Source: Acidobacteriota bacterium (GTDB lineage: Bacteria; Acidobacteriota; Thermoanaerobaculia; Multivoradales; UBA5704). From it: a stretch of DNA of 64,000 nucleotides. The notes beneath the pieces are model-generated. The model was not told the origin of the DNA and did not search any database. It was given only the letters and a program-made list of their open reading frames with translations. Position numbers and translations under genes: made by a program. Each line of letters opens with the position of its first letter. The first letter of the stretch is position 1. Location of the stretch: NCBI GenBank assembly GCA_040005235.1, contig JBDTZG010000009.1, positions 32,001 to 96,000 of the forward strand. Reading direction: 5' to 3'. Shown piece after piece: positions 1-64,000 of this stretch.

Positions 1-3000
1 ACCCGCGACATCAACTGGGTGGCGAGCAGCGAGTGCCCCCCTAGATCGAAAAAGCTCTGGTCGATCCCGACGCGCTCGACCCCGAGCAGGTCCGACCACA
101 GGCTCACCAGCACCTCCTCGAACGGTGTCCGGGGGAGGGCAACCGCCGCACCCCCTCCACCGGAAACCTCCTCCGGAGCCGGCAGCGCAGCGCGGTCGGT
201 CTTGCCGTTGCGGGTGAGCGGCAACTCGCGCAGCACCACGATCGCCGCGGGCACCATGTAATCGGGCAGCCGGCCACGGACCTGTTCGCGCAGCTCGGCG
301 CCGGTCGGCGGCGCTTTGGAATCGGAACGAGATGCCTGCTCGGTCCGCACGTCGGCTCGTGGGCTCGGCACGAAGGCGAGACCCCGGCGATGGGCGTACA
401 GATTGAAACGATCGGTGCCGACCAGCAGCTCGTCCTGCTCCACCGTCACCTCGAAACCCCTGGCTTCGAGGAAGCGACGCAGCTCTTTGCTACGCCCCTC
501 GCTCTCGCTGCCGGCTTCGTCGTGGACCTCCATCACCACCTGGGCCACCTTCGGCCAGTCCGTTTCCGCGAGCCCGGCCAGCACATCCATCTCCGCCCGC
601 TGGACGTCGATCTTTAGCAGGTCGATCCGCTCGACACCCTCTTCCTCGATGACGTCGGACAGCCTGCGCAGGCGGCATTCGATCTCCTCTCCGGCGAACC
701 GACCGGCGAGCAGGTCGTCCGCCTCGGCCAAGAGTGCGGTGGCGTGCGCAGAGCCCTTTTGCTCCTCGTTTCGCAGAAAGCGCTTGACCACCTCGACCTC
801 GTCCTCAGGCACCGCGTAGCCCGCGAGCCCGGACATCATCGAGTAGCGCGGGTAGTAGGTGAACCGCGCCGACTCCTCGCGCCGCGAAAGACCATGGCGA
901 AACAGACGAAACTCGATGCCCGCCGACGCGAGGTTCGCGCTCAAGGTCTCGAAGATCGGCCCGATCGGCTCGAAGGCGAACACCCGGGCACCGCGGCTGC
1001 GCTCGGCGACGAACAGCGAGAACATCCCGATGTTGGCTCCCACGTCGAAGACGCAGGCGTTCTCCGGCAATACGATGCCGTGCCGGACGTAGGTATCCTT
1101 CTCGAAGATCTCCTGGTACAGATATTCGGTCTCGTTTCGGTTCTGGTGAGCGACCCACAGGCCGTTCGGCAAGCGATGGCGCGGGCGGCCGGACGGAAGG
1201 CGCCGGCCCTCGCGGACCACCACGTAACCCACCAGGCGCTTCTCGCCGGACGCCTCGTCGCGCAGCACCACCACGGACTGATCCACCCCGGGACAGGCCG
1301 CAAGAGCCGCCTCGACCTCGCCGAGCTCGATCCGGAAACCGCGGATCTTGACCTGGTGGTCGGTTCGCCCGAGAAACTCCAGGTTGCCGTCGGGCAGATA
1401 GCGAACCAGATCGCCGGTGCGGTACAAGCGTTCCCCGGGGGCGGCACCGAACGAATCGGGAACGAATTTCTCGGCGGTCTGGCTCGGCCGGCCCAGGTAG
1501 CCGCGGGCGACTCCATCTCCCCCGACCCAGAGCTCTCCCGGCGCCTCATCGAGCGCGAGCGATCGGTCCGGAGTCACGACATAGAGGCGGACGTTGCCGA
1601 TCGCGCGGCCGATCGAAGGGTGAAGCGGCGCGCCGTCGATCCGGCAGACCGCGGCGTCGACGGTGCATTCGGTCGGGCCGTAGACATTGAAAAAAGGCTG
1701 GCCGGCCACCGCCGCAAGCTCGGCCCACAGGGCGGCGTCGATCGCCTCGCCGCCCACCAGGTAGCGGCGCGGCAGCGTCGGCGGCGCCGGGATCGAGAAG
1801 AGGCCGGCGGCGGCGAGCAACCGCAGCTGGGACGGCGTGCAGTCCAGGACATCGATCCTTTGCTCGGCGACGAAGCGCAGCAGCTCTTCGCCATCCGGCC
1901 GGACGTCATCCGGCACCAGGACCAGGCAGCGGCCGAACGTGAGCTGGACCCACTGTTTGACCGAAGCATCGAAGGTCAAAGGGGCGTTGACGCTCACCCT
2001 CAAAGCCTCGTCGCCCAGACCCGCATACACCGACCGCGCGAGCGCCCGCGAAAGGTTGACCACCGAGCGGTGGCGGATCATGACCCCTTTGGGGCGGCCC
2101 GTCGAACCCGAAGTGTAGAGCGCATAGGCGGCGTTTTCCGGCACCGCCAAAGCGGCCGGATCGCCGTCGGCCCAGGCACCGAGATCGGCACCCGGGGGGG
2201 TCTCCCCGTCGAGGACGAGCCATCGTGCGCGGCTCTCGGACGCCCGCGTCCCGAGCGCCGTCTGGGTCAAGACGATCGTCGCACCGGCGTCTGCCACCAT
2301 CGATTCCAGGCGCCCGCCGGGCTGGGAGGGATCGAGCGGCAGGTAGGCCCCTCCCGCTTTCAGGATGCCCAGGACCGCGACGATCTGGTCCACCGAACGC
2401 TCCAGGCAGAGGCCGACGAAGGATTCCGGCCCGACCCCGAGCGCCCGCAGCGCGTGCGCCAACCGGTTCGCTCGCCGGTTCAGCGCGCCGAAGCTCAAGC
2501 TCTCCCCTAGGAATGAGACCGCCGGAGCTTCCGGATGGAAAGCGGCGGCCGCCTCGAAAAGACTATGAACGCACGTCTCTCGCGGGTAATCGGCCGCCGT
2601 GGCGTTGCGCTCCTCAACGAGGAGTCTCCGCTCCGCCCTCGGCATGATCTCCAAGTCCCCCACCGCTCGGAGCGGATCCGCGGCCACGCTTGCGAGCAGC
2701 GTCTCGAAACGCTCCAGCAGCCGTTTCATCGCGCTCTGCCGATAGACCGCCGGGGCGTAGTGGAGGGTGAGCTCCAGCCCCTCGGGCGTGCGCTCTGCCG
2801 CGAGACGGAGTTTCATCGGCTCCAACTGCGACCGCCGGTGGCGAAGGGCAAAGCGGAGGTCCCCGACCCGGTGCTCCGCGCCGGCCGCACCCCGAAACTC
2901 GAATCCGACCGGAGACGCAGCCGGGGCTCCGGCGGCTTCCGACTGCCCGGCCCAAGAGAAGAAATCCTGGCGCGCGCAAGCGCTCGCGTCCGCCTCTCCG

Positions 3001-3914
3001 ATCAGGCTCACGGCTTCGGCGAAGGGAAAGTGCGGCTCCGGCGCGAAGCGCAGGGGAAGGTATTTCTCGAACAGCCCCAAGGCACCTTGCAGCGGCTCGA
3101 CGTTGCGCCCATCGGCCAGCCGCCAAACGGTGACCGGCACCCCGCCGCCGACGCGCCAAAGCAAGAGGCCCCAACCGGCGAGCAGGGTGACCGGCAAGGA
3201 CGCCGGTCGATCGAGCTTCGCGGCGAGGCCCTTGGGCAGCAGCACCGTGAACGCCCGGGTCTCGCCGCGGTCTCCCCCCGCCGCTCCCTCGAACGGGAGG
3301 CGGACCTCGGGGAATCCCGCCAGCGCCTCGCGCCGCCAGAACTCGCGTTCCTCAATGCCGTCGGGAGAGTCTAGAAGCTCGTTTTGCCACTCCGAAAAAT
3401 CGACGTACTGCACCACTTCCTCGTCGAAGTCGCCGCCGTCGAGCAAGGCGCCGTAGCAACGCGCGAGGTCCTGCGTCAGGATGTCGAGACTCCGAGCGTC
3501 GGCGCACAGGGCCGGCAGCGTGATCAACAGCAGATTTCGATCCGCGGCGAGCGGCGCGCAGGCGAAGCGAACGAGCGGCCCGCGCTCGAAGTCGAAAGGC
3601 TGCCGCCGCTCCTCTTCGAGCAGGGCACCGATCTCTCCGGGATCGACGTCGCGAACCTCCAGAGCGGCCTGCTCGCCGATCACCTGCACCGGAAGGTCCA
3701 TCCCGGGCAGGCGCTGAAAACTGGCGCGCAGGATCTCGTGGCGCTCCGCCATGTTCCGGACCGCCCTGGCCAGCAGCCCGCGGTCGAGCGGCCCGTCGAT
3801 CGCCAAGGCCCCCTGAACGCACAGGCCGGCGGTGCCTCCCGGCAACAGCCAGAGCCGTCTCTGCTGCGGCGACAGCCGAAACCCCTCGATCACCAGCTGC
3901 GTCGGCTCGCTCAT
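1..3914 (-). CDS. NRPS, partial (continues past the left edge): interface (I) domain - A domain (Glu code) interrupted by FkbM-type methyltransferase - T domain
   Basis: Missing from the ORF track because there is no stop in the window; translated by hand. ATG at 3914 overlaps the TGA of the dioxygenase. N-terminus [22 protein letters not shown]; C-family active site replaced by LPALCAD; A motifs [29 protein letters not shown] (code DAKDLGVVD); MT motif [18 protein letters not shown] at about 385-1180; T motif [11 protein letters not shown] at about 20-60. Confidence 0.93.
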
Positions 3915-4954
3915 GCGCCCTTCTCGACGTCCTTCCAGGCGAACGGCTCAGCCATGCCGACCACGACCTTGCGCGCGCCGGTAAAGGAGCTGCGCCCGTG
4001 CGCGACGAGCATGTTGTCGAGCAACAGCAGGTCGCCCCGCTCCCAAAGGAAGCTCACCGTCTCCGCCTCGTAAATGGCGCGCAGCTCGTCGAGAACGTCC
4101 GTTTCGATCGGCGTTCCATCGCCGTAGTAGGTGTTGTTGGGCAGATCCTCCTCCGCGTAGTTGCTCCGCATCGAATCGCGCAGATCCGGCGCCAGCGTGG
4201 TGACATGGAAGAAGGTCAGGTGGTTGAACCACGAGAAATCGCCGGAGCGCGGATGGCGGCCCCCGACCGAGCGCCGCTGGCGGGTGCACAGCCGCCCTTG
4301 GCCTTTCCACTCGAAATCGATTTCATGGTCGCGGCAGTACTGCTCGACGGTCCCCTCGTCCTCGGTGCGAAAGGCCTCCTGCCAGGAGAGCCCCAGGCCG
4401 TGCCCGAAATTCCGGGCGTAGAGGTAGCCCTTCTCCTGGAACGCCCGCCGGATCGCCGGGTCGATCTTCTGGAAGACCCGCCGACAATCGGCGATCGGCG
4501 TTTCGCCGCCGGTCTCTGCCGCGGTCAGGCAAAAGAAGGCGATGCGCAGCGGAAAGACCAGGTTGTAGGACTGCTCGTTGTGCAGGAAGATAGGATGCTC
4601 CGGCGGGTAGTCGGTCGAGGTGTAGACCTTGCCGCTCACCTGGCTGCGGGGAGACGACCGCTCCGTGTAGTCGAGAGCGCTGCCGTAGAGCGATCGCAAA
4701 ACTTCCTCGAACGCCTCGACCGAGGCGAGCGGGAAGCCGCGGAACAGGATCGCACCGTTCTTGAGCAGCGCCTGCTCGATGAAATCCCGGTTGGAGGCGG
4801 CCCACGAGACCAGGTTCAATCCCTCGGCTCGTGGTCGGATCACCAACGGGAAATCGCGTTCGCCGCCCAGGTTGCCGGTCTGGATCAGCTCGTCTTCCGA
4901 CAGGCGGACGGGCTGCCTCTTGCCGGAGCGGAATTTGTCGAAGCTCGTGGTCAT
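3911..4954 (-). CDS. TauD/SyrP-like Fe(II)/2-oxoglutarate dioxygenase (putative aminoacyl-S-PCP beta-hydroxylase)
   Basis: 347 aa; [14 protein letters not shown] (HxE facial triad), [15 protein letters not shown]; translationally coupled to the NRPS genes on both sides. Confidence 0.9.
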
Positions 4955-7900
4955 TGTTCGGGTTCCTCTCGACCGGCCGGCCGTGCCTCCACGGCGGGAG
5001 TCGCGCGCTTGGGTTTAAATCGATCCATCTTTTCCGCTTCCCGCCGCTTCTCCTCGGCCCCCTGCTCGGCGCGCTCGGCGGCGGTCCGCGTTTCGAGCGA
5101 GGAGAGCCGGGCGTCGGGCCGCTCTACGGCGTCACTAAGTAGTGCCTCGAACCGCCGTTCGAGCGACTCGATCGAAGCGAGATCGAAAAGCTCCGACCGC
5201 CAGGTCCAATCGAGGGTCAAGCCGAGATCGGCCTCACGGACCCAGACGGTGAGGTCGAAGCGCGCCGTCTCGGGCTCCGGCTCCAGCATCGTCAACCGCA
5301 GGCCGGGGAGCGCCAGGTCCTCCAGCGGCACGTTGTTCAAGCTGAACGCGATCCGCAGGAAAGGTGTCTGCAGCAGCTCCCGCCCCGGCCGCAGCTCTTG
5401 CACCAGCAGGTCGAAAGGGAGTTCTTGATGAGCGTAGGCGCCGAGCGCCGTGGTCCGAGCCCGGGCGAGCAGCTCGCGAAATTTCGGGTTTCCCGACAGA
5501 TCGGTGCGCATCGCCAACAGATTGACGAAGAAGCCGATCAAACCTTCCGTCTCCAGCCGATCGCGCCCGGCCGTTGCGGTTCCCACCACGACGTCCTCCA
5601 CCCCGGTCAGACGAGACAGAAGCGCCTGAAACCCCGCGAGGAGCGTCATGAACAGGGTGACGCCCTCGGTCCGGCTCAGGTCGCGGAGCCGGGCGGCGAG
5701 ATCCTCCGGCAGGACGAACGATCGACGCACCCCAACCTTCTCCGGCGTCTCCGTCGTCTCCGTCGGCCGCGGAAGGACCGCCGCCAGATCGATCACCGGC
5801 GGATCTCCCGCCAGCTGCTGTTTCCAGTAGAGCAGCTGGGCGGAGAGGGCCGCTCCCTGCAGCCATTCGCGCTGCCACGATGCGTAGTCCGCGTATTGGA
5901 TCGGAGGCTCTCCCAGCGGCGAGGGCAGCCCTTGGGAGAACGCCTCGTACAGGGCGGCCACCTCGCGGATGAAGACCCCGCTCGACCAGGCGTCGGTGAC
6001 GATGTGATGCAGGGTGAAGAGCAGCACGTGCTCTTGCCCGCCGAGGCGCAGCAGGCGGCATCTGAGCAACGGCCCGCGGCTCAGGTCGAAGATCCGCCGC
6101 GCCCCGTCGTCGAACGAGCGCCGCACTTCGCTCTCGCCTGAGCCGGCAGGAAGACTCGCGAGATCGACCACCGGCACGCACAGCGCCGCTGCAGGGGCGA
6201 TCCGCTGCACCGGCCTGCCGTCGATCTCCGGGAAACGGGTGCGCAGCACCTCGTGCCTTCGCACGACCTCACCGAGCGTTCGTGCCACCACCGGGAGGTC
6301 GAGGCGGCCGACCAGACGCAGGGCGCTCGGCGAGTTGTAGGCGGCCGAAGGATCGAGCCGGTCCACCAGCCAGAGGCGTTGCTGGGCGAACGAGAGCGGG
6401 AGATCTCGATCCCGCGCCGCGGGACGGATGGGAGGAGCCTCGGCCACCGCGGCGGCGATCCGCGACTCCAGATGGCTCGCGAGCTTGGCCACCGTCGGGT
6501 GATCCAGGAGGTCGCCGGGCATCAGCTCCGATCCGAGAGCCTTGCGGATGCGGGCGACCAGGCGCACCGCATGCATCGAGTGCCCGCCCAGCTCGAAGAA
6601 GTTGTCGTCGATGCCGATCTCCGGACGCTTCAACAAATCGCGCCATAGGCCGACCAGGGTCCGCTCCAGATCGGTTCGCGGCTCGGCCACCCCTGCCGCT
6701 TCGACCGCTTCGACCGCTCCGACGCCAACTGCGGCGGACGTCCAAGACTTGAGGATCTTGCGATCGACCTTGCCGTTTGCCGTGAGCGGCAGAGACTCGA
6801 CCCCGACGACGCTCGAAGGGACCATGTGCTCCGGCAGATCGAGACGGAGGAAGTCGCGGAGCTTCCCCGGCAACGCTTCAAGGTCGATCCCCGGCCGGGC
6901 GACGACGAAAGCCGCGAGGCTGGCATCGGCCCCTTCGTCGCGCACCACGACCGCCACCTCCAGAAGCGCCGGGTGGCGAACCAGTACCGCTTCGATCTCC
7001 CCCAGCTCGATCCGGAACCCTCGAACCTTCACCTGGGTATCGAAACGTCCGAGAAAATCCAACACGCCGTCCGGCCGACGGCGCGCCAGGTCTCCGGTCC
7101 GGTACAACCGCGCTCCGGGCTGCCGACCGTGAGGGTGAGGAACGAAGGCGGCGGCGGTCAAAGCCGGCCGCCCGAGATAGCCGCGGGCGAGACCCTCGCC
7201 GCCGACCGCAAGCTCGCCGGCGATACCCACCGGGGCTAGACCTCCGCCGGGCTCCAGCACGTACAGCTCGGTCCGGTCGATCGGACGGCCGATCGGTACC
7301 GGACCCGCCAGTGCATCGTCCCCCGGGATCTCATGGACCGCACAGCCGACCACCGTCTCGGTGGGACCGTATTCGTTGATCAGGCGGGTCTCCGGCGCGT
7401 CGCGTCGCCATTCCGCGAGGCTGCCTCCGTGCAGCGCCTCGCCGCCGACGATCAGCACGCGCGTGGCGCCGGCCCGTTCGTCACCCCCGAGCTGTTGCCG
7501 GAGCACGTCCAAGTGGGCCGGGGTGAGCTTGACCAGGCCGAAGTCGGGTTTGCCAAGGAAGACCTTCGCCAGCTCGCCGCCGACGGGTGATCCGGCGAGC
7601 AGCGTGACCGGCCGGCCGGCGAGCAGCGGCAAAAGAAGGCTGGTGAGCGTGAGATCGAAACCGATCGGCGAATAGGCCGGAGCGCCGGCACCTTCCGCCG
7701 CCCGGTAGGCTTCGCCCGCCCAGCGCAGATAGTTGTCGAGGCCGCGCCGGGGGATCATCACCCCCTTCGGCCGCCCGGTCGATCCGGAGGTGTAGAGGAC
7801 GTACGCGAGATGCTCGCCCGCGTCGGCAGCGTCCACCCGTTCGGCAGCCACGGGCAAGCCGGCGATCCGGTCCCAATCCGCATCGAGGCACAACAGCTGT

Positions 7901-10900
7901 GGAGCGGTCGTGCCCCCCTGCGGCAGTCGGCTCGCGAGCCGTTCGTTGGTCAACAGCCAGGCGGCGCCGCTGTCCGTGATCATGTAGGCCAGCCGTTCGG
8001 CGGGGTAGTCCGGTTCGAGCGGCACGAACGAGGCTCCCGCTCCGAGGATGCCGAAGAGCGCGACGAGCAGCTCCGGCGTCCGTTCGAAGAAGACACCGAC
8101 CCTCGCCTCGGGACCGACGCCCTGGGCTCGCAGGTAAGAGGCCAGGCGCACGGCGCGAGAGTGAAGCTCGGCGAACGACATCCGCCGATTCTCGAAAATG
8201 AGGGCGACCGCCGCGGGATCGGCGGCGGCCACGGCGCTCAGCCGCGCGAGCAGGGTGCCCGCGGTCGCCGGGCCGGGACGCGAGGTGTCGTTCCACTCCG
8301 ATCGCAGCTGGTGCAGCTCGGCTCCCCGCGCCAGAGGCAGCTCCGAAATCCGCCGGCCGGGGTCGGCGCCGATCTGCCGGAGAAGGTTTCCGAAGTGCGT
8401 CAACAGGCGCAGGATCGTGGTCCGGTCGAACAGATCGGTGGCGTATTCGAGCGCACACGTCAAGGCGCCGTACGAGTCCTCGACCAGTGCCAGGTGCAGG
8501 TCGAATTTGGCCGTCCCGGTCGCAACCTCGATCGGCTCCAGGGTCAGACCCGGAAGCTGAATCGCGAAAGCCGGCACGTTTTGCAGCGCCAGCCAGGCGC
8601 TGAACAGGGGCGACGGGCTTGCCACGCCCTCCGGCTGCAGCTCCTCCACCAGCTTTTCAAACGGCAGGTCCGGATGGGCATACGCCGCCAATGCCGCCTC
8701 GCGTGTCCGCCGCAGCTGCTCATGGAAGCTGGGGTTCCCGACAAGGTCGGCCCGAAACACCAGGGTATTGACGAAGAATCCGATCAGCGGCTCGATCTCG
8801 GGCCGGTTGCGGCCGGCGATCGGCGAACCGACCGTCAAATCCTCCTGCCCGGTGTAACGGTAGAGCAGAGTCTGGAAGCCGGCGAGCAGAACCATGAACA
8901 GGGTTGCCCGGTCCGCGCGGGTGAGCGCATATAGAGCCGCCACCGCCGCGGGCTCCAACCGGGCGACTTCGGTCGCGCCGCGCATCGTTCGGCCCGGCGG
9001 GCGCGGCCGGTCGATCGGCAGGTCGAGGGTCGATCGAGCCCCGGCCAGCCGGGAGCGCCAGAACCCGAGCATCGCTTCGAGGTTCTCGCCCGCGAGGCCG
9101 CGCCGCTGCCAGACCGCAAAGTCCGGATATTGAATCGGCAGATCGGGAAGGCGCGGCTTGGCGCCCGCCGCCAGGGCGCTGTAGATCTCGCCCAGCTCCC
9201 GGATCAGAATGCCGAACGACCACCCGTCGCTCACGATGTGGTGCATCGACGCCGAGAGGACATGCTCGCGTTCGCCGAGGCGAAGCAGCGAGAGCCGCAG
9301 CAGCGGCCCCTGGCGCAGGTCGAAGCTCCAACTGCTCGCCTCGGTCCACCGGCGAGCCCCCTCCCGCTCCCTTTCGCGCCGCGCCAGGCGGGCCAGGTCG
9401 ATCAGCGGCAACGCCATCGGCGCGGCCTGCTCGACCACCTGGATCGGCGTCTCGCGCCCCGCGTGGAACGTGGTGCGCAGCGATTCGTGGCGGGCGACGA
9501 TCGCGGTGAAGCTGTCGCGCAGCGCGGCGACGTTCAACGCTCCCGTCAACCGGAACGCCCCGGGGATGACATAAGCCAGGTTGCCCGGGTCCATCTGGTC
9601 GAGCAGCCAGAGCCGCTGCTGCGGAAACGACAGCGGCAGCTCACCGTCCCTCGGGCTCGCGACCAACGGCGGCAGCGGCAGGCCCTCCTGCACCCGCATC
9701 TCGTGCTCGACCCGCTGCGCGGTTTCGGCGATCGTCGGGCTTTCGAACAGCGTGCGCAGCGGCAGATCGACTCGAAACGTCTCCCGCAGCCGCGAGATCA
9801 CCTGGGTGAGGAGCAGCGAGTGCCCCCCCAGGAGGAAGAAGTTGCCATCCACCCGGATCCGCTCCAGGCCCAGAACCTCGCACCAGATGCCGGCGACTAG
9901 CTCTTCGACCGGCGTATAGGGCCGGTCGAAGCTCTCTTCGTCCGGCGGCGCGGCGTCCGGTTCCGGTAGGGCGGAGCGGTCGATCTTGCCGCTCGCGGTG
10001 CGCGGCAGAGCGTCGAGGAGCACGAAGGTGGAAGGAATCATCGGTGCCGGCAGCTTCTTGTCGAGAAATCCGCGTAGCGTCGTCGGGGTGGCCTCGCGCC
10101 GTTCCAGCAACCCGTTCTCGGCCGTTCGTCTGCCCGCGCGCCGTTCGAACCAGGCGGGGCGAACGGCGTAGACGTTGAACAGGCCGGCCCCCCGGAACCG
10201 GGCGTCCTCCTCGGCCACCACCGTGTAGCCCTGGTCCCGCAGCAGGGTCTCGACCGCCTCCAGCCGGCCGTCGGCCGCGTGCAGCTCGACGACGATCTGG
10301 CCGATCTTCGGCCAGTCCTCGGCGCGGATGCCGCAAAGAACGTCCAGCTCGCTTTTTTCGACGTCGATCTTGAGCAGGTCGATGCGGGCCAGCCCCTCCT
10401 CGACGAGGACGTCCGAGACGGTGCGCAGCGGGACCGAGAAGCTCTCGGCTTCGAACCGTCCGCTCAGCAGCTCGTCGGCATAGCGGGCGAGGTCGGCATC
10501 CTGGCTTTCCAGCGAGGCGCGCGCCACCCTCTCGTCCTCGGCCAGGTCGGCATACAGCCCGGACATCGCCGACCAGCGCGGATAGAAGGTGAAGACCGCT
10601 TCCCTCGGCGCGTCGGCCAGGCCGCAGTTGAACAGCTTGGCCTCCAGGCCGTACAAGCCGACGTTGCTCTCCAGGCGTTTGAAGACCGCGGGCACCGGCT
10701 CGAACGCGAACACCTTCGGGTTCTTGGCGCGCTGGTGCGCAAAAAGGGTGAACAGGCCGATGTTGGCTCCGACGTCGAACACGCAGTCGCCGTCGGCGAG
10801 ATTCACGCCGTGCCGCAGATAGACCTCGTCTTCGAAGATCTCCCGGAAGATGAGCACGGCTTCGTTGCGGTTGAGGTGGGCGATCTCCATGCCGTTCGGC

Positions 10901-13650
10901 AGAAGGAGCAGCTCGCCGGCCTCCGAGCCGAGGTCGCGGCGGGTGGCGACGTAGGCCACCAGACGAGGGTTTCCGGCCTCGCCGCGAAGGGCGACCACGG
11001 CGTCCCGGACGCCGGGATGAAGACGTAGCGCCGCCTCGATCTCTCCCAGCTCGATCCGGAAACCGCGCACCTTCACCTGATGGTCGATGCGCCCCAGGTA
11101 CTCGACAGCTCCGTCGAGCCTCCGGCGGGCGAGGTCACCGGTCCGGTAGAGACGCTCCCCCGGCCGCTCCGCGAGGGGGTCGGGAACGAAGCGCTCGGCG
11201 GTCAGGTCGGGGCGTCCCAGGTAGCCGCGCGCCAGCCCGATGCCGGCGATCGCCACCTCGCCCGCCGCTCCGGCCGGGACCGGCCACAGCCCGGCGTCGT
11301 ACAGCGACACCCTGACGTTGTCGATCGGCCGGCCGATCGGCACCGGGCTCTCGCCGCTCTCCCGCCGAAGCGGCCAAAAGCTGGCGTCGATCGAGCTTTC
11401 GGTCGGTCCGTAGAGGTTGCACAAGGCGACGCCGGTGAGGAGCTCGAAGAACCGGTCCCGAAGATCGGCCGGCAGCGCCTCGCCACCGCAGTAGACCCGG
11501 CGCAGCGCGCTCAAGCTTGAGAGCCCCGGCTCTTCGAGAATCACCCGCAGCTGCGAGGGCACCCATTGCAGGACGGTGATCTCCTGCTCGGCGATCGCGC
11601 GGATCAGATAGGAGTTGTCTCGTTGGCCGTCGGGGCGGGCCAGGAACAGCCCGGCACCGGTCGCGAGCGGCAGAAAGATCTCCCAGATCGAGGCATCGAA
11701 AGTGAACGTCGTCTTCTGCAGAACCCGATCGTCCGCGGCGAGCGGGAAACGCCTCTGCATCCACAGCAGCCGATTGACGATCGCGGCGTGCGCGACCGCC
11801 ACCCCTTTGGGCCGCCCGGAAGAGCCCGAGGTATAGATGACATAGGCCAGATTCGCGGGATCGACGGCCCCGTTCCGGCCGCTCCGGCCACTTCGGCCGC
11901 CTCCTTGCGACAGGTCCACTCGATCGAGGTCGAGCACCTCGTTTCCGGCCCGGACCGAGAGTCGTGCCAGCCATTCCGAGCGGGTCAAGACGAGGCGAGG
12001 ATCGGCATCCTGCACCAGTTGGGCGAGACGCTCCTCGGGATGGCTTGGATCGAGGGGCAGATAAGCCGCCCCCGCACGCAGCGTACCGAGCAGCGCCACC
12101 ACCATCTCAAGCCCGCGCTCCAGGCAGATGCCGACCAACGTGTCCGGTCCGGCTCCGCGCGACCGCAGGATCTCGGCCAGGCGGACCGTCCGTCGATCCA
12201 GCTCGGCGTAGGTCAGGCTCGCTCCGTCGGCCTCCACCGCGATGCGCTCAGGGGTCCGCTCGGCCTGGGCGGCAAACAGCCCCGGCAGAGTCTCCGCCGA
12301 GGGCTCGACCGAAGTGTCGTTCAGCTCCCGGACCAGGCGGTGCCGCTCCACTTCGCCGACCAGGGCGAGATCGCCGATCAGAGCGCCGGGCGCGGCGGCA
12401 ACGCTGATCAGAAGGGCTTCGAGCTGCAGCGCCCAACGCCGAACTTCGACGAGCGAGAAGACCGCGGCATCGAAAGCGAAGCGGAGCGCCAGGGAGTCGC
12501 CGCCAGCCCGGCACGAGAGCTTGAGGCGGAACGGTTCGCTCCACGCCTGGCGGGCGACCACCGTGAACGTGACTCCAGAAACTTCCTCCGCAGGCCCGAA
12601 CGGCTTCTCCATCTCAAAGCCGTAGGTCTGAACGAGCTCCTGCGGGTTCTCGTCGCGCGCCGCGAGGGCCTGCCAATCGAGAAACCGTTGCATCTCGAAG
12701 GCGACGCCAAGGGTTCGCCGAACCTGCCGCAAAACACTCTGCAAGGTGCCGGAGCTTTCCAGCCGCCAGGCCAGGGGCAGGAACCGCACCAGAGGTCCCA
12801 CCGTGGCGGCCAGCTCCTGGTAGTCGCGACCGTCGAAGGCCACCCCCACCGACAGATCCTGCCGATCGACCAGGCGGCCCAGGAAGACGACCCAGCAGGC
12901 CAGGAGCAGATCGGACAGCTCCGCCCCTTCCGCCTGCGCGATCGAGCGCAGCTTCGCGAGCGCCGGAGCCCCGAGCGCAAAGTCGAACTCCTGCGGCAGG
13001 AAGCGGCCTTTCCCCGCCTCGGCCCCGGGAGGAAACGGCGCCTCGATCACCGACGTCCGTTCGAACCAATATCCCCGTTCCGCGAGGGTCTCTTCCCCTT
13101 CGAGCAGGCTGTTCTGCCAGGTCGAAAGATCAGCGTACTGGACCGGCGGCTCCGCCTCCGGATCGAGCGCGCCCGCCCCACGATACGAACCGACGATCTC
13201 CCGCACCAGGTTGTCCAGGCCCGCCAGGTCCGAGCAGAGCGCCGGCAAGGCGAGCCGGAGCAGGCGCTCCCCAGGCTCCACTCCGATCGACGAGACCCGT
13301 AGGACCGGGCCGTCCTCCAGGTCGAACGGCAGCGCCTCCTGCGTCCGGAGCCACTCAGCGAGCTTCGCGCTCCGCTCCTGCGGCGTCCGATCCGCCCGGG
13401 GCTCGGTCACGACCTGGAGCGGCCAGGACATCCCGGGCAGCGAGCGGAAGACCGTGCGCAAGATCTCGTGCCGTTCGACGGTGCTCTGGATCGCCGCCGC
13501 GAGCCGTTCCTCGTCGAGCGCTCCCGCGACGCGAACCAAGACCTGCGCGCTCCCCAACCCTGCGCGCCAAGCCCAGGCCCTCGCCTGCTGAGGCGAGAGG
13601 GAAAAGCCGTGCAAGGTCGGCTGCATTGCGGTTTCGATCTCTGTGATCAT
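4951..13650 (-). CDS. NRPS: I - A(Gln-like; FkbM-MT inserted) - T - C - A(Asn) - T - C
   Basis: 2899 aa. N-terminal GFSLSPQQARAW...LPALCSD (no HHxxxDG); A1 code DAWQYGLID; [22 protein letters not shown] at about 10160-10910; T GGHSL; C HHIVSDGWS; A2 code DLTKIGEVG; T GGHSM; terminal C HHIVTDAWS. AGAGGA RBS upstream. Confidence 0.95.
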   Translation of the reverse strand: MITEIETAMQPTLHGFSLSPQQARAWAWRAGLGSAQVLVRVAGALDEERLAAAIQSTVERHEILRTVFRSLPGMSWPLQVVTEPRADRTPQERSAKLAEWLRTQEALPFDLEDGPVLRVSSIGVEPGERLLRLALPALCSDLAGLDNLVREIVGSYRGAGALDPEAEPPVQYADLSTWQNSLLEGEETLAERGYWFERTSVIEAPFPPGAEAGKGRFLPQEFDFALGAPALAKLRSIAQAEGAELSDLLLACWVVFLGRLVDRQDLSVGVAFDGRDYQELAATVGPLVRFLPLAWRLESSGTLQSVLRQVRRTLGVAFEMQRFLDWQALAARDENPQELVQTYGFEMEKPFGPAEEVSGVTFTVVARQAWSEPFRLKLSCRAGGDSLALRFAFDAAVFSLVEVRRWALQLEALLISVAAAPGALIGDLALVGEVERHRLVRELNDTSVEPSAETLPGLFAAQAERTPERIAVEADGASLTYAELDRRTVRLAEILRSRGAGPDTLVGICLERGLEMVVALLGTLRAGAAYLPLDPSHPEERLAQLVQDADPRLVLTRSEWLARLSVRAGNEVLDLDRVDLSQGGGRSGRSGRNGAVDPANLAYVIYTSGSSGRPKGVAVAHAAIVNRLLWMQRRFPLAADDRVLQKTTFTFDASIWEIFLPLATGAGLFLARPDGQRDNSYLIRAIAEQEITVLQWVPSQLRVILEEPGLSSLSALRRVYCGGEALPADLRDRFFELLTGVALCNLYGPTESSIDASFWPLRRESGESPVPIGRPIDNVRVSLYDAGLWPVPAGAAGEVAIAGIGLARGYLGRPDLTAERFVPDPLAERPGERLYRTGDLARRRLDGAVEYLGRIDHQVKVRGFRIELGEIEAALRLHPGVRDAVVALRGEAGNPRLVAYVATRRDLGSEAGELLLLPNGMEIAHLNRNEAVLIFREIFEDEVYLRHGVNLADGDCVFDVGANIGLFTLFAHQRAKNPKVFAFEPVPAVFKRLESNVGLYGLEAKLFNCGLADAPREAVFTFYPRWSAMSGLYADLAEDERVARASLESQDADLARYADELLSGRFEAESFSVPLRTVSDVLVEEGLARIDLLKIDVEKSELDVLCGIRAEDWPKIGQIVVELHAADGRLEAVETLLRDQGYTVVAEEDARFRGAGLFNVYAVRPAWFERRAGRRTAENGLLERREATPTTLRGFLDKKLPAPMIPSTFVLLDALPRTASGKIDRSALPEPDAAPPDEESFDRPYTPVEELVAGIWCEVLGLERIRVDGNFFLLGGHSLLLTQVISRLRETFRVDLPLRTLFESPTIAETAQRVEHEMRVQEGLPLPPLVASPRDGELPLSFPQQRLWLLDQMDPGNLAYVIPGAFRLTGALNVAALRDSFTAIVARHESLRTTFHAGRETPIQVVEQAAPMALPLIDLARLARREREREGARRWTEASSWSFDLRQGPLLRLSLLRLGEREHVLSASMHHIVSDGWSFGILIRELGEIYSALAAGAKPRLPDLPIQYPDFAVWQRRGLAGENLEAMLGFWRSRLAGARSTLDLPIDRPRPPGRTMRGATEVARLEPAAVAALYALTRADRATLFMVLLAGFQTLLYRYTGQEDLTVGSPIAGRNRPEIEPLIGFFVNTLVFRADLVGNPSFHEQLRRTREAALAAYAHPDLPFEKLVEELQPEGVASPSPLFSAWLALQNVPAFAIQLPGLTLEPIEVATGTAKFDLHLALVEDSYGALTCALEYATDLFDRTTILRLLTHFGNLLRQIGADPGRRISELPLARGAELHQLRSEWNDTSRPGPATAGTLLARLSAVAAADPAAVALIFENRRMSFAELHSRAVRLASYLRAQGVGPEARVGVFFERTPELLVALFGILGAGASFVPLEPDYPAERLAYMITDSGAAWLLTNERLASRLPQGGTTAPQLLCLDADWDRIAGLPVAAERVDAADAGEHLAYVLYTSGSTGRPKGVMIPRRGLDNYLRWAGEAYRAAEGAGAPAYSPIGFDLTLTSLLLPLLAGRPVTLLAGSPVGGELAKVFLGKPDFGLVKLTPAHLDVLRQQLGGDERAGATRVLIVGGEALHGGSLAEWRRDAPETRLINEYGPTETVVGCAVHEIPGDDALAGPVPIGRPIDRTELYVLEPGGGLAPVGIAGELAVGGEGLARGYLGRPALTAAAFVPHPHGRQPGARLYRTGDLARRRPDGVLDFLGRFDTQVKVRGFRIELGEIEAVLVRHPALLEVAVVVRDEGADASLAAFVVARPGIDLEALPGKLRDFLRLDLPEHMVPSSVVGVESLPLTANGKVDRKILKSWTSAAVGVGAVEAVEAAGVAEPRTDLERTLVGLWRDLLKRPEIGIDDNFFELGGHSMHAVRLVARIRKALGSELMPGDLLDHPTVAKLASHLESRIAAAVAEAPPIRPAARDRDLPLSFAQQRLWLVDRLDPSAAYNSPSALRLVGRLDLPVVARTLGEVVRRHEVLRTRFPEIDGRPVQRIAPAAALCVPVVDLASLPAGSGESEVRRSFDDGARRIFDLSRGPLLRCRLLRLGGQEHVLLFTLHHIVTDAWSSGVFIREVAALYEAFSQGLPSPLGEPPIQYADYASWQREWLQGAALSAQLLYWKQQLAGDPPVIDLAAVLPRPTETTETPEKVGVRRSFVLPEDLAARLRDLSRTEGVTLFMTLLAGFQALLSRLTGVEDVVVGTATAGRDRLETEGLIGFFVNLLAMRTDLSGNPKFRELLARARTTALGAYAHQELPFDLLVQELRPGRELLQTPFLRIAFSLNNVPLEDLALPGLRLTMLEPEPETARFDLTVWVREADLGLTLDWTWRSELFDLASIESLERRFEALLSDAVERPDARLSSLETRTAAERAEQGAEEKRREAEKMDRFKPKRATPAVEARPAGREEPEQ

Positions 13651-13656
13651 CGTCCT

Positions 13657-26896
<13,240 letters not shown>

Positions 26897-26907
<11 letters not shown>

Positions 26908-28579
26908 GAGCCCCGGCGACCGCAGCCCATTCGTGGCGCGTTAGGTCCGACTCGACCTGACCGAAGTCGAGCTTGATGATGCGGTCCGCGATCTGGAAAT
27001 AGCGATCATCATGAGAAATGACGAAAACCGTCTTGCCCCGCCGTTGCAGGCCTGGAAGCAGCTCAGTGTAGAAAACCTCCTTGAAGAATGGGTCTTGATC
27101 CGCGGCCCACTCATCGAATAGATAAAGGGGGCGATCCTCAAGATAGGCGGTCAAGAGTGCCAATCGCTTGCGTTGGCCCTGAGAAAGCTCGACCGTGGAC
27201 AGGCGCCCTTCCTCGACACGAACTTTTGACTCAAGCTTGAGCAGCTCAATGTAGTGCTGAGCATCGCCGGCAAATGACTCCGACCGCGTCAAGCCCAGGA
27301 ATTCCTCAAAGAGGAAGAAATCGGAAAAGACGGCTGAAAACCGCTCTCGGTACTGCTCGCGGCTCTCGTCTGTCACCTTCACGCCACCGATCGTGATACT
27401 GCCCGCCTCGGGGGAATACAGACCGAGGAGCAGCTTTGCAAGCGTGGTCTTCCCGCTGCCGTTGCCACCTACGATAAACACCAATTCGCCCCGGCGGAAC
27501 TTGAGATCCAGCGGCCCGAGGAGAAAGCTCTCGTCGTTTTCCCGCCGGTAGGTGTGACTCACTCCTTCCAGGTCGAGGGACTGCCAGAGGGGGTCGTCCA
27601 CCACACTTTGCGCTGCGGGCGCAGACTCCGACTTCAAAGAGAAGCCGAGCGCCTCGACCTTCCGTGTTGCGACGCTGGCACGCGAAAGGTTCGGGAACGC
27701 GTTGAGAAGCACTTCGAGCGGCACCATCAGTTGGAAGAGAATGATGGTGTAGCCCGAAAGGACCTTGGTGCCCAGTGGCTGAAATCGCGGCATCACCAGC
27801 ACCACCGCGCCGATCACCAAGAAGAACATCACTTGCCCCCAGCTTGACGTTGCGGCGAGCAGGACCTGACCCGAGCGATTCTCCTTCAAGAGAGCCGCGG
27901 TGCTCTCTTTGACCGAACCCAGGAAGGCGAGGCGGCGTTCCCGATGCATCTTCAACTCTTTCATCCCCTCCACCATCGAGCGGACCTGCCCCAAGACCTC
28001 GTCCAACCGATGGCGAGAGCGGGTGAAGTAGACAAATGCCTTTCTCACTGCGAGCTGATAGCTGCCAATCCCGATCACCACGACTACCATCAACTGAATC
28101 AAGACTCGCCAATCAAGCCATCCCAAATAGGCGAAGCAACTCATCACTACGGTGAAATGCATTATCAACACCGGCACGATACTCAGCGTATCGACAATCG
28201 TGCCGATGTCAACGGCAAGAGTGGCGAGTAGTTTCGCCGAACCAATCGTCTCAATTTGCCGCAGCGGCGCTTCGAGCACCCGGCGGGAATAGCGCATGCG
28301 CAGTTCGAGCAGGGCACTCTGAGACATTTTGATCAGCATAAGTTGTGCAACAAAACGCGCGACCGGCAATCCTATACAGAGAGCCGCAAAACTGAATACC
28401 AGCTTTAGCGGAGCGCTGCCCCCAGCCGAAATAATCGAATTGATCAGCGCGATCATCCCGGTAGCGGCGAGACCGCTGGCGGTCCCCGCGACTACGACCA
28501 GGAAGAGCGACAGCCGCAAATTCGGGATCTGCCCCGAGAGTCGCAGGACGAACTTCAAGAGCTGAGTTAGATCCCGCAT
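26897..28579 (-). CDS. Cyclic/lipopeptide export ABC transporter (SyrD/PvdE/YojI family), fused TMD-ATPase
   Basis: 560 aa; hydrophobic N-half; Walker A GGNGSGKTT; signature LSQGQRKRL; family hallmark FDEWAADQDP; ISHDD. Confidence 0.93.
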
Positions 28580-28900
28580 CAGGGATGCCCAGATGCAAAT
28601 CGATAGGACACCGCAACCTGGATCGTCATGAGCTACCCGAATTTCTTGTCGCCACTGGACCTGACGGTGGGATCGACCTCAACTTCGGAATCTCACTTTT
28701 CGCATGGGTCCTCAAGAGATCTTCATTAGAGACAACGGTCGATCAATAGTTCTTTGCTCGCTTGCCCAAAGGGCCGCTTGGCACATGAACCATCTTTGCC
28801 TGCGACTAAAGTGGATGTGCCTAGGCCGTCGCAAAGCGGGACAGGGACTCCCGGGGGACTAAGGCGCCGTCAAGTGCGCCGCCTAAGGCTTTGATTCGAT

Positions 28901-28976
28901 TGGTGGGCGGTCAGGGGATCGAACCCTGGACCCACGGATTAAAAGTCCGTTGCTCTACCAGCTGAGCTAACCGCCC
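28901..28976 (-). tRNA. tRNA-Lys (anticodon UUU)
   Basis: GGGCGGTTAGCTCAGCTGGTAGAGCAACGGACTTTTAATCCGTGGGTCCAGGGTTCGATCCCCTGACCGCCCACCA: 76 nt cloverleaf, anticodon stem ACGGA/TCCGT, TTC loop, encoded CCA. Confidence 0.97.
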
Positions 28977-29001
28977 GAAAGGCAGGAACTGCGAAGCGCG
29001 G

Positions 29002-29030
29002 AGTATAGAGGATGGTGGCCGGCCCGTCGA
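29002..29030 (-). promoter_or_regulatory. Putative sigma70 promoter for tRNA-Lys
   Basis: Minus strand TCGACG - 17 nt - TATACT, with the -10 element 25 nt upstream of the tRNA 5' end. Confidence 0.55.
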
Positions 29031-29035
29031 AGTCT

Positions 29036-30367
29036 TTAGCGTTCGGCGAGGACTTGGGGCAGGCGTTGGCTGGTCAGGCGCTGGAGCGCCGGGTGGTTGC
29101 GGAGAATAGTCTCTTCGCGGCGCGGGCCGGTCGAGGTGAGGACGATCGGCGTGCCCAGCTCTTGCTCGATCAGGTCTACGTAGTCGCGGGCCGCTTGCGG
29201 TAGGTCGGCGTGCTCCAGGGTGCCGACGGTCGAGGCCTTCCAGCCTGGGACGGTGCGGTAGACCGGCTCCGCGCTCTCCAGCAGGTGGCGCTCGGCGGGG
29301 AGGGTTTTGACCACTTCGCCGCGGACGCGGTAGCCGGTACAGATCGGGATTTCGGCCAGGGTGTCGAGCACGTCGAGCTTGGTGAGCGCGATGCCGTCGA
29401 TGCCGTTCAGGATCTTGGCGTAGCGGGCGACCACGAGGTCGAGCCAGCCGCAGCGGCGGGGGCGGCCGGTGGTGGTGCCGAACTCGTTGCCCCGTTGGCG
29501 CAGGTACTCCCCCTCCTCGCCGGCCAGCTCGGTCGGGAACGGTCCTTCGCCCACGCGGGTGGTGTAGGCCTTGAGCACGCCCATCGCGCCGTGGATGCGG
29601 GTGGGGGGCACTCCCGTGCCGGTCGCCGCTCCGCCGGCGGTCGAATTCGAGCTGGTGACGAACGGGTAGGTGCCGTGGTCGACATCGAGCATGGTCCCTT
29701 GCGCCCCTTCGAACAGCAGGCACTTGCCGGCATCGATCCACTCGTTCAAGAGGACGGCGGTGTCCGTGATGCACGGACGCAGGCGCTCGGCCCAGGCGCG
29801 GCACTGGTCGGCGAGCTGGCCGGGCCCGGGGAGCGGATCGCCGCCCAGTTCGGTCAGCTCGACCTGGATGTGCGCGAGCTCGGCGCGCAGGCGATCTTCG
29901 AGGTCGGGCGCCGAGAGGTCGGCGACCCGGATGCCGATGCGCGCCGCCTTTCCTTCGTAGGCCGGGCCGATGCCGCGGGAGGTGGTACCGATCTTTTCTC
30001 GTCCTCGCGCGCTCTCGCGCGCCTTGTCGAGCGCGGCATGGGGCGGCAGCAGAAGGTGGGCGCGGTTCGAGACGAACAGGCGGCCGTCGAACCGGACCCC
30101 CGCCTCGTAGAGCTTCGCCAGCTCGGAGAGGAAGGCGTCCGGAGCGAGCACCATGCCGTTGCCCAAGGCGCACAGCATGCCCGGATGGAGCACGCCGGAC
30201 GGCACCAGATGGAGCGAGAAATGTTGGTCGCGAAACTTGACGGTATGGCCGGCGTTGTGCCCGCCCTGGTAGCGGACCACGGCATCGAACGCCGGGCAGA
30301 GCAGATCGACGATCTTGCCCTTGCCCTCGTCCCCCCATTGCATGCCGACGATCACCATGTTCGCCAT
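29036..30367 (-). CDS. purA: Adenylosuccinate synthetase
   Basis: MANMVIVGMQWGDEGKGK, QGGHNAGHT, EGAQG, GTYPFVTSS, GTTTGRPRRCGW; start trimmed to ATG 30367. Confidence 0.97.
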   Translation of the reverse strand: MANMVIVGMQWGDEGKGKIVDLLCPAFDAVVRYQGGHNAGHTVKFRDQHFSLHLVPSGVLHPGMLCALGNGMVLAPDAFLSELAKLYEAGVRFDGRLFVSNRAHLLLPPHAALDKARESARGREKIGTTSRGIGPAYEGKAARIGIRVADLSAPDLEDRLRAELAHIQVELTELGGDPLPGPGQLADQCRAWAERLRPCITDTAVLLNEWIDAGKCLLFEGAQGTMLDVDHGTYPFVTSSNSTAGGAATGTGVPPTRIHGAMGVLKAYTTRVGEGPFPTELAGEEGEYLRQRGNEFGTTTGRPRRCGWLDLVVARYAKILNGIDGIALTKLDVLDTLAEIPICTGYRVRGEVVKTLPAERHLLESAEPVYRTVPGWKASTVGTLEHADLPQAARDYVDLIEQELGTPIVLTSTGPRREETILRNHPALQRLTSQRLPQVLAER

Positions 30368-30542
30368 CAGCCGAACCTCGATGGAAAAGCACCGGGCCGG
30401 ACCCATCCCGGCGCCGCTAACGGAAGCGGGTGAGGCTAGCAGATGGAGCCGAGAGCGACAAGGCAGGCCGGCGGGCGGGCCGAGGCGGCCCGCCCGCACG
30501 CGCGGCGCGGAGAGGGCGGAGGGAATGCTACGATCCGCCCCA

Positions 30543-31367
30543 ATGGAGACCTTCCTTTCCGTCGGTGTGGTTCTGCTGCCTCTGGCCTACCTGGTGGTGG
30601 TGGCGGCGTACGGTTTCCTGTTCTTTTCCGGCGCCGCCAACGAGCGCCGCTGGGCGACGCCGGCCCTCCTCGGCACGCTCGCCTTTCACCTGCTCTATCT
30701 CGTCGTCCTGGCCTATCGCTGGCACCAGTTCCCGGCAGCGACGGTGGCCCAGGCGTTGTCGATCATCGCGTTCTCGATCGCCGGGGTCTATGCCCTGGTC
30801 GAGTGGCTCGGGCGCGATCGTTCGACCGGATTCTGGCTGGTCGGTCTGGTCTTCTTCTTCCAGCTCTTTTCGTCTCTCTTGGGTCGGCCGGTCCCCCCCG
30901 ACCTCGCTCGATTCAAGATCGGCGTGATCGCGATCCACATCTCGCTCGCCCTGCTCGGCTATACCGCGTTCGCCATCGCCGCGGGTTACGCGTTCCTGTT
31001 CCTCCAGCTCTATCGCGACTTGAAGGGGGGCCGCTTCTCGACCTTCTTCGGCAAGCTCCCGCCGCTCGAAGCGCTCGAACGGATGATGCTCGGCGCGCTG
31101 GTGACCGGATTCGTCTGTCTGAGCGGCGCGGTGTTCACCGGCATTCTGTTCGCGCAGCGGGAGTTTCCGGCGGTCTGGCATCACGATCCGAAGATCATCG
31201 CGACCGCCGCGATCTGGCTGCTCTATGGCGTCGCTCTCGCGCTGCATCGGCTGCGCCGCTGGCAGGGCAAGCAGACCGCGATCGTGGCGCTCACTGGTCT
31301 CGGCGCGATTCTGTTCTCCTTGTTCGCGGTCAACTTCTTCTTCACCGACTTCCACGGGTTCCTCTGA
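30543..31367 (+). CDS. Cytochrome c assembly (CcsA/HemX-like) membrane protein
   Basis: About 8 hydrophobic segments; H..LALLGY, LPPLE.LE, W..DPK motif; directly upstream of hemA. Start trimmed to ATG 30543. Confidence 0.85.
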   Translation: METFLSVGVVLLPLAYLVVVAAYGFLFFSGAANERRWATPALLGTLAFHLLYLVVLAYRWHQFPAATVAQALSIIAFSIAGVYALVEWLGRDRSTGFWLVGLVFFFQLFSSLLGRPVPPDLARFKIGVIAIHISLALLGYTAFAIAAGYAFLFLQLYRDLKGGRFSTFFGKLPPLEALERMMLGALVTGFVCLSGAVFTGILFAQREFPAVWHHDPKIIATAAIWLLYGVALALHRLRRWQGKQTAIVALTGLGAILFSLFAVNFFFTDFHGFL

Positions 31368-31369
31368 GC

Positions 31370-32680
31370 ATGGCGCGACCCGACGGCCCTCCCCTGCTGC
31401 TGGTCGGAACGGATTACCGGCTCGCGCCGCTGGATCTGCGCGAGCGGGTGGCGCTCTCGCCGGCAGAGACCGAGGAGCTGCTGGTCGCCCTGCTCGCCCG
31501 GCCGGCGATCGGCGAGGCGTTTGCGCTCTCGACCTGCAACCGGACCGAGGTCTATCTTTCGCCGCGCGACGAACGCGACGAGGAGACCGCCTATCGCGAG
31601 TTGCTCGATCTACTGTTTCTCGCCCGGGCGCCGGAGCTGGGTCAGCCAGGCCGCCTGTACGTTCAGCGCAATAAAGAAGCGGCGCACCACCTGCTCTCGG
31701 TCGCCTCCGGGCTCGAATCGATGGTGCTCGGCGAGCCGGAAATCCTCGGTCAGGTGAAGCAGGCCGCGGGGATCGCCGAGCAGGTGGGATCCGGCGGCCC
31801 GGTGATGCAGCACCTGCTGCGTGCCGCGATCGAGGCGGGCGGCAGGGCACGGCGCGATACCGGCATCGCGAGCGGCGCTGTCTCCCTCGGCTACGCGACC
31901 GTCGAGCTGGCGAAGAACATCTTCCGCGACCTGGAGCAGTGCCGCGTGCTGATCCTCGGTGCCGGCGAGACCGCAAAGCTGGTGGCGCGCAACCTGCTCG
32001 AACGGGGCGCCCGGAAGCTCACGGTCGCGAACCGGACGCCGGAGCGGCTCGAAGCACTGCGCCGCGAGCTGCCGACGATCGAGACCCTGCCGTTCGACCA
32101 GCGGGTGGCGGCGCTCGCCGGAGCCGACCTGATCGTCGTCGCGACCGGCGCGGACGAGCCGGTGCTCACCCGCCGCGATCTCGCCGCGGCAATGGACGAG
32201 CGCGACGGCCGGCCGCTGCTGGTGGTCGACCTCGGCGTGCCGAGGAACGTCGATCCGGGAGCGGCGAAGATCGGCAACCTGTTCCTCCATACGATCGATT
32301 CGCTCCAGAACCTGATCGAGCGCAACCTCAAAAAGCGGCGGGAAGAAGTACCGAAGGTCGAGGAGTTGCTCGGCCGCGAGCTCGACCGGTTCTTCTCCTG
32401 GTACAAAGGCTTGGACGCCGAGCCGATCGTCGCGGAGCTGCAACGGCAGGCCGAAGAGATTCGCAAACGCGAGCTGGCCGCGGCCTATGCGCGGTTCCCG
32501 GCCGAGACCCATGGCGACCTCGATCGCCTGACTCGCTCGCTGGTCAAGAAGATCCTCCACCACCCCAGCGCCCGGCTGCGCGACGCCGAGGGTGAAAACA
32601 CCGCCGCTCGCCTGGCGATCGCGCGCGACCTGTTCCGCCTCGATTCCCGCACCGACATCCCCGGCGAAAACGAGGAATGA
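31370..32680 (+). CDS. hemA: Glutamyl-tRNA reductase
   Basis: LSTCNRTE, VASGLESMVLGEPEILGQVK, GAGETA, VDLGVPRNVD; start trimmed to ATG 31370. Confidence 0.96.
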   Translation: MARPDGPPLLLVGTDYRLAPLDLRERVALSPAETEELLVALLARPAIGEAFALSTCNRTEVYLSPRDERDEETAYRELLDLLFLARAPELGQPGRLYVQRNKEAAHHLLSVASGLESMVLGEPEILGQVKQAAGIAEQVGSGGPVMQHLLRAAIEAGGRARRDTGIASGAVSLGYATVELAKNIFRDLEQCRVLILGAGETAKLVARNLLERGARKLTVANRTPERLEALRRELPTIETLPFDQRVAALAGADLIVVATGADEPVLTRRDLAAAMDERDGRPLLVVDLGVPRNVDPGAAKIGNLFLHTIDSLQNLIERNLKKRREEVPKVEELLGRELDRFFSWYKGLDAEPIVAELQRQAEEIRKRELAAAYARFPAETHGDLDRLTRSLVKKILHHPSARLRDAEGENTAARLAIARDLFRLDSRTDIPGENEE

Positions 32681-33630
32681 GCTTGGATTTTGACGTCCGC
32701 CTCCGGCTCGGCACGCGCAAGAGCCCGCTCGCCCTCGCCCAATCGGGCCAGGTGGCGCGCGCTCTCGAAGCGGCACGGCCGGGGCTTGCCGTCGAGCTGG
32801 TGCCGATCGAGACCGCGGGCGACCGCACGGCGGGCGACCTGGCGAAATTCGGCGGTAAGGGGCTGTTCACCGCCGAGCTGGAACAGGGGCTGCTCGCGGG
32901 CTCGCTCGACTTCGCGGTGCACAGTTTGAAGGACCTGCCCGTGGCGCTCCCGGAAGGTCTCGTGATCGCGGCCTACCCGCAACGCGCGGACGGTCGCGAC
33001 GCGATGATCTCGGAGCTGTCCGCCGACCTCGCCGGCCTGCCCGAAGGTGCCGAGCTGCTCACCGGGTCGCTCCGCCGCCGGGCGCAGATCCTTGCGCTGC
33101 GCCCGGACGTGCGGGTCGAGCCGATCCGCGGCAACGTCGACACCCGTATCCGCAAATGGCGCGAGAGCGGCGCAGCGGGGGTGATCCTGGCCGCCTCGGG
33201 GCTCGCGCGGCTGACGGTCGACCGGCCGGAGCTGGCCGAGCTGCCGATCCACCTGCTCTCGGCAACCGAGATGGTGCCCGCCCCCGGCCAGGGCATCCTG
33301 GCGCTCGAAGTCCGGGCGGGCAGCGCCGCGCATCAGATCTGCGCCCTGCTCGACCACCCCGGCAGCCGGCGCGAAGCGGAAGCCGAACGCGCGGTGGTGG
33401 CCGCCTTCGGCGGGGACTGCACGCTGCCGCTCGCCGCGTACGCGCAAAGCTCGGGAACCGCGGCGGGACTGCATCTCTCGCTTTTCCTCGGCACGCCGGA
33501 CGGCCGGCGCACCCTTCGCCACGAAGCGACCGGAGAGGATCCGCAAACCCTCGCGGCCGCCTGTGTCGAATCGCTGCGCGCTGCTGGTGCCAACGAGATC
33601 CTTGCCGCGATCCGAGGCGTCGAGCGATGA
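32677..33630 (+). CDS. hemC: Hydroxymethylbilane synthase (porphobilinogen deaminase)
   Basis: GTRKSPLALAQ, GKGLFTAELE, AVHSLKDLP, SLRRRAQ, IRGNVDTR, GGDCTLP. Confidence 0.96.
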   Translation: MSLDFDVRLRLGTRKSPLALAQSGQVARALEAARPGLAVELVPIETAGDRTAGDLAKFGGKGLFTAELEQGLLAGSLDFAVHSLKDLPVALPEGLVIAAYPQRADGRDAMISELSADLAGLPEGAELLTGSLRRRAQILALRPDVRVEPIRGNVDTRIRKWRESGAAGVILAASGLARLTVDRPELAELPIHLLSATEMVPAPGQGILALEVRAGSAAHQICALLDHPGSRREAEAERAVVAAFGGDCTLPLAAYAQSSGTAAGLHLSLFLGTPDGRRTLRHEATGEDPQTLAAACVESLRAAGANEILAAIRGVER

Positions 33631-34436
33631 GCGCGGCCGATCCCGACCCACCTGGTATCCCCTTGGCGCCCCTGGCGCCTCTCGCGGGGCTCCGCGTCGT
33701 GGTCACCCGCGCCGACAGCCAGTCGGCCGGGCTGTCCGCGCGCCTCACGGAGGCCGGAGCCACCGTCAGCGCACTCCCCTTGATCGAAATGATCCCCCCC
33801 GCCGATCCGGCCCCTCTCCTGCGGGCGACCTCGGAGTTGCCGCTTTACGACTGGGTGGTGCTCACCTCCGCAAACGGCGCGCGCGCCCTGCTCGATGCCG
33901 CCGAAGACTCGCTGCCCGATCGCCTGGCCTTCGCCGTGGTCGGCCAGGCCACGGCGGCGGTTCTCCGAGAGGTGGGGGTGGAGCCGTGGCTCATCGCTCC
34001 CAAAGGCAACGCCGAGGCGCTGCTCGCGAAGCTCGCCCCCCACATCGCCCACCGGCGTGTGCTCCTCCCCCAGGCCGCCGACGCCCGGCCTCTGCTCGCC
34101 CAAGGTCTCCGAGTCGCAGGCGCGGATCTCACCACCATCGTCGCTTACGACAAGCGCCTGCCGCCCGACGCCCCAGCCCGCGCGGCGGAGCTGTTTTACT
34201 CCTACCCGCTCAGCTGGGTGACTTTCACCAGCGGCGGCATCGCTAGACGCTTCGCCGACCTCTTCGGCCCCGACTGGCCCGCCCGCCGCACCGAGCTACT
34301 CGCCGCCTCGATCGGCCCGGTCACCAGCGCCGACCTCCGTGCCCTCGGGGTTGAGCCCTCGATCGAAGCCGAGCAGCCGACCGACGAGGCGCTGGTCGCG
34401 GGGATCGTCGGCAGGGTCGGGTCTCCGGCCTCCTGA
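33627..34436 (+). CDS. hemD: Uroporphyrinogen-III synthase
   Basis: GLRVVVTR, YDWVVLTSANG, VGQATA, FTSG, SIGPVTS; ATGA overlap with hemC. Confidence 0.88.
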   Translation: MSAADPDPPGIPLAPLAPLAGLRVVVTRADSQSAGLSARLTEAGATVSALPLIEMIPPADPAPLLRATSELPLYDWVVLTSANGARALLDAAEDSLPDRLAFAVVGQATAAVLREVGVEPWLIAPKGNAEALLAKLAPHIAHRRVLLPQAADARPLLAQGLRVAGADLTTIVAYDKRLPPDAPARAAELFYSYPLSWVTFTSGGIARRFADLFGPDWPARRTELLAASIGPVTSADLRALGVEPSIEAEQPTDEALVAGIVGRVGSPAS

Positions 34437-34571
34437 AACCTTCACGGCTTTGCCGGCAAAGTACCCCACGAGAGCCGAACGGAACGCTCGATCCATCCGC
34501 GCGGTCCGTGCCGTACACTTCAACGGCGGTCAGGTTCGTCACGCCGTCCTTTTCGACCTGAAGGAGAACCG

Positions 34572-35216
34572 ATGAAAAACATCCTGCTCGCGAGCGCGCT
34601 CGCCTTGGCCCTTGTCTTCGCGATCGTCGCCTGGCCTACGCCTTACGCTTCCGCCGCCAAACCCGCCGCATTGCCCGGAGGTTTGGCCGTCGCCACATTT
34701 GCCGGCGGCTGCTTCTGGTGCATGGAGGCGGCGTTGGACAAGGTCGAAGGCGTAATCGACACCACCTCCGGATATACCGGCGGCACGAAGAAGAACCCGA
34801 CGTATGAGGAGGTCTCCGAGGGCGGGACCGGTCATGCCGAATCGGTGCAGGTCCGTTACGATCCAAAGAAGGTCAGCTACGAAAAGCTGCTCGACGCCTA
34901 CTGGCACAACGTCGATCCGGTGACCGCGAACGCCCAGTTCTGCGACCACGGAACGCAGTACCGCTCGGCGATCTTCTACCAAGACGAAGCGCAGCATCAG
35001 GCCGCCGAGGCGTCCAAAAAAGCGCTCGAGGCGAGCAAGAAACTGCCGACGCCGATCGTTACCCAGATCGTCGCCGCATCGATCTTCTGGCCTGCCGAGG
35101 AGTACCACCAGGACTATTACAAGAAGAACCCGCTGCGCTACAACTACTACCGGACCGGCTGCGGCCGGGATCGCCGCCTTGAGCAGCTCTGGGGCGACGC
35201 GGCGGGGGGGCATTAA
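34572..35216 (+). CDS. msrA: Peptide-methionine (S)-S-oxide reductase, exported form
   Basis: FAGGCFWCME, SGYTGG, GHAE, QYRSAIF, AEEYHQDYY; N-terminal signal peptide; AAGGAG RBS. Confidence 0.95.
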   Translation: MKNILLASALALALVFAIVAWPTPYASAAKPAALPGGLAVATFAGGCFWCMEAALDKVEGVIDTTSGYTGGTKKNPTYEEVSEGGTGHAESVQVRYDPKKVSYEKLLDAYWHNVDPVTANAQFCDHGTQYRSAIFYQDEAQHQAAEASKKALEASKKLPTPIVTQIVAASIFWPAEEYHQDYYKKNPLRYNYYRTGCGRDRRLEQLWGDAAGGH

Positions 35217-35226
35217 GGCTCACCTC

Positions 35227-37075
35227 TTACGGGTTGATCCGCACCTTCCACGCTCCGCGGCCGTGGGTGAAGGCGAACAGCGTCTCCTCCCCGCCCGGGG
35301 CGACGTGAACCGCCAGATGCTCGGTCGAGACGGCGGCAAAGCCGGTGTTCGCGACCGCCCAGGTGGCGCCTGAGTTGTTCGAGACGAAGACCCCGAGATC
35401 GGTGCCGGCGTAGAGCACGTTCGGCCGCGCCGGGTCGACCGCGATGGACAGGACGGGGATGTCCGGAATCCCGGTGGCTCCCGAACCGTCGGCTGGCGCC
35501 CACTGCGCGCCGCCATCCGCGGTCCGCCAGAGGTGATGGCCGCCGAACGTCGAATAGGTGGCGTACGCGATCAGGTCGTTCGTCGGATCAAAGGCGATCG
35601 ACGACACAAAGCCGTCCCGCGGCAGGACGACCGGCCAATCGACGTCGTCGGCGTTGAGCGCCGAATCGTTGCGATGGATGAAACCGTCGGATAGCCCCAC
35701 CAGAACGCGGTGAGGATTGTTCGGGGCGATGCCCACCGCACTCACCAGCGAGTCGTCGTCCCCGGCGACCACGGTGCTCGCACGAATCCAGGTCGCGGCG
35801 CCGTCGTCGGTGCGCCAGATGAACGCGCCGCCGGTCCACAGCCGCTGCGGCTCGCTCGGGTCGATCGCGAACGGCGCGATGAATAGGAAACCGTTGTCGT
35901 CGATGTCGGCCGTGACGTCGGAAAACGTGGCGCCGCCGTCGTTCGACTTCTGGATCGACAGGCCAGAGTTTTCGGCGTAAATCGTCTGGGTGTCCGTCGG
36001 ATCGACCGCGACGTAGCCGCCGTCGCCCGCGAGGAGTTTTCGCCAGCCATTGCGGCCGGAGGCGGTACCCCCCAATAACGTGCCGTTGCCCTGGCTGCCG
36101 CCGAGATAGGCGTCGCCGCTCGGAAACACCGCGCCGTGGTAGAACTGGGTTACTTCATAACCGTTGTTCAACTTGCGCCAGACCACGCCGGCGCGGCGCG
36201 GATCGCAGACGTCGAGCCCTTAGCCGCTCTTAGCCCGCGCGTTTTGAGTCCGCGCAATCCCGCCGTCGCCGCCGACGAAGAGAGTCTGGTTGTTCGTCCC
36301 GTTGTACTGAGGATGAAAGACGATCGCGTGATGGTCGGAGTGGACAAAACTCGGCGCAGCCGGCGGTCCTTCGGCCCAGCCATACGAGATGACGCCCCAA
36401 TTCTTGCCGCCGTCGTCGGAACGGAACAGGTCGATCCCGCCCTCGAAGACCCGATTGGGGTCTTTCGGATCGACCGCGATCACGTTGGCGTATCCGCCCT
36501 GGTTGACGAACGAGTCGGTATCGCCCAAGCCGCACTCGACGAGGTTTGCGAGCCTCGGATTGGACAGCAGGAGCGTGTTGAGCTTCGGCGCATCGATGTT
36601 GCGCACCTGGGCGCTCCAGCTGCCCGGATCGCCGCCCGCCGTCGAACGAAAGACCGCATGCAGGCCGAGCTGATAATCGCCGGGCGCGAGGCTTTCGGCG
36701 AGCGCATAGAGGATGTTCTGGTTCGACGGCGCGAGCGCGAGCGACGTGCGCCCCATGTCAGCCTCCGCGAGCACCGGCACCCAGACCGCCGTGCTCGAAC
36801 CGCGCCATCCGCCCCATCTGCACTCTCGCCGTCACGTAACGCTCGACGGCCAGGCTCGTCTCCCCCTTCGGCAGGCGCTTTCTCACATCGAACTTCATCG
36901 CCTCGGTCGGGTTGGTCTGCGAGCGCAGATCGCGATCGGAAAGCGCCGCGCGAATCGGCGGCGGCATCGGGCGAGCCGTCGCCTTGCCCGAACCCTTGAC
37001 GGTCGCGAAAGCGAGCGAGGGGAGCAGGAGCACAGAGATCAGAGCGAAGAGTGGACGCGAGCGTCGGTCCGGCAT
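35227..37075 (-). pseudogene. Disrupted secreted BNR/Asp-box (VPS10-like beta-propeller) protein
   Basis: Three collinear pieces: signal-peptide N-terminus (37075 to about 36800); frame switch to a middle piece; in-frame TAA at 36220-36222 (ARAKSG*GLDVCDP) followed by the C-terminal piece. Repeats S.DGG.TW, AVDP, C-terminal THGRGAW. Confidence 0.8.
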
Positions 37076-37268
37076 CGAGAGAATCTCCTGAATCGTGGGG
37101 CGTCGACTAAAAATGACGGCAGCCGCTTAAAGATACCGCTCGCGGGACGCCGCGGCCAAGCCGTAGGGGCGTCTCTACCCTGCTGCGGGTGATTTTGCCG
37201 GACGCCGGGTTAGACTCGGCCGGCAGAGACAGATCTCCTCTTTCGACCAGGACCCTCGGGGGCACGCG

Positions 37269-38807
37269 ATGAAGATTCCGGGCTTGATCTTGAAGCAGAT
37301 GTATACCTTGGGCAGTCTCCAGAACGTCGACGACGGCGTTCGGTTCAGCTTGAAGAACCGGTTGGCGGATGCCACGCTCACCAAGTTGCGCCAGATCAAG
37401 ATCGATGGCAAGGCGGTGCCGATCGAGGGGTTGACGCTTCATCTCGCCGACGGCACGGTCGCCGGGAGCGCGATCAGCCCGGACAAGCCGCTGCCCTTCC
37501 CGCTCGCCCGGATCGTCCATATCGAGGCGAAGGTCGATGCGTTGCCCAAGGGCCAGCATGAGATCGAGATCGAGTTTGACGCCACGCCGTTCGGCAACCT
37601 GGCGTTCAAAGTGAAGGACGCGATCGCCGACGAGAAGCCGAAACGCGCCACGGTGCCCCTCGATAAGGAGAACAACTTCAGTCCGGAGATTGTCAAGGCG
37701 CGCCAGAAGTTCGTCGAGGACTACGCCGGGATCAAGCTCCAGCACATCGACAAGTATTCGTTCGATCCGGGGGTGACCAAGGGCAATATCGAGAACTTCA
37801 CGGGCGTCGCCCAGGTGCCGATCGGCTTCGCCGGCCCGCTTCGGGTGAACGGCGAGCATGCGATCGGCGAGTTCATCATCCCGCTCGCGACGGCGGAGGG
37901 TACCCTCGTCGCTTCCTACAACCGGGGCATCAAGGTGCTCAACCTCTCCGGCGGCGTGATGGCGACGGTGGTCGGCGACTGCATGCAGCGCGCGCCGGTG
38001 TTCGTATTCGACTCGGCGCGCGGGGCGCGCGACTTCGTGGCGTGGGTGGAAGAAAACCTGGCCACCATCCGCGAGCACGCGGAGGCGACCTCGTCGGTGG
38101 CCAAACTCCTTTACATCGACCCTTATCTAGCCAACAAAATGGCGTTCCTCCGTTTCAACTATTCGACCGGCGACGCTGCGGGTCAGAACATGGTCGGCCG
38201 TGCGACATTTGCCGCCTGCTCCTGGGTGCTAGAAAACGCCGCGGGCATCCGCCATTTCTATCTCGAATCGAACTTCGCGACCGACAAGAAAGCCTCGCAG
38301 ATCAACATCATGCGCACGCGCGGCAAGCGCGTCACGGCCGAGTGCACCATCCCGCGCGACGTGCTGATCCAACACATGCGGGTGGAGCCCGAAACGCTCC
38401 ACTACCACGCGGGCATCGCGAACGTCGGCGCGTTCCTCTCGGGCGCCAACAACAACGGCTGCCACAGTCCGAACGGCATCACCGCCATGTTCATCGCGAC
38501 TGGCCAAGACGTGGCGAACGTCTCCGAGTCGTCGGCCGGCGTGGTCTATACCGAGGTGACCCAAGAGGGCGACCTCTACATCTCGATCACCATCCCGTCG
38601 CTGATCGTCGCCACCCACGGCGGCGGCACCGCGCTCCCGACCCAGAAGGAATGCCTGCAGATCCTCGGCTGCTCGGGCAAGGGCAAGGTCCAGAAGCTCG
38701 CCGAGATCATCGCGGGTGTGGTCCTCGCTGGCGAGATCTCGCTCGCCTCGGCGATCTCCTCGCTCGATTGGGTGTCGTCGCACGAGCAGTACGGACGGAA
38801 TCGCTAG
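37269..38807 (+). CDS. HMG-CoA reductase (class I-like) with an additional ~120-aa N-terminal domain
   Basis: ENFTG, PLATAEGTLVASYNRG, TGDAAGQNMV, ATGQDVANV, THGGGT, VLAGEISL, C-terminal catalytic His (SSHEQYGR). Confidence 0.9.
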   Translation: MKIPGLILKQMYTLGSLQNVDDGVRFSLKNRLADATLTKLRQIKIDGKAVPIEGLTLHLADGTVAGSAISPDKPLPFPLARIVHIEAKVDALPKGQHEIEIEFDATPFGNLAFKVKDAIADEKPKRATVPLDKENNFSPEIVKARQKFVEDYAGIKLQHIDKYSFDPGVTKGNIENFTGVAQVPIGFAGPLRVNGEHAIGEFIIPLATAEGTLVASYNRGIKVLNLSGGVMATVVGDCMQRAPVFVFDSARGARDFVAWVEENLATIREHAEATSSVAKLLYIDPYLANKMAFLRFNYSTGDAAGQNMVGRATFAACSWVLENAAGIRHFYLESNFATDKKASQINIMRTRGKRVTAECTIPRDVLIQHMRVEPETLHYHAGIANVGAFLSGANNNGCHSPNGITAMFIATGQDVANVSESSAGVVYTEVTQEGDLYISITIPSLIVATHGGGTALPTQKECLQILGCSGKGKVQKLAEIIAGVVLAGEISLASAISSLDWVSSHEQYGRNR

Positions 38808-39039
38808 CGACGGCATCAAATCGGGAGGCGGCGGTCTCGTCGTCTCCCGGTCTGCTTCGTGCGGTTCGATCGCTTGATCTTTCGGCACAGACCCCCACGC
38901 TTTACCCAAACTCTCCAACCTGTTTCTTCGTAGTTCTGCTGGTCGCGTGCCTCGCAGCTCGCGATTTGCGGTCACTGCGAGGTACATCTCTAGGAAACAA
39001 GCTTTCAACCGCCTCTCCGGCGGAAAGTGAAGGAGCGTC

Positions 39040-40272
39040 ATGCGAACCCCTCTCGGTCCATTGCTCTCAGCGATCGTATTGCTCCTGCCCTCCTCGGCCG
39101 TCGCCGCACGATTTCCCATCCGCGAGCCGGCGGGTCTCATCTTCGCGGTCGATGGCACCCACGACGCCAATCTTCAGCCCAGCACGGCGTTCGATGGCGC
39201 GGGCAACTCGGTCGCCGTCTGGACGCGTGGGACCGACTTGGCCAACCGATCGGAAGTGGTCGCCCAACGATTCGGGCCGACGGGTGCCCTCCGAGGCGGG
39301 CGCTTTCGGGTGAACACCTACCTTCCGGACTTTCAGGCGTACCCCGCGGTCACGATGAACGAGAACGGCCGGTTCGTCGTCACCTGGGCGAGCTTCGGGC
39401 AAGAGGGTCAGTTGAGCGGGATCTACGCGCGAGTCTTCGGCGCGAACGGCGCGCCGGTTTCGTCCGAGTTGCGGGTCAGCACGAGCCTCGGCGGACAGAG
39501 CCTTCCGACGGTCGGCATCGATCGCACCGGCGGCTTCGTCATCGCCTGGTACAGCGAGAAGGGAAACTACCTGCGCCGGTTCGATCGCGCGGGCGGCAGC
39601 CTGGGACCGGAATCCCGGGTTTCGTCGGGATCGAACCCGAAACTCGCGATGGCTCCCGACGGCAGCTTCATCCTGGTCTGGCGTGAATTCGATCCCGCCG
39701 CGGGCGGCGCGATCATCCACGGTCGCCGGTTCGGACGATCCGGAGCCGCGGCGAGCGCGGTGCTGACGATCAACAGCCGCCCGATCCCCAACAACGGCAC
39801 TCCCGCCGTAGCGCTGACGCCGGACGGCGGTTTCCTCATCGCCTGGGACCGTTGCAACTTCTCGGATTTCGCCGAAGGCTGCGAAGTGCGTCTCAGGCGC
39901 TACGACGAGCGGGCAAGGCCGCTGTCGGACGACCTCACCGTGAGCCCAAAAGACCATCGCGCCCACGAGTTTCCGGCGGTCGCCGCCGAACCGGGAGGCT
40001 TTTCAGCCGTCACCTGGCAGGATTGCAGCCTGGACGGCGGCGGCCAGCCGTACGACTGCAAGATCGACACCCTCTTTTTCGACCCCTCCGGCAAAGCATC
40101 TCCCGCGCTCAGCCGCATCACCGAAGACGGCGATCTCCTGGAACCCATGGTGACCGCGGGCGGTGGGTTCTTCGTAGTTTCCTATGACTCGACCAACTGC
40201 GACGCCGCCCGGTGCGATTACACCTTTCCGACTGGAGCGTACGCCTTGCGCTACCGCATCCGGCGACCATAG
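39040..40272 (+). CDS. Secreted repeat (probable beta-propeller) protein of unknown function
   Basis: Signal peptide; repeated P.VA....G.FVV.W / R.F...G units (e.g. FRVNTYLPDFQAYPAVTMNENGRFVVTW); GAAGGAG RBS. Confidence 0.75.
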   Translation: MRTPLGPLLSAIVLLLPSSAVAARFPIREPAGLIFAVDGTHDANLQPSTAFDGAGNSVAVWTRGTDLANRSEVVAQRFGPTGALRGGRFRVNTYLPDFQAYPAVTMNENGRFVVTWASFGQEGQLSGIYARVFGANGAPVSSELRVSTSLGGQSLPTVGIDRTGGFVIAWYSEKGNYLRRFDRAGGSLGPESRVSSGSNPKLAMAPDGSFILVWREFDPAAGGAIIHGRRFGRSGAAASAVLTINSRPIPNNGTPAVALTPDGGFLIAWDRCNFSDFAEGCEVRLRRYDERARPLSDDLTVSPKDHRAHEFPAVAAEPGGFSAVTWQDCSLDGGGQPYDCKIDTLFFDPSGKASPALSRITEDGDLLEPMVTAGGGFFVVSYDSTNCDAARCDYTFPTGAYALRYRIRRP

Positions 40273-40289
40273 CTTTCAGATCAAGCACT

Positions 40290-40871
40290 TCACCCGATCC
40301 CGAACCAGCCTTTCCGGTGCTCTTCTTCGAGGCGGGTTTCGAGATACTCCCAAAGCGCGGGGCAGCCGGCCCGGATCGGCGGCCCGACGCGCTGGACGAC
40401 CGTTTCGTAGGCGATGCCGTTTTCCCGCCAGCTCTGCCCGTTGTTTGCCAGGTTGAGCAGGACCGGCATCGCCCGGTCGACGGCATGGGCAAATCGGGAT
40501 TCGGGTGTCGAGTCGACTTCGAACTCCCGCCAGAGCGCCAAGAACTCTTCCCCGCCTCCGTCCGGCAACATCCCGAAAATCCGAATCACCGTCGCCAGCT
40601 CGCCCGCCTTTCGCTCCGCGAGCCCTTCCTGGACGAAGAACATCGTTTCTCCGGTGCCGATCTCGCCGATGTCGTGCACCAGCAGCATGCGGATCACCCG
40701 ATCGATCTCGACCGGTGACTCGGCATGGTGCGCAAGCGACGCCGCAAGCAGCGCGAGCTGCCAGCTATGCTCGGCCGAGTTCTCATAGCGATCGAGGCCG
40801 AGCGGACGAACCTTTCGCGTCACGGCTTTGAGTTTGTCGAGCTCCAGGATGAAATCGACGATCTGCTGCAT
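40290..40871 (-). CDS. HD-domain hydrolase (HDDC2/YfbR-like)
   Basis: MQQIVDFILELDKLK, ENSAEHSW, MLLVHDIGEI, ESRFAHAVDR; start trimmed to ATG 40871. Confidence 0.88.
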   Translation of the reverse strand: MQQIVDFILELDKLKAVTRKVRPLGLDRYENSAEHSWQLALLAASLAHHAESPVEIDRVIRMLLVHDIGEIGTGETMFFVQEGLAERKAGELATVIRIFGMLPDGGGEEFLALWREFEVDSTPESRFAHAVDRAMPVLLNLANNGQSWRENGIAYETVVQRVGPPIRAGCPALWEYLETRLEEEHRKGWFGIG

Positions 40872-40968
40872 GATGGATGGCCTCCTAGGAGACCATCTTC
40901 TCAGGAGCGCCGTCTGCGAGTCATTCTTGGTTGTTGCGGCGTCCCACAAGACCGCGTTTTGCCGCCTC

Positions 40969-42024
40969 TCAGCAAATCCGCGGCAGCTGCTCGCCGAGTT
41001 GCATTGGAATGACCCGGGTGCCGCCGATGCCGGTTTTCGCGACCAGCATGCCGGGGTGGCGATCGGTGACGCGGCCGATGATCGCCGCTTGCCTTCCGAG
41101 CGGATGGGCGCGGAGGGCGGCAAGCGCGGCTTCGGCGTCTCGGGGATCGACGATCGCCAGGAGCTTGCCTTCGTTGGCGACGTAGATCGGGTCCATTCCC
41201 AGCAGCTCGCAGGCGGATTGGACGTCGGTGCGGACGGGGATCGCGCTTTCTTCAAGGTTGATGCCGACTTTCGAGCGGCCGGCGATTTCGTTGAGCGAAG
41301 AAGCTACGCCCCCGCGGGTCGGATCGCGCAGCGCATGCACGCCGGGCGCGGCGCCTAAGAGGACCGCGACCAGACCGGCGAGCGGCGCCGTGTCGCTCTC
41401 GATCGCGGTTTCGAATTGCAGCCCTTCGCGGACGCTCATCACCGCCATGCCGTGGTCGCCGATCGTGCCGGAGACGATCACCACGTCGCCCGGCCGGGCG
41501 CGATCGGGGCCGATCTGGAGGCCGTCGGGGACGACTCCCACCCCCGCGGTCGTGATGTAGCAGCCGTGGCCGTGCCCGCGCTCCACCACCTTGGTGTCTC
41601 CCGTCGCGATGCGCACTCCGGCGTCGCGCGCCGCCTCGGCCATGCGCTCGACGATCCGGCCGAGCACCGCCATTTCGAGCCCTTCTTCCAGGATGAACGC
41701 GGCTGAAAGATAGAGCGGTCGGGCGCCGCTCATCGCGAGGTCGTTCACCGTGCCATGGACCGCCAGATCGCCGATCGAGCCGCCGGGAAAGAACAGCGGA
41801 TGAACGACGAACGAGTCGGTCGAAAACGCCAAGCGGCCGGTCTGCGCGGGCAAGAGCGCTGCGTCGCCCAGAACCTCCAGCTCTTCGTTGCGAAAGGCCG
41901 GCACGAACAGGTGCTCGACCAGCTCGGCCGAGAGATGGCCGCCGCCGCCATGACCGATCACGATCGTCGGCGAGTCGCGGAGGGGAAGCGGACAGCTCCA
42001 GCTGGAGAAATCGACGCCGCTCAA
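40969..42024 (-). CDS. hypE: Hydrogenase maturation carbamoyl dehydratase
   Basis: [35 protein letters not shown]-terminal LPRIC; TTG start overlapping the hypD stop. Confidence 0.96.
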
Positions 42025-43145
42025 GGCGTCGCCTCGACCGCTGCCATCCCATCGATCGAGGTGAACCGGCCGTAGTGGTAGTAGGCCGCGCAGGCCCCTT
42101 CGGAAGAGACCATGGTGGCGCCGAGGGGAGTCCGCGGCGTGCATTGCTTGCCGAACGCCGGGCACTGGCTCGGCTTGAGCGTCCCCTGGAGCACTTCGCC
42201 CGCGTGGCAGAGTGTCGACTCCACGGTGCGGATGCCGGAGACGTCAAAGCGGATTTCGGCATCGAAATCCCGGTAGGCGTCGGACAGGCGCCAACCGGAG
42301 CGAGGAATGTTGCCGATGCCGCGCCAGGCTCGGTCGGTGACCGTAAGGACTTGGGCGAGCAGATCCTGCGCGGCCTTGTTGCCCTCCTTCGTCACCACGC
42401 GGGCGTAGGCGTTTTCGACCCGGGCCTCCCCCGCTTCGAGCTGGGCGACCGCGCTTCGAATGCCGAGCAGCAGATCGAGCGGCTCGAAACCGGTGATCAC
42501 GATCGGCACGTGGCATTTGGCTGCGAGCGGCGGATACTGCCAGGTGCCCATCACGCTGCACACGTGGCCGGCGGCGAGAAACGCCTGCACCCGGTTGCCC
42601 GGCGAGGTCATGATCGCCTCGATCGCCGGGGGCACCAGGACGTGCGAGACCAACATCGAGAAGTTGGCGATCCCCTGCTGTTTGGCGAGGTGCACCGCCA
42701 TGGCGTTGGCCGGGGCGGTGGTCTCGAAGCCGATACCGAAGAAAACGACCTCGCGTTCGGGCAGGTCGCGCGCCAACTGGAGCGCATCGAGCGGCGAGTA
42801 GACGAGCCGCACGTCGCCCCCTTCGCTCTTGATCCGGAACAGGTCCTTCTCGCTCCCCGGTACGCGCAGCATGTCGCCGAAGCTGCAGAAGGTGACGCCC
42901 GGCCGCGCGGCGATCGCGAGCGCGCGGTCGATCATTTCGAGCGGCGTCACGCAAACCGGGCAGCCCGGACCGTGAATCAGCTCGACCTCGGCCGGCAGCA
43001 GCTGGTCGATGCCGTTTCTAAGGATCGAATGGGTCTGGCCGCCGCAAACTTCCATGATCGCCCACGGTCGTGTCACTTTTCCCCGGATCTCGTCGGCCAG
43101 GCGCCTCGCGGCATCTCCGTCACGAAACTCTGTCAGGTACTTCAT
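42021..43145 (-). CDS. hypD: Hydrogenase maturation protein
   Basis: [27 protein letters not shown]-terminal [18 protein letters not shown]. Confidence 0.97.
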
Positions 43146-43396
43146 GACGGGACCTCGCCCAGCTCTTCTTCGAGCAGGCCCAGGTCGCGGAAATGGCGCA
43201 GCGTCTCTTGGGCCGACGCCTCGTCGATGCGGCTGATTGCAAAACCGACGTGGACGATCGCATAATCGCCGATCACCGCATCCGGCAGGTAGGCCAGGCA
43301 GACCTCTTTGGTGATTCCTCCGAAGTCGAGCCGCGCCATGCGCGTCCCTCGGGCTTCGTAGATCTCGGCGATACGGCCGGGGACCGCAAGACACAT
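43142..43396 (-). CDS. hypC: Hydrogenase maturation chaperone
   Basis: MCLAVP N-terminus; IVHVGFAI. Confidence 0.97.
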
Positions 43397-43400
43397 GGCG

Positions 43401-44549
43401 CTAATCCTCCGCGGGCAGCTCCCAGATCATGACCCGGTTGTTGCCCGAGTCGGCGATCGCGAGACGGCCGCCGGACAGGGAGATCCCGTACGGCCAGCAG
43501 AGAGTATCCTGGCGCACCGCCTGCCAGCGATTTTCACCGTTACCCGAGAAATTGGCCTGGCCGATCGCCCGGTCGGCCGGCGCGCCGCTCGACGTCGGCG
43601 CCCGATCCCAGAGAAGAACCCGGTTGTTCGCCGTGTCCGCGACCGCGAGCCCGAAGCCGTCGGTGGCAAGAGCATAGGGAAAACGGAGCGTCGAAGCGTT
43701 CTGCGGCGCGTACGGCAGCTCGTTCGCGCTCACCAGGTCGGCCTGGCCGAGGGCGAGGTCGGCGTCGCGATCTCCGCTCCCGTCCCACGGCTCGCCCTGC
43801 CAGCCGAGCACTCTGTGGTCGCCCGCGTCGGCCACGTAGAGATAGCCGCCGACGCCCACCACCGCGTGCGGCCAGCGAAACGAGCGCGCCGAGGGCGGAC
43901 CGCCGCGATTCTCGTCGGAGGAGGCGAAATCGGGCTGGCCGAGCACCGCGTCGGCCGGCCGGTTCCTCTCCGGCAGGCCGCGCCAGGCGAGCACTCGGCG
44001 ATTGCCGGTGTCGGTGACGTAGAACCAGCCGTCGACCCAACCGAGACCGTACGGCCAATAGAGGGTGGCGGCCGAGACCGCGCCGCCGCGGTTCGGCTCG
44101 ATCGAGGAAAGGTCGCTCTGCCCGAGCGCCCAATCCGGCGGCGCATCCGAACGGTCGGGCACCCGATCCCAGACCAGGATCCGATGGTGCCAGGCGTCGG
44201 CGACGAACAGCCGGCCGTCGAGCACCGCGAGGCCGGTCGGCAGGTGGAGGCCGTTCTCCGGTCCCCGCCCTCCGGCGTGAGCCCCTTCGCTTTCGGCCGT
44301 GGGCTGGCCGAGGACCGCGTCGGCCGGCGCGCCGTCCTCGGTCGGCAGGCCGTGCCAGAGGAGGATGCGGTGGTTGCCTGAATCGGCGACCGCGAGGACC
44401 TTTTCGTCCAGGAAGACGCCACGCGGCGCGTAGAGCTGACTTGCGGTCGGCGTCCCGCTCGGCAGCGCAAGGCCGCCCGGAGCCGGCGCGCCGAGCCGGA
44501 CTTGCCCCCCCGTCGCCGGCGAGGTCGCCGCGGCGGTCCGGGAGGTCAT
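43401..44549 (-). CDS. NHL-repeat protein (group 2a hydrogenase accessory)
   Basis: Repeated L.VAD.GN.RVL.W / AD.VLGQ.DF units; NHL proteins are typical of cyanobacterial and Huc-type hyp clusters. Confidence 0.88.
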   Translation of the reverse strand: MTSRTAAATSPATGGQVRLGAPAPGGLALPSGTPTASQLYAPRGVFLDEKVLAVADSGNHRILLWHGLPTEDGAPADAVLGQPTAESEGAHAGGRGPENGLHLPTGLAVLDGRLFVADAWHHRILVWDRVPDRSDAPPDWALGQSDLSSIEPNRGGAVSAATLYWPYGLGWVDGWFYVTDTGNRRVLAWRGLPERNRPADAVLGQPDFASSDENRGGPPSARSFRWPHAVVGVGGYLYVADAGDHRVLGWQGEPWDGSGDRDADLALGQADLVSANELPYAPQNASTLRFPYALATDGFGLAVADTANNRVLLWDRAPTSSGAPADRAIGQANFSGNGENRWQAVRQDTLCWPYGISLSGGRLAIADSGNNRVMIWELPAED

Positions 44550-45442
44550 TGCGGTCTCACGTAGATCGTGCCTTTTTCGATCCGCAGCGGGTAAGGCTCA
44601 AGCTGAGCCTGCGGAGCGGTCAGGCACTCGCCGCTCCGGCCGTCGTAACGGAAACCGTGCCACGGGCACGAGAGAGTCCCAGACTCGATGTCCACCAGGC
44701 CGCCGTCGAGCGGCAGGCCCTGGTGCGCGCAGGCGTTTCTGAACGCGTAGAGCGCGTCGCCGAAGCGCAGGATCAGCACACTCCCCTCCTCGGTCTCCAT
44801 TCGGCAGGGGCGCCCCTCTTCGACCGCCTCTGCGGCAGGCCCTTCGACCCAGCCCTTCAGATCGCCGCGGTGGCGCAACGAGTCGAGCGGCACGAACCCG
44901 GCCGTCGGCTCGCCGCTGATCGGGATCACCTTCTCGATCTCGGGCACGTGAGCCCGCAGTGCCTCCTCGACCCCCTGGCGCAGGGTGGTCGCCGACATCG
45001 AGCAGCCGTGGCAGGCGCCGGTGAGACGCACCGTCACCGTGCTCCCTTCCAGGGCGACCAGCTCGACGTCGCCGCCATGCGATTCGAGATACGGCCGCAC
45101 CATCTCGAGCACCGAAAGCACGCGCTTCCTCAGATCGGCGCGGACCAGCCCGTGCATGGCGAACAGGGCGTAGACGGCCGGATCGTCGACCAGCTCGAAC
45201 AGGATGTCGGAGCCGCGCGGATCTTGCCGCAACGCCCGCACGATCCGCTTCAACCCCGCCTTATGGAAAGCCTCGATCGCATGGCGCACCTCGCGCGCTT
45301 TCTCGCGCGCAGCGGGCTCTAAAGCCTCCGCCTCGGCGAGCGCGCGATCGACCCGCGCGGCGAGTTGCTCCAGGTCCGGTTCGGCGTCGGGTTCGAGCGG
45401 CAACGGAACGGGCCGAGACTCCGGCGGCGGTTCGGAAATCAT
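44546..45442 (-). CDS. hucE: NifU-domain/Rieske fusion Fe-S protein (HucE-like)
   Basis: NifU: VRPYLESHGGDVE...GACHGC; Rieske: NACAHQG...CPWHGFRYD. Confidence 0.85.
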   Translation of the reverse strand: MISEPPPESRPVPLPLEPDAEPDLEQLAARVDRALAEAEALEPAAREKAREVRHAIEAFHKAGLKRIVRALRQDPRGSDILFELVDDPAVYALFAMHGLVRADLRKRVLSVLEMVRPYLESHGGDVELVALEGSTVTVRLTGACHGCSMSATTLRQGVEEALRAHVPEIEKVIPISGEPTAGFVPLDSLRHRGDLKGWVEGPAAEAVEEGRPCRMETEEGSVLILRFGDALYAFRNACAHQGLPLDGGLVDIESGTLSCPWHGFRYDGRSGECLTAPQAQLEPYPLRIEKGTIYVRPQ

Positions 45443-45858
45443 CGGCCGGCCCCCTGCATCTCGGCACCCTGCAATTCAATCTCCGGCGGAGCGCCGGCAA
45501 ACGCCGCGTGTTGTTCGAGCGCCTCCTCGGTCTTCGCGCGCAGCAGGTCGGCAAACGCGGCACGGGCGAGCGCGGCGAGCGCCGAGCTGACGGTTCCCCC
45601 CAGCTCCAGGTTTGCAGGCAGCGGGCGCCGTTCGAGCGCCTGGAGCACGAACGCCGCGCCCGCCGGATCGCCGAGGAGAAATTCCTCGAACAGCGCTTCG
45701 GCGAACTCCCCGAGCCAGATGCCCGGCCCTTCCGGATCGCGGCGCAGAAGTTCGAGCGCCTGGACCGGCCCCTCGTTCCTCTGCTCAAGACGTTCGGTGT
45801 AGCGCTCGACCGCGGTCGCGAGCAGAAAGTCGAACTGTTGACGCTGGTAAAGATCCAT
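45439..45858 (-). CDS. Hypothetical protein of the hydrogenase operon
   Basis: MDLYQRQQFDFL..., 139 aa, coupled to both neighbours, GGAGG RBS. Confidence 0.7.
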   Translation of the reverse strand: MDLYQRQQFDFLLATAVERYTERLEQRNEGPVQALELLRRDPEGPGIWLGEFAEALFEEFLLGDPAGAAFVLQALERRPLPANLELGGTVSSALAALARAAFADLLRAKTEEALEQHAAFAGAPPEIELQGAEMQGAGR

Positions 45859-47168
45859 TACCCCCCCTCCACCCCGACGGTCACGCCCGCCGCTGCCATA
45901 AAAACCGCCGGCGAGGCCAGGCGTTCGTTGATCCGCTCCACCTGTTCGAGCGTGCTCGCCGCGAGATCCGGCTCGCCATGCCAACGAAATAATTTGTGCG
46001 CCTCTTCCAGCTTGGTGAGCGCGGGGCCGAAGATGCCGAGATGGGCGAGCGCGTTCGCCTGGTTGGCGAGTAGACGAGCGTAGCCGAGCGGATCGAAGGC
46101 GCGATTGCGATGTGCGAGCAGCTGCTCGTAGATCTCGACCGCCTGGACAAGGTTTTCTTGCGGATGAGACGAAGGCAGGTACTGAAGGGCGTTCGCCAGA
46201 TTCAGCTGGGCGCTCGACCAGGCTTCCGGGAAGAGCTCCGGGGTCCAGACCTTGAGCGCCTCGCGGAACGATTGCACGGCGATCCCCAAGCGCAGCTGGG
46301 AGCCCCCGCCGCTCATCGGCAACGACAGATAGGCGAGACCGAGATTGTTCTGGGCGAGGGCGTAGCTCTCCGCGCCCTGTTCGAGCGACAGACCGGAGTG
46401 GATCGCCGCCTGGTATGCCGAGACCGCTTCGAGCAGGCCGGAGCGATCCCCCGCCGCAGTATCTTGAAGCAGCTGGCCGAGCGCCAGGTAGAGAGCGGAC
46501 CGGACCGGCGACCGGCCCCCCCCCGGCGCGGCGGGCACCAGCGCGATGCCTAAACGCAGCGCCGCAAGCGCCGCCTGGCGATCGGGGTCGGCGCCGTCGG
46601 CGAGCAGCGCCGCCTTCTGCGCCAGAAGCTGCGCGGCGAAGGTCGGCGAGGCGGCACTCACCGCCGCGATCCCCCGGTCGAGCGAGGCGAGGGCCTGGTC
46701 GGAGCGTCCGGCTTCCATTTCGGCGGCAGCCCGGACCATCCAGGCGACGGCGGCGACGGTCGGCATCTCGGCCGCCTCGGCGTCCGGCAGGCAGTCGCTC
46801 TCCCCCGCGGCGAAGGCCGCGCAGGCGATCAGCCGACCGAGGTCGCCCGAGAAGAGCGACGGCAGCCGCGCGAACGCGGCGAGATCCCCGGACAGGACGA
46901 ACCGGTCATAGGCGGCGACCGGATGATTCGGCAGCTCCAACACCGCGAGCGCCGCCGCAAGGTCGCCGCTTGCCGCCTGCCGGTAGAACTCCCACTCCAC
47001 CGGCAGCGGGCCGGAAAGATCACCCGAAAGCAACCGCGCCAGGGCCGAGGCGGCCAGCGGCGAAGCACTTTCGGGCAGGAGCAGAAACCCCGCGGGAGGC
47101 GGCAGAATGCCGAGCGGTTGCGGGCCGACGGAAAGGGCGAGCGACGGAGCGGTCGAGGGTTGCGTCAT
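45858..47168 (-). CDS. TPR-like repeat protein (group 2a hydrogenase accessory)
   Basis: AQNNLGLAY, AQLNLANALQY, ARLLANQANALAHLG helical repeats; start trimmed to ATG 47168. Confidence 0.85.
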   Translation of the reverse strand: MTQPSTAPSLALSVGPQPLGILPPPAGFLLLPESASPLAASALARLLSGDLSGPLPVEWEFYRQAASGDLAAALAVLELPNHPVAAYDRFVLSGDLAAFARLPSLFSGDLGRLIACAAFAAGESDCLPDAEAAEMPTVAAVAWMVRAAAEMEAGRSDQALASLDRGIAAVSAASPTFAAQLLAQKAALLADGADPDRQAALAALRLGIALVPAAPGGGRSPVRSALYLALGQLLQDTAAGDRSGLLEAVSAYQAAIHSGLSLEQGAESYALAQNNLGLAYLSLPMSGGGSQLRLGIAVQSFREALKVWTPELFPEAWSSAQLNLANALQYLPSSHPQENLVQAVEIYEQLLAHRNRAFDPLGYARLLANQANALAHLGIFGPALTKLEEAHKLFRWHGEPDLAASTLEQVERINERLASPAVFMAAAGVTVGVEGG

Positions 47169-47518
47169 CCCAGGGCCCCGATCGAACGGCGACCCTGCGG
47201 ATCGCGGAAAGCGAGGGAATCTTTCGACCGACCGAGCGCAATGCGCAGCGTGCCGCGCGGCTCGTCCCAAAACGCGGGCAGGTCGCCGCACACGACGTCG
47301 GCGGGCAGGACCTCCCAGATCACCACCGCGCGATCTCCCGCGCGGTTGCGCCGCTTGAGCAGCAGCCCGCCGCCGCCGTCGCCGCGCACCGGCACGAGCC
47401 ACAGCTCGCGCTCGACTACCCGGGCGACCATCGCGTCGGTGGGAAAGTACGCTTCGGCGACCGCGGCCGGCAGTCGGAGCGAACCCTCCGCCGTGAGCTC
47501 GACCGCGAGCGGCGCCAT
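47165..47518 (-). CDS. Small hypothetical hydrogenase-cluster protein
   Basis: MAPLAVELTAEGSLRLP...GGGLLLKRRNRAGDR; coupled to its neighbours. Confidence 0.72.
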   Translation of the reverse strand: MAPLAVELTAEGSLRLPAAVAEAYFPTDAMVARVVERELWLVPVRGDGGGGLLLKRRNRAGDRAVVIWEVLPADVVCGDLPAFWDEPRGTLRIALGRSKDSLAFRDPQGRRSIGALG

Positions 47519-47519
47519 C

Positions 47520-48038
47520 TCAGTGTCCGCCCGCCAGCTCCGCGAGGAGGAGCGGAGCGAGCCTGCGCATCGCGGCATCGACCGGCGGCGAAAGGGGGGC
47601 GCCGAGCTCCAGCGACTCGGCTTCGATCAGGTAGGCGGTGATCTTTTGGGGGTACTCGTCCTTGAGCAGCCAGCGGGCGAAGGCGAGCGCATGATCCCAG
47701 CGGAAGGAATGGAGGTTCAGGCCTTCGAGCGGCGGGAGGCTCTCGACCTCTTCGCCCGGCAGCCGGAAGATCGCACCCGGCTCGCTGCCGCTGGAGCAGG
47801 CATCGACCAGGATCACGTGCGGCACGCCGCGCATTTGAAACGCCACGTCCATGCCCCCCGTGCCGCCGTCCGCGCAGCGGATGCCGAGCGGCAGCCCCAG
47901 CTCCCACAGGTGGCGGATGAAGATCGGCCCCACCGCGTCGTCGCCGCGCAGCAGGTTGCCGCAGCCGACGATCAAGGCCCGAACCTGCTCGGCCGAAGGC
48001 GGAGCGGTCCCCGTGGCTTCCGCGATGCGTTCGATCAC
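47520..48038 (-). CDS. Hydrogenase maturation endopeptidase (HupW/HyaD family)
   Basis: IVGCGNLLRGDDAVG, DGGTGG, ILVDA, HSFRWDH; probable GTG start at 48038. Confidence 0.92.
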   Translation of the reverse strand: MIERIAEATGTAPPSAEQVRALIVGCGNLLRGDDAVGPIFIRHLWELGLPLGIRCADGGTGGMDVAFQMRGVPHVILVDACSSGSEPGAIFRLPGEEVESLPPLEGLNLHSFRWDHALAFARWLLKDEYPQKITAYLIEAESLELGAPLSPPVDAAMRRLAPLLLAELAGGH

Positions 48039-48058
48039 TTTTGGACCTTCATCTGCAG

Positions 48059-49705
48059 CTAGCCTAACTCTCCGACGCGGAAATTCGACAATTCGCGGCC
48101 GGACTTGGCGTCGTAGACGTGGACGGTGCAGACCAGGCACGAGTCGAACGAGCGCGCCACGTGCCCCATCTCGACCGGATCGGTCGGATCGGCGATCCGC
48201 GAGCCGAGAAACGCCTGTTCCATCGGCCCCAGGGTGCCGACCCGATCGCGCGGGCCGATGTTCCAGGCGGTCGGCGTGACCACCTGATAGTTTTCGATCC
48301 GGCCGTTGCTGATCACGATCCAATCCGACAGCGAACCGCGCGCCGCCTCGGTCGAGCCGAATCCGCGCCCCTCCGCCAGCTCTTCGGGCTTGTTGTAGAA
48401 GCGTCCGTGCAGGTCGAGCTCGTCGAGCCACTTGCGGGAGAGCTGAACATATTTCGCCGCCTCGTGCATGCGCGCCATCACGCGCACCAGCACGCTCGGC
48501 CCCACCGTGCCTACGGCGTCCAGGAACAACGGATCGAAATCCTGATGCGCCGCGGCGTTCGGCCTGCCCGCGACCACCTGACGCGCGAGCGGCCCGGCTT
48601 CGAGCGGCATCGCCCCCTTACCCGGCACCTCGTAGCGAGGCGACTTCGCCCAGCTGTATTTGCCCTGCTTGTGGCCATCGAGCGGATCGATCGGATCGGT
48701 CTCGCCCTGCCAGGGATGCAGGAACCGGTCGCCCTTGTAGAACGAATGCGACGTGTCCTCGCGCACGTTCAGGTGGTCGAAGTCGTGGAAGCCCGCGCCG
48801 TCGTAGATTCCCGAGCGGTTGATCAGCGCGTCGTTCCTCCCCTCGATCGTCGGGTGCTCGTACAGCTCGGGCCGGAAATAGGTCCCGGTCGCAAGGTACG
48901 CGCCGCAGCCGGCGCCGAATTTGTCGAGCCCGGCGCGCAGGCCGAAGCGCAGGAACAACCCGCAGTCCGAGTTGCGCTGGCTGTCGTTTTCATCCGCCCA
49001 GGCGAGGACGTCCGCCCAGGTCTTGTTTTCCAGCCAGCGCTCGACCGAACAGCCGAGCCAGACCTTCTCCAGCCAGTCGCGTTTCCAGTTGTCGAGGATC
49101 GCGATCGCCCGCGTCACGTCCGAGAGGGTGGGCGCGCACATCACGCCGCCCGGAATCATGAAGCTCGAATGCGGCCATTGGCCACCGAACAGGGCGTAGA
49201 CCTCGACCGGCTTGCCCGACATGGTGACGCCGCGCTCGTAGCTGGTGCCGACGAACGGCGCGAAGCGCCGCACCACCTCGTCGTACTCCGGCAGATGGGC
49301 GTAGTTCTTGTTCGTCAGATCGATCGCGAACAGGGCATAGAACCAGCGCGGAATCGATTGCAGGGTTTCGCACGCCTGGGCGATGTTCCGCACCAGCGTT
49401 GCGTTTCTCGGGACGTGGGTTTTCCATGCGGTGTCGAGCGCATAGACCGCCTTGTAGAGATGGCTGCCGCCGCAGATGCCGCAGATCCGCGGGGTGACGA
49501 TCAAGCCGGCCTGAGGATCCTTGCCGCGCAGGATGATCTCGAAACCGCGGAACATGCTGCATTCGGTCCACGCGTCGGTGACCACCCCATCCTTGACCTT
49601 GACCCGCAGGTCGAGGTCCCCCTCGACGCGGCCCAGGGGACTGATCCGAAGGTCGATGGGCAGCGGCAAGAGGCCGGGCGGATCGGTTGCGACCGCGGTC
49701 GTCAT
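48059..49705 (-). CDS. hucL: [NiFe]-hydrogenase large subunit, group 2a
   Basis: GRVEGDLD, L1 PRICGICGGSH, GGQWPHSSF, L2 RSFDSCLVCTVH plus a cleavable C-terminal tail. Confidence 0.95.
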   Translation of the reverse strand: MTTAVATDPPGLLPLPIDLRISPLGRVEGDLDLRVKVKDGVVTDAWTECSMFRGFEIILRGKDPQAGLIVTPRICGICGGSHLYKAVYALDTAWKTHVPRNATLVRNIAQACETLQSIPRWFYALFAIDLTNKNYAHLPEYDEVVRRFAPFVGTSYERGVTMSGKPVEVYALFGGQWPHSSFMIPGGVMCAPTLSDVTRAIAILDNWKRDWLEKVWLGCSVERWLENKTWADVLAWADENDSQRNSDCGLFLRFGLRAGLDKFGAGCGAYLATGTYFRPELYEHPTIEGRNDALINRSGIYDGAGFHDFDHLNVREDTSHSFYKGDRFLHPWQGETDPIDPLDGHKQGKYSWAKSPRYEVPGKGAMPLEAGPLARQVVAGRPNAAAHQDFDPLFLDAVGTVGPSVLVRVMARMHEAAKYVQLSRKWLDELDLHGRFYNKPEELAEGRGFGSTEAARGSLSDWIVISNGRIENYQVVTPTAWNIGPRDRVGTLGPMEQAFLGSRIADPTDPVEMGHVARSFDSCLVCTVHVYDAKSGRELSNFRVGELG

Positions 49706-49736
49706 GTCATTCTCCGTAAGCGTTCGAACCGCGGGC

Positions 49737-50708
49737 CTAGACGACGAACATGTCTTCCTTCGACCATTTCGGAGCCGCGATGCGGGCGGCGGCGGCGTGC
49801 GCCATGTAGGACACGTGATCGGTGCCTACGGGCACTTCCTTGGGAATCGTGCCGCTGATCTTCTGGGTCTTGAACACGGTGCCGGGCCTCAAGTCGTGGA
49901 ACGGAAACTCCGGCTCGGTGCAGCCGGTGCACGGCATGCCGGCGCGCGTCTTGCTCGACTGGCGGTTCCACAGGATGCGGTTGCACGGCGAATGGGTGAG
50001 CGGGCCGCGGCAACCGAACTCATAGAACAGACAGCCGGTGCGGGTGCCCTGGCCGAATTCCATCGTCGCCTGCTTGTACTCGAAGAATTGGACGCGGGTG
50101 CAGCCGGTCTGGGTGAAGCTCTTGAAGAAGGTGATCGGGCGCTGGAGGTCGTCGAGCGCGATGTCGGCCGCTCGGCCGGAGGCGATCGCCACCAAAATCT
50201 GGGTGATCCAGTCGGGATGGGAAGGGCAGCCGGGAATGTTGATCACCGGCAGGCCCCACTTGGAACGGAAGCCGGCGCCCAGGAATCCGCCATGGTTGCG
50301 CTTCAGGTATTGGAGGCCGATGTTGTCCACCGGATTCGGTTCGGTCGCCGGAATGCCGCCCCAGCAGGCGCAATCGCCGATCGCAACGACCGCGTTGGCC
50401 TGCGGCGCCAGATCCCGCACCCAGTCCTTCATCGGCCGATCGGCGAACATGTTGTAGCGGCCGGTGCCGTTGGGCCCTTGGATCACCGTCCCCTCGAACA
50501 CGAAGATGTCGAGCGGCCGGGCGCCGGAGGCGCAATCGTTGAAGATCTTCTTGGCGTTGTCGCCCATCTCCACCCCGAGCGACGGGTGCCATAGGATGTC
50601 GATTCCGAAATCGGTCACCAAATCGCAGGCGCTCGGCTCGTCCGCGTTCAAAAAGGACATGGTGTTGCCGCTACACGCACCACCTTGAAGCCAGAGCACG
50701 GTCGCCAT
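49737..50708 (-). CDS. hucS: [NiFe]-hydrogenase small subunit, group 2a (no Tat signal)
   Basis: MATVLWLQGGACSGNTMSFL, GDCAC, PGCP, TQTGCTR, GCLFYEFGCRGP, PCN, PCTGC; AAGGAG RBS before ATG 50708. Confidence 0.95.
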   Translation of the reverse strand: MATVLWLQGGACSGNTMSFLNADEPSACDLVTDFGIDILWHPSLGVEMGDNAKKIFNDCASGARPLDIFVFEGTVIQGPNGTGRYNMFADRPMKDWVRDLAPQANAVVAIGDCACWGGIPATEPNPVDNIGLQYLKRNHGGFLGAGFRSKWGLPVINIPGCPSHPDWITQILVAIASGRAADIALDDLQRPITFFKSFTQTGCTRVQFFEYKQATMEFGQGTRTGCLFYEFGCRGPLTHSPCNRILWNRQSSKTRAGMPCTGCTEPEFPFHDLRPGTVFKTQKISGTIPKEVPVGTDHVSYMAHAAAARIAAPKWSKEDMFVV

Positions 50709-50834
50709 CGTTTCTCGTCTCCTTCTCGCTCGATTCTTAGGGACCGAGGAATCTTGTCCGCTGCACCTTGACAGAGCAATAGCAAGAACTAGGTAGGGAC
50801 ACATCCGGCAACCCGGCCCGGCTGTGAAAACGCC

Positions 50835-51473
50835 CTACCCCCCCGCACCCCGAGGTATCAGGATCAAACCTCGCGCGACCGCCGCGCGTACCAGCTCCAC
50901 CTGATTGTGGGCGTCGAGCTTCTGCATCAGGTTCGCCCGGTGGCGGGTCGCCGTGTGAGGGGAGACGCCGAGGATCTCGGCCACGTGCTGGGTGGTGTGA
51001 CCGTCGGCGATCAATTGAAGGACATCGCGCTCGCGGGCGGTGAGGCCGGAGCGGGCGGTTTCGAGCGCCTTGACGTGGGCGAAATCGATGCTGCGGCTGA
51101 CGTAACGTTCGCCGGCGAGCACGGCGTCGAGCGCCAGGAACAACTCGTCGTCCATCGCGTGCTTCAGGAGGTAGCCGTCGGCCCCGTCGGCGAGCGCCTG
51201 GGCGATGAATTGCGCGTCGTCGTACATCGAGAGCACCAGGACCCGCGTGCGCGCTCCACCCGCGCGCAGCCGACGCAGCGCCTCCAGGCCGTCGAGGCGC
51301 GGCATCGAAAGGTCGAGCAGCAGTGCGTCGGGGTCCGTGTCGCGCACGGCGATCAGCGCGTCCTCGCCGTTGCCGGCTTCGGCCACCACGGTGAAACGGC
51401 CGTCGGTCGCGAGCAGGGCGGCGAGCCCCCGGCGCACCAGGGCATGATCGTCCGCGAGCACGATGCTAAACAC
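50835..51473 (-). CDS. NarL/FixJ-family response regulator (REC-LuxR HTH)
   Basis: LADDH, LLDLSMP, GYLLK, LTARERDVLQL...HRANLMQKL. Confidence 0.93.
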   Translation of the reverse strand: MFSIVLADDHALVRRGLAALLATDGRFTVVAEAGNGEDALIAVRDTDPDALLLDLSMPRLDGLEALRRLRAGGARTRVLVLSMYDDAQFIAQALADGADGYLLKHAMDDELFLALDAVLAGERYVSRSIDFAHVKALETARSGLTARERDVLQLIADGHTTQHVAEILGVSPHTATRHRANLMQKLDAHNQVELVRAAVARGLILIPRGAGG

Positions 51474-53256
51474 TGTCGCCTCCTCCCCACGGGACCGAGA
51501 CCTCGACCGACGTTCCCTCGCCCGGCAGGGTCACGATCGACAGGGTGCCGCCGAACATTCCGACCCGCTCGCGCATGCCGAGCAGGCCCAAGCCGTGACG
51601 GACCGTGCCGGGATCGAAACCGCTGCCGTCGTCGGCGACCGTCAGGCGGAGCCGTCCGCCTTCGGCGACCAACGACAAGCGGACCCGCAACGCGTCCGCG
51701 TGGGCCGCCACGTTGGTGAGCGCCTCCTGCGCGATGCGATAGATCGCGATCTCCGCCGCCGACGCGAGAGAGGCGGGGATCGGCGGTAGGTCGAGATCGA
51801 CCTCGAAGCCGGCGCGTACGCTGTATTCGATCGCCAGCTGGCGCAGAGCGACCTCCAGCCCGAGCTGGTCGAGAGTCGGCGGACGCAGGCGGCGCGCCAG
51901 GTCTTTGATCCGCGTCGTCGCCGCGTTGACCTGCTCGCGCAGGTGATCGAGCTGCTCGCGCAAAGCCGACTGCTCGACCGGCACCAGGCGGGCCATCACC
52001 TGCAGGCCGAGCTTCACCCCCACCAGCGCCTGGCCCGCCTCGTCGTGCAGCTCGCGCGCGATGTGCTGGCGCTCGTCCTCCAAGATCGTCACGTTGTGCG
52101 CCGAGAGCGCCCGGATCTCCTGGCTCTTGCCTTCGAGGTCGGAGAGCAGGCGGGTGTTTTCGATCGCCACCGCGGTCGTGTTCGCGAGCGATTCGAGAAA
52201 CATTGCGTCCTGCCAGGAAAACGGCGGCTGGTCGACCCCCCGATGCAGCTCGAAGAAGCCGAGCACCCGGCCGTCGCTCGACTTGATCGGAATGCAGACG
52301 GCGCGCCCGACCGCGAAGCGCCGGGCGAGATCGAGATCGGCGAGCGGATCGTGCGGGTAGTCGTTGGCGAGATAGGGAAACTCGATCTCCAGCAAGTAGC
52401 CGGCCAGGCCCTCGCCGCGCCGGAACCGCCGCGGCCCCTCGCTCCAACCAGCGCGATGCCAATAACCCGTGGATACCATTTCGAGCTCGCCCGAAGGCGA
52501 CAGCTCGGCGAGCCCCGCCAGCCCTCCGACACCTTTCAAAAAGCGCGCGGCGTGCTCCACCAGATGACGGACCAGCTCGGAGGAATCGAGGTGGGCGTTC
52601 ACCGCCGCGCCGAACGCGAGCAGCGCTTCGAGTCCGGTCGACCAATCCCCCAGCCGTTCGATTAGAAGCGCGCGCTCGAAGCCGACCGCCGCCTGGAGCG
52701 CGATCGTCTCGGCCAAACGATATTCGAGCGCGCCGAACGGCGCCGGCCCCCGGCGGTTGACCGCGAGCAGCACCGCGACCGTGCGCCCCTGGTTGTCGAG
52801 CGCCGGTACCGCCAGCGCGTTGCGCCAGCCGAGGTCGCCGAGCTGCAGGCGGTAGGCAACCTCGTCGCGCGGCGCGCAGGCGAGCACGCCGCGCCGTTGG
52901 CGTGCTACCTGGAGCAGTAGAGCGAGCGTCGGCTCGTCGGGCGGCGGCGCCGGAACGCTCTGGCCGACGACGTAGACGCCGATCGCCCCCAGAGCCTGGT
53001 CGTCGGTGACCGCGACCACCGCCCGGCTGGCGTTCAAAGCGATCGCGAACGCGCGCGCGAGCGACGTGGCGAGATCGGGGCTCGACAGCTCGTTGACCAC
53101 GGCCCGCGCGGTGCCGTGAACCCGTTCGATCGCCGCCAGAATCCGCCCGCTCTCGGCCCGCGCCGCGGCCGGGTTCCAAACCTCGGTATCGGGCCGCTCT
53201 TGAAGCGTGCCCAAGGAGGGCATCGGCGGGGCGAGAATGAACGGGTCGTAAGGCAT
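51466..53256 (-). CDS. Soluble GAF-GAF sensor histidine kinase (HisKA_3/HATPase)
   Basis: Two GAF-like segments; H-box ERQHIARELHDEAGQ; N-box QEALTNV; DDGSGFD, GLGLLGMRER; no obvious transmembrane helix. Confidence 0.9.
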   Translation of the reverse strand: MPYDPFILAPPMPSLGTLQERPDTEVWNPAAARAESGRILAAIERVHGTARAVVNELSSPDLATSLARAFAIALNASRAVVAVTDDQALGAIGVYVVGQSVPAPPPDEPTLALLLQVARQRRGVLACAPRDEVAYRLQLGDLGWRNALAVPALDNQGRTVAVLLAVNRRGPAPFGALEYRLAETIALQAAVGFERALLIERLGDWSTGLEALLAFGAAVNAHLDSSELVRHLVEHAARFLKGVGGLAGLAELSPSGELEMVSTGYWHRAGWSEGPRRFRRGEGLAGYLLEIEFPYLANDYPHDPLADLDLARRFAVGRAVCIPIKSSDGRVLGFFELHRGVDQPPFSWQDAMFLESLANTTAVAIENTRLLSDLEGKSQEIRALSAHNVTILEDERQHIARELHDEAGQALVGVKLGLQVMARLVPVEQSALREQLDHLREQVNAATTRIKDLARRLRPPTLDQLGLEVALRQLAIEYSVRAGFEVDLDLPPIPASLASAAEIAIYRIAQEALTNVAAHADALRVRLSLVAEGGRLRLTVADDGSGFDPGTVRHGLGLLGMRERVGMFGGTLSIVTLPGEGTSVEVSVPWGGGDSV

Positions 53257-53260
53257 CGAA

Positions 53261-53977
53261 TCACATTGCCGCGGCCGCGATTTCGGGTGGGCGCGCGGCA
53301 GCCGAGGTGAAATCCGGTCCGAGGCGGCGGCGCTCTTCGAGGAACGCCAGCCACTCCTCCATCCCGAAGCCGGTCTTGGCGGAGGTGACGATCACCGGCA
53401 GGCCCGGGCGCACCGCTTCGATGTTCGCGCGCGCCGCCGCCTCGTCGAATTCGCACGGCAAGGCGAGATCCCACTTGGTGATCAAGGCGAGGTCCGCTGA
53501 ATTGAAGATCCCGGGGTATTTGAGCGGTTTGTCCTCGCCTTCGGTCACCGACAGGAGGACCACGCGCACCGCCTCGCCCAGGTCGTAGCTCGAAGGGCAG
53601 ACGAGGTTGCCGACGTTTTCGACGAACAGGTAGGCGAGGCCCGCGAGCGGCCAGCCTTCGAGGTGCGATTCGACCCACTCGGCTTCGAGATGACAGCGCC
53701 CGTGGGTGTTGATCTGGCGCACCGGCGCGCCGCTCGCCGCCAGGCGGCGCGCGTCGTTGTCGGTTTCCAAGTCGCCGACCAGAGCCGCCACCGGCACGCT
53801 GCGCTTCACCAGCTCGGAGAGCGTCCGTTCGAGAAACGCGGTCTTGCCGGTGCCCGGGCTCGACACCAGGTTGAGGGTCAAGACGTCGGCGGCGCGGAAC
53901 CGCGCGCGCAGGGCGCGGGCGGTCTCGTCGTTCTTGTTCAGGATGTCCCGCCGAAGCTCAAGGATGCGAGTGGTCAT
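53261..53977 (-). CDS. hypB: Hydrogenase nickel-insertion GTPase
   Basis: SSPGTGKT, CHL, ENVGNLVCP, EGEDKPLKYP, TKWD; start trimmed to ATG 53977. Confidence 0.96.
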   Translation of the reverse strand: MTTRILELRRDILNKNDETARALRARFRAADVLTLNLVSSPGTGKTAFLERTLSELVKRSVPVAALVGDLETDNDARRLAASGAPVRQINTHGRCHLEAEWVESHLEGWPLAGLAYLFVENVGNLVCPSSYDLGEAVRVVLLSVTEGEDKPLKYPGIFNSADLALITKWDLALPCEFDEAAARANIEAVRPGLPVIVTSAKTGFGMEEWLAFLEERRRLGPDFTSAAARPPEIAAAAM

Positions 53978-54384
53978 AAAGCCGTTTCCCCGCTTGCCAA
54001 GCTGTCCGCGCGCCCGTCGGTGGCCGTCTCGTCTTCGAGGGAATCGACCTCGATCGCCTCGATGTGCAGCTCGCGCCCCTTGCGGATGTCGCCGCTCGGA
54101 GTACCGCAGACCGTGCAGCGAAACTGCGTCGGTCCCGGCAACTCCACGTCCCGCGCACAGGTGGCGCAGTGGACGATCAAGGGTACCTCGCGCACGACCA
54201 GCCGGGAGCCTTCGAGCAGTGTATCCCGGACCGCGATGTCGTAGCAAAATAGAAGCGAATCCACCGAAACGCCCCCGAGCACGCCTACCGCGATGCGCAC
54301 TTCGCGCACCCTTGGCGACCCGGCCCGCTCCACCACCGGAAGCGCCAGCTCGACCAGCGAATGGGCGATCGACAGCTCGTGCAT
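53974..54384 (-). CDS. hypA: Hydrogenase nickel metallochaperone
   Basis: MHELSIA, CATC, CTVC, GREL. Confidence 0.96.
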   Translation of the reverse strand: MHELSIAHSLVELALPVVERAGSPRVREVRIAVGVLGGVSVDSLLFCYDIAVRDTLLEGSRLVVREVPLIVHCATCARDVELPGPTQFRCTVCGTPSGDIRKGRELHIEAIEVDSLEDETATDGRADSLASGETAL

Positions 54385-54395
54385 GTTGCGGCGGA

Positions 54396-55184
54396 TCAGC
54401 CGCCGAGCCCCCGGCCGTAGCTCTTCGCCACGTAGAGCACGAGGCGAACCGTAGCCTGGATCTCGGGGTCCTTGAGCGAGCGGTACAGCTCGAACAGGCC
54501 GACCGGCTTGGCCGGATGGGCGAGAAAGTCCTGGTAGCTCGCCGCCACTGTGCGCCCGATCCGGACGAGCACCTCGACGGTCTGGCGATCGAACATTCCC
54601 GCCTCGGCGAGCACCTCGCCGGCTTCGACCAGGCCGGGCAGCTCCGAGATGATGCGGCGGACCCGCTCGGGGTCCAGGTCGGGAATCGCGGTCTTTAGAT
54701 CGGACATGCCCTCGGCCACCGATTCGATCACGGCATCGCTCCGGCGCAAGAAGCCGTCGAGCGAATCGAGCAGAAAGGCGATCACCTCGACGTTGCCGAG
54801 CAGCGAGGAGAGCGCCTGGATCGTCTTGGGATCGCCGAGCTTTTCGAGCAGGCCGGAGTCGAGCAGCCGGGAAACCTCGGGCCGGGCCGCCAGGTCCGCC
54901 ATGCGCCCTCCCGTCCGCAACAACTGGGGCACCTTGGCCATCAGCTCGCCGCTTCCCTCCTCCCCCACCATGTGGCGCAGCTCGCCCATCCCTTGGGCGA
55001 CGGAGTCGGCGACCACCTCGGCGCGACGGAGAAACCCTTCGAACGCCTCGACGGAGAAGACGATGACGTCCAGCCGATCGAGCAGGCGGTTCAGCGAGTC
55101 GACCGTCGCCGGCTCGCCAAGCCTCTCCAGCAGGCGCTCCTGGGGGGTGAGCACCCCGGCGCTGCCGTCACCGCCTGTCGCCAT
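54396..55184 (-). CDS. HucM-like (DUF1641) helical protein with a tandemly duplicated core
   Basis: 262 aa from ATG 55184 (GGGAGGA RBS); two copies of L.P.T...L..LL....VI.F......GFLRR; C-terminal VGLFELYRSLKDPEIQ amphipathic DUF1641-type motif. Confidence 0.75.
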   Translation of the reverse strand: MATGGDGSAGVLTPQERLLERLGEPATVDSLNRLLDRLDVIVFSVEAFEGFLRRAEVVADSVAQGMGELRHMVGEEGSGELMAKVPQLLRTGGRMADLAARPEVSRLLDSGLLEKLGDPKTIQALSSLLGNVEVIAFLLDSLDGFLRRSDAVIESVAEGMSDLKTAIPDLDPERVRRIISELPGLVEAGEVLAEAGMFDRQTVEVLVRIGRTVAASYQDFLAHPAKPVGLFELYRSLKDPEIQATVRLVLYVAKSYGRGLGG

Positions 55185-55252
55185 GCGTGATCCTCCCTGC
55201 GACGCGAGGTTCCCAAGATCCCGACTGTATACCCCCACGCGCCCGCGCAACC

Positions 55253-55270
55253 ATGGCATAAGTTTGCCAT
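55253..55270. promoter_or_regulatory. Perfect 6-6-6 inverted repeat, candidate operator in the divergent hucM/hypF promoter
   Basis: ATGGCA-TAAGTT-TGCCAT in an AT-richer intergenic patch. Confidence 0.45.
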
Positions 55271-55345
55271 CTAAACATCCCGACAAATTTACCGCCCGGA
55301 TTCCGAAAGAGAGCCCAAAGAACCCCTGCTGCTAGAGTCGCTCCA

Positions 55346-57643
55346 ATGCCTTCCGACCCGCCGATCCGCCACCGCCTGAGTGTCGGCGGAATCGTCCAGG
55401 GGGTCGGGTTTCGCCCTTTCGTTTACTCCCTCGCGACCCGCTACGGCCTGGGAGGCTCGGTGAGGAATGTGGCCGGGGGCGTGGCGATCGAAATCGAAGG
55501 GCCGGCGGAGAACGTCGCCGCGTTCGAGCGCAATCTCTCCGCCGAGGCGCCCCCGCTCGCGGCGATCGACGAGATCCGCATCGAAGAGAGGACGCCGGGC
55601 GGAGAGCGCGGGTTCAAGATCGAAACCAGCGGCGCCGCAGAGGCCGTGCCGACTCCCGTCTCTCCCGATGTCGCCGTCTGCGACGCCTGTCTCTCGGAGC
55701 TGTTCGACCCGGCGGACCGCCGCTATCGCTACCCGTTCATCAACTGCACCGACTGCGGCCCGCGCTTCACGATCATCGCGTCGCTCCCCTACGACCGGCC
55801 GAGGACGACGATGCGCGCGTTCGCGATGTGCTCTCGCTGCCAGGCAGAATACGACGATCCGAAGAGCCGGCGCTTCCACGCCCAGCCGAACGCCTGCCCG
55901 GAATGCGGGCCTTCGCTCACCTTTCGAGTCGCCGGACGCGGCTCCGCCCCTCAGCCGGAGGCGCTTCTTGCCGCCGGCCGCGCGCTCGATGCAGGGGAGG
56001 TCGTCGCGATCAAAGGGATCGGCGGCTTCCACCTTGCCTGCGATGCCACCTCCGATCGCGCGGTCGCCGAGCTGCGTCGCCGGAAAGGACGCGGCGACAA
56101 ACCGTTCGCCGTGATGGTGCCGGACCTCGACGTCGCGCGCCGGTTGGCGATCCTCTCCGCTGATGAGGAACGCCTTCTCGCCGGCCGCGAACGGCCGATC
56201 GTGCTAGTCGAAAAGCGCCAGGGCCTTCCTCTCTCGGAACTCGTGGCGCCCGGCCAGGCCCGGCTCGGCCTGCTGCTCCCCTACTCGCCGCTCCACCATC
56301 TGCTGCTCGCCGGCCGAGTCCTGGTCATGACTTCCGGCAACCGGAGCGAAGAGCCGATCTGTCGAGAGAACGACGAGGCGCTGGAACGGCTTGGCGATCT
56401 TGCCGACGCGTTTCTGCTCCACGACCGGGAGATCCATGCGGTCTGCGACGACTCGGTGATCCGAGTTTTCGAAGAGCGCGAGCTGCCCCTGCGCCGCTCG
56501 CGCGGCTACGCGCCCTATCCGTTGCGGCTTCCTTTTCCTTCTCCCCCGCTGCTGGCAGTCGGCGCGGAGCTGAAAGCGACGTTCTGCCTGGCGCAGGACC
56601 GCAGGGCGTTTCTGTCCCAGCACATCGGCGACCTGGGCAATCTCGAAACGCTCACCGCGTTCGAGCGCGCGGTCGAGCACCTTTCCGATCTCTTCCGCAT
56701 CGAGCCCGAGCGAATCGCCTGCGATCTCCATCCCGACTACCTGGGGACCCGCTGGGCCGAGCGGCAAGCCGCCGGGCGCGGCCTGCCGCTCGTCCGCGTG
56801 CAGCACCACCACGCGCACATCGCCGCCTTGATGGCCGAGCACGGCCTGCCCGGCGACCGGCCGGTGCTCGGCGCAAGCTTCGACGGCACCGGCTACGGGC
56901 ACGACGGCGCGATCTGGGGGGGAGAGATCCTGCTCGCCTACTACGCCCGCGCCGAACGGATCGCCCACCTGCGCTACGCCCCGCTGCCGGGAGGGGATGC
57001 CGCCATCCGCCACCCCCGGCGGATGGCACTCGCCCACCTGGCCGCCGCGGGGATCGAATGGCATCCCGAGCTTCCCCCCGTCGCGGCGACGCCGGAAGGC
57101 GAACGGCGGATCCTGGCGCGGCAGCTGGCGACCGGATTCGGCACCGTGCCCACGAGCAGCATGGGCCGTCTGTTCGATGCCGTCTCCGCCCTCGCCGACC
57201 TCGCCCAGGAATCGCGATTCGAAGGCCAAGCGGCGATGGCGCTCGAAGCCGCGGCGGAGGGCTCGACGGGCGGCGAAACGGGCGGCGGGACCTATCGTTT
57301 CGCGCTGCGCGACGAGGACATCCTGCGCCTCGATCCGACCCCGCTGCTCGCGGCCGTGGTGCGCGACCGGCTGCGTGGCGAGGATCCCGGAAAGATCGCC
57401 GCCCGCTTTCACACCGCGGTCGCCGACGCCCTGGTCGCCGCCTGCCTCCACGGCAGGAAGAAGACCGGTGTTTCGACCGTCGCCCTCTCGGGCGGGGTGT
57501 TCCAAAACGTCCGGCTGCTGCGCCTCGCGAAAGACGGTCTCACCCGCGCGGGCTTCGCGGTGCTCACCCATCACAAGGTGCCGCCCAACGACGGCGGCTT
57601 GGCGCTCGGCCAGGCGGTGATCGCCGGGGTCCATCCGGCGTAG
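55346..57643 (+). CDS. hypF: Carbamoyltransferase
   Basis: GIVQGVGFRPFV, CxxC zinc fingers (CDAC, CTDC, CSRC, CPEC), KGIGGFHL, QHHHAH, NDGGLALGQ. Confidence 0.97.
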   Translation: MPSDPPIRHRLSVGGIVQGVGFRPFVYSLATRYGLGGSVRNVAGGVAIEIEGPAENVAAFERNLSAEAPPLAAIDEIRIEERTPGGERGFKIETSGAAEAVPTPVSPDVAVCDACLSELFDPADRRYRYPFINCTDCGPRFTIIASLPYDRPRTTMRAFAMCSRCQAEYDDPKSRRFHAQPNACPECGPSLTFRVAGRGSAPQPEALLAAGRALDAGEVVAIKGIGGFHLACDATSDRAVAELRRRKGRGDKPFAVMVPDLDVARRLAILSADEERLLAGRERPIVLVEKRQGLPLSELVAPGQARLGLLLPYSPLHHLLLAGRVLVMTSGNRSEEPICRENDEALERLGDLADAFLLHDREIHAVCDDSVIRVFEERELPLRRSRGYAPYPLRLPFPSPPLLAVGAELKATFCLAQDRRAFLSQHIGDLGNLETLTAFERAVEHLSDLFRIEPERIACDLHPDYLGTRWAERQAAGRGLPLVRVQHHHAHIAALMAEHGLPGDRPVLGASFDGTGYGHDGAIWGGEILLAYYARAERIAHLRYAPLPGGDAAIRHPRRMALAHLAAAGIEWHPELPPVAATPEGERRILARQLATGFGTVPTSSMGRLFDAVSALADLAQESRFEGQAAMALEAAAEGSTGGETGGGTYRFALRDEDILRLDPTPLLAAVVRDRLRGEDPGKIAARFHTAVADALVAACLHGRKKTGVSTVALSGGVFQNVRLLRLAKDGLTRAGFAVLTHHKVPPNDGGLALGQAVIAGVHPA

Positions 57644-57660
57644 AGCGACAGGAGCGTTCC

Positions 57661-57984
57661 ATGCATCGACCCTTGACCTACCTTTCTCTGCTGGCGCTCG
57701 CCCCACTTTCGCTTCCTGCGCAGGCTCCCACCGATCGAAAGGCCGAGAAACTGGACCGGCCGCCGCGCGTTGCGGCGAGACGGCACGCTGTTGAACGGCG
57801 TGGGATTTCGCCGACGGTCCGCGTGGAGCGAACACTGGCGGTGTGGCCGTCTCGGCGCCCGCGCAGGCGAGACGCCGACGGTCCCAGGAACAGCACACCC
57901 TTCAATCAAGATTTCGATAGCCGCACTCCGGCGTTTCGTTTAGGCTGGCCGAAACTCCGGAGAGTACCCTTATGCGCCTTTTAG
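57661..57984 (+). other. Short ORF with a signal peptide, possible gene remnant
   Basis: AGGAG RBS, then MHRPLTYLSLLALAPLSLPAQA; the remainder is Arg/Pro-rich and does not look like a normal protein. Confidence 0.3.
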
Positions 57985-60900
57985 CCCGTCTCGCCCTCCT
58001 CGCTCTCTTTGCTTCAACATTCTCGCTTCCCCTGGCCGGGCAGGTGCCGGTCCAGGTCGCGGATTTGAATACGACGCGGTACGACAACGGCGACTCGTAT
58101 TTTTTCCGCAGCGAATTCGTCGAATTCGGCGGCCTCGTATATTTCACCGCGTCCGATGTTCTGCATGGGCTGGAGCTGTGGAAGACCGACGGCACGGAGG
58201 CGGGCACGGTGCGCCTTACCGACCTCTGCCCCGGTTCGTGCGATTCGTTTCCGCGCAATCTGACCGTCGTCGGGGGTTCGATCTACTTTTCGGCGGACGA
58301 CGGCGCGCACGGGTTCGAGCCGTGGATTACGGACGGCACGACCGCCGGGACGCGGATGATCCGCGACACCGTGCCCGGGCTGGGTGGCAGCTTTCCGAAT
58401 CTGTTGCGGGTGCTGGGTGGGCGGGTCTTCTATTCGGCGAGCGACCCTGATGCCGGTTCGGAGCTTTGGGTGACCGACGGCACGGCCGGCGGCACGGGGC
58501 GATTGGTCGACATCCAACCCGGACCGAACAGTTCGCAGGCGATCCCTTGGCAGGTCGTCGGTACCAATCTCTTTTTCTCCGCGGACGACGGCGTCCACGG
58601 TGTGGAGCTTTGGGCCACCGATGGCACCGCGGCGGGAACGCGGATGGTGCTCGACATTTTTCCGGGCGCCACGGCGTCCCTCTTGGGATTCATTCCGCTA
58701 CCCGGGCTCAACCGATTCGCCGCGCTCGGATCGCGCATTTTCTTTGCCGCCGCCGACGCGACGAACGACTACGAGCTTTGGGCAAGCGATGGCACCGCGG
58801 CGGGAACCACGCGGGTCGCCGACATCCATCCCGGCCCGGACGCCTCCGTGCCAACCTACTTCGAGGTTCTAGGATCGATCCTCCTCTTCAAGGCCGGTGA
58901 TGGCACGACCGGCACGGAGCTCTGGCGCACCGACGGCACGGAGGCCGGCACGGTGGCGGTCAAGGATATTTACCCCGGCACCACCGGATCCGACCCCTAC
59001 GAGCTGACCCGTTTCGGCAGTGCGCTTTATTTTCATGCCAACGACGACGTGCATGGGCGCGAGCTGTGGAAGTCCGACGGTACCGAAGCCGGAACCGCCC
59101 TGGTCGCGGATATCCGGCCGGGCGTCGATTCCGGGCTCCAGCTCTTTTACAGCCCGCACAGTTTGACGCCCGTCGGCTCGCGGCTGCTCTTCTTTGCCGA
59201 CGACGGAGTCTCCGGCAACGAGGTGTGGGCGACCGACGGCACCCTGGCAGGCACGGCGCAGGTCGCCGATCTCAATCCGGGTTCCGCTCACGCGGACGGC
59301 GGCAGCTTCGTCGGCGGCTTCGAGCTCCGGTCGTTTCCGGGGGCCGCTGGTACTTCACCGTCTACGACGGTCCCTACCTCGAAGGACATCATCTCTTTGC
59401 CTCCGATGGCACCGCGGCGGGGACGGTTCGAGTCAAGCGGCTGGGCGACGAGCGCTCCGGCGTCACGCTGCCCCTTTTCGGCCGCGCGCTCGATTCGCGC
59501 GCCACGACGGCCTTGGCGAATCGCCTGATCTTTTCGGGCGACGACGGCATCCAAGGAGGCGAACCGGCGGCGAGCGACGGCACGCCGACGGGGACCGCGC
59601 CCCTGCTGGACGTGAACCCGGGGTTCGACACCTCGACTCCAGGCGAAATGATCACGCTCGGTTCGCGGGCGCTTTTCAGCGCATGGCAGGGCACGGGGGA
59701 TCGCACCCTCTACGCCACCGACGGCACTTCGATCGGCACCGTCCCCCTTTCGCCGCTCTCGCAGCCGAGCTACCTCACTGCCCTTTCAGGGACGGCGTAT
59801 TTTTCCGCCTCCGATACCGCCCACGGCACCGAGGTCTGGAAAAGCGACGGCACCCCCGGCGGGACCGGTCTCGCGTTCGATCTCGTACCGGGCACCCCAA
59901 GCTCGTTTCCGGCATCCTTCACGCCGCTCGGCGGCAAGCTGTTCTTCACCGCGTCGGATCCGACCGCGGGCTACGAGCTGTGGGCAACCGACGGCGCGAC
60001 CGCCAACCGCGTGGCCGACATCGCGCCGGGGACCGCGAGCGGATTCCCCACCCAGCTCGCCCCGTCACCCGACGACCCTTCCGGCCCCACGATCTTCTTT
60101 GCCGCCGACGACGGAACGAACGGCCGCGAGCTGTGGATCTCCGACGGCACCGCCGCCGGCACCTACCTCGTCCGGGATCTGGCCGTCGGGCCGGCGTCTT
60201 CGATCGAAGCCTCACCGATCGACTCGTTCGCCTCGGAAAGCGGCGCCACGATGGCCACCTTTCCGAGCGGTCTCGCCGTCTTCGCCGCGTCCGACGTACC
60301 CGGCGACGAAGAGATCTGGACGAGCGGCGGGTGGCCGGTCCCGAGCAACACCTTCCGCCTCGCCGACGTCAACGTCGGACCGTCCGGCTCCCAGCCGCGC
60401 CAGCTCACGCGGGTCGCTCAGCGAATCGTCTTCGTCGCCGACGACGGCGTCCACGGCCGCGAGCTGTGGATGGCGACGCAGGACAACCTGACCGCCATGC
60501 TGCTCGCCGACGTCTTGCCCGGCCCCGCCTCCTCGGTGCCGCAGCACCTCACCGGCTTCGGCGGGCTCGTCCTGTTTTCTGCCGACGACGGAACGCACGG
60601 CCGTGAGCCTTGGGTGACCGACGGAACGCCCGAGGGGACTCGACGAATGGCGGACATTGCCCCCGGGCCGCTTCCCTCGAGCCCGTACAACTTCACCGCG
60701 GTCGGCGGCGACCTCTATTTCGCGGCCACCGACGCGGTCTCGGGCTTCGAGCTCTGGCGCGTGCCGCGTTCGAGCCTGGGCGCGCACCTCACCGCCACCA
60801 AGCAGGTGAGCGGTCAGTTCGTGGCTGGCGGTCTGGTGACCTACACGATCGTCCTCACCAACACCGGGTTGGGCGCCCAGCTCGGCAATTCCGGCGTCCA

Positions 60901-61555
60901 ACTCGAAGATCCGATCTCGCCCAGCCTGGCGCTCCAGAGCGTTACGGCTTCCTCCGGAACCATCACCCACGCCGTTCCCGGTCCTCAGATCAACTGGTCC
61001 GGCGAGATCCCGGCGGGTGGTCAGGTGACGATCACGATGATCTTTCGAGTCCAGCCGGGCACGCCGCCCGAAACGGTGATCACGAACCAGGCGACGGTCC
61101 ATTTCGATTCCGACGGCGACCTGGTCGACGACACGAACATCTCGACCGACGACCCCGGCCAGCCGGGCGGGCAGGACGGCACCACGTTCCGCGTCGGCCT
61201 CGGGCTCTACACCGTTCCGCCCTGCCGGGCGTTCGACAGCCGGCCCGGCTCGCCGCTTTTGAACGGCTTTACGCAGACGGTCACGATCGCCGCGGTCTGC
61301 GGCATTCCGGCGACCGCCAAGGCGTTGTCGTTCAACCTGACCGCGATCGGACCGAACACCCTCGGGTTCCTCCGAGTCTATCCTTCCGGCTCCCCTGCGG
61401 GCATCGTCTCTCAGATCAACTTCGGTCCCGGGCAGACCCGGTCGAACAACGGCATCATCGAAATCGGCACCGACGGAAAAGTGGTGGTCGCCGCGGCGCT
61501 CACCTTCGGCGGCGCGGTCGATTTCGTGCTCGACGTCGTGGGGTATTTCGAGTAG
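57972..61555 (+). pseudogene. Secreted ELWxxDGT-repeat protein with a DUF11-like domain and C-terminal PCRxxDxR domain, split by one frameshift (real or assembly error)
   Basis: Signal peptide and ELWKTDGT repeats in ORF 57972-59528; the repeats continue in the -1 frame (ORF 59066-61555) from about 59325; LTATKQVS..VTYTIVLTN; YTVPPCRAFDSR...VLDVVGYFE. Confidence 0.8.
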
Positions 61556-61579
61556 ACCCCAGGGACGACCTGCACCCCG

Positions 61580-61599
61580 GCGGGGGTGAAGCCCCCCGC
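61580..61599 (+). terminator. GC-rich hairpin downstream of the first ELWxxDGT gene
   Basis: GCGGGGG-TGAAGC-CCCCCGC; no U-tract. Confidence 0.3.
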
Positions 61600-61632
61600 G
61601 GACCGGGCCGCGTCTCCGATAAACTGCACCCC

Positions 61633-64000
61633 ATGCGCCGACACGCCCTTCTCGCCTGCCTCGCTTTCGGGCTCGCTCCCCACCTCGGCGCCCAAGTTCT
61701 GGCGCCGTATCTCGTCGCCGACATCAACACGCAGACCGATGCGATGGGTTCCGATCCGATGCCGATCGGCAGCATCGGCGGCCGGGCGCTTCTGTTGGTC
61801 GGGCAGAGGCGAGAGCTTTGGTCGAGCGACGGCAGCGAGGCGGGGACCACGCCGCTCGTCCAGACCGCGGGTTTCCTTGCGTTCGCGGCCACCCCGGGCG
61901 GGCGCTTCGCCTTTCTCCGCGAGCCGGTTGGCGAGGGGTACCGCCCGTGGGTTTCGGACGGCACTCCGGCAGGGACCTACCCGCTCTCGGTGGCGCCGTT
62001 TGCAGGTTCATTCATGCAGTTTCAGCGGCGGTGGCTCCACCTGCCGGGCACCGACCGGATCTATTTCGGCGGCGACCGGGATGGCTTGGGTTACGAGCTT
62101 TGGACCACCGACGGCACCGCGGGGGGGACCCGGCTCGTCGCCGATCTCGCGGCGGGGCCGGACGGGTCAGAGCCGCACGAGCTGACGCTCTTCCGCGGCC
62201 GGGTCTATTTCGCCGCCGACGACGGGCGCGGCGATTCGCTCTGGACCACCAACGGCACGACCAACGGTACCCGGTTGATCTCCGACCCCGACCCGCAAAG
62301 CCGGCAGAGCAACGGCCCGCGCTTCTTGAAGGTGGTCGGACAGACCCTGTTTTACTTTCTCGAACGGCCGGACGGCTGGTCGCTGTGGAAGAGCGACGGC
62401 ACGAAGCCGGGCACGCGCCAGATCGCCCGCCTCCCGGTTCGCCCCTCGTCGCAATTCGACCTGCCGCAGGGGGTCTCCCACCTCGGCAAACTGTTCTTCA
62501 TCGCCGAGCCGGTGACCGGGGGCGGGGGCGCGCAGCTCTGGGCCTCGGACGGCACGGCGGCCGGCACGCGCGCGGTTGCCTCGTTTCCAACCGGAGACCC
62601 TCTCGCGTTCCGGCTCTCCGCGATCCAGCCGGCGGGGCAGCTGCTGTTCGCCGCGGACGAGCCGGTCCGCGGCCGCGAGTTGTGGACCACCAACGGACTC
62701 CCCGGCGGCGCCCGGCTGCTCAAGGACATCTGCCCCGGCCCCTGCGACGGCCTGGATTTCGAGCCGTTTCTTGAGTTCGGCGGCCGGCTCTGGCTGCGGG
62801 GCTCAACCCCGGCGCAAGGCATCGAGCTCTGGACCACCGACGGCACGACGGCCGGCACGCGCCTATTCAAAGATCTCTGCCCGGGCAGCTGTTCGGCCCG
62901 GCCCCGGCAGCTCGGCCTCATCGGAGCAACGCTCTACCTCTCGGCCTCGGACGGCCAGGCCGAGCAGCTCTGGCGCACCACCGGCACGCCCGCCGGCACC
63001 GTTCGCCTGACTCAGGCACCCAATGCGCTCGGCGGAATCCTGCCGATGGGGGCCGTCGCCGGTGCCGCGTTTCTCTTCAGCGGCACCGACCCCGTGCACG
63101 GCCGAGAGCTCTGGAAGACGACCGGGACCGTCGCCTCGACCGGGCTGCTGGCCGACCTCGCCGACGACCCGTCGGCCAGCTCGAACCCCCACGATTTGGT
63201 ACGGGCGGGAACACGGGCGATCTTTCTCGCCGACGATGGCGTCCATACGGGGCGCATCTGGTCGAGCGACGGCACGACGGCCGGCACCCGGCGGCTGCCC
63301 TTCGAGACCGGAGAGTTCGCCGAAGAGCTCGGGTTCGCGCATGCGGTCGCCGCCGAGCATTTCGCCTACCTGTACCGGGGGGCCATCCGGGAACGGGCGC
63401 TCTGGCGTTCGGATGGCACGACGGCAGGGACGTTTCCGGTCACCCCCCCGGGGCTCCGCGAGTCACCCGATGGGGTTGCCCCGTTGGGGCTCGGCGACCG
63501 GGCGTATTTCGTCGGCACCGACACCGCGCACGGCGAGGAGCTCTGGGCCACCGACGGAACCGCCGCCAGCACCCACCTGGTGGCCGAAAGCCGGCCCGGC
63601 CCGCAAGGCTCCCGCCCGGATCACCTGGAGCCGTTCTTGGGCGGGCAGCTGCTGTTCGAAGCGAGCGACGAGCTGATCAACACCCGGCCCTATGTGACAA
63701 ACGGTACCGCCGCCAGCACCCGCCTGCTGGAAGAGGCCTATCCGTTTCTCGGCGAGGTGGGCGAGCACACCCTCGCGGGAAACAAGTTCTTCTTCCTCCG
63801 CCCCGACGCCACGCTCTGGGTGAGCGACGGCACGGCCGCCGGAACCCTGCTCGTTTCGCCGGAAGGCGTGCAGTCCCTCGCGCTCTTTGCCGCGGGCGGC
63901 AAGGTTTTATTCTCCGCTAGCTCCGGCGGCGAGACCTACCTGGGCGTCTACGTGAGCGACGGGACCGCCGCGGGAACTAAGCTCGTCGGCAGCGACTTCG
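61633..64000 (+). CDS. Second secreted ELWxxDGT-repeat protein, partial (continues past the right edge)
   Basis: Translated by hand: MRRHALLACLAFGLAPHLGAQVLAPYLVADIN...; repeats ELWSSDGS, ELWTTDGT, LWKSDGT, ELWATDGT. Confidence 0.88.
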   Translation, partial: MRRHALLACLAFGLAPHLGAQVLAPYLVADINTQTDAMGSDPMPIGSIGGRALLLVGQRRELWSSDGSEAGTTPLVQTAGFLAFAATPGGRFAFLREPVGEGYRPWVSDGTPAGTYPLSVAPFAGSFMQFQRRWLHLPGTDRIYFGGDRDGLGYELWTTDGTAGGTRLVADLAAGPDGSEPHELTLFRGRVYFAADDGRGDSLWTTNGTTNGTRLISDPDPQSRQSNGPRFLKVVGQTLFYFLERPDGWSLWKSDGTKPGTRQIARLPVRPSSQFDLPQGVSHLGKLFFIAEPVTGGGGAQLWASDGTAAGTRAVASFPTGDPLAFRLSAIQPAGQLLFAADEPVRGRELWTTNGLPGGARLLKDICPGPCDGLDFEPFLEFGGRLWLRGSTPAQGIELWTTDGTTAGTRLFKDLCPGSCSARPRQLGLIGATLYLSASDGQAEQLWRTTGTPAGTVRLTQAPNALGGILPMGAVAGAAFLFSGTDPVHGRELWKTTGTVASTGLLADLADDPSASSNPHDLVRAGTRAIFLADDGVHTGRIWSSDGTTAGTRRLPFETGEFAEELGFAHAVAAEHFAYLYRGAIRERALWRSDGTTAGTFPVTPPGLRESPDGVAPLGLGDRAYFVGTDTAHGEELWATDGTAASTHLVAESRPGPQGSRPDHLEPFLGGQLLFEASDELINTRPYVTNGTAASTRLLEEAYPFLGEVGEHTLAGNKFFFLRPDATLWVSDGTAAGTLLVSPEGVQSLALFAAGGKVLFSASSGGETYLGVYVSDGTAAGTKLVGSDF

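Follow-up and report, generated by a model that had tools for sequence, protein, structure and literature searches.

We analysed a window of 64,000 nucleotides from an Acidobacteriota bacterium (contig JBDTZG010000009.1, positions 32,001 to 96,000 of the forward strand) that carries part of an NRPS cluster, all genes of which in the window lie on the minus strand by their ORF coordinates. The NRPS-A gene (13657..26907, 4416 aa) encodes the domains FAAL-T-C(starter)-A(DLFNNALTY)-T-C-A(DFWNIGMVH)-T-C-A(DVWHVSLVD)-T-C. It is followed by NRPS-B (4951-13650, 2899 aa), by TauD1, a member of the Fe(II)/2-oxoglutarate dioxygenase family (347 aa), and by NRPS-C (3-3914), which leaves the window and is 2896 aa long when complete. 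A gene for an ABC transporter with transmembrane and ATPase domains (26897..28579) overlaps the start of NRPS-A and likely encodes an exporter; beyond it lie hemA, hemC, an HMG-CoA reductase gene and hypD, and we therefore placed the cluster boundary there. On the contig as a whole the NRPS line comprises six subunits with at least 14 modules and continues past the contig end. Judged by its domain order, the window is predicted to encode the opening section of a lipopeptide NRPS line primed by a FAAL.

NRPS-B and NRPS-C both open with an unusual module. Pfam matches in NRPS-B were Condensation (three), AMP-binding (two), PP-binding (two) and Methyltransf_21/FkbM (E 4.6e-19, residues 959-1143), and in NRPS-C they included Condensation (residues 13-432, E 1.1e-43), AMP-binding and FkbM (residues 957-1155, E 2.2e-17). 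In NRPS-B a condensation-like domain (12310..13635) precedes an A domain (9931..12276) that is interrupted by an M domain of the type II/FkbM kind (10072-10932), and a T domain (Ser1278, 9676..9900) closes this module, which we write I-A(M)-T; the remainder of the protein (4951..9645) reads C-A(DLTKIGEVG, Asn-like)-T-C. NRPS-C is in full I-A(M)-T-C-A(Asp-like)-T-E, with its condensation-like domain at 2595..3914, the interrupted A domain at 150..2558, the type II/FkbM M domain at 300-1190 and the beginning of the T domain at 3..113, the rest lying outside the window. The sequence-only reading had held these two modules to be the only ones with an FkbM insert, which is right for the window but not for the contig, where NRPS-F carries a third I-A(M)-T module. 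A second TauD gene (TauD2) precedes NRPS-F, which brings the totals for the contig to three modules of the I-A(M)-T form and two TauD genes.

The first domain of each of the three modules matched the condensation family (PF00668) without its catalytic HHxxxDG. At the motif site we found LPALCSD in NRPS-B (residues 135-141, 13228-13248), LPALCAD in NRPS-C (residues 133-139, 3498-3518) and LPAVCSD in NRPS-F, and the replacement reported earlier for the first two was thereby located. The subunit upstream of each of the three ends in a C domain that does bear the histidines: the terminal C domain of NRPS-A (13789-15120), the C partner for the NRPS-B I module, reads HHIISDA and that of NRPS-B (5065-6408) reads HHIVTDA, again as had been claimed. 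We also looked for clustering of the N-terminal domains with C or E clades. In a FastTree phylogeny they formed a clade of their own without the histidines (49 rows, support 100), and stood separate from 56 C and E domains of canonical type, including those within the same proteins. By motif and position, these domains are assigned to the interface-like (I) type. Structure and family searches were less specific: the hits of a PDB search with the I domain were ordinary C domains, none above 91 bits, and no solved interface domain stood out; the entry 8z0q ('special condensation domain') matched a canonical C domain at 244.6 bits vs 72.6 bits for the I domain, and a protein atlas search gave only the generic label 'condensation domain'.

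The A domains of the three modules are interrupted at a defined place, the A8 motif (... RLVAYV) lying before the insert and A9/A10 (LPxxMxP ... GKxDR) after it; the inserts at 10072-10932 and 300-1190 refine the earlier estimates of about 10160-10910 and 385-1180. Alignment at the Stachelhaus positions gave the same codes as before, DAWQYGLID in NRPS-B and DAKDLGVVD in NRPS-C, the latter also in NRPS-F. We take the first to be Gln-like and the second to be Glu, names in common use for such codes rather than the output of a predictor. All three differ from the DVWH.. and DFWN.. codes of the Ser and Thr modules. Inside the insert PF05050 and TIGR01444 both matched, and NCBIfam supplied generic NRPS and FkbM names only. 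The name-giving FkbM acts on the 31-OH of the FK506 macrolide, and the O-methylation of a carrier-bound group in that pathway belongs to FkbG, so that the earlier description of FkbM as a methyltransferase of carrier-bound hydroxyacyl groups looks wrong.

Lundy et al. (2020) list in their Table 1 six conserved motifs (i to vi) of type II M domains, DVGx(N/H)xG among them. We built loosened regular expressions from that table and found six of six motifs in each of the three M domains, with insert lengths of 287-297 aa vs the published 290 +/- 13. These features suggest that the three M domains are of the O-methylating type II kind, in a family 2a interrupted A domain. The members of family 2a named by Lundy, Mori and Garneau-Tsodikova (2020) are KtzH(A4) of the kutznerides and ColG of the columbamides, which share with the present modules the a8-a9 insert, all six M motifs and the insert length. 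They differ in that KtzH and ColG activate Ser, which brings its own hydroxyl and needs no hydroxylase, and stand behind a canonical C domain, whereas here Glu and Gln-like codes follow an I-like domain. KtzH and ColG, the characterised type II M domains, are reported to O-methylate Ser. It is very improbable that the M domain instead N-methylates the alpha-amine or a side-chain amide: one FkbM-family enzyme, EreM, is reported to N-methylate backbone amides, and among the FkbM-family proteins of MIBiG 2.0 one N-methyltransferase is described against 29 documented or inferred O-methyltransferases, but N-methylating interrupted A domains are described as having M domains of type I or V, which differ in motifs and in size, and the modules here hold the complete motif set of the O-methylating type.

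A dioxygenase gene between the two NRPS genes had been noted, and it is indeed there: TauD1 (3911..4954) matched PF02668 with E 9.6e-47, and TauD2 did so with E 6.8e-49. The putative iron triad of TauD1 (H125, E127, H319) is invariant in six of six aligned sequences. Its start and stop overlap both neighbouring NRPS genes, which suggests translational coupling to each of them. A PDB search returned no characterised close structure for TauD. On this contig TauD genes adjoin two of the three I-A(M)-T modules, NRPS-B having none at its own upstream junction. Relatives show similar arrangements: in the genome G176 a TauD gene adjoins an I-A(M)-T module, and in nine relatives TauD is fused at the C-terminal end, one of them (P0045) being an I-A(Gln)(M)-T protein.

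We observed the domains, their order, the motifs, the codes and the relatives, and from these we infer every chemical step of the following scheme. The A domain would load Gln (once) or Glu (twice) onto T. Next, a junction-encoded Fe/2-oxoglutarate dioxygenase of the TauD type would hydroxylate the tethered residue in trans, and the M domain would O-methylate the new hydroxyl in cis with SAM as the donor. The C domain of the upstream subunit would then condense the peptide onto the modified residue, the I domain being non-catalytic, and an ordinary downstream C domain would hand the residue on, leaving methoxy-Glu or methoxy-Gln in the lipopeptide. We consider hydroxylation in trans followed by O-methylation in cis on carrier-bound Glu or Gln, at three split C|I-A(M)-T modules, somewhat more probable than all other readings together. 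The same two-step logic had been proposed in the sequence-only reading, and it is partly supported, in that the I-like domains form a clade without the histidines, TauD lies at or is fused to the C|I junction and the M domains are of type II. The accompanying statement that no characterised pathway has such an architecture did not stand, since the AMB pathway and myxoglucamide both offer precedents.

In the AMB pathway of Pseudomonas aeruginosa the proteins are described as AmbB (A-T-C), the TauD-type enzymes AmbC and AmbD, and AmbE (Q-A-MT-T1-C-T2-TE). AmbC and AmbD are reported to hydroxylate Glu-S-T1, and the AmbE MT to O-methylate it before the AmbB C domain condenses, which is hydroxylation in trans and O-methylation in cis at an AmbB | AmbC, AmbD | AmbE junction. 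The likeness to our locus is close: an upstream subunit ends in C, one or more dioxygenase genes lie between, and some 450 aa of non-catalytic domain open the next subunit, followed, as reported, by a Glu A domain, which is interrupted ahead of Lys517 by about 300 aa, and then by T. The order of events reported for Glu-S-T on AmbE, modification on the carrier ahead of condensation, is also the one proposed here. Likened by published layout and residue numbers, the AmbE landmarks lie 8 to 25 residues from those here; D644, K1230 and S1286 of AmbE compare with D668, K1254 and S1311 of NRPS-F, and the D-to-K spacing is 586 in both. Four metagenomic proteins of AmbE architecture (Q-A(FkbM)-T-C-T-TE) have in common with our modules an M domain of the FkbM kind and a Q domain related to the I domains. 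A whole-length homologue search with P0250 found no protein named AmbE among the best 120, and scanning metagenomes with P0276, an AmbE-like protein, gave no match.

There are also clear differences. AMB has two hydroxylases, for C3 and C4, and here there is one TauD per junction; AMB methylates the 4-OH and then dehydrates and decarboxylates via a special C domain, and here the downstream C domain is ordinary; AMB releases a dipeptide, and here three modules, one of them Gln-like, stand in a line of at least 14. The downstream part of AmbE, with its dehydrating C domain, T2 and TE, does not recur in the layout here. The downstream C domain matched Txo1 at 337 bits vs 76.6 bits for the dehydrating C domain of AmbE. 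We considered the hydroxy or methoxy group as a handle for AMB-like dehydration and rejected this candidate because the C domains that follow are ordinary; this suggests, too, that the methoxy residue would be kept in the lipopeptide. Taken together, the in-trans hydroxylation and in-cis O-methylation logic has a precedent in AMB, and the line here most likely follows it too, apparently so that methoxy-amino acids enter a long peptide. If this is true, methoxy-Glu and methoxy-Gln would be retained three times in a long lipopeptide, whereas in AMB the methoxy residue is only a hidden intermediate.

The AMB precedent bears on the position of the oxygen. Should TauD or the M domain act at the gamma position, as in AmbE, the products would be 4-methoxy-Glu and 4-methoxy-Gln. 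AmbE, the sole characterised Glu module with this layout in the reports cited here, is described as methylating the 4-OH. With the NRPS-B M domain as phmmer query (P0001 residues 907-1193), the M domains of the four AmbE-architecture proteins scored 181-195 bits; two of them fall inside the large Glu clade of the M-domain tree, and the Q domains of such proteins group within the I clade in a FastTree phylogeny (53 rows, support 98). Set against this, AMB needs AmbC for C3 as well as AmbD for C4, and each junction here has a single TauD; the Asn-like and Asp modules with I and M among the relatives offer only the beta carbon for hydroxylation; the characterised type II M domains are reported to target the beta hydroxyl of Ser, and the other carrier-dependent TauD hydroxylases cited in the literature are described as acting at the beta carbon. 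We regard AmbE-like regiochemistry as improbable, and if a new hydroxyl is O-methylated at all, C3 (beta) is moderately favoured over C4.

A neighbouring precedent for carrier-bound hydroxylation followed by O-methylation is the cystobactamid linker, where CysH is described as A-AMDH-T, and CysJ and CysQ are reported to hydroxylate and O-methylate carrier-bound Asn, giving beta-methoxy-Asn. There, however, Asn is methylated by an enzyme encoded separately from the NRPS, no I domain is present and a shuttle protein delivers the unit.

To see how widespread the module is, we turned to relatives of the M domain, of which 1827 cluster representatives were found at E below 1e-30, and analysed module contexts in the nearest 150. 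Modules with Glu-like codes followed a domain without the histidines in 65 cases and a His-bearing C domain in one; a further 11 were unaligned and six had no upstream domain. Ser and Thr codes were found after His-bearing C domains in five cases and never after I-like domains, with three unaligned and two lacking an upstream domain. The I-A(M)-T module type is thus common, accounting for at least 65 of the nearest 150 cluster representatives. The association of I and M among these nearest relatives largely reflects shared ancestry and does not count as independent events. In the M-domain tree the M domains of I modules interleave with Ser- and Thr-coded ones.

The relatives also bear on a different acceptor: the M domain could methylate the side-chain carboxyl, giving an ester (the gamma-COOMe of Glu), with TauD hydroxylation independent or absent. 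Within the phylum of our locus, three genomes (G322, G174 and G194) hold Asp-coded A(M) modules after canonical C domains, without an I domain, and a fourth (G038) holds one at an ORF start; these four genomes, 94-100% complete, gave no match to PF02668. A type II M domain may therefore be able to work without a TauD-derived hydroxyl, possibly on a carboxylate. Some Glu-coded modules of relatives even carry tandem double M domains, which suggests two methyl acceptors. One Asn-like M module (P0139), too, has a His-bearing C domain upstream, which counts against the favoured scheme. Yet M occurs with I also under Gln, Asn-like and His-like codes, which offer neither side-chain carboxyl nor hydroxyl, with the M motifs largely kept. 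NRPS-B is itself Gln-like, its M domain joins other Gln-coded M domains (8 rows, support 98), and hydroxyls are the reported substrates of characterised type II M domains. For these reasons we think ester formation unlikely to be the activity of the M domains here, and O-methylation of a newly made hydroxyl is the reading that we prefer.

What the I domain contributes is less clear-cut. In siderophore NRPSs, interface domains reportedly go together with stand-alone TauD-type beta-hydroxylases. Our modules resemble those systems, as well as glidomide (GlmF) and myxoglucamide, in that a C-like domain without the histidines comes straight behind a C domain where two subunits meet and a TauD-type enzyme lies alongside or is joined to the C domain upstream; they differ in having an M domain in the A domain, which the siderophore, glidomide and myxoglucamide modules lack. 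In myxoglucamide MxgA/MxgB is described as C-Ox | I-A(Glu)-T, in which OxMxgA beta-hydroxylates Glu on I-A-T to give beta-OH-Glu.

The I-like domain could be no more than a docking scaffold at the split C|A junction, the dioxygenase finding its T-bound substrate unaided. Six subunits in this genome begin with an I-like domain. On the contig of NRPS-B, NRPS-C and NRPS-F three of three follow a subunit ending in C, and the other three, one of them Ser-coded, lie on contig C132, lack an M domain and have no TauD gene on that contig (none of three, vs two of three with an adjoining TauD gene on the former). An I-like domain is thus no sure sign of hydroxylation. In addition, a TauD gene in G137 adjoins an A(M)-T that stands alone and lacks an I domain, and IMxgB is reported to be dispensable in vitro. 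Against a mere scaffold speak the many C|I junctions at which TauD is fused or adjacent and the glidomide I domain, which according to a statement in the myxoglucamide paper is indispensable for GlmF. A predicted complex of the I domain with TauD1 scored 0.41 vs 0.00 for the best control, with runs sharing at least 87% of contacts and a partner pLDDT of at least 83; of 80 solved complexes 58 attained the mark used, as did 2 of 110 mismatched pairs, but at scores of 0.60 or less it was only 7 of the 80 solved complexes and both of the mismatches that passed. This prediction lends weak support to an I-TauD1 pairing. On the whole we hold the scaffold-only role to be rather unlikely.

More tentatively, and with doubts that slightly outweigh the arguments for it, I-A(M)-T with a junction TauD may be a portable two-step cassette used on Glu, Gln, Asn, Asp and His, and would point to an unseen class of beta-methoxy lipopeptides, including ones with 3-methoxy-Glu or 3-methoxy-Gln, in uncultured soil phyla. 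Our literature search found no natural product containing 3-methoxy-Glu or 3-methoxy-Gln. Given how abundant the module type is (1827 representatives, with mostly Glu-coded I modules in the nearest 150), an assay of one module would annotate hundreds of orphan clusters. Characterising I-A(M)-T would also place the unexplained Q domain of AmbE in a family, and it bears on the general role of interface domains in hydroxylase recruitment, on which the 2026 work on myxoglucamide is reported to have cast doubt.

The M-domain matches on plasmids that we inspected were Ser-coded (Eleftheria terrae) or otherwise coded (Rhizobium), with a canonical C domain upstream and no TauD nearby. A further match, on a Burkholderia plasmid, falls in an unannotated stretch.

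The cluster genes in the window (G000:C91:32001-96000; G+C ~68%) all lie on the minus strand. In order of transcription, they are an ABC transporter (26897-28579), NRPS-A (13657-26907), NRPS-B (4951-13650), the TauD-family gene TauD1 (3911-4954) and NRPS-C (3-3914), which continues past the window edge and is 2896 aa in full. Because the housekeeping genes hemA, hemC, HMG-CoA reductase and hypD adjoin the transporter on its far side, we placed the start of the cluster at the transporter. The coordinates show operon-like overlaps of a few bases at the B/TauD1/C junctions. The contig beyond the window holds NRPS-D (2227 aa, translated from a GTG start), NRPS-E (2623 aa), the TauD2 gene (346 aa) and NRPS-F (>3931 aa), so that the gene order is A, B, TauD1, C, D, E, TauD2, F. 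NRPS-F is broken off by the contig end, and thus the assembly line is incomplete.

Domains were mapped by Pfam and by phmmer with query domains taken from the line itself, where I is a condensation-like N-terminal domain without HHxxxDG and M an FkbM-type methyltransferase inserted in an A domain. The subunits read FAAL-T-C-A(DLFNNALTY)-T-C-A(DFWNIGMVH)-T-C-A(DVWHVSLVD)-T-C (NRPS-A), I-A(M)(DAWQYGLID)-T-C-A(DLTKIGEVG)-T-C (NRPS-B), I-A(M)(DAKDLGVVD)-T-C-A(DLTKVGHVG)-T-E (NRPS-C), C-A(DAWTCAAVC)-T-C-A(DAEHIGAIT)-T (NRPS-D), C-A(DAWQFGLID)-T-C-A(DIWEITADD)-T-C (NRPS-E) and I-A(M)(DAKDLGVVD)-T-C-A(DIWEITADD)-T-C-A(DIFHFGLII)-T-C... (NRPS-F). By the Stachelhaus codes, the product is presumably, in rough form, acyl-Ala-Thr-Ser-Gln(mod)-Asn-Glu(mod)-D-Asp-Phe-like-X-Gln-X-Glu(mod)-X-X..., with (mod) marking a modified module. 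The feature reported in the sequence-only reading is real: the HH-less C-like starts, the M inserts between A8 and A9, the His-bearing C domains that end the upstream subunits and the TauD gene between were all found in their places. Its statement that only two modules are of this kind holds for the window and fails for the contig, which carries three such modules and two TauD genes; the third module (LPAVCSD, DAKDLGVVD) opens NRPS-F directly after TauD2 (G000:C91:2-12876, locus L001, outside the window). The first C domain of NRPS-D (residues 85-520; L002:4745-11428, minus strand), which comes after the NRPS-C E domain, has PQLLLDG at the HHxxxDG site and is placed by the tree with ordinary DCL-type C domains; either it condenses without the histidines or the line is broken at this step.

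The same reading knew of no characterised pathway with such an architecture, and here it was mistaken, since the pathway to L-2-amino-4-methoxy-trans-3-butenoate (AMB) in Pseudomonas aeruginosa has it. In the published account, AmbB is A-T-C, AmbC and AmbD are Fe/2-oxoglutarate oxygenases, and AmbE is Q-A-MT-T1-C-T2-TE, in which no function is known for the N-terminal 461 aa. With Glu loaded on T1, its C3 and C4 are described there as hydroxylated by AmbC and AmbD and the 4-OH as methylated by the MT, all before condensation by the AmbB C domain, and the residue as then dehydrated by a special C domain. The mutated AmbE residues given there are A-domain Asp 644, Lys 1230 and T1 Ser 1286. The corresponding residues are Asp 668, Lys 1254 and T Ser 1311 in NRPS-F, Asp 649, Lys 1238 and Ser 1295 in NRPS-C, and Asp 652, Lys 1222 and Ser 1278 in NRPS-B. 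The Asp-to-Lys spacing of an uninterrupted A domain is about 282. It is 586 in both AmbE and NRPS-F, and AmbE Asp 644 and Lys 1230 would be the equivalents of Asp235 and Lys517.

The M-domain hits and their relatives include four metagenomic proteins (P0250, P0276, P0277 and P0215; about 2100 aa each) with the AmbE architecture, Q-A(FkbM)-T-C-T-TE. Pfam finds A, FkbM, T, C, T and TE within about 2100 aa in two of them, the phmmer map follows the AmbE order as far as the second T in each of the four, and the landmark residues of P0276 (2124 aa) lie 3-4 from the published AmbE numbers. Their N-terminal domains match the I domain at 30-45 bits and canonical C domains at <10 bits in three of the four, phmmer finding no I-domain match in the fourth; in the tree, all four fall within the I clade (support 98 for 53 rows, subject to a caution about long branches). 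Judged by these stand-ins, the Q domain of AmbE is probably an I domain that has diverged, and the AmbE MT probably belongs to M type II. AMB-like pathways also seem to exist outside Pseudomonas. The present line differs from AMB in having one dioxygenase gene per junction instead of two dioxygenases, and three such modules in one long lipopeptide line, one of them with a Gln-like code. Its downstream C domains are ordinary, whereas AMB uses a special dehydrating one, and thus the product should retain the modified residue. The system combines known parts, namely AmbE-type logic, a type II M domain and an I domain, and is not a new kind.

Lundy et al. 2020 sort the M domains of interrupted A domains into six types. 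Their type II (KtzH, ColG) lies between a8 and a9, measures 290 +/- 13 aa, shows six motifs, DVGx(N/H)xG among them, and O-methylates Ser in the members tested. The NRPS-B, NRPS-C and NRPS-F M domains each carry all six motifs in inserts of 287-297 aa, and they are the only ones of the genome's seven FkbM-family matches to lie in NRPS genes. B and C are 42% identical and F and C 72%; judged by sequence, the three are not recent copies of one another. Searched exhaustively by HMMER, the M domain of NRPS-C had 1827 cluster representatives at E < 1e-30, and we analyzed the best 150 of these with five further proteins, members of this line among them. Glu-like modules stood behind an HH-less domain in 65 cases and behind a His-bearing C domain in one (11 unaligned, 6 with no upstream domain); in the same order, the counts were 0, 5, 3 and 2 for Ser/Thr codes, 2, 2, 4 and 2 for Asp, 2, 0, 0 and 2 for Gln, and 1, 0, 0 and 0 for His-like codes, with another 32 M domains left out in proteins too incomplete to score. 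The I/M association is largely inherited, so these counts are not many independent trials. Two type II M domains stand in tandem within one A domain in Glu-coded I modules of nine metagenomic relatives (P0036, P0039, P0048, P0049, P0074, P0131, P0132, P0133 and P0137), which would need two methyl acceptors per residue, e.g. a hydroxyl and a carboxylate, or two hydroxyls.

In the M-domain tree, the NRPS-B domain belongs to a Gln clade of only 8 rows (support 98) and those of NRPS-C and NRPS-F to a large Glu clade; where an I domain precedes an Asn-, Asp- or His-coded A domain, the M domain is mixed in with Ser-/Thr-coded ones. M domains whose substrates lack a hydroxyl therefore belong to the O-methylating type II group like any others. 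In a sample of 401 genomes of the phylum, 12 have such M domains (a tally including G000 and G152, marked unpublished), and the context was examined in eight of the 12. Asp-coded A(M) domains (DLTK[VI]GHVG) follow a canonical C domain in G322, G174 and G194 (L034, L035, L036) and begin an ORF in G038 (L039); these four genomes, 94-100% complete, contain no PF02668 match or TauD1 relative, and thus the target of a type II M domain need not be a TauD product. These modules may point to a beta-methyl ester of Asp or to another kind of hydroxylase, the side-chain carboxylate being the obvious candidate target in these TauD-less genomes. Type II M domains are also kept in modules for the carboxylate-free Gln, Asn and His, which argues against side-chain esters as their general role in I modules. 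The best-supported reading is still the mechanism first proposed, in which Glu or Gln on the carrier would be hydroxylated and the new hydroxyl O-methylated by the M domain; we lean slightly towards this order of events in the I-A(M)-T modules. If it holds, C3 is the likely position and C4 the less likely one, because Asn and Asp modules with I and M can use the beta carbon only and because the native target of type II M domains is a beta hydroxyl. Against the mechanism stand the Asp-coded modules of the TauD-less genomes and, as described below, the I-like domains of contig C132, the third TauD paralogue outside NRPS genes, the dispensable I domain of myxoglucamide and the weakness of the support from the predicted I-TauD1 complex.

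The I domains read LPALCSD (NRPS-B), LPALCAD (NRPS-C) and LPAVCSD (NRPS-F) at the HHxxxDG site. Pfam still matches Condensation (E 1.1e-43 for the one in NRPS-C), and against solved C domains the I domain scores at most 91.5 bits vs 337 bits for the line's ordinary C domain. Among 8000 scored candidates, 477 homologues were found at E < 1e-5, in which (L/V)xLP(A/S)LCAD recurs; in the best 120 of the 477, those with names were mostly MAGs of Acidobacteriota lineages, the codes behind the I domain were Asp-, Asn-, Glu-, Gln- and His-like, 23 had PF05050 and 8 a fused TauD. In a FastTree tree of 114 C-like domains (the whole line, one hit in three and eight selected hits), a branch of support 100 split 49 N-terminal HH-less domains from 56 canonical C/E domains of the same proteins. 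The unity of the HH-less clade is partly built in because hits were chosen by likeness to the query I domain; this does not apply to its separation from the canonical domains. Another large NRPS cluster of the genome (G000:C132, about 32000-101400) adds three I-like domains, HH-less and N-terminal, before codes DAWQFGLID (Gln), DVWHISLVD (Ser) and DLTKVGEVG (Asn), with no M domain or TauD on that 106-kb contig; the Ser-coded case is odd for hydroxylase recruitment.

TauD1 and TauD2 both match PF02668, retain the iron-site residues H125, E127 and H319, and are 46% identical. Nine relative proteins, P0045 (I-A(Gln)(M)-T-C-TauD) among them, have a TauD fused to the subunit end after the last C domain, which is the position of the free-standing TauD1 and TauD2 genes. 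The predicted complex of the NRPS-C I domain with TauD1 scored 0.41 vs 0.00 for the best control, a mark passed by 58 of 80 solved complexes and 2 of 110 mismatched pairs, although passing scores of 0.60 or less comprised only 7 of the 80 solved complexes and both mismatches. Prediction runs showed at least 87% contact agreement and partner pLDDT of at least 83, and the model lends weak support to an I-TauD1 complex. A third TauD paralogue (G000:C56:165393-166622; L044:9393-10622), 53% identical to TauD1, has ABC-transporter, solute-binding-protein and Hsp33 genes as neighbours and no NRPS cluster.

Myxoglucamide offers a further precedent, in which C-Ox followed by I-A(Glu)-T makes beta-OH-Glu; the 2026 paper reports that the I domain is dispensable for this beta-hydroxylation. 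Carrier-bound beta-methoxy-Asn is described from cystobactamid CysJ and CysQ, a free-standing methyltransferase, and the FkbM-family proteins of MIBiG comprise 29 O-methyltransferases, by test or inference, and one N-methyltransferase. In full-text literature from outside most subscription journals, main texts only, the names methoxy-glutamate and methoxy-glutamine occurred only for the AMB intermediate and in an unrelated cyanobacterial paper, so that an earlier report could be missed. For the names methoxy-Asp and methoxy-Asn, the papers retrieved were, judging by title, mainly on cystobactamid, coralmycin and albicidin, together with a review of lipopeptides related to daptomycin and reviews on marine peptides.

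Elsewhere in the phylum, G176, of the same order, has TauD, I-A(M)-T-C, TauD and I-A-T... in succession, G357, of the same family, has a Ser module with M behind a canonical C domain, and G209 has two Thr modules with M. In G137 (L038:7746-11641), a TauD gene precedes a 927-aa stand-alone A(M)-T protein (code SSRDLAMGI) that neither an I nor a C domain precedes, and the pair resembles the cassette in free-standing form. Two further M-domain matches, with one in-frame TGA codon in G357 (C1:1219191-1219982) and three in G176 (C23:70207-71031), may be decayed copies.
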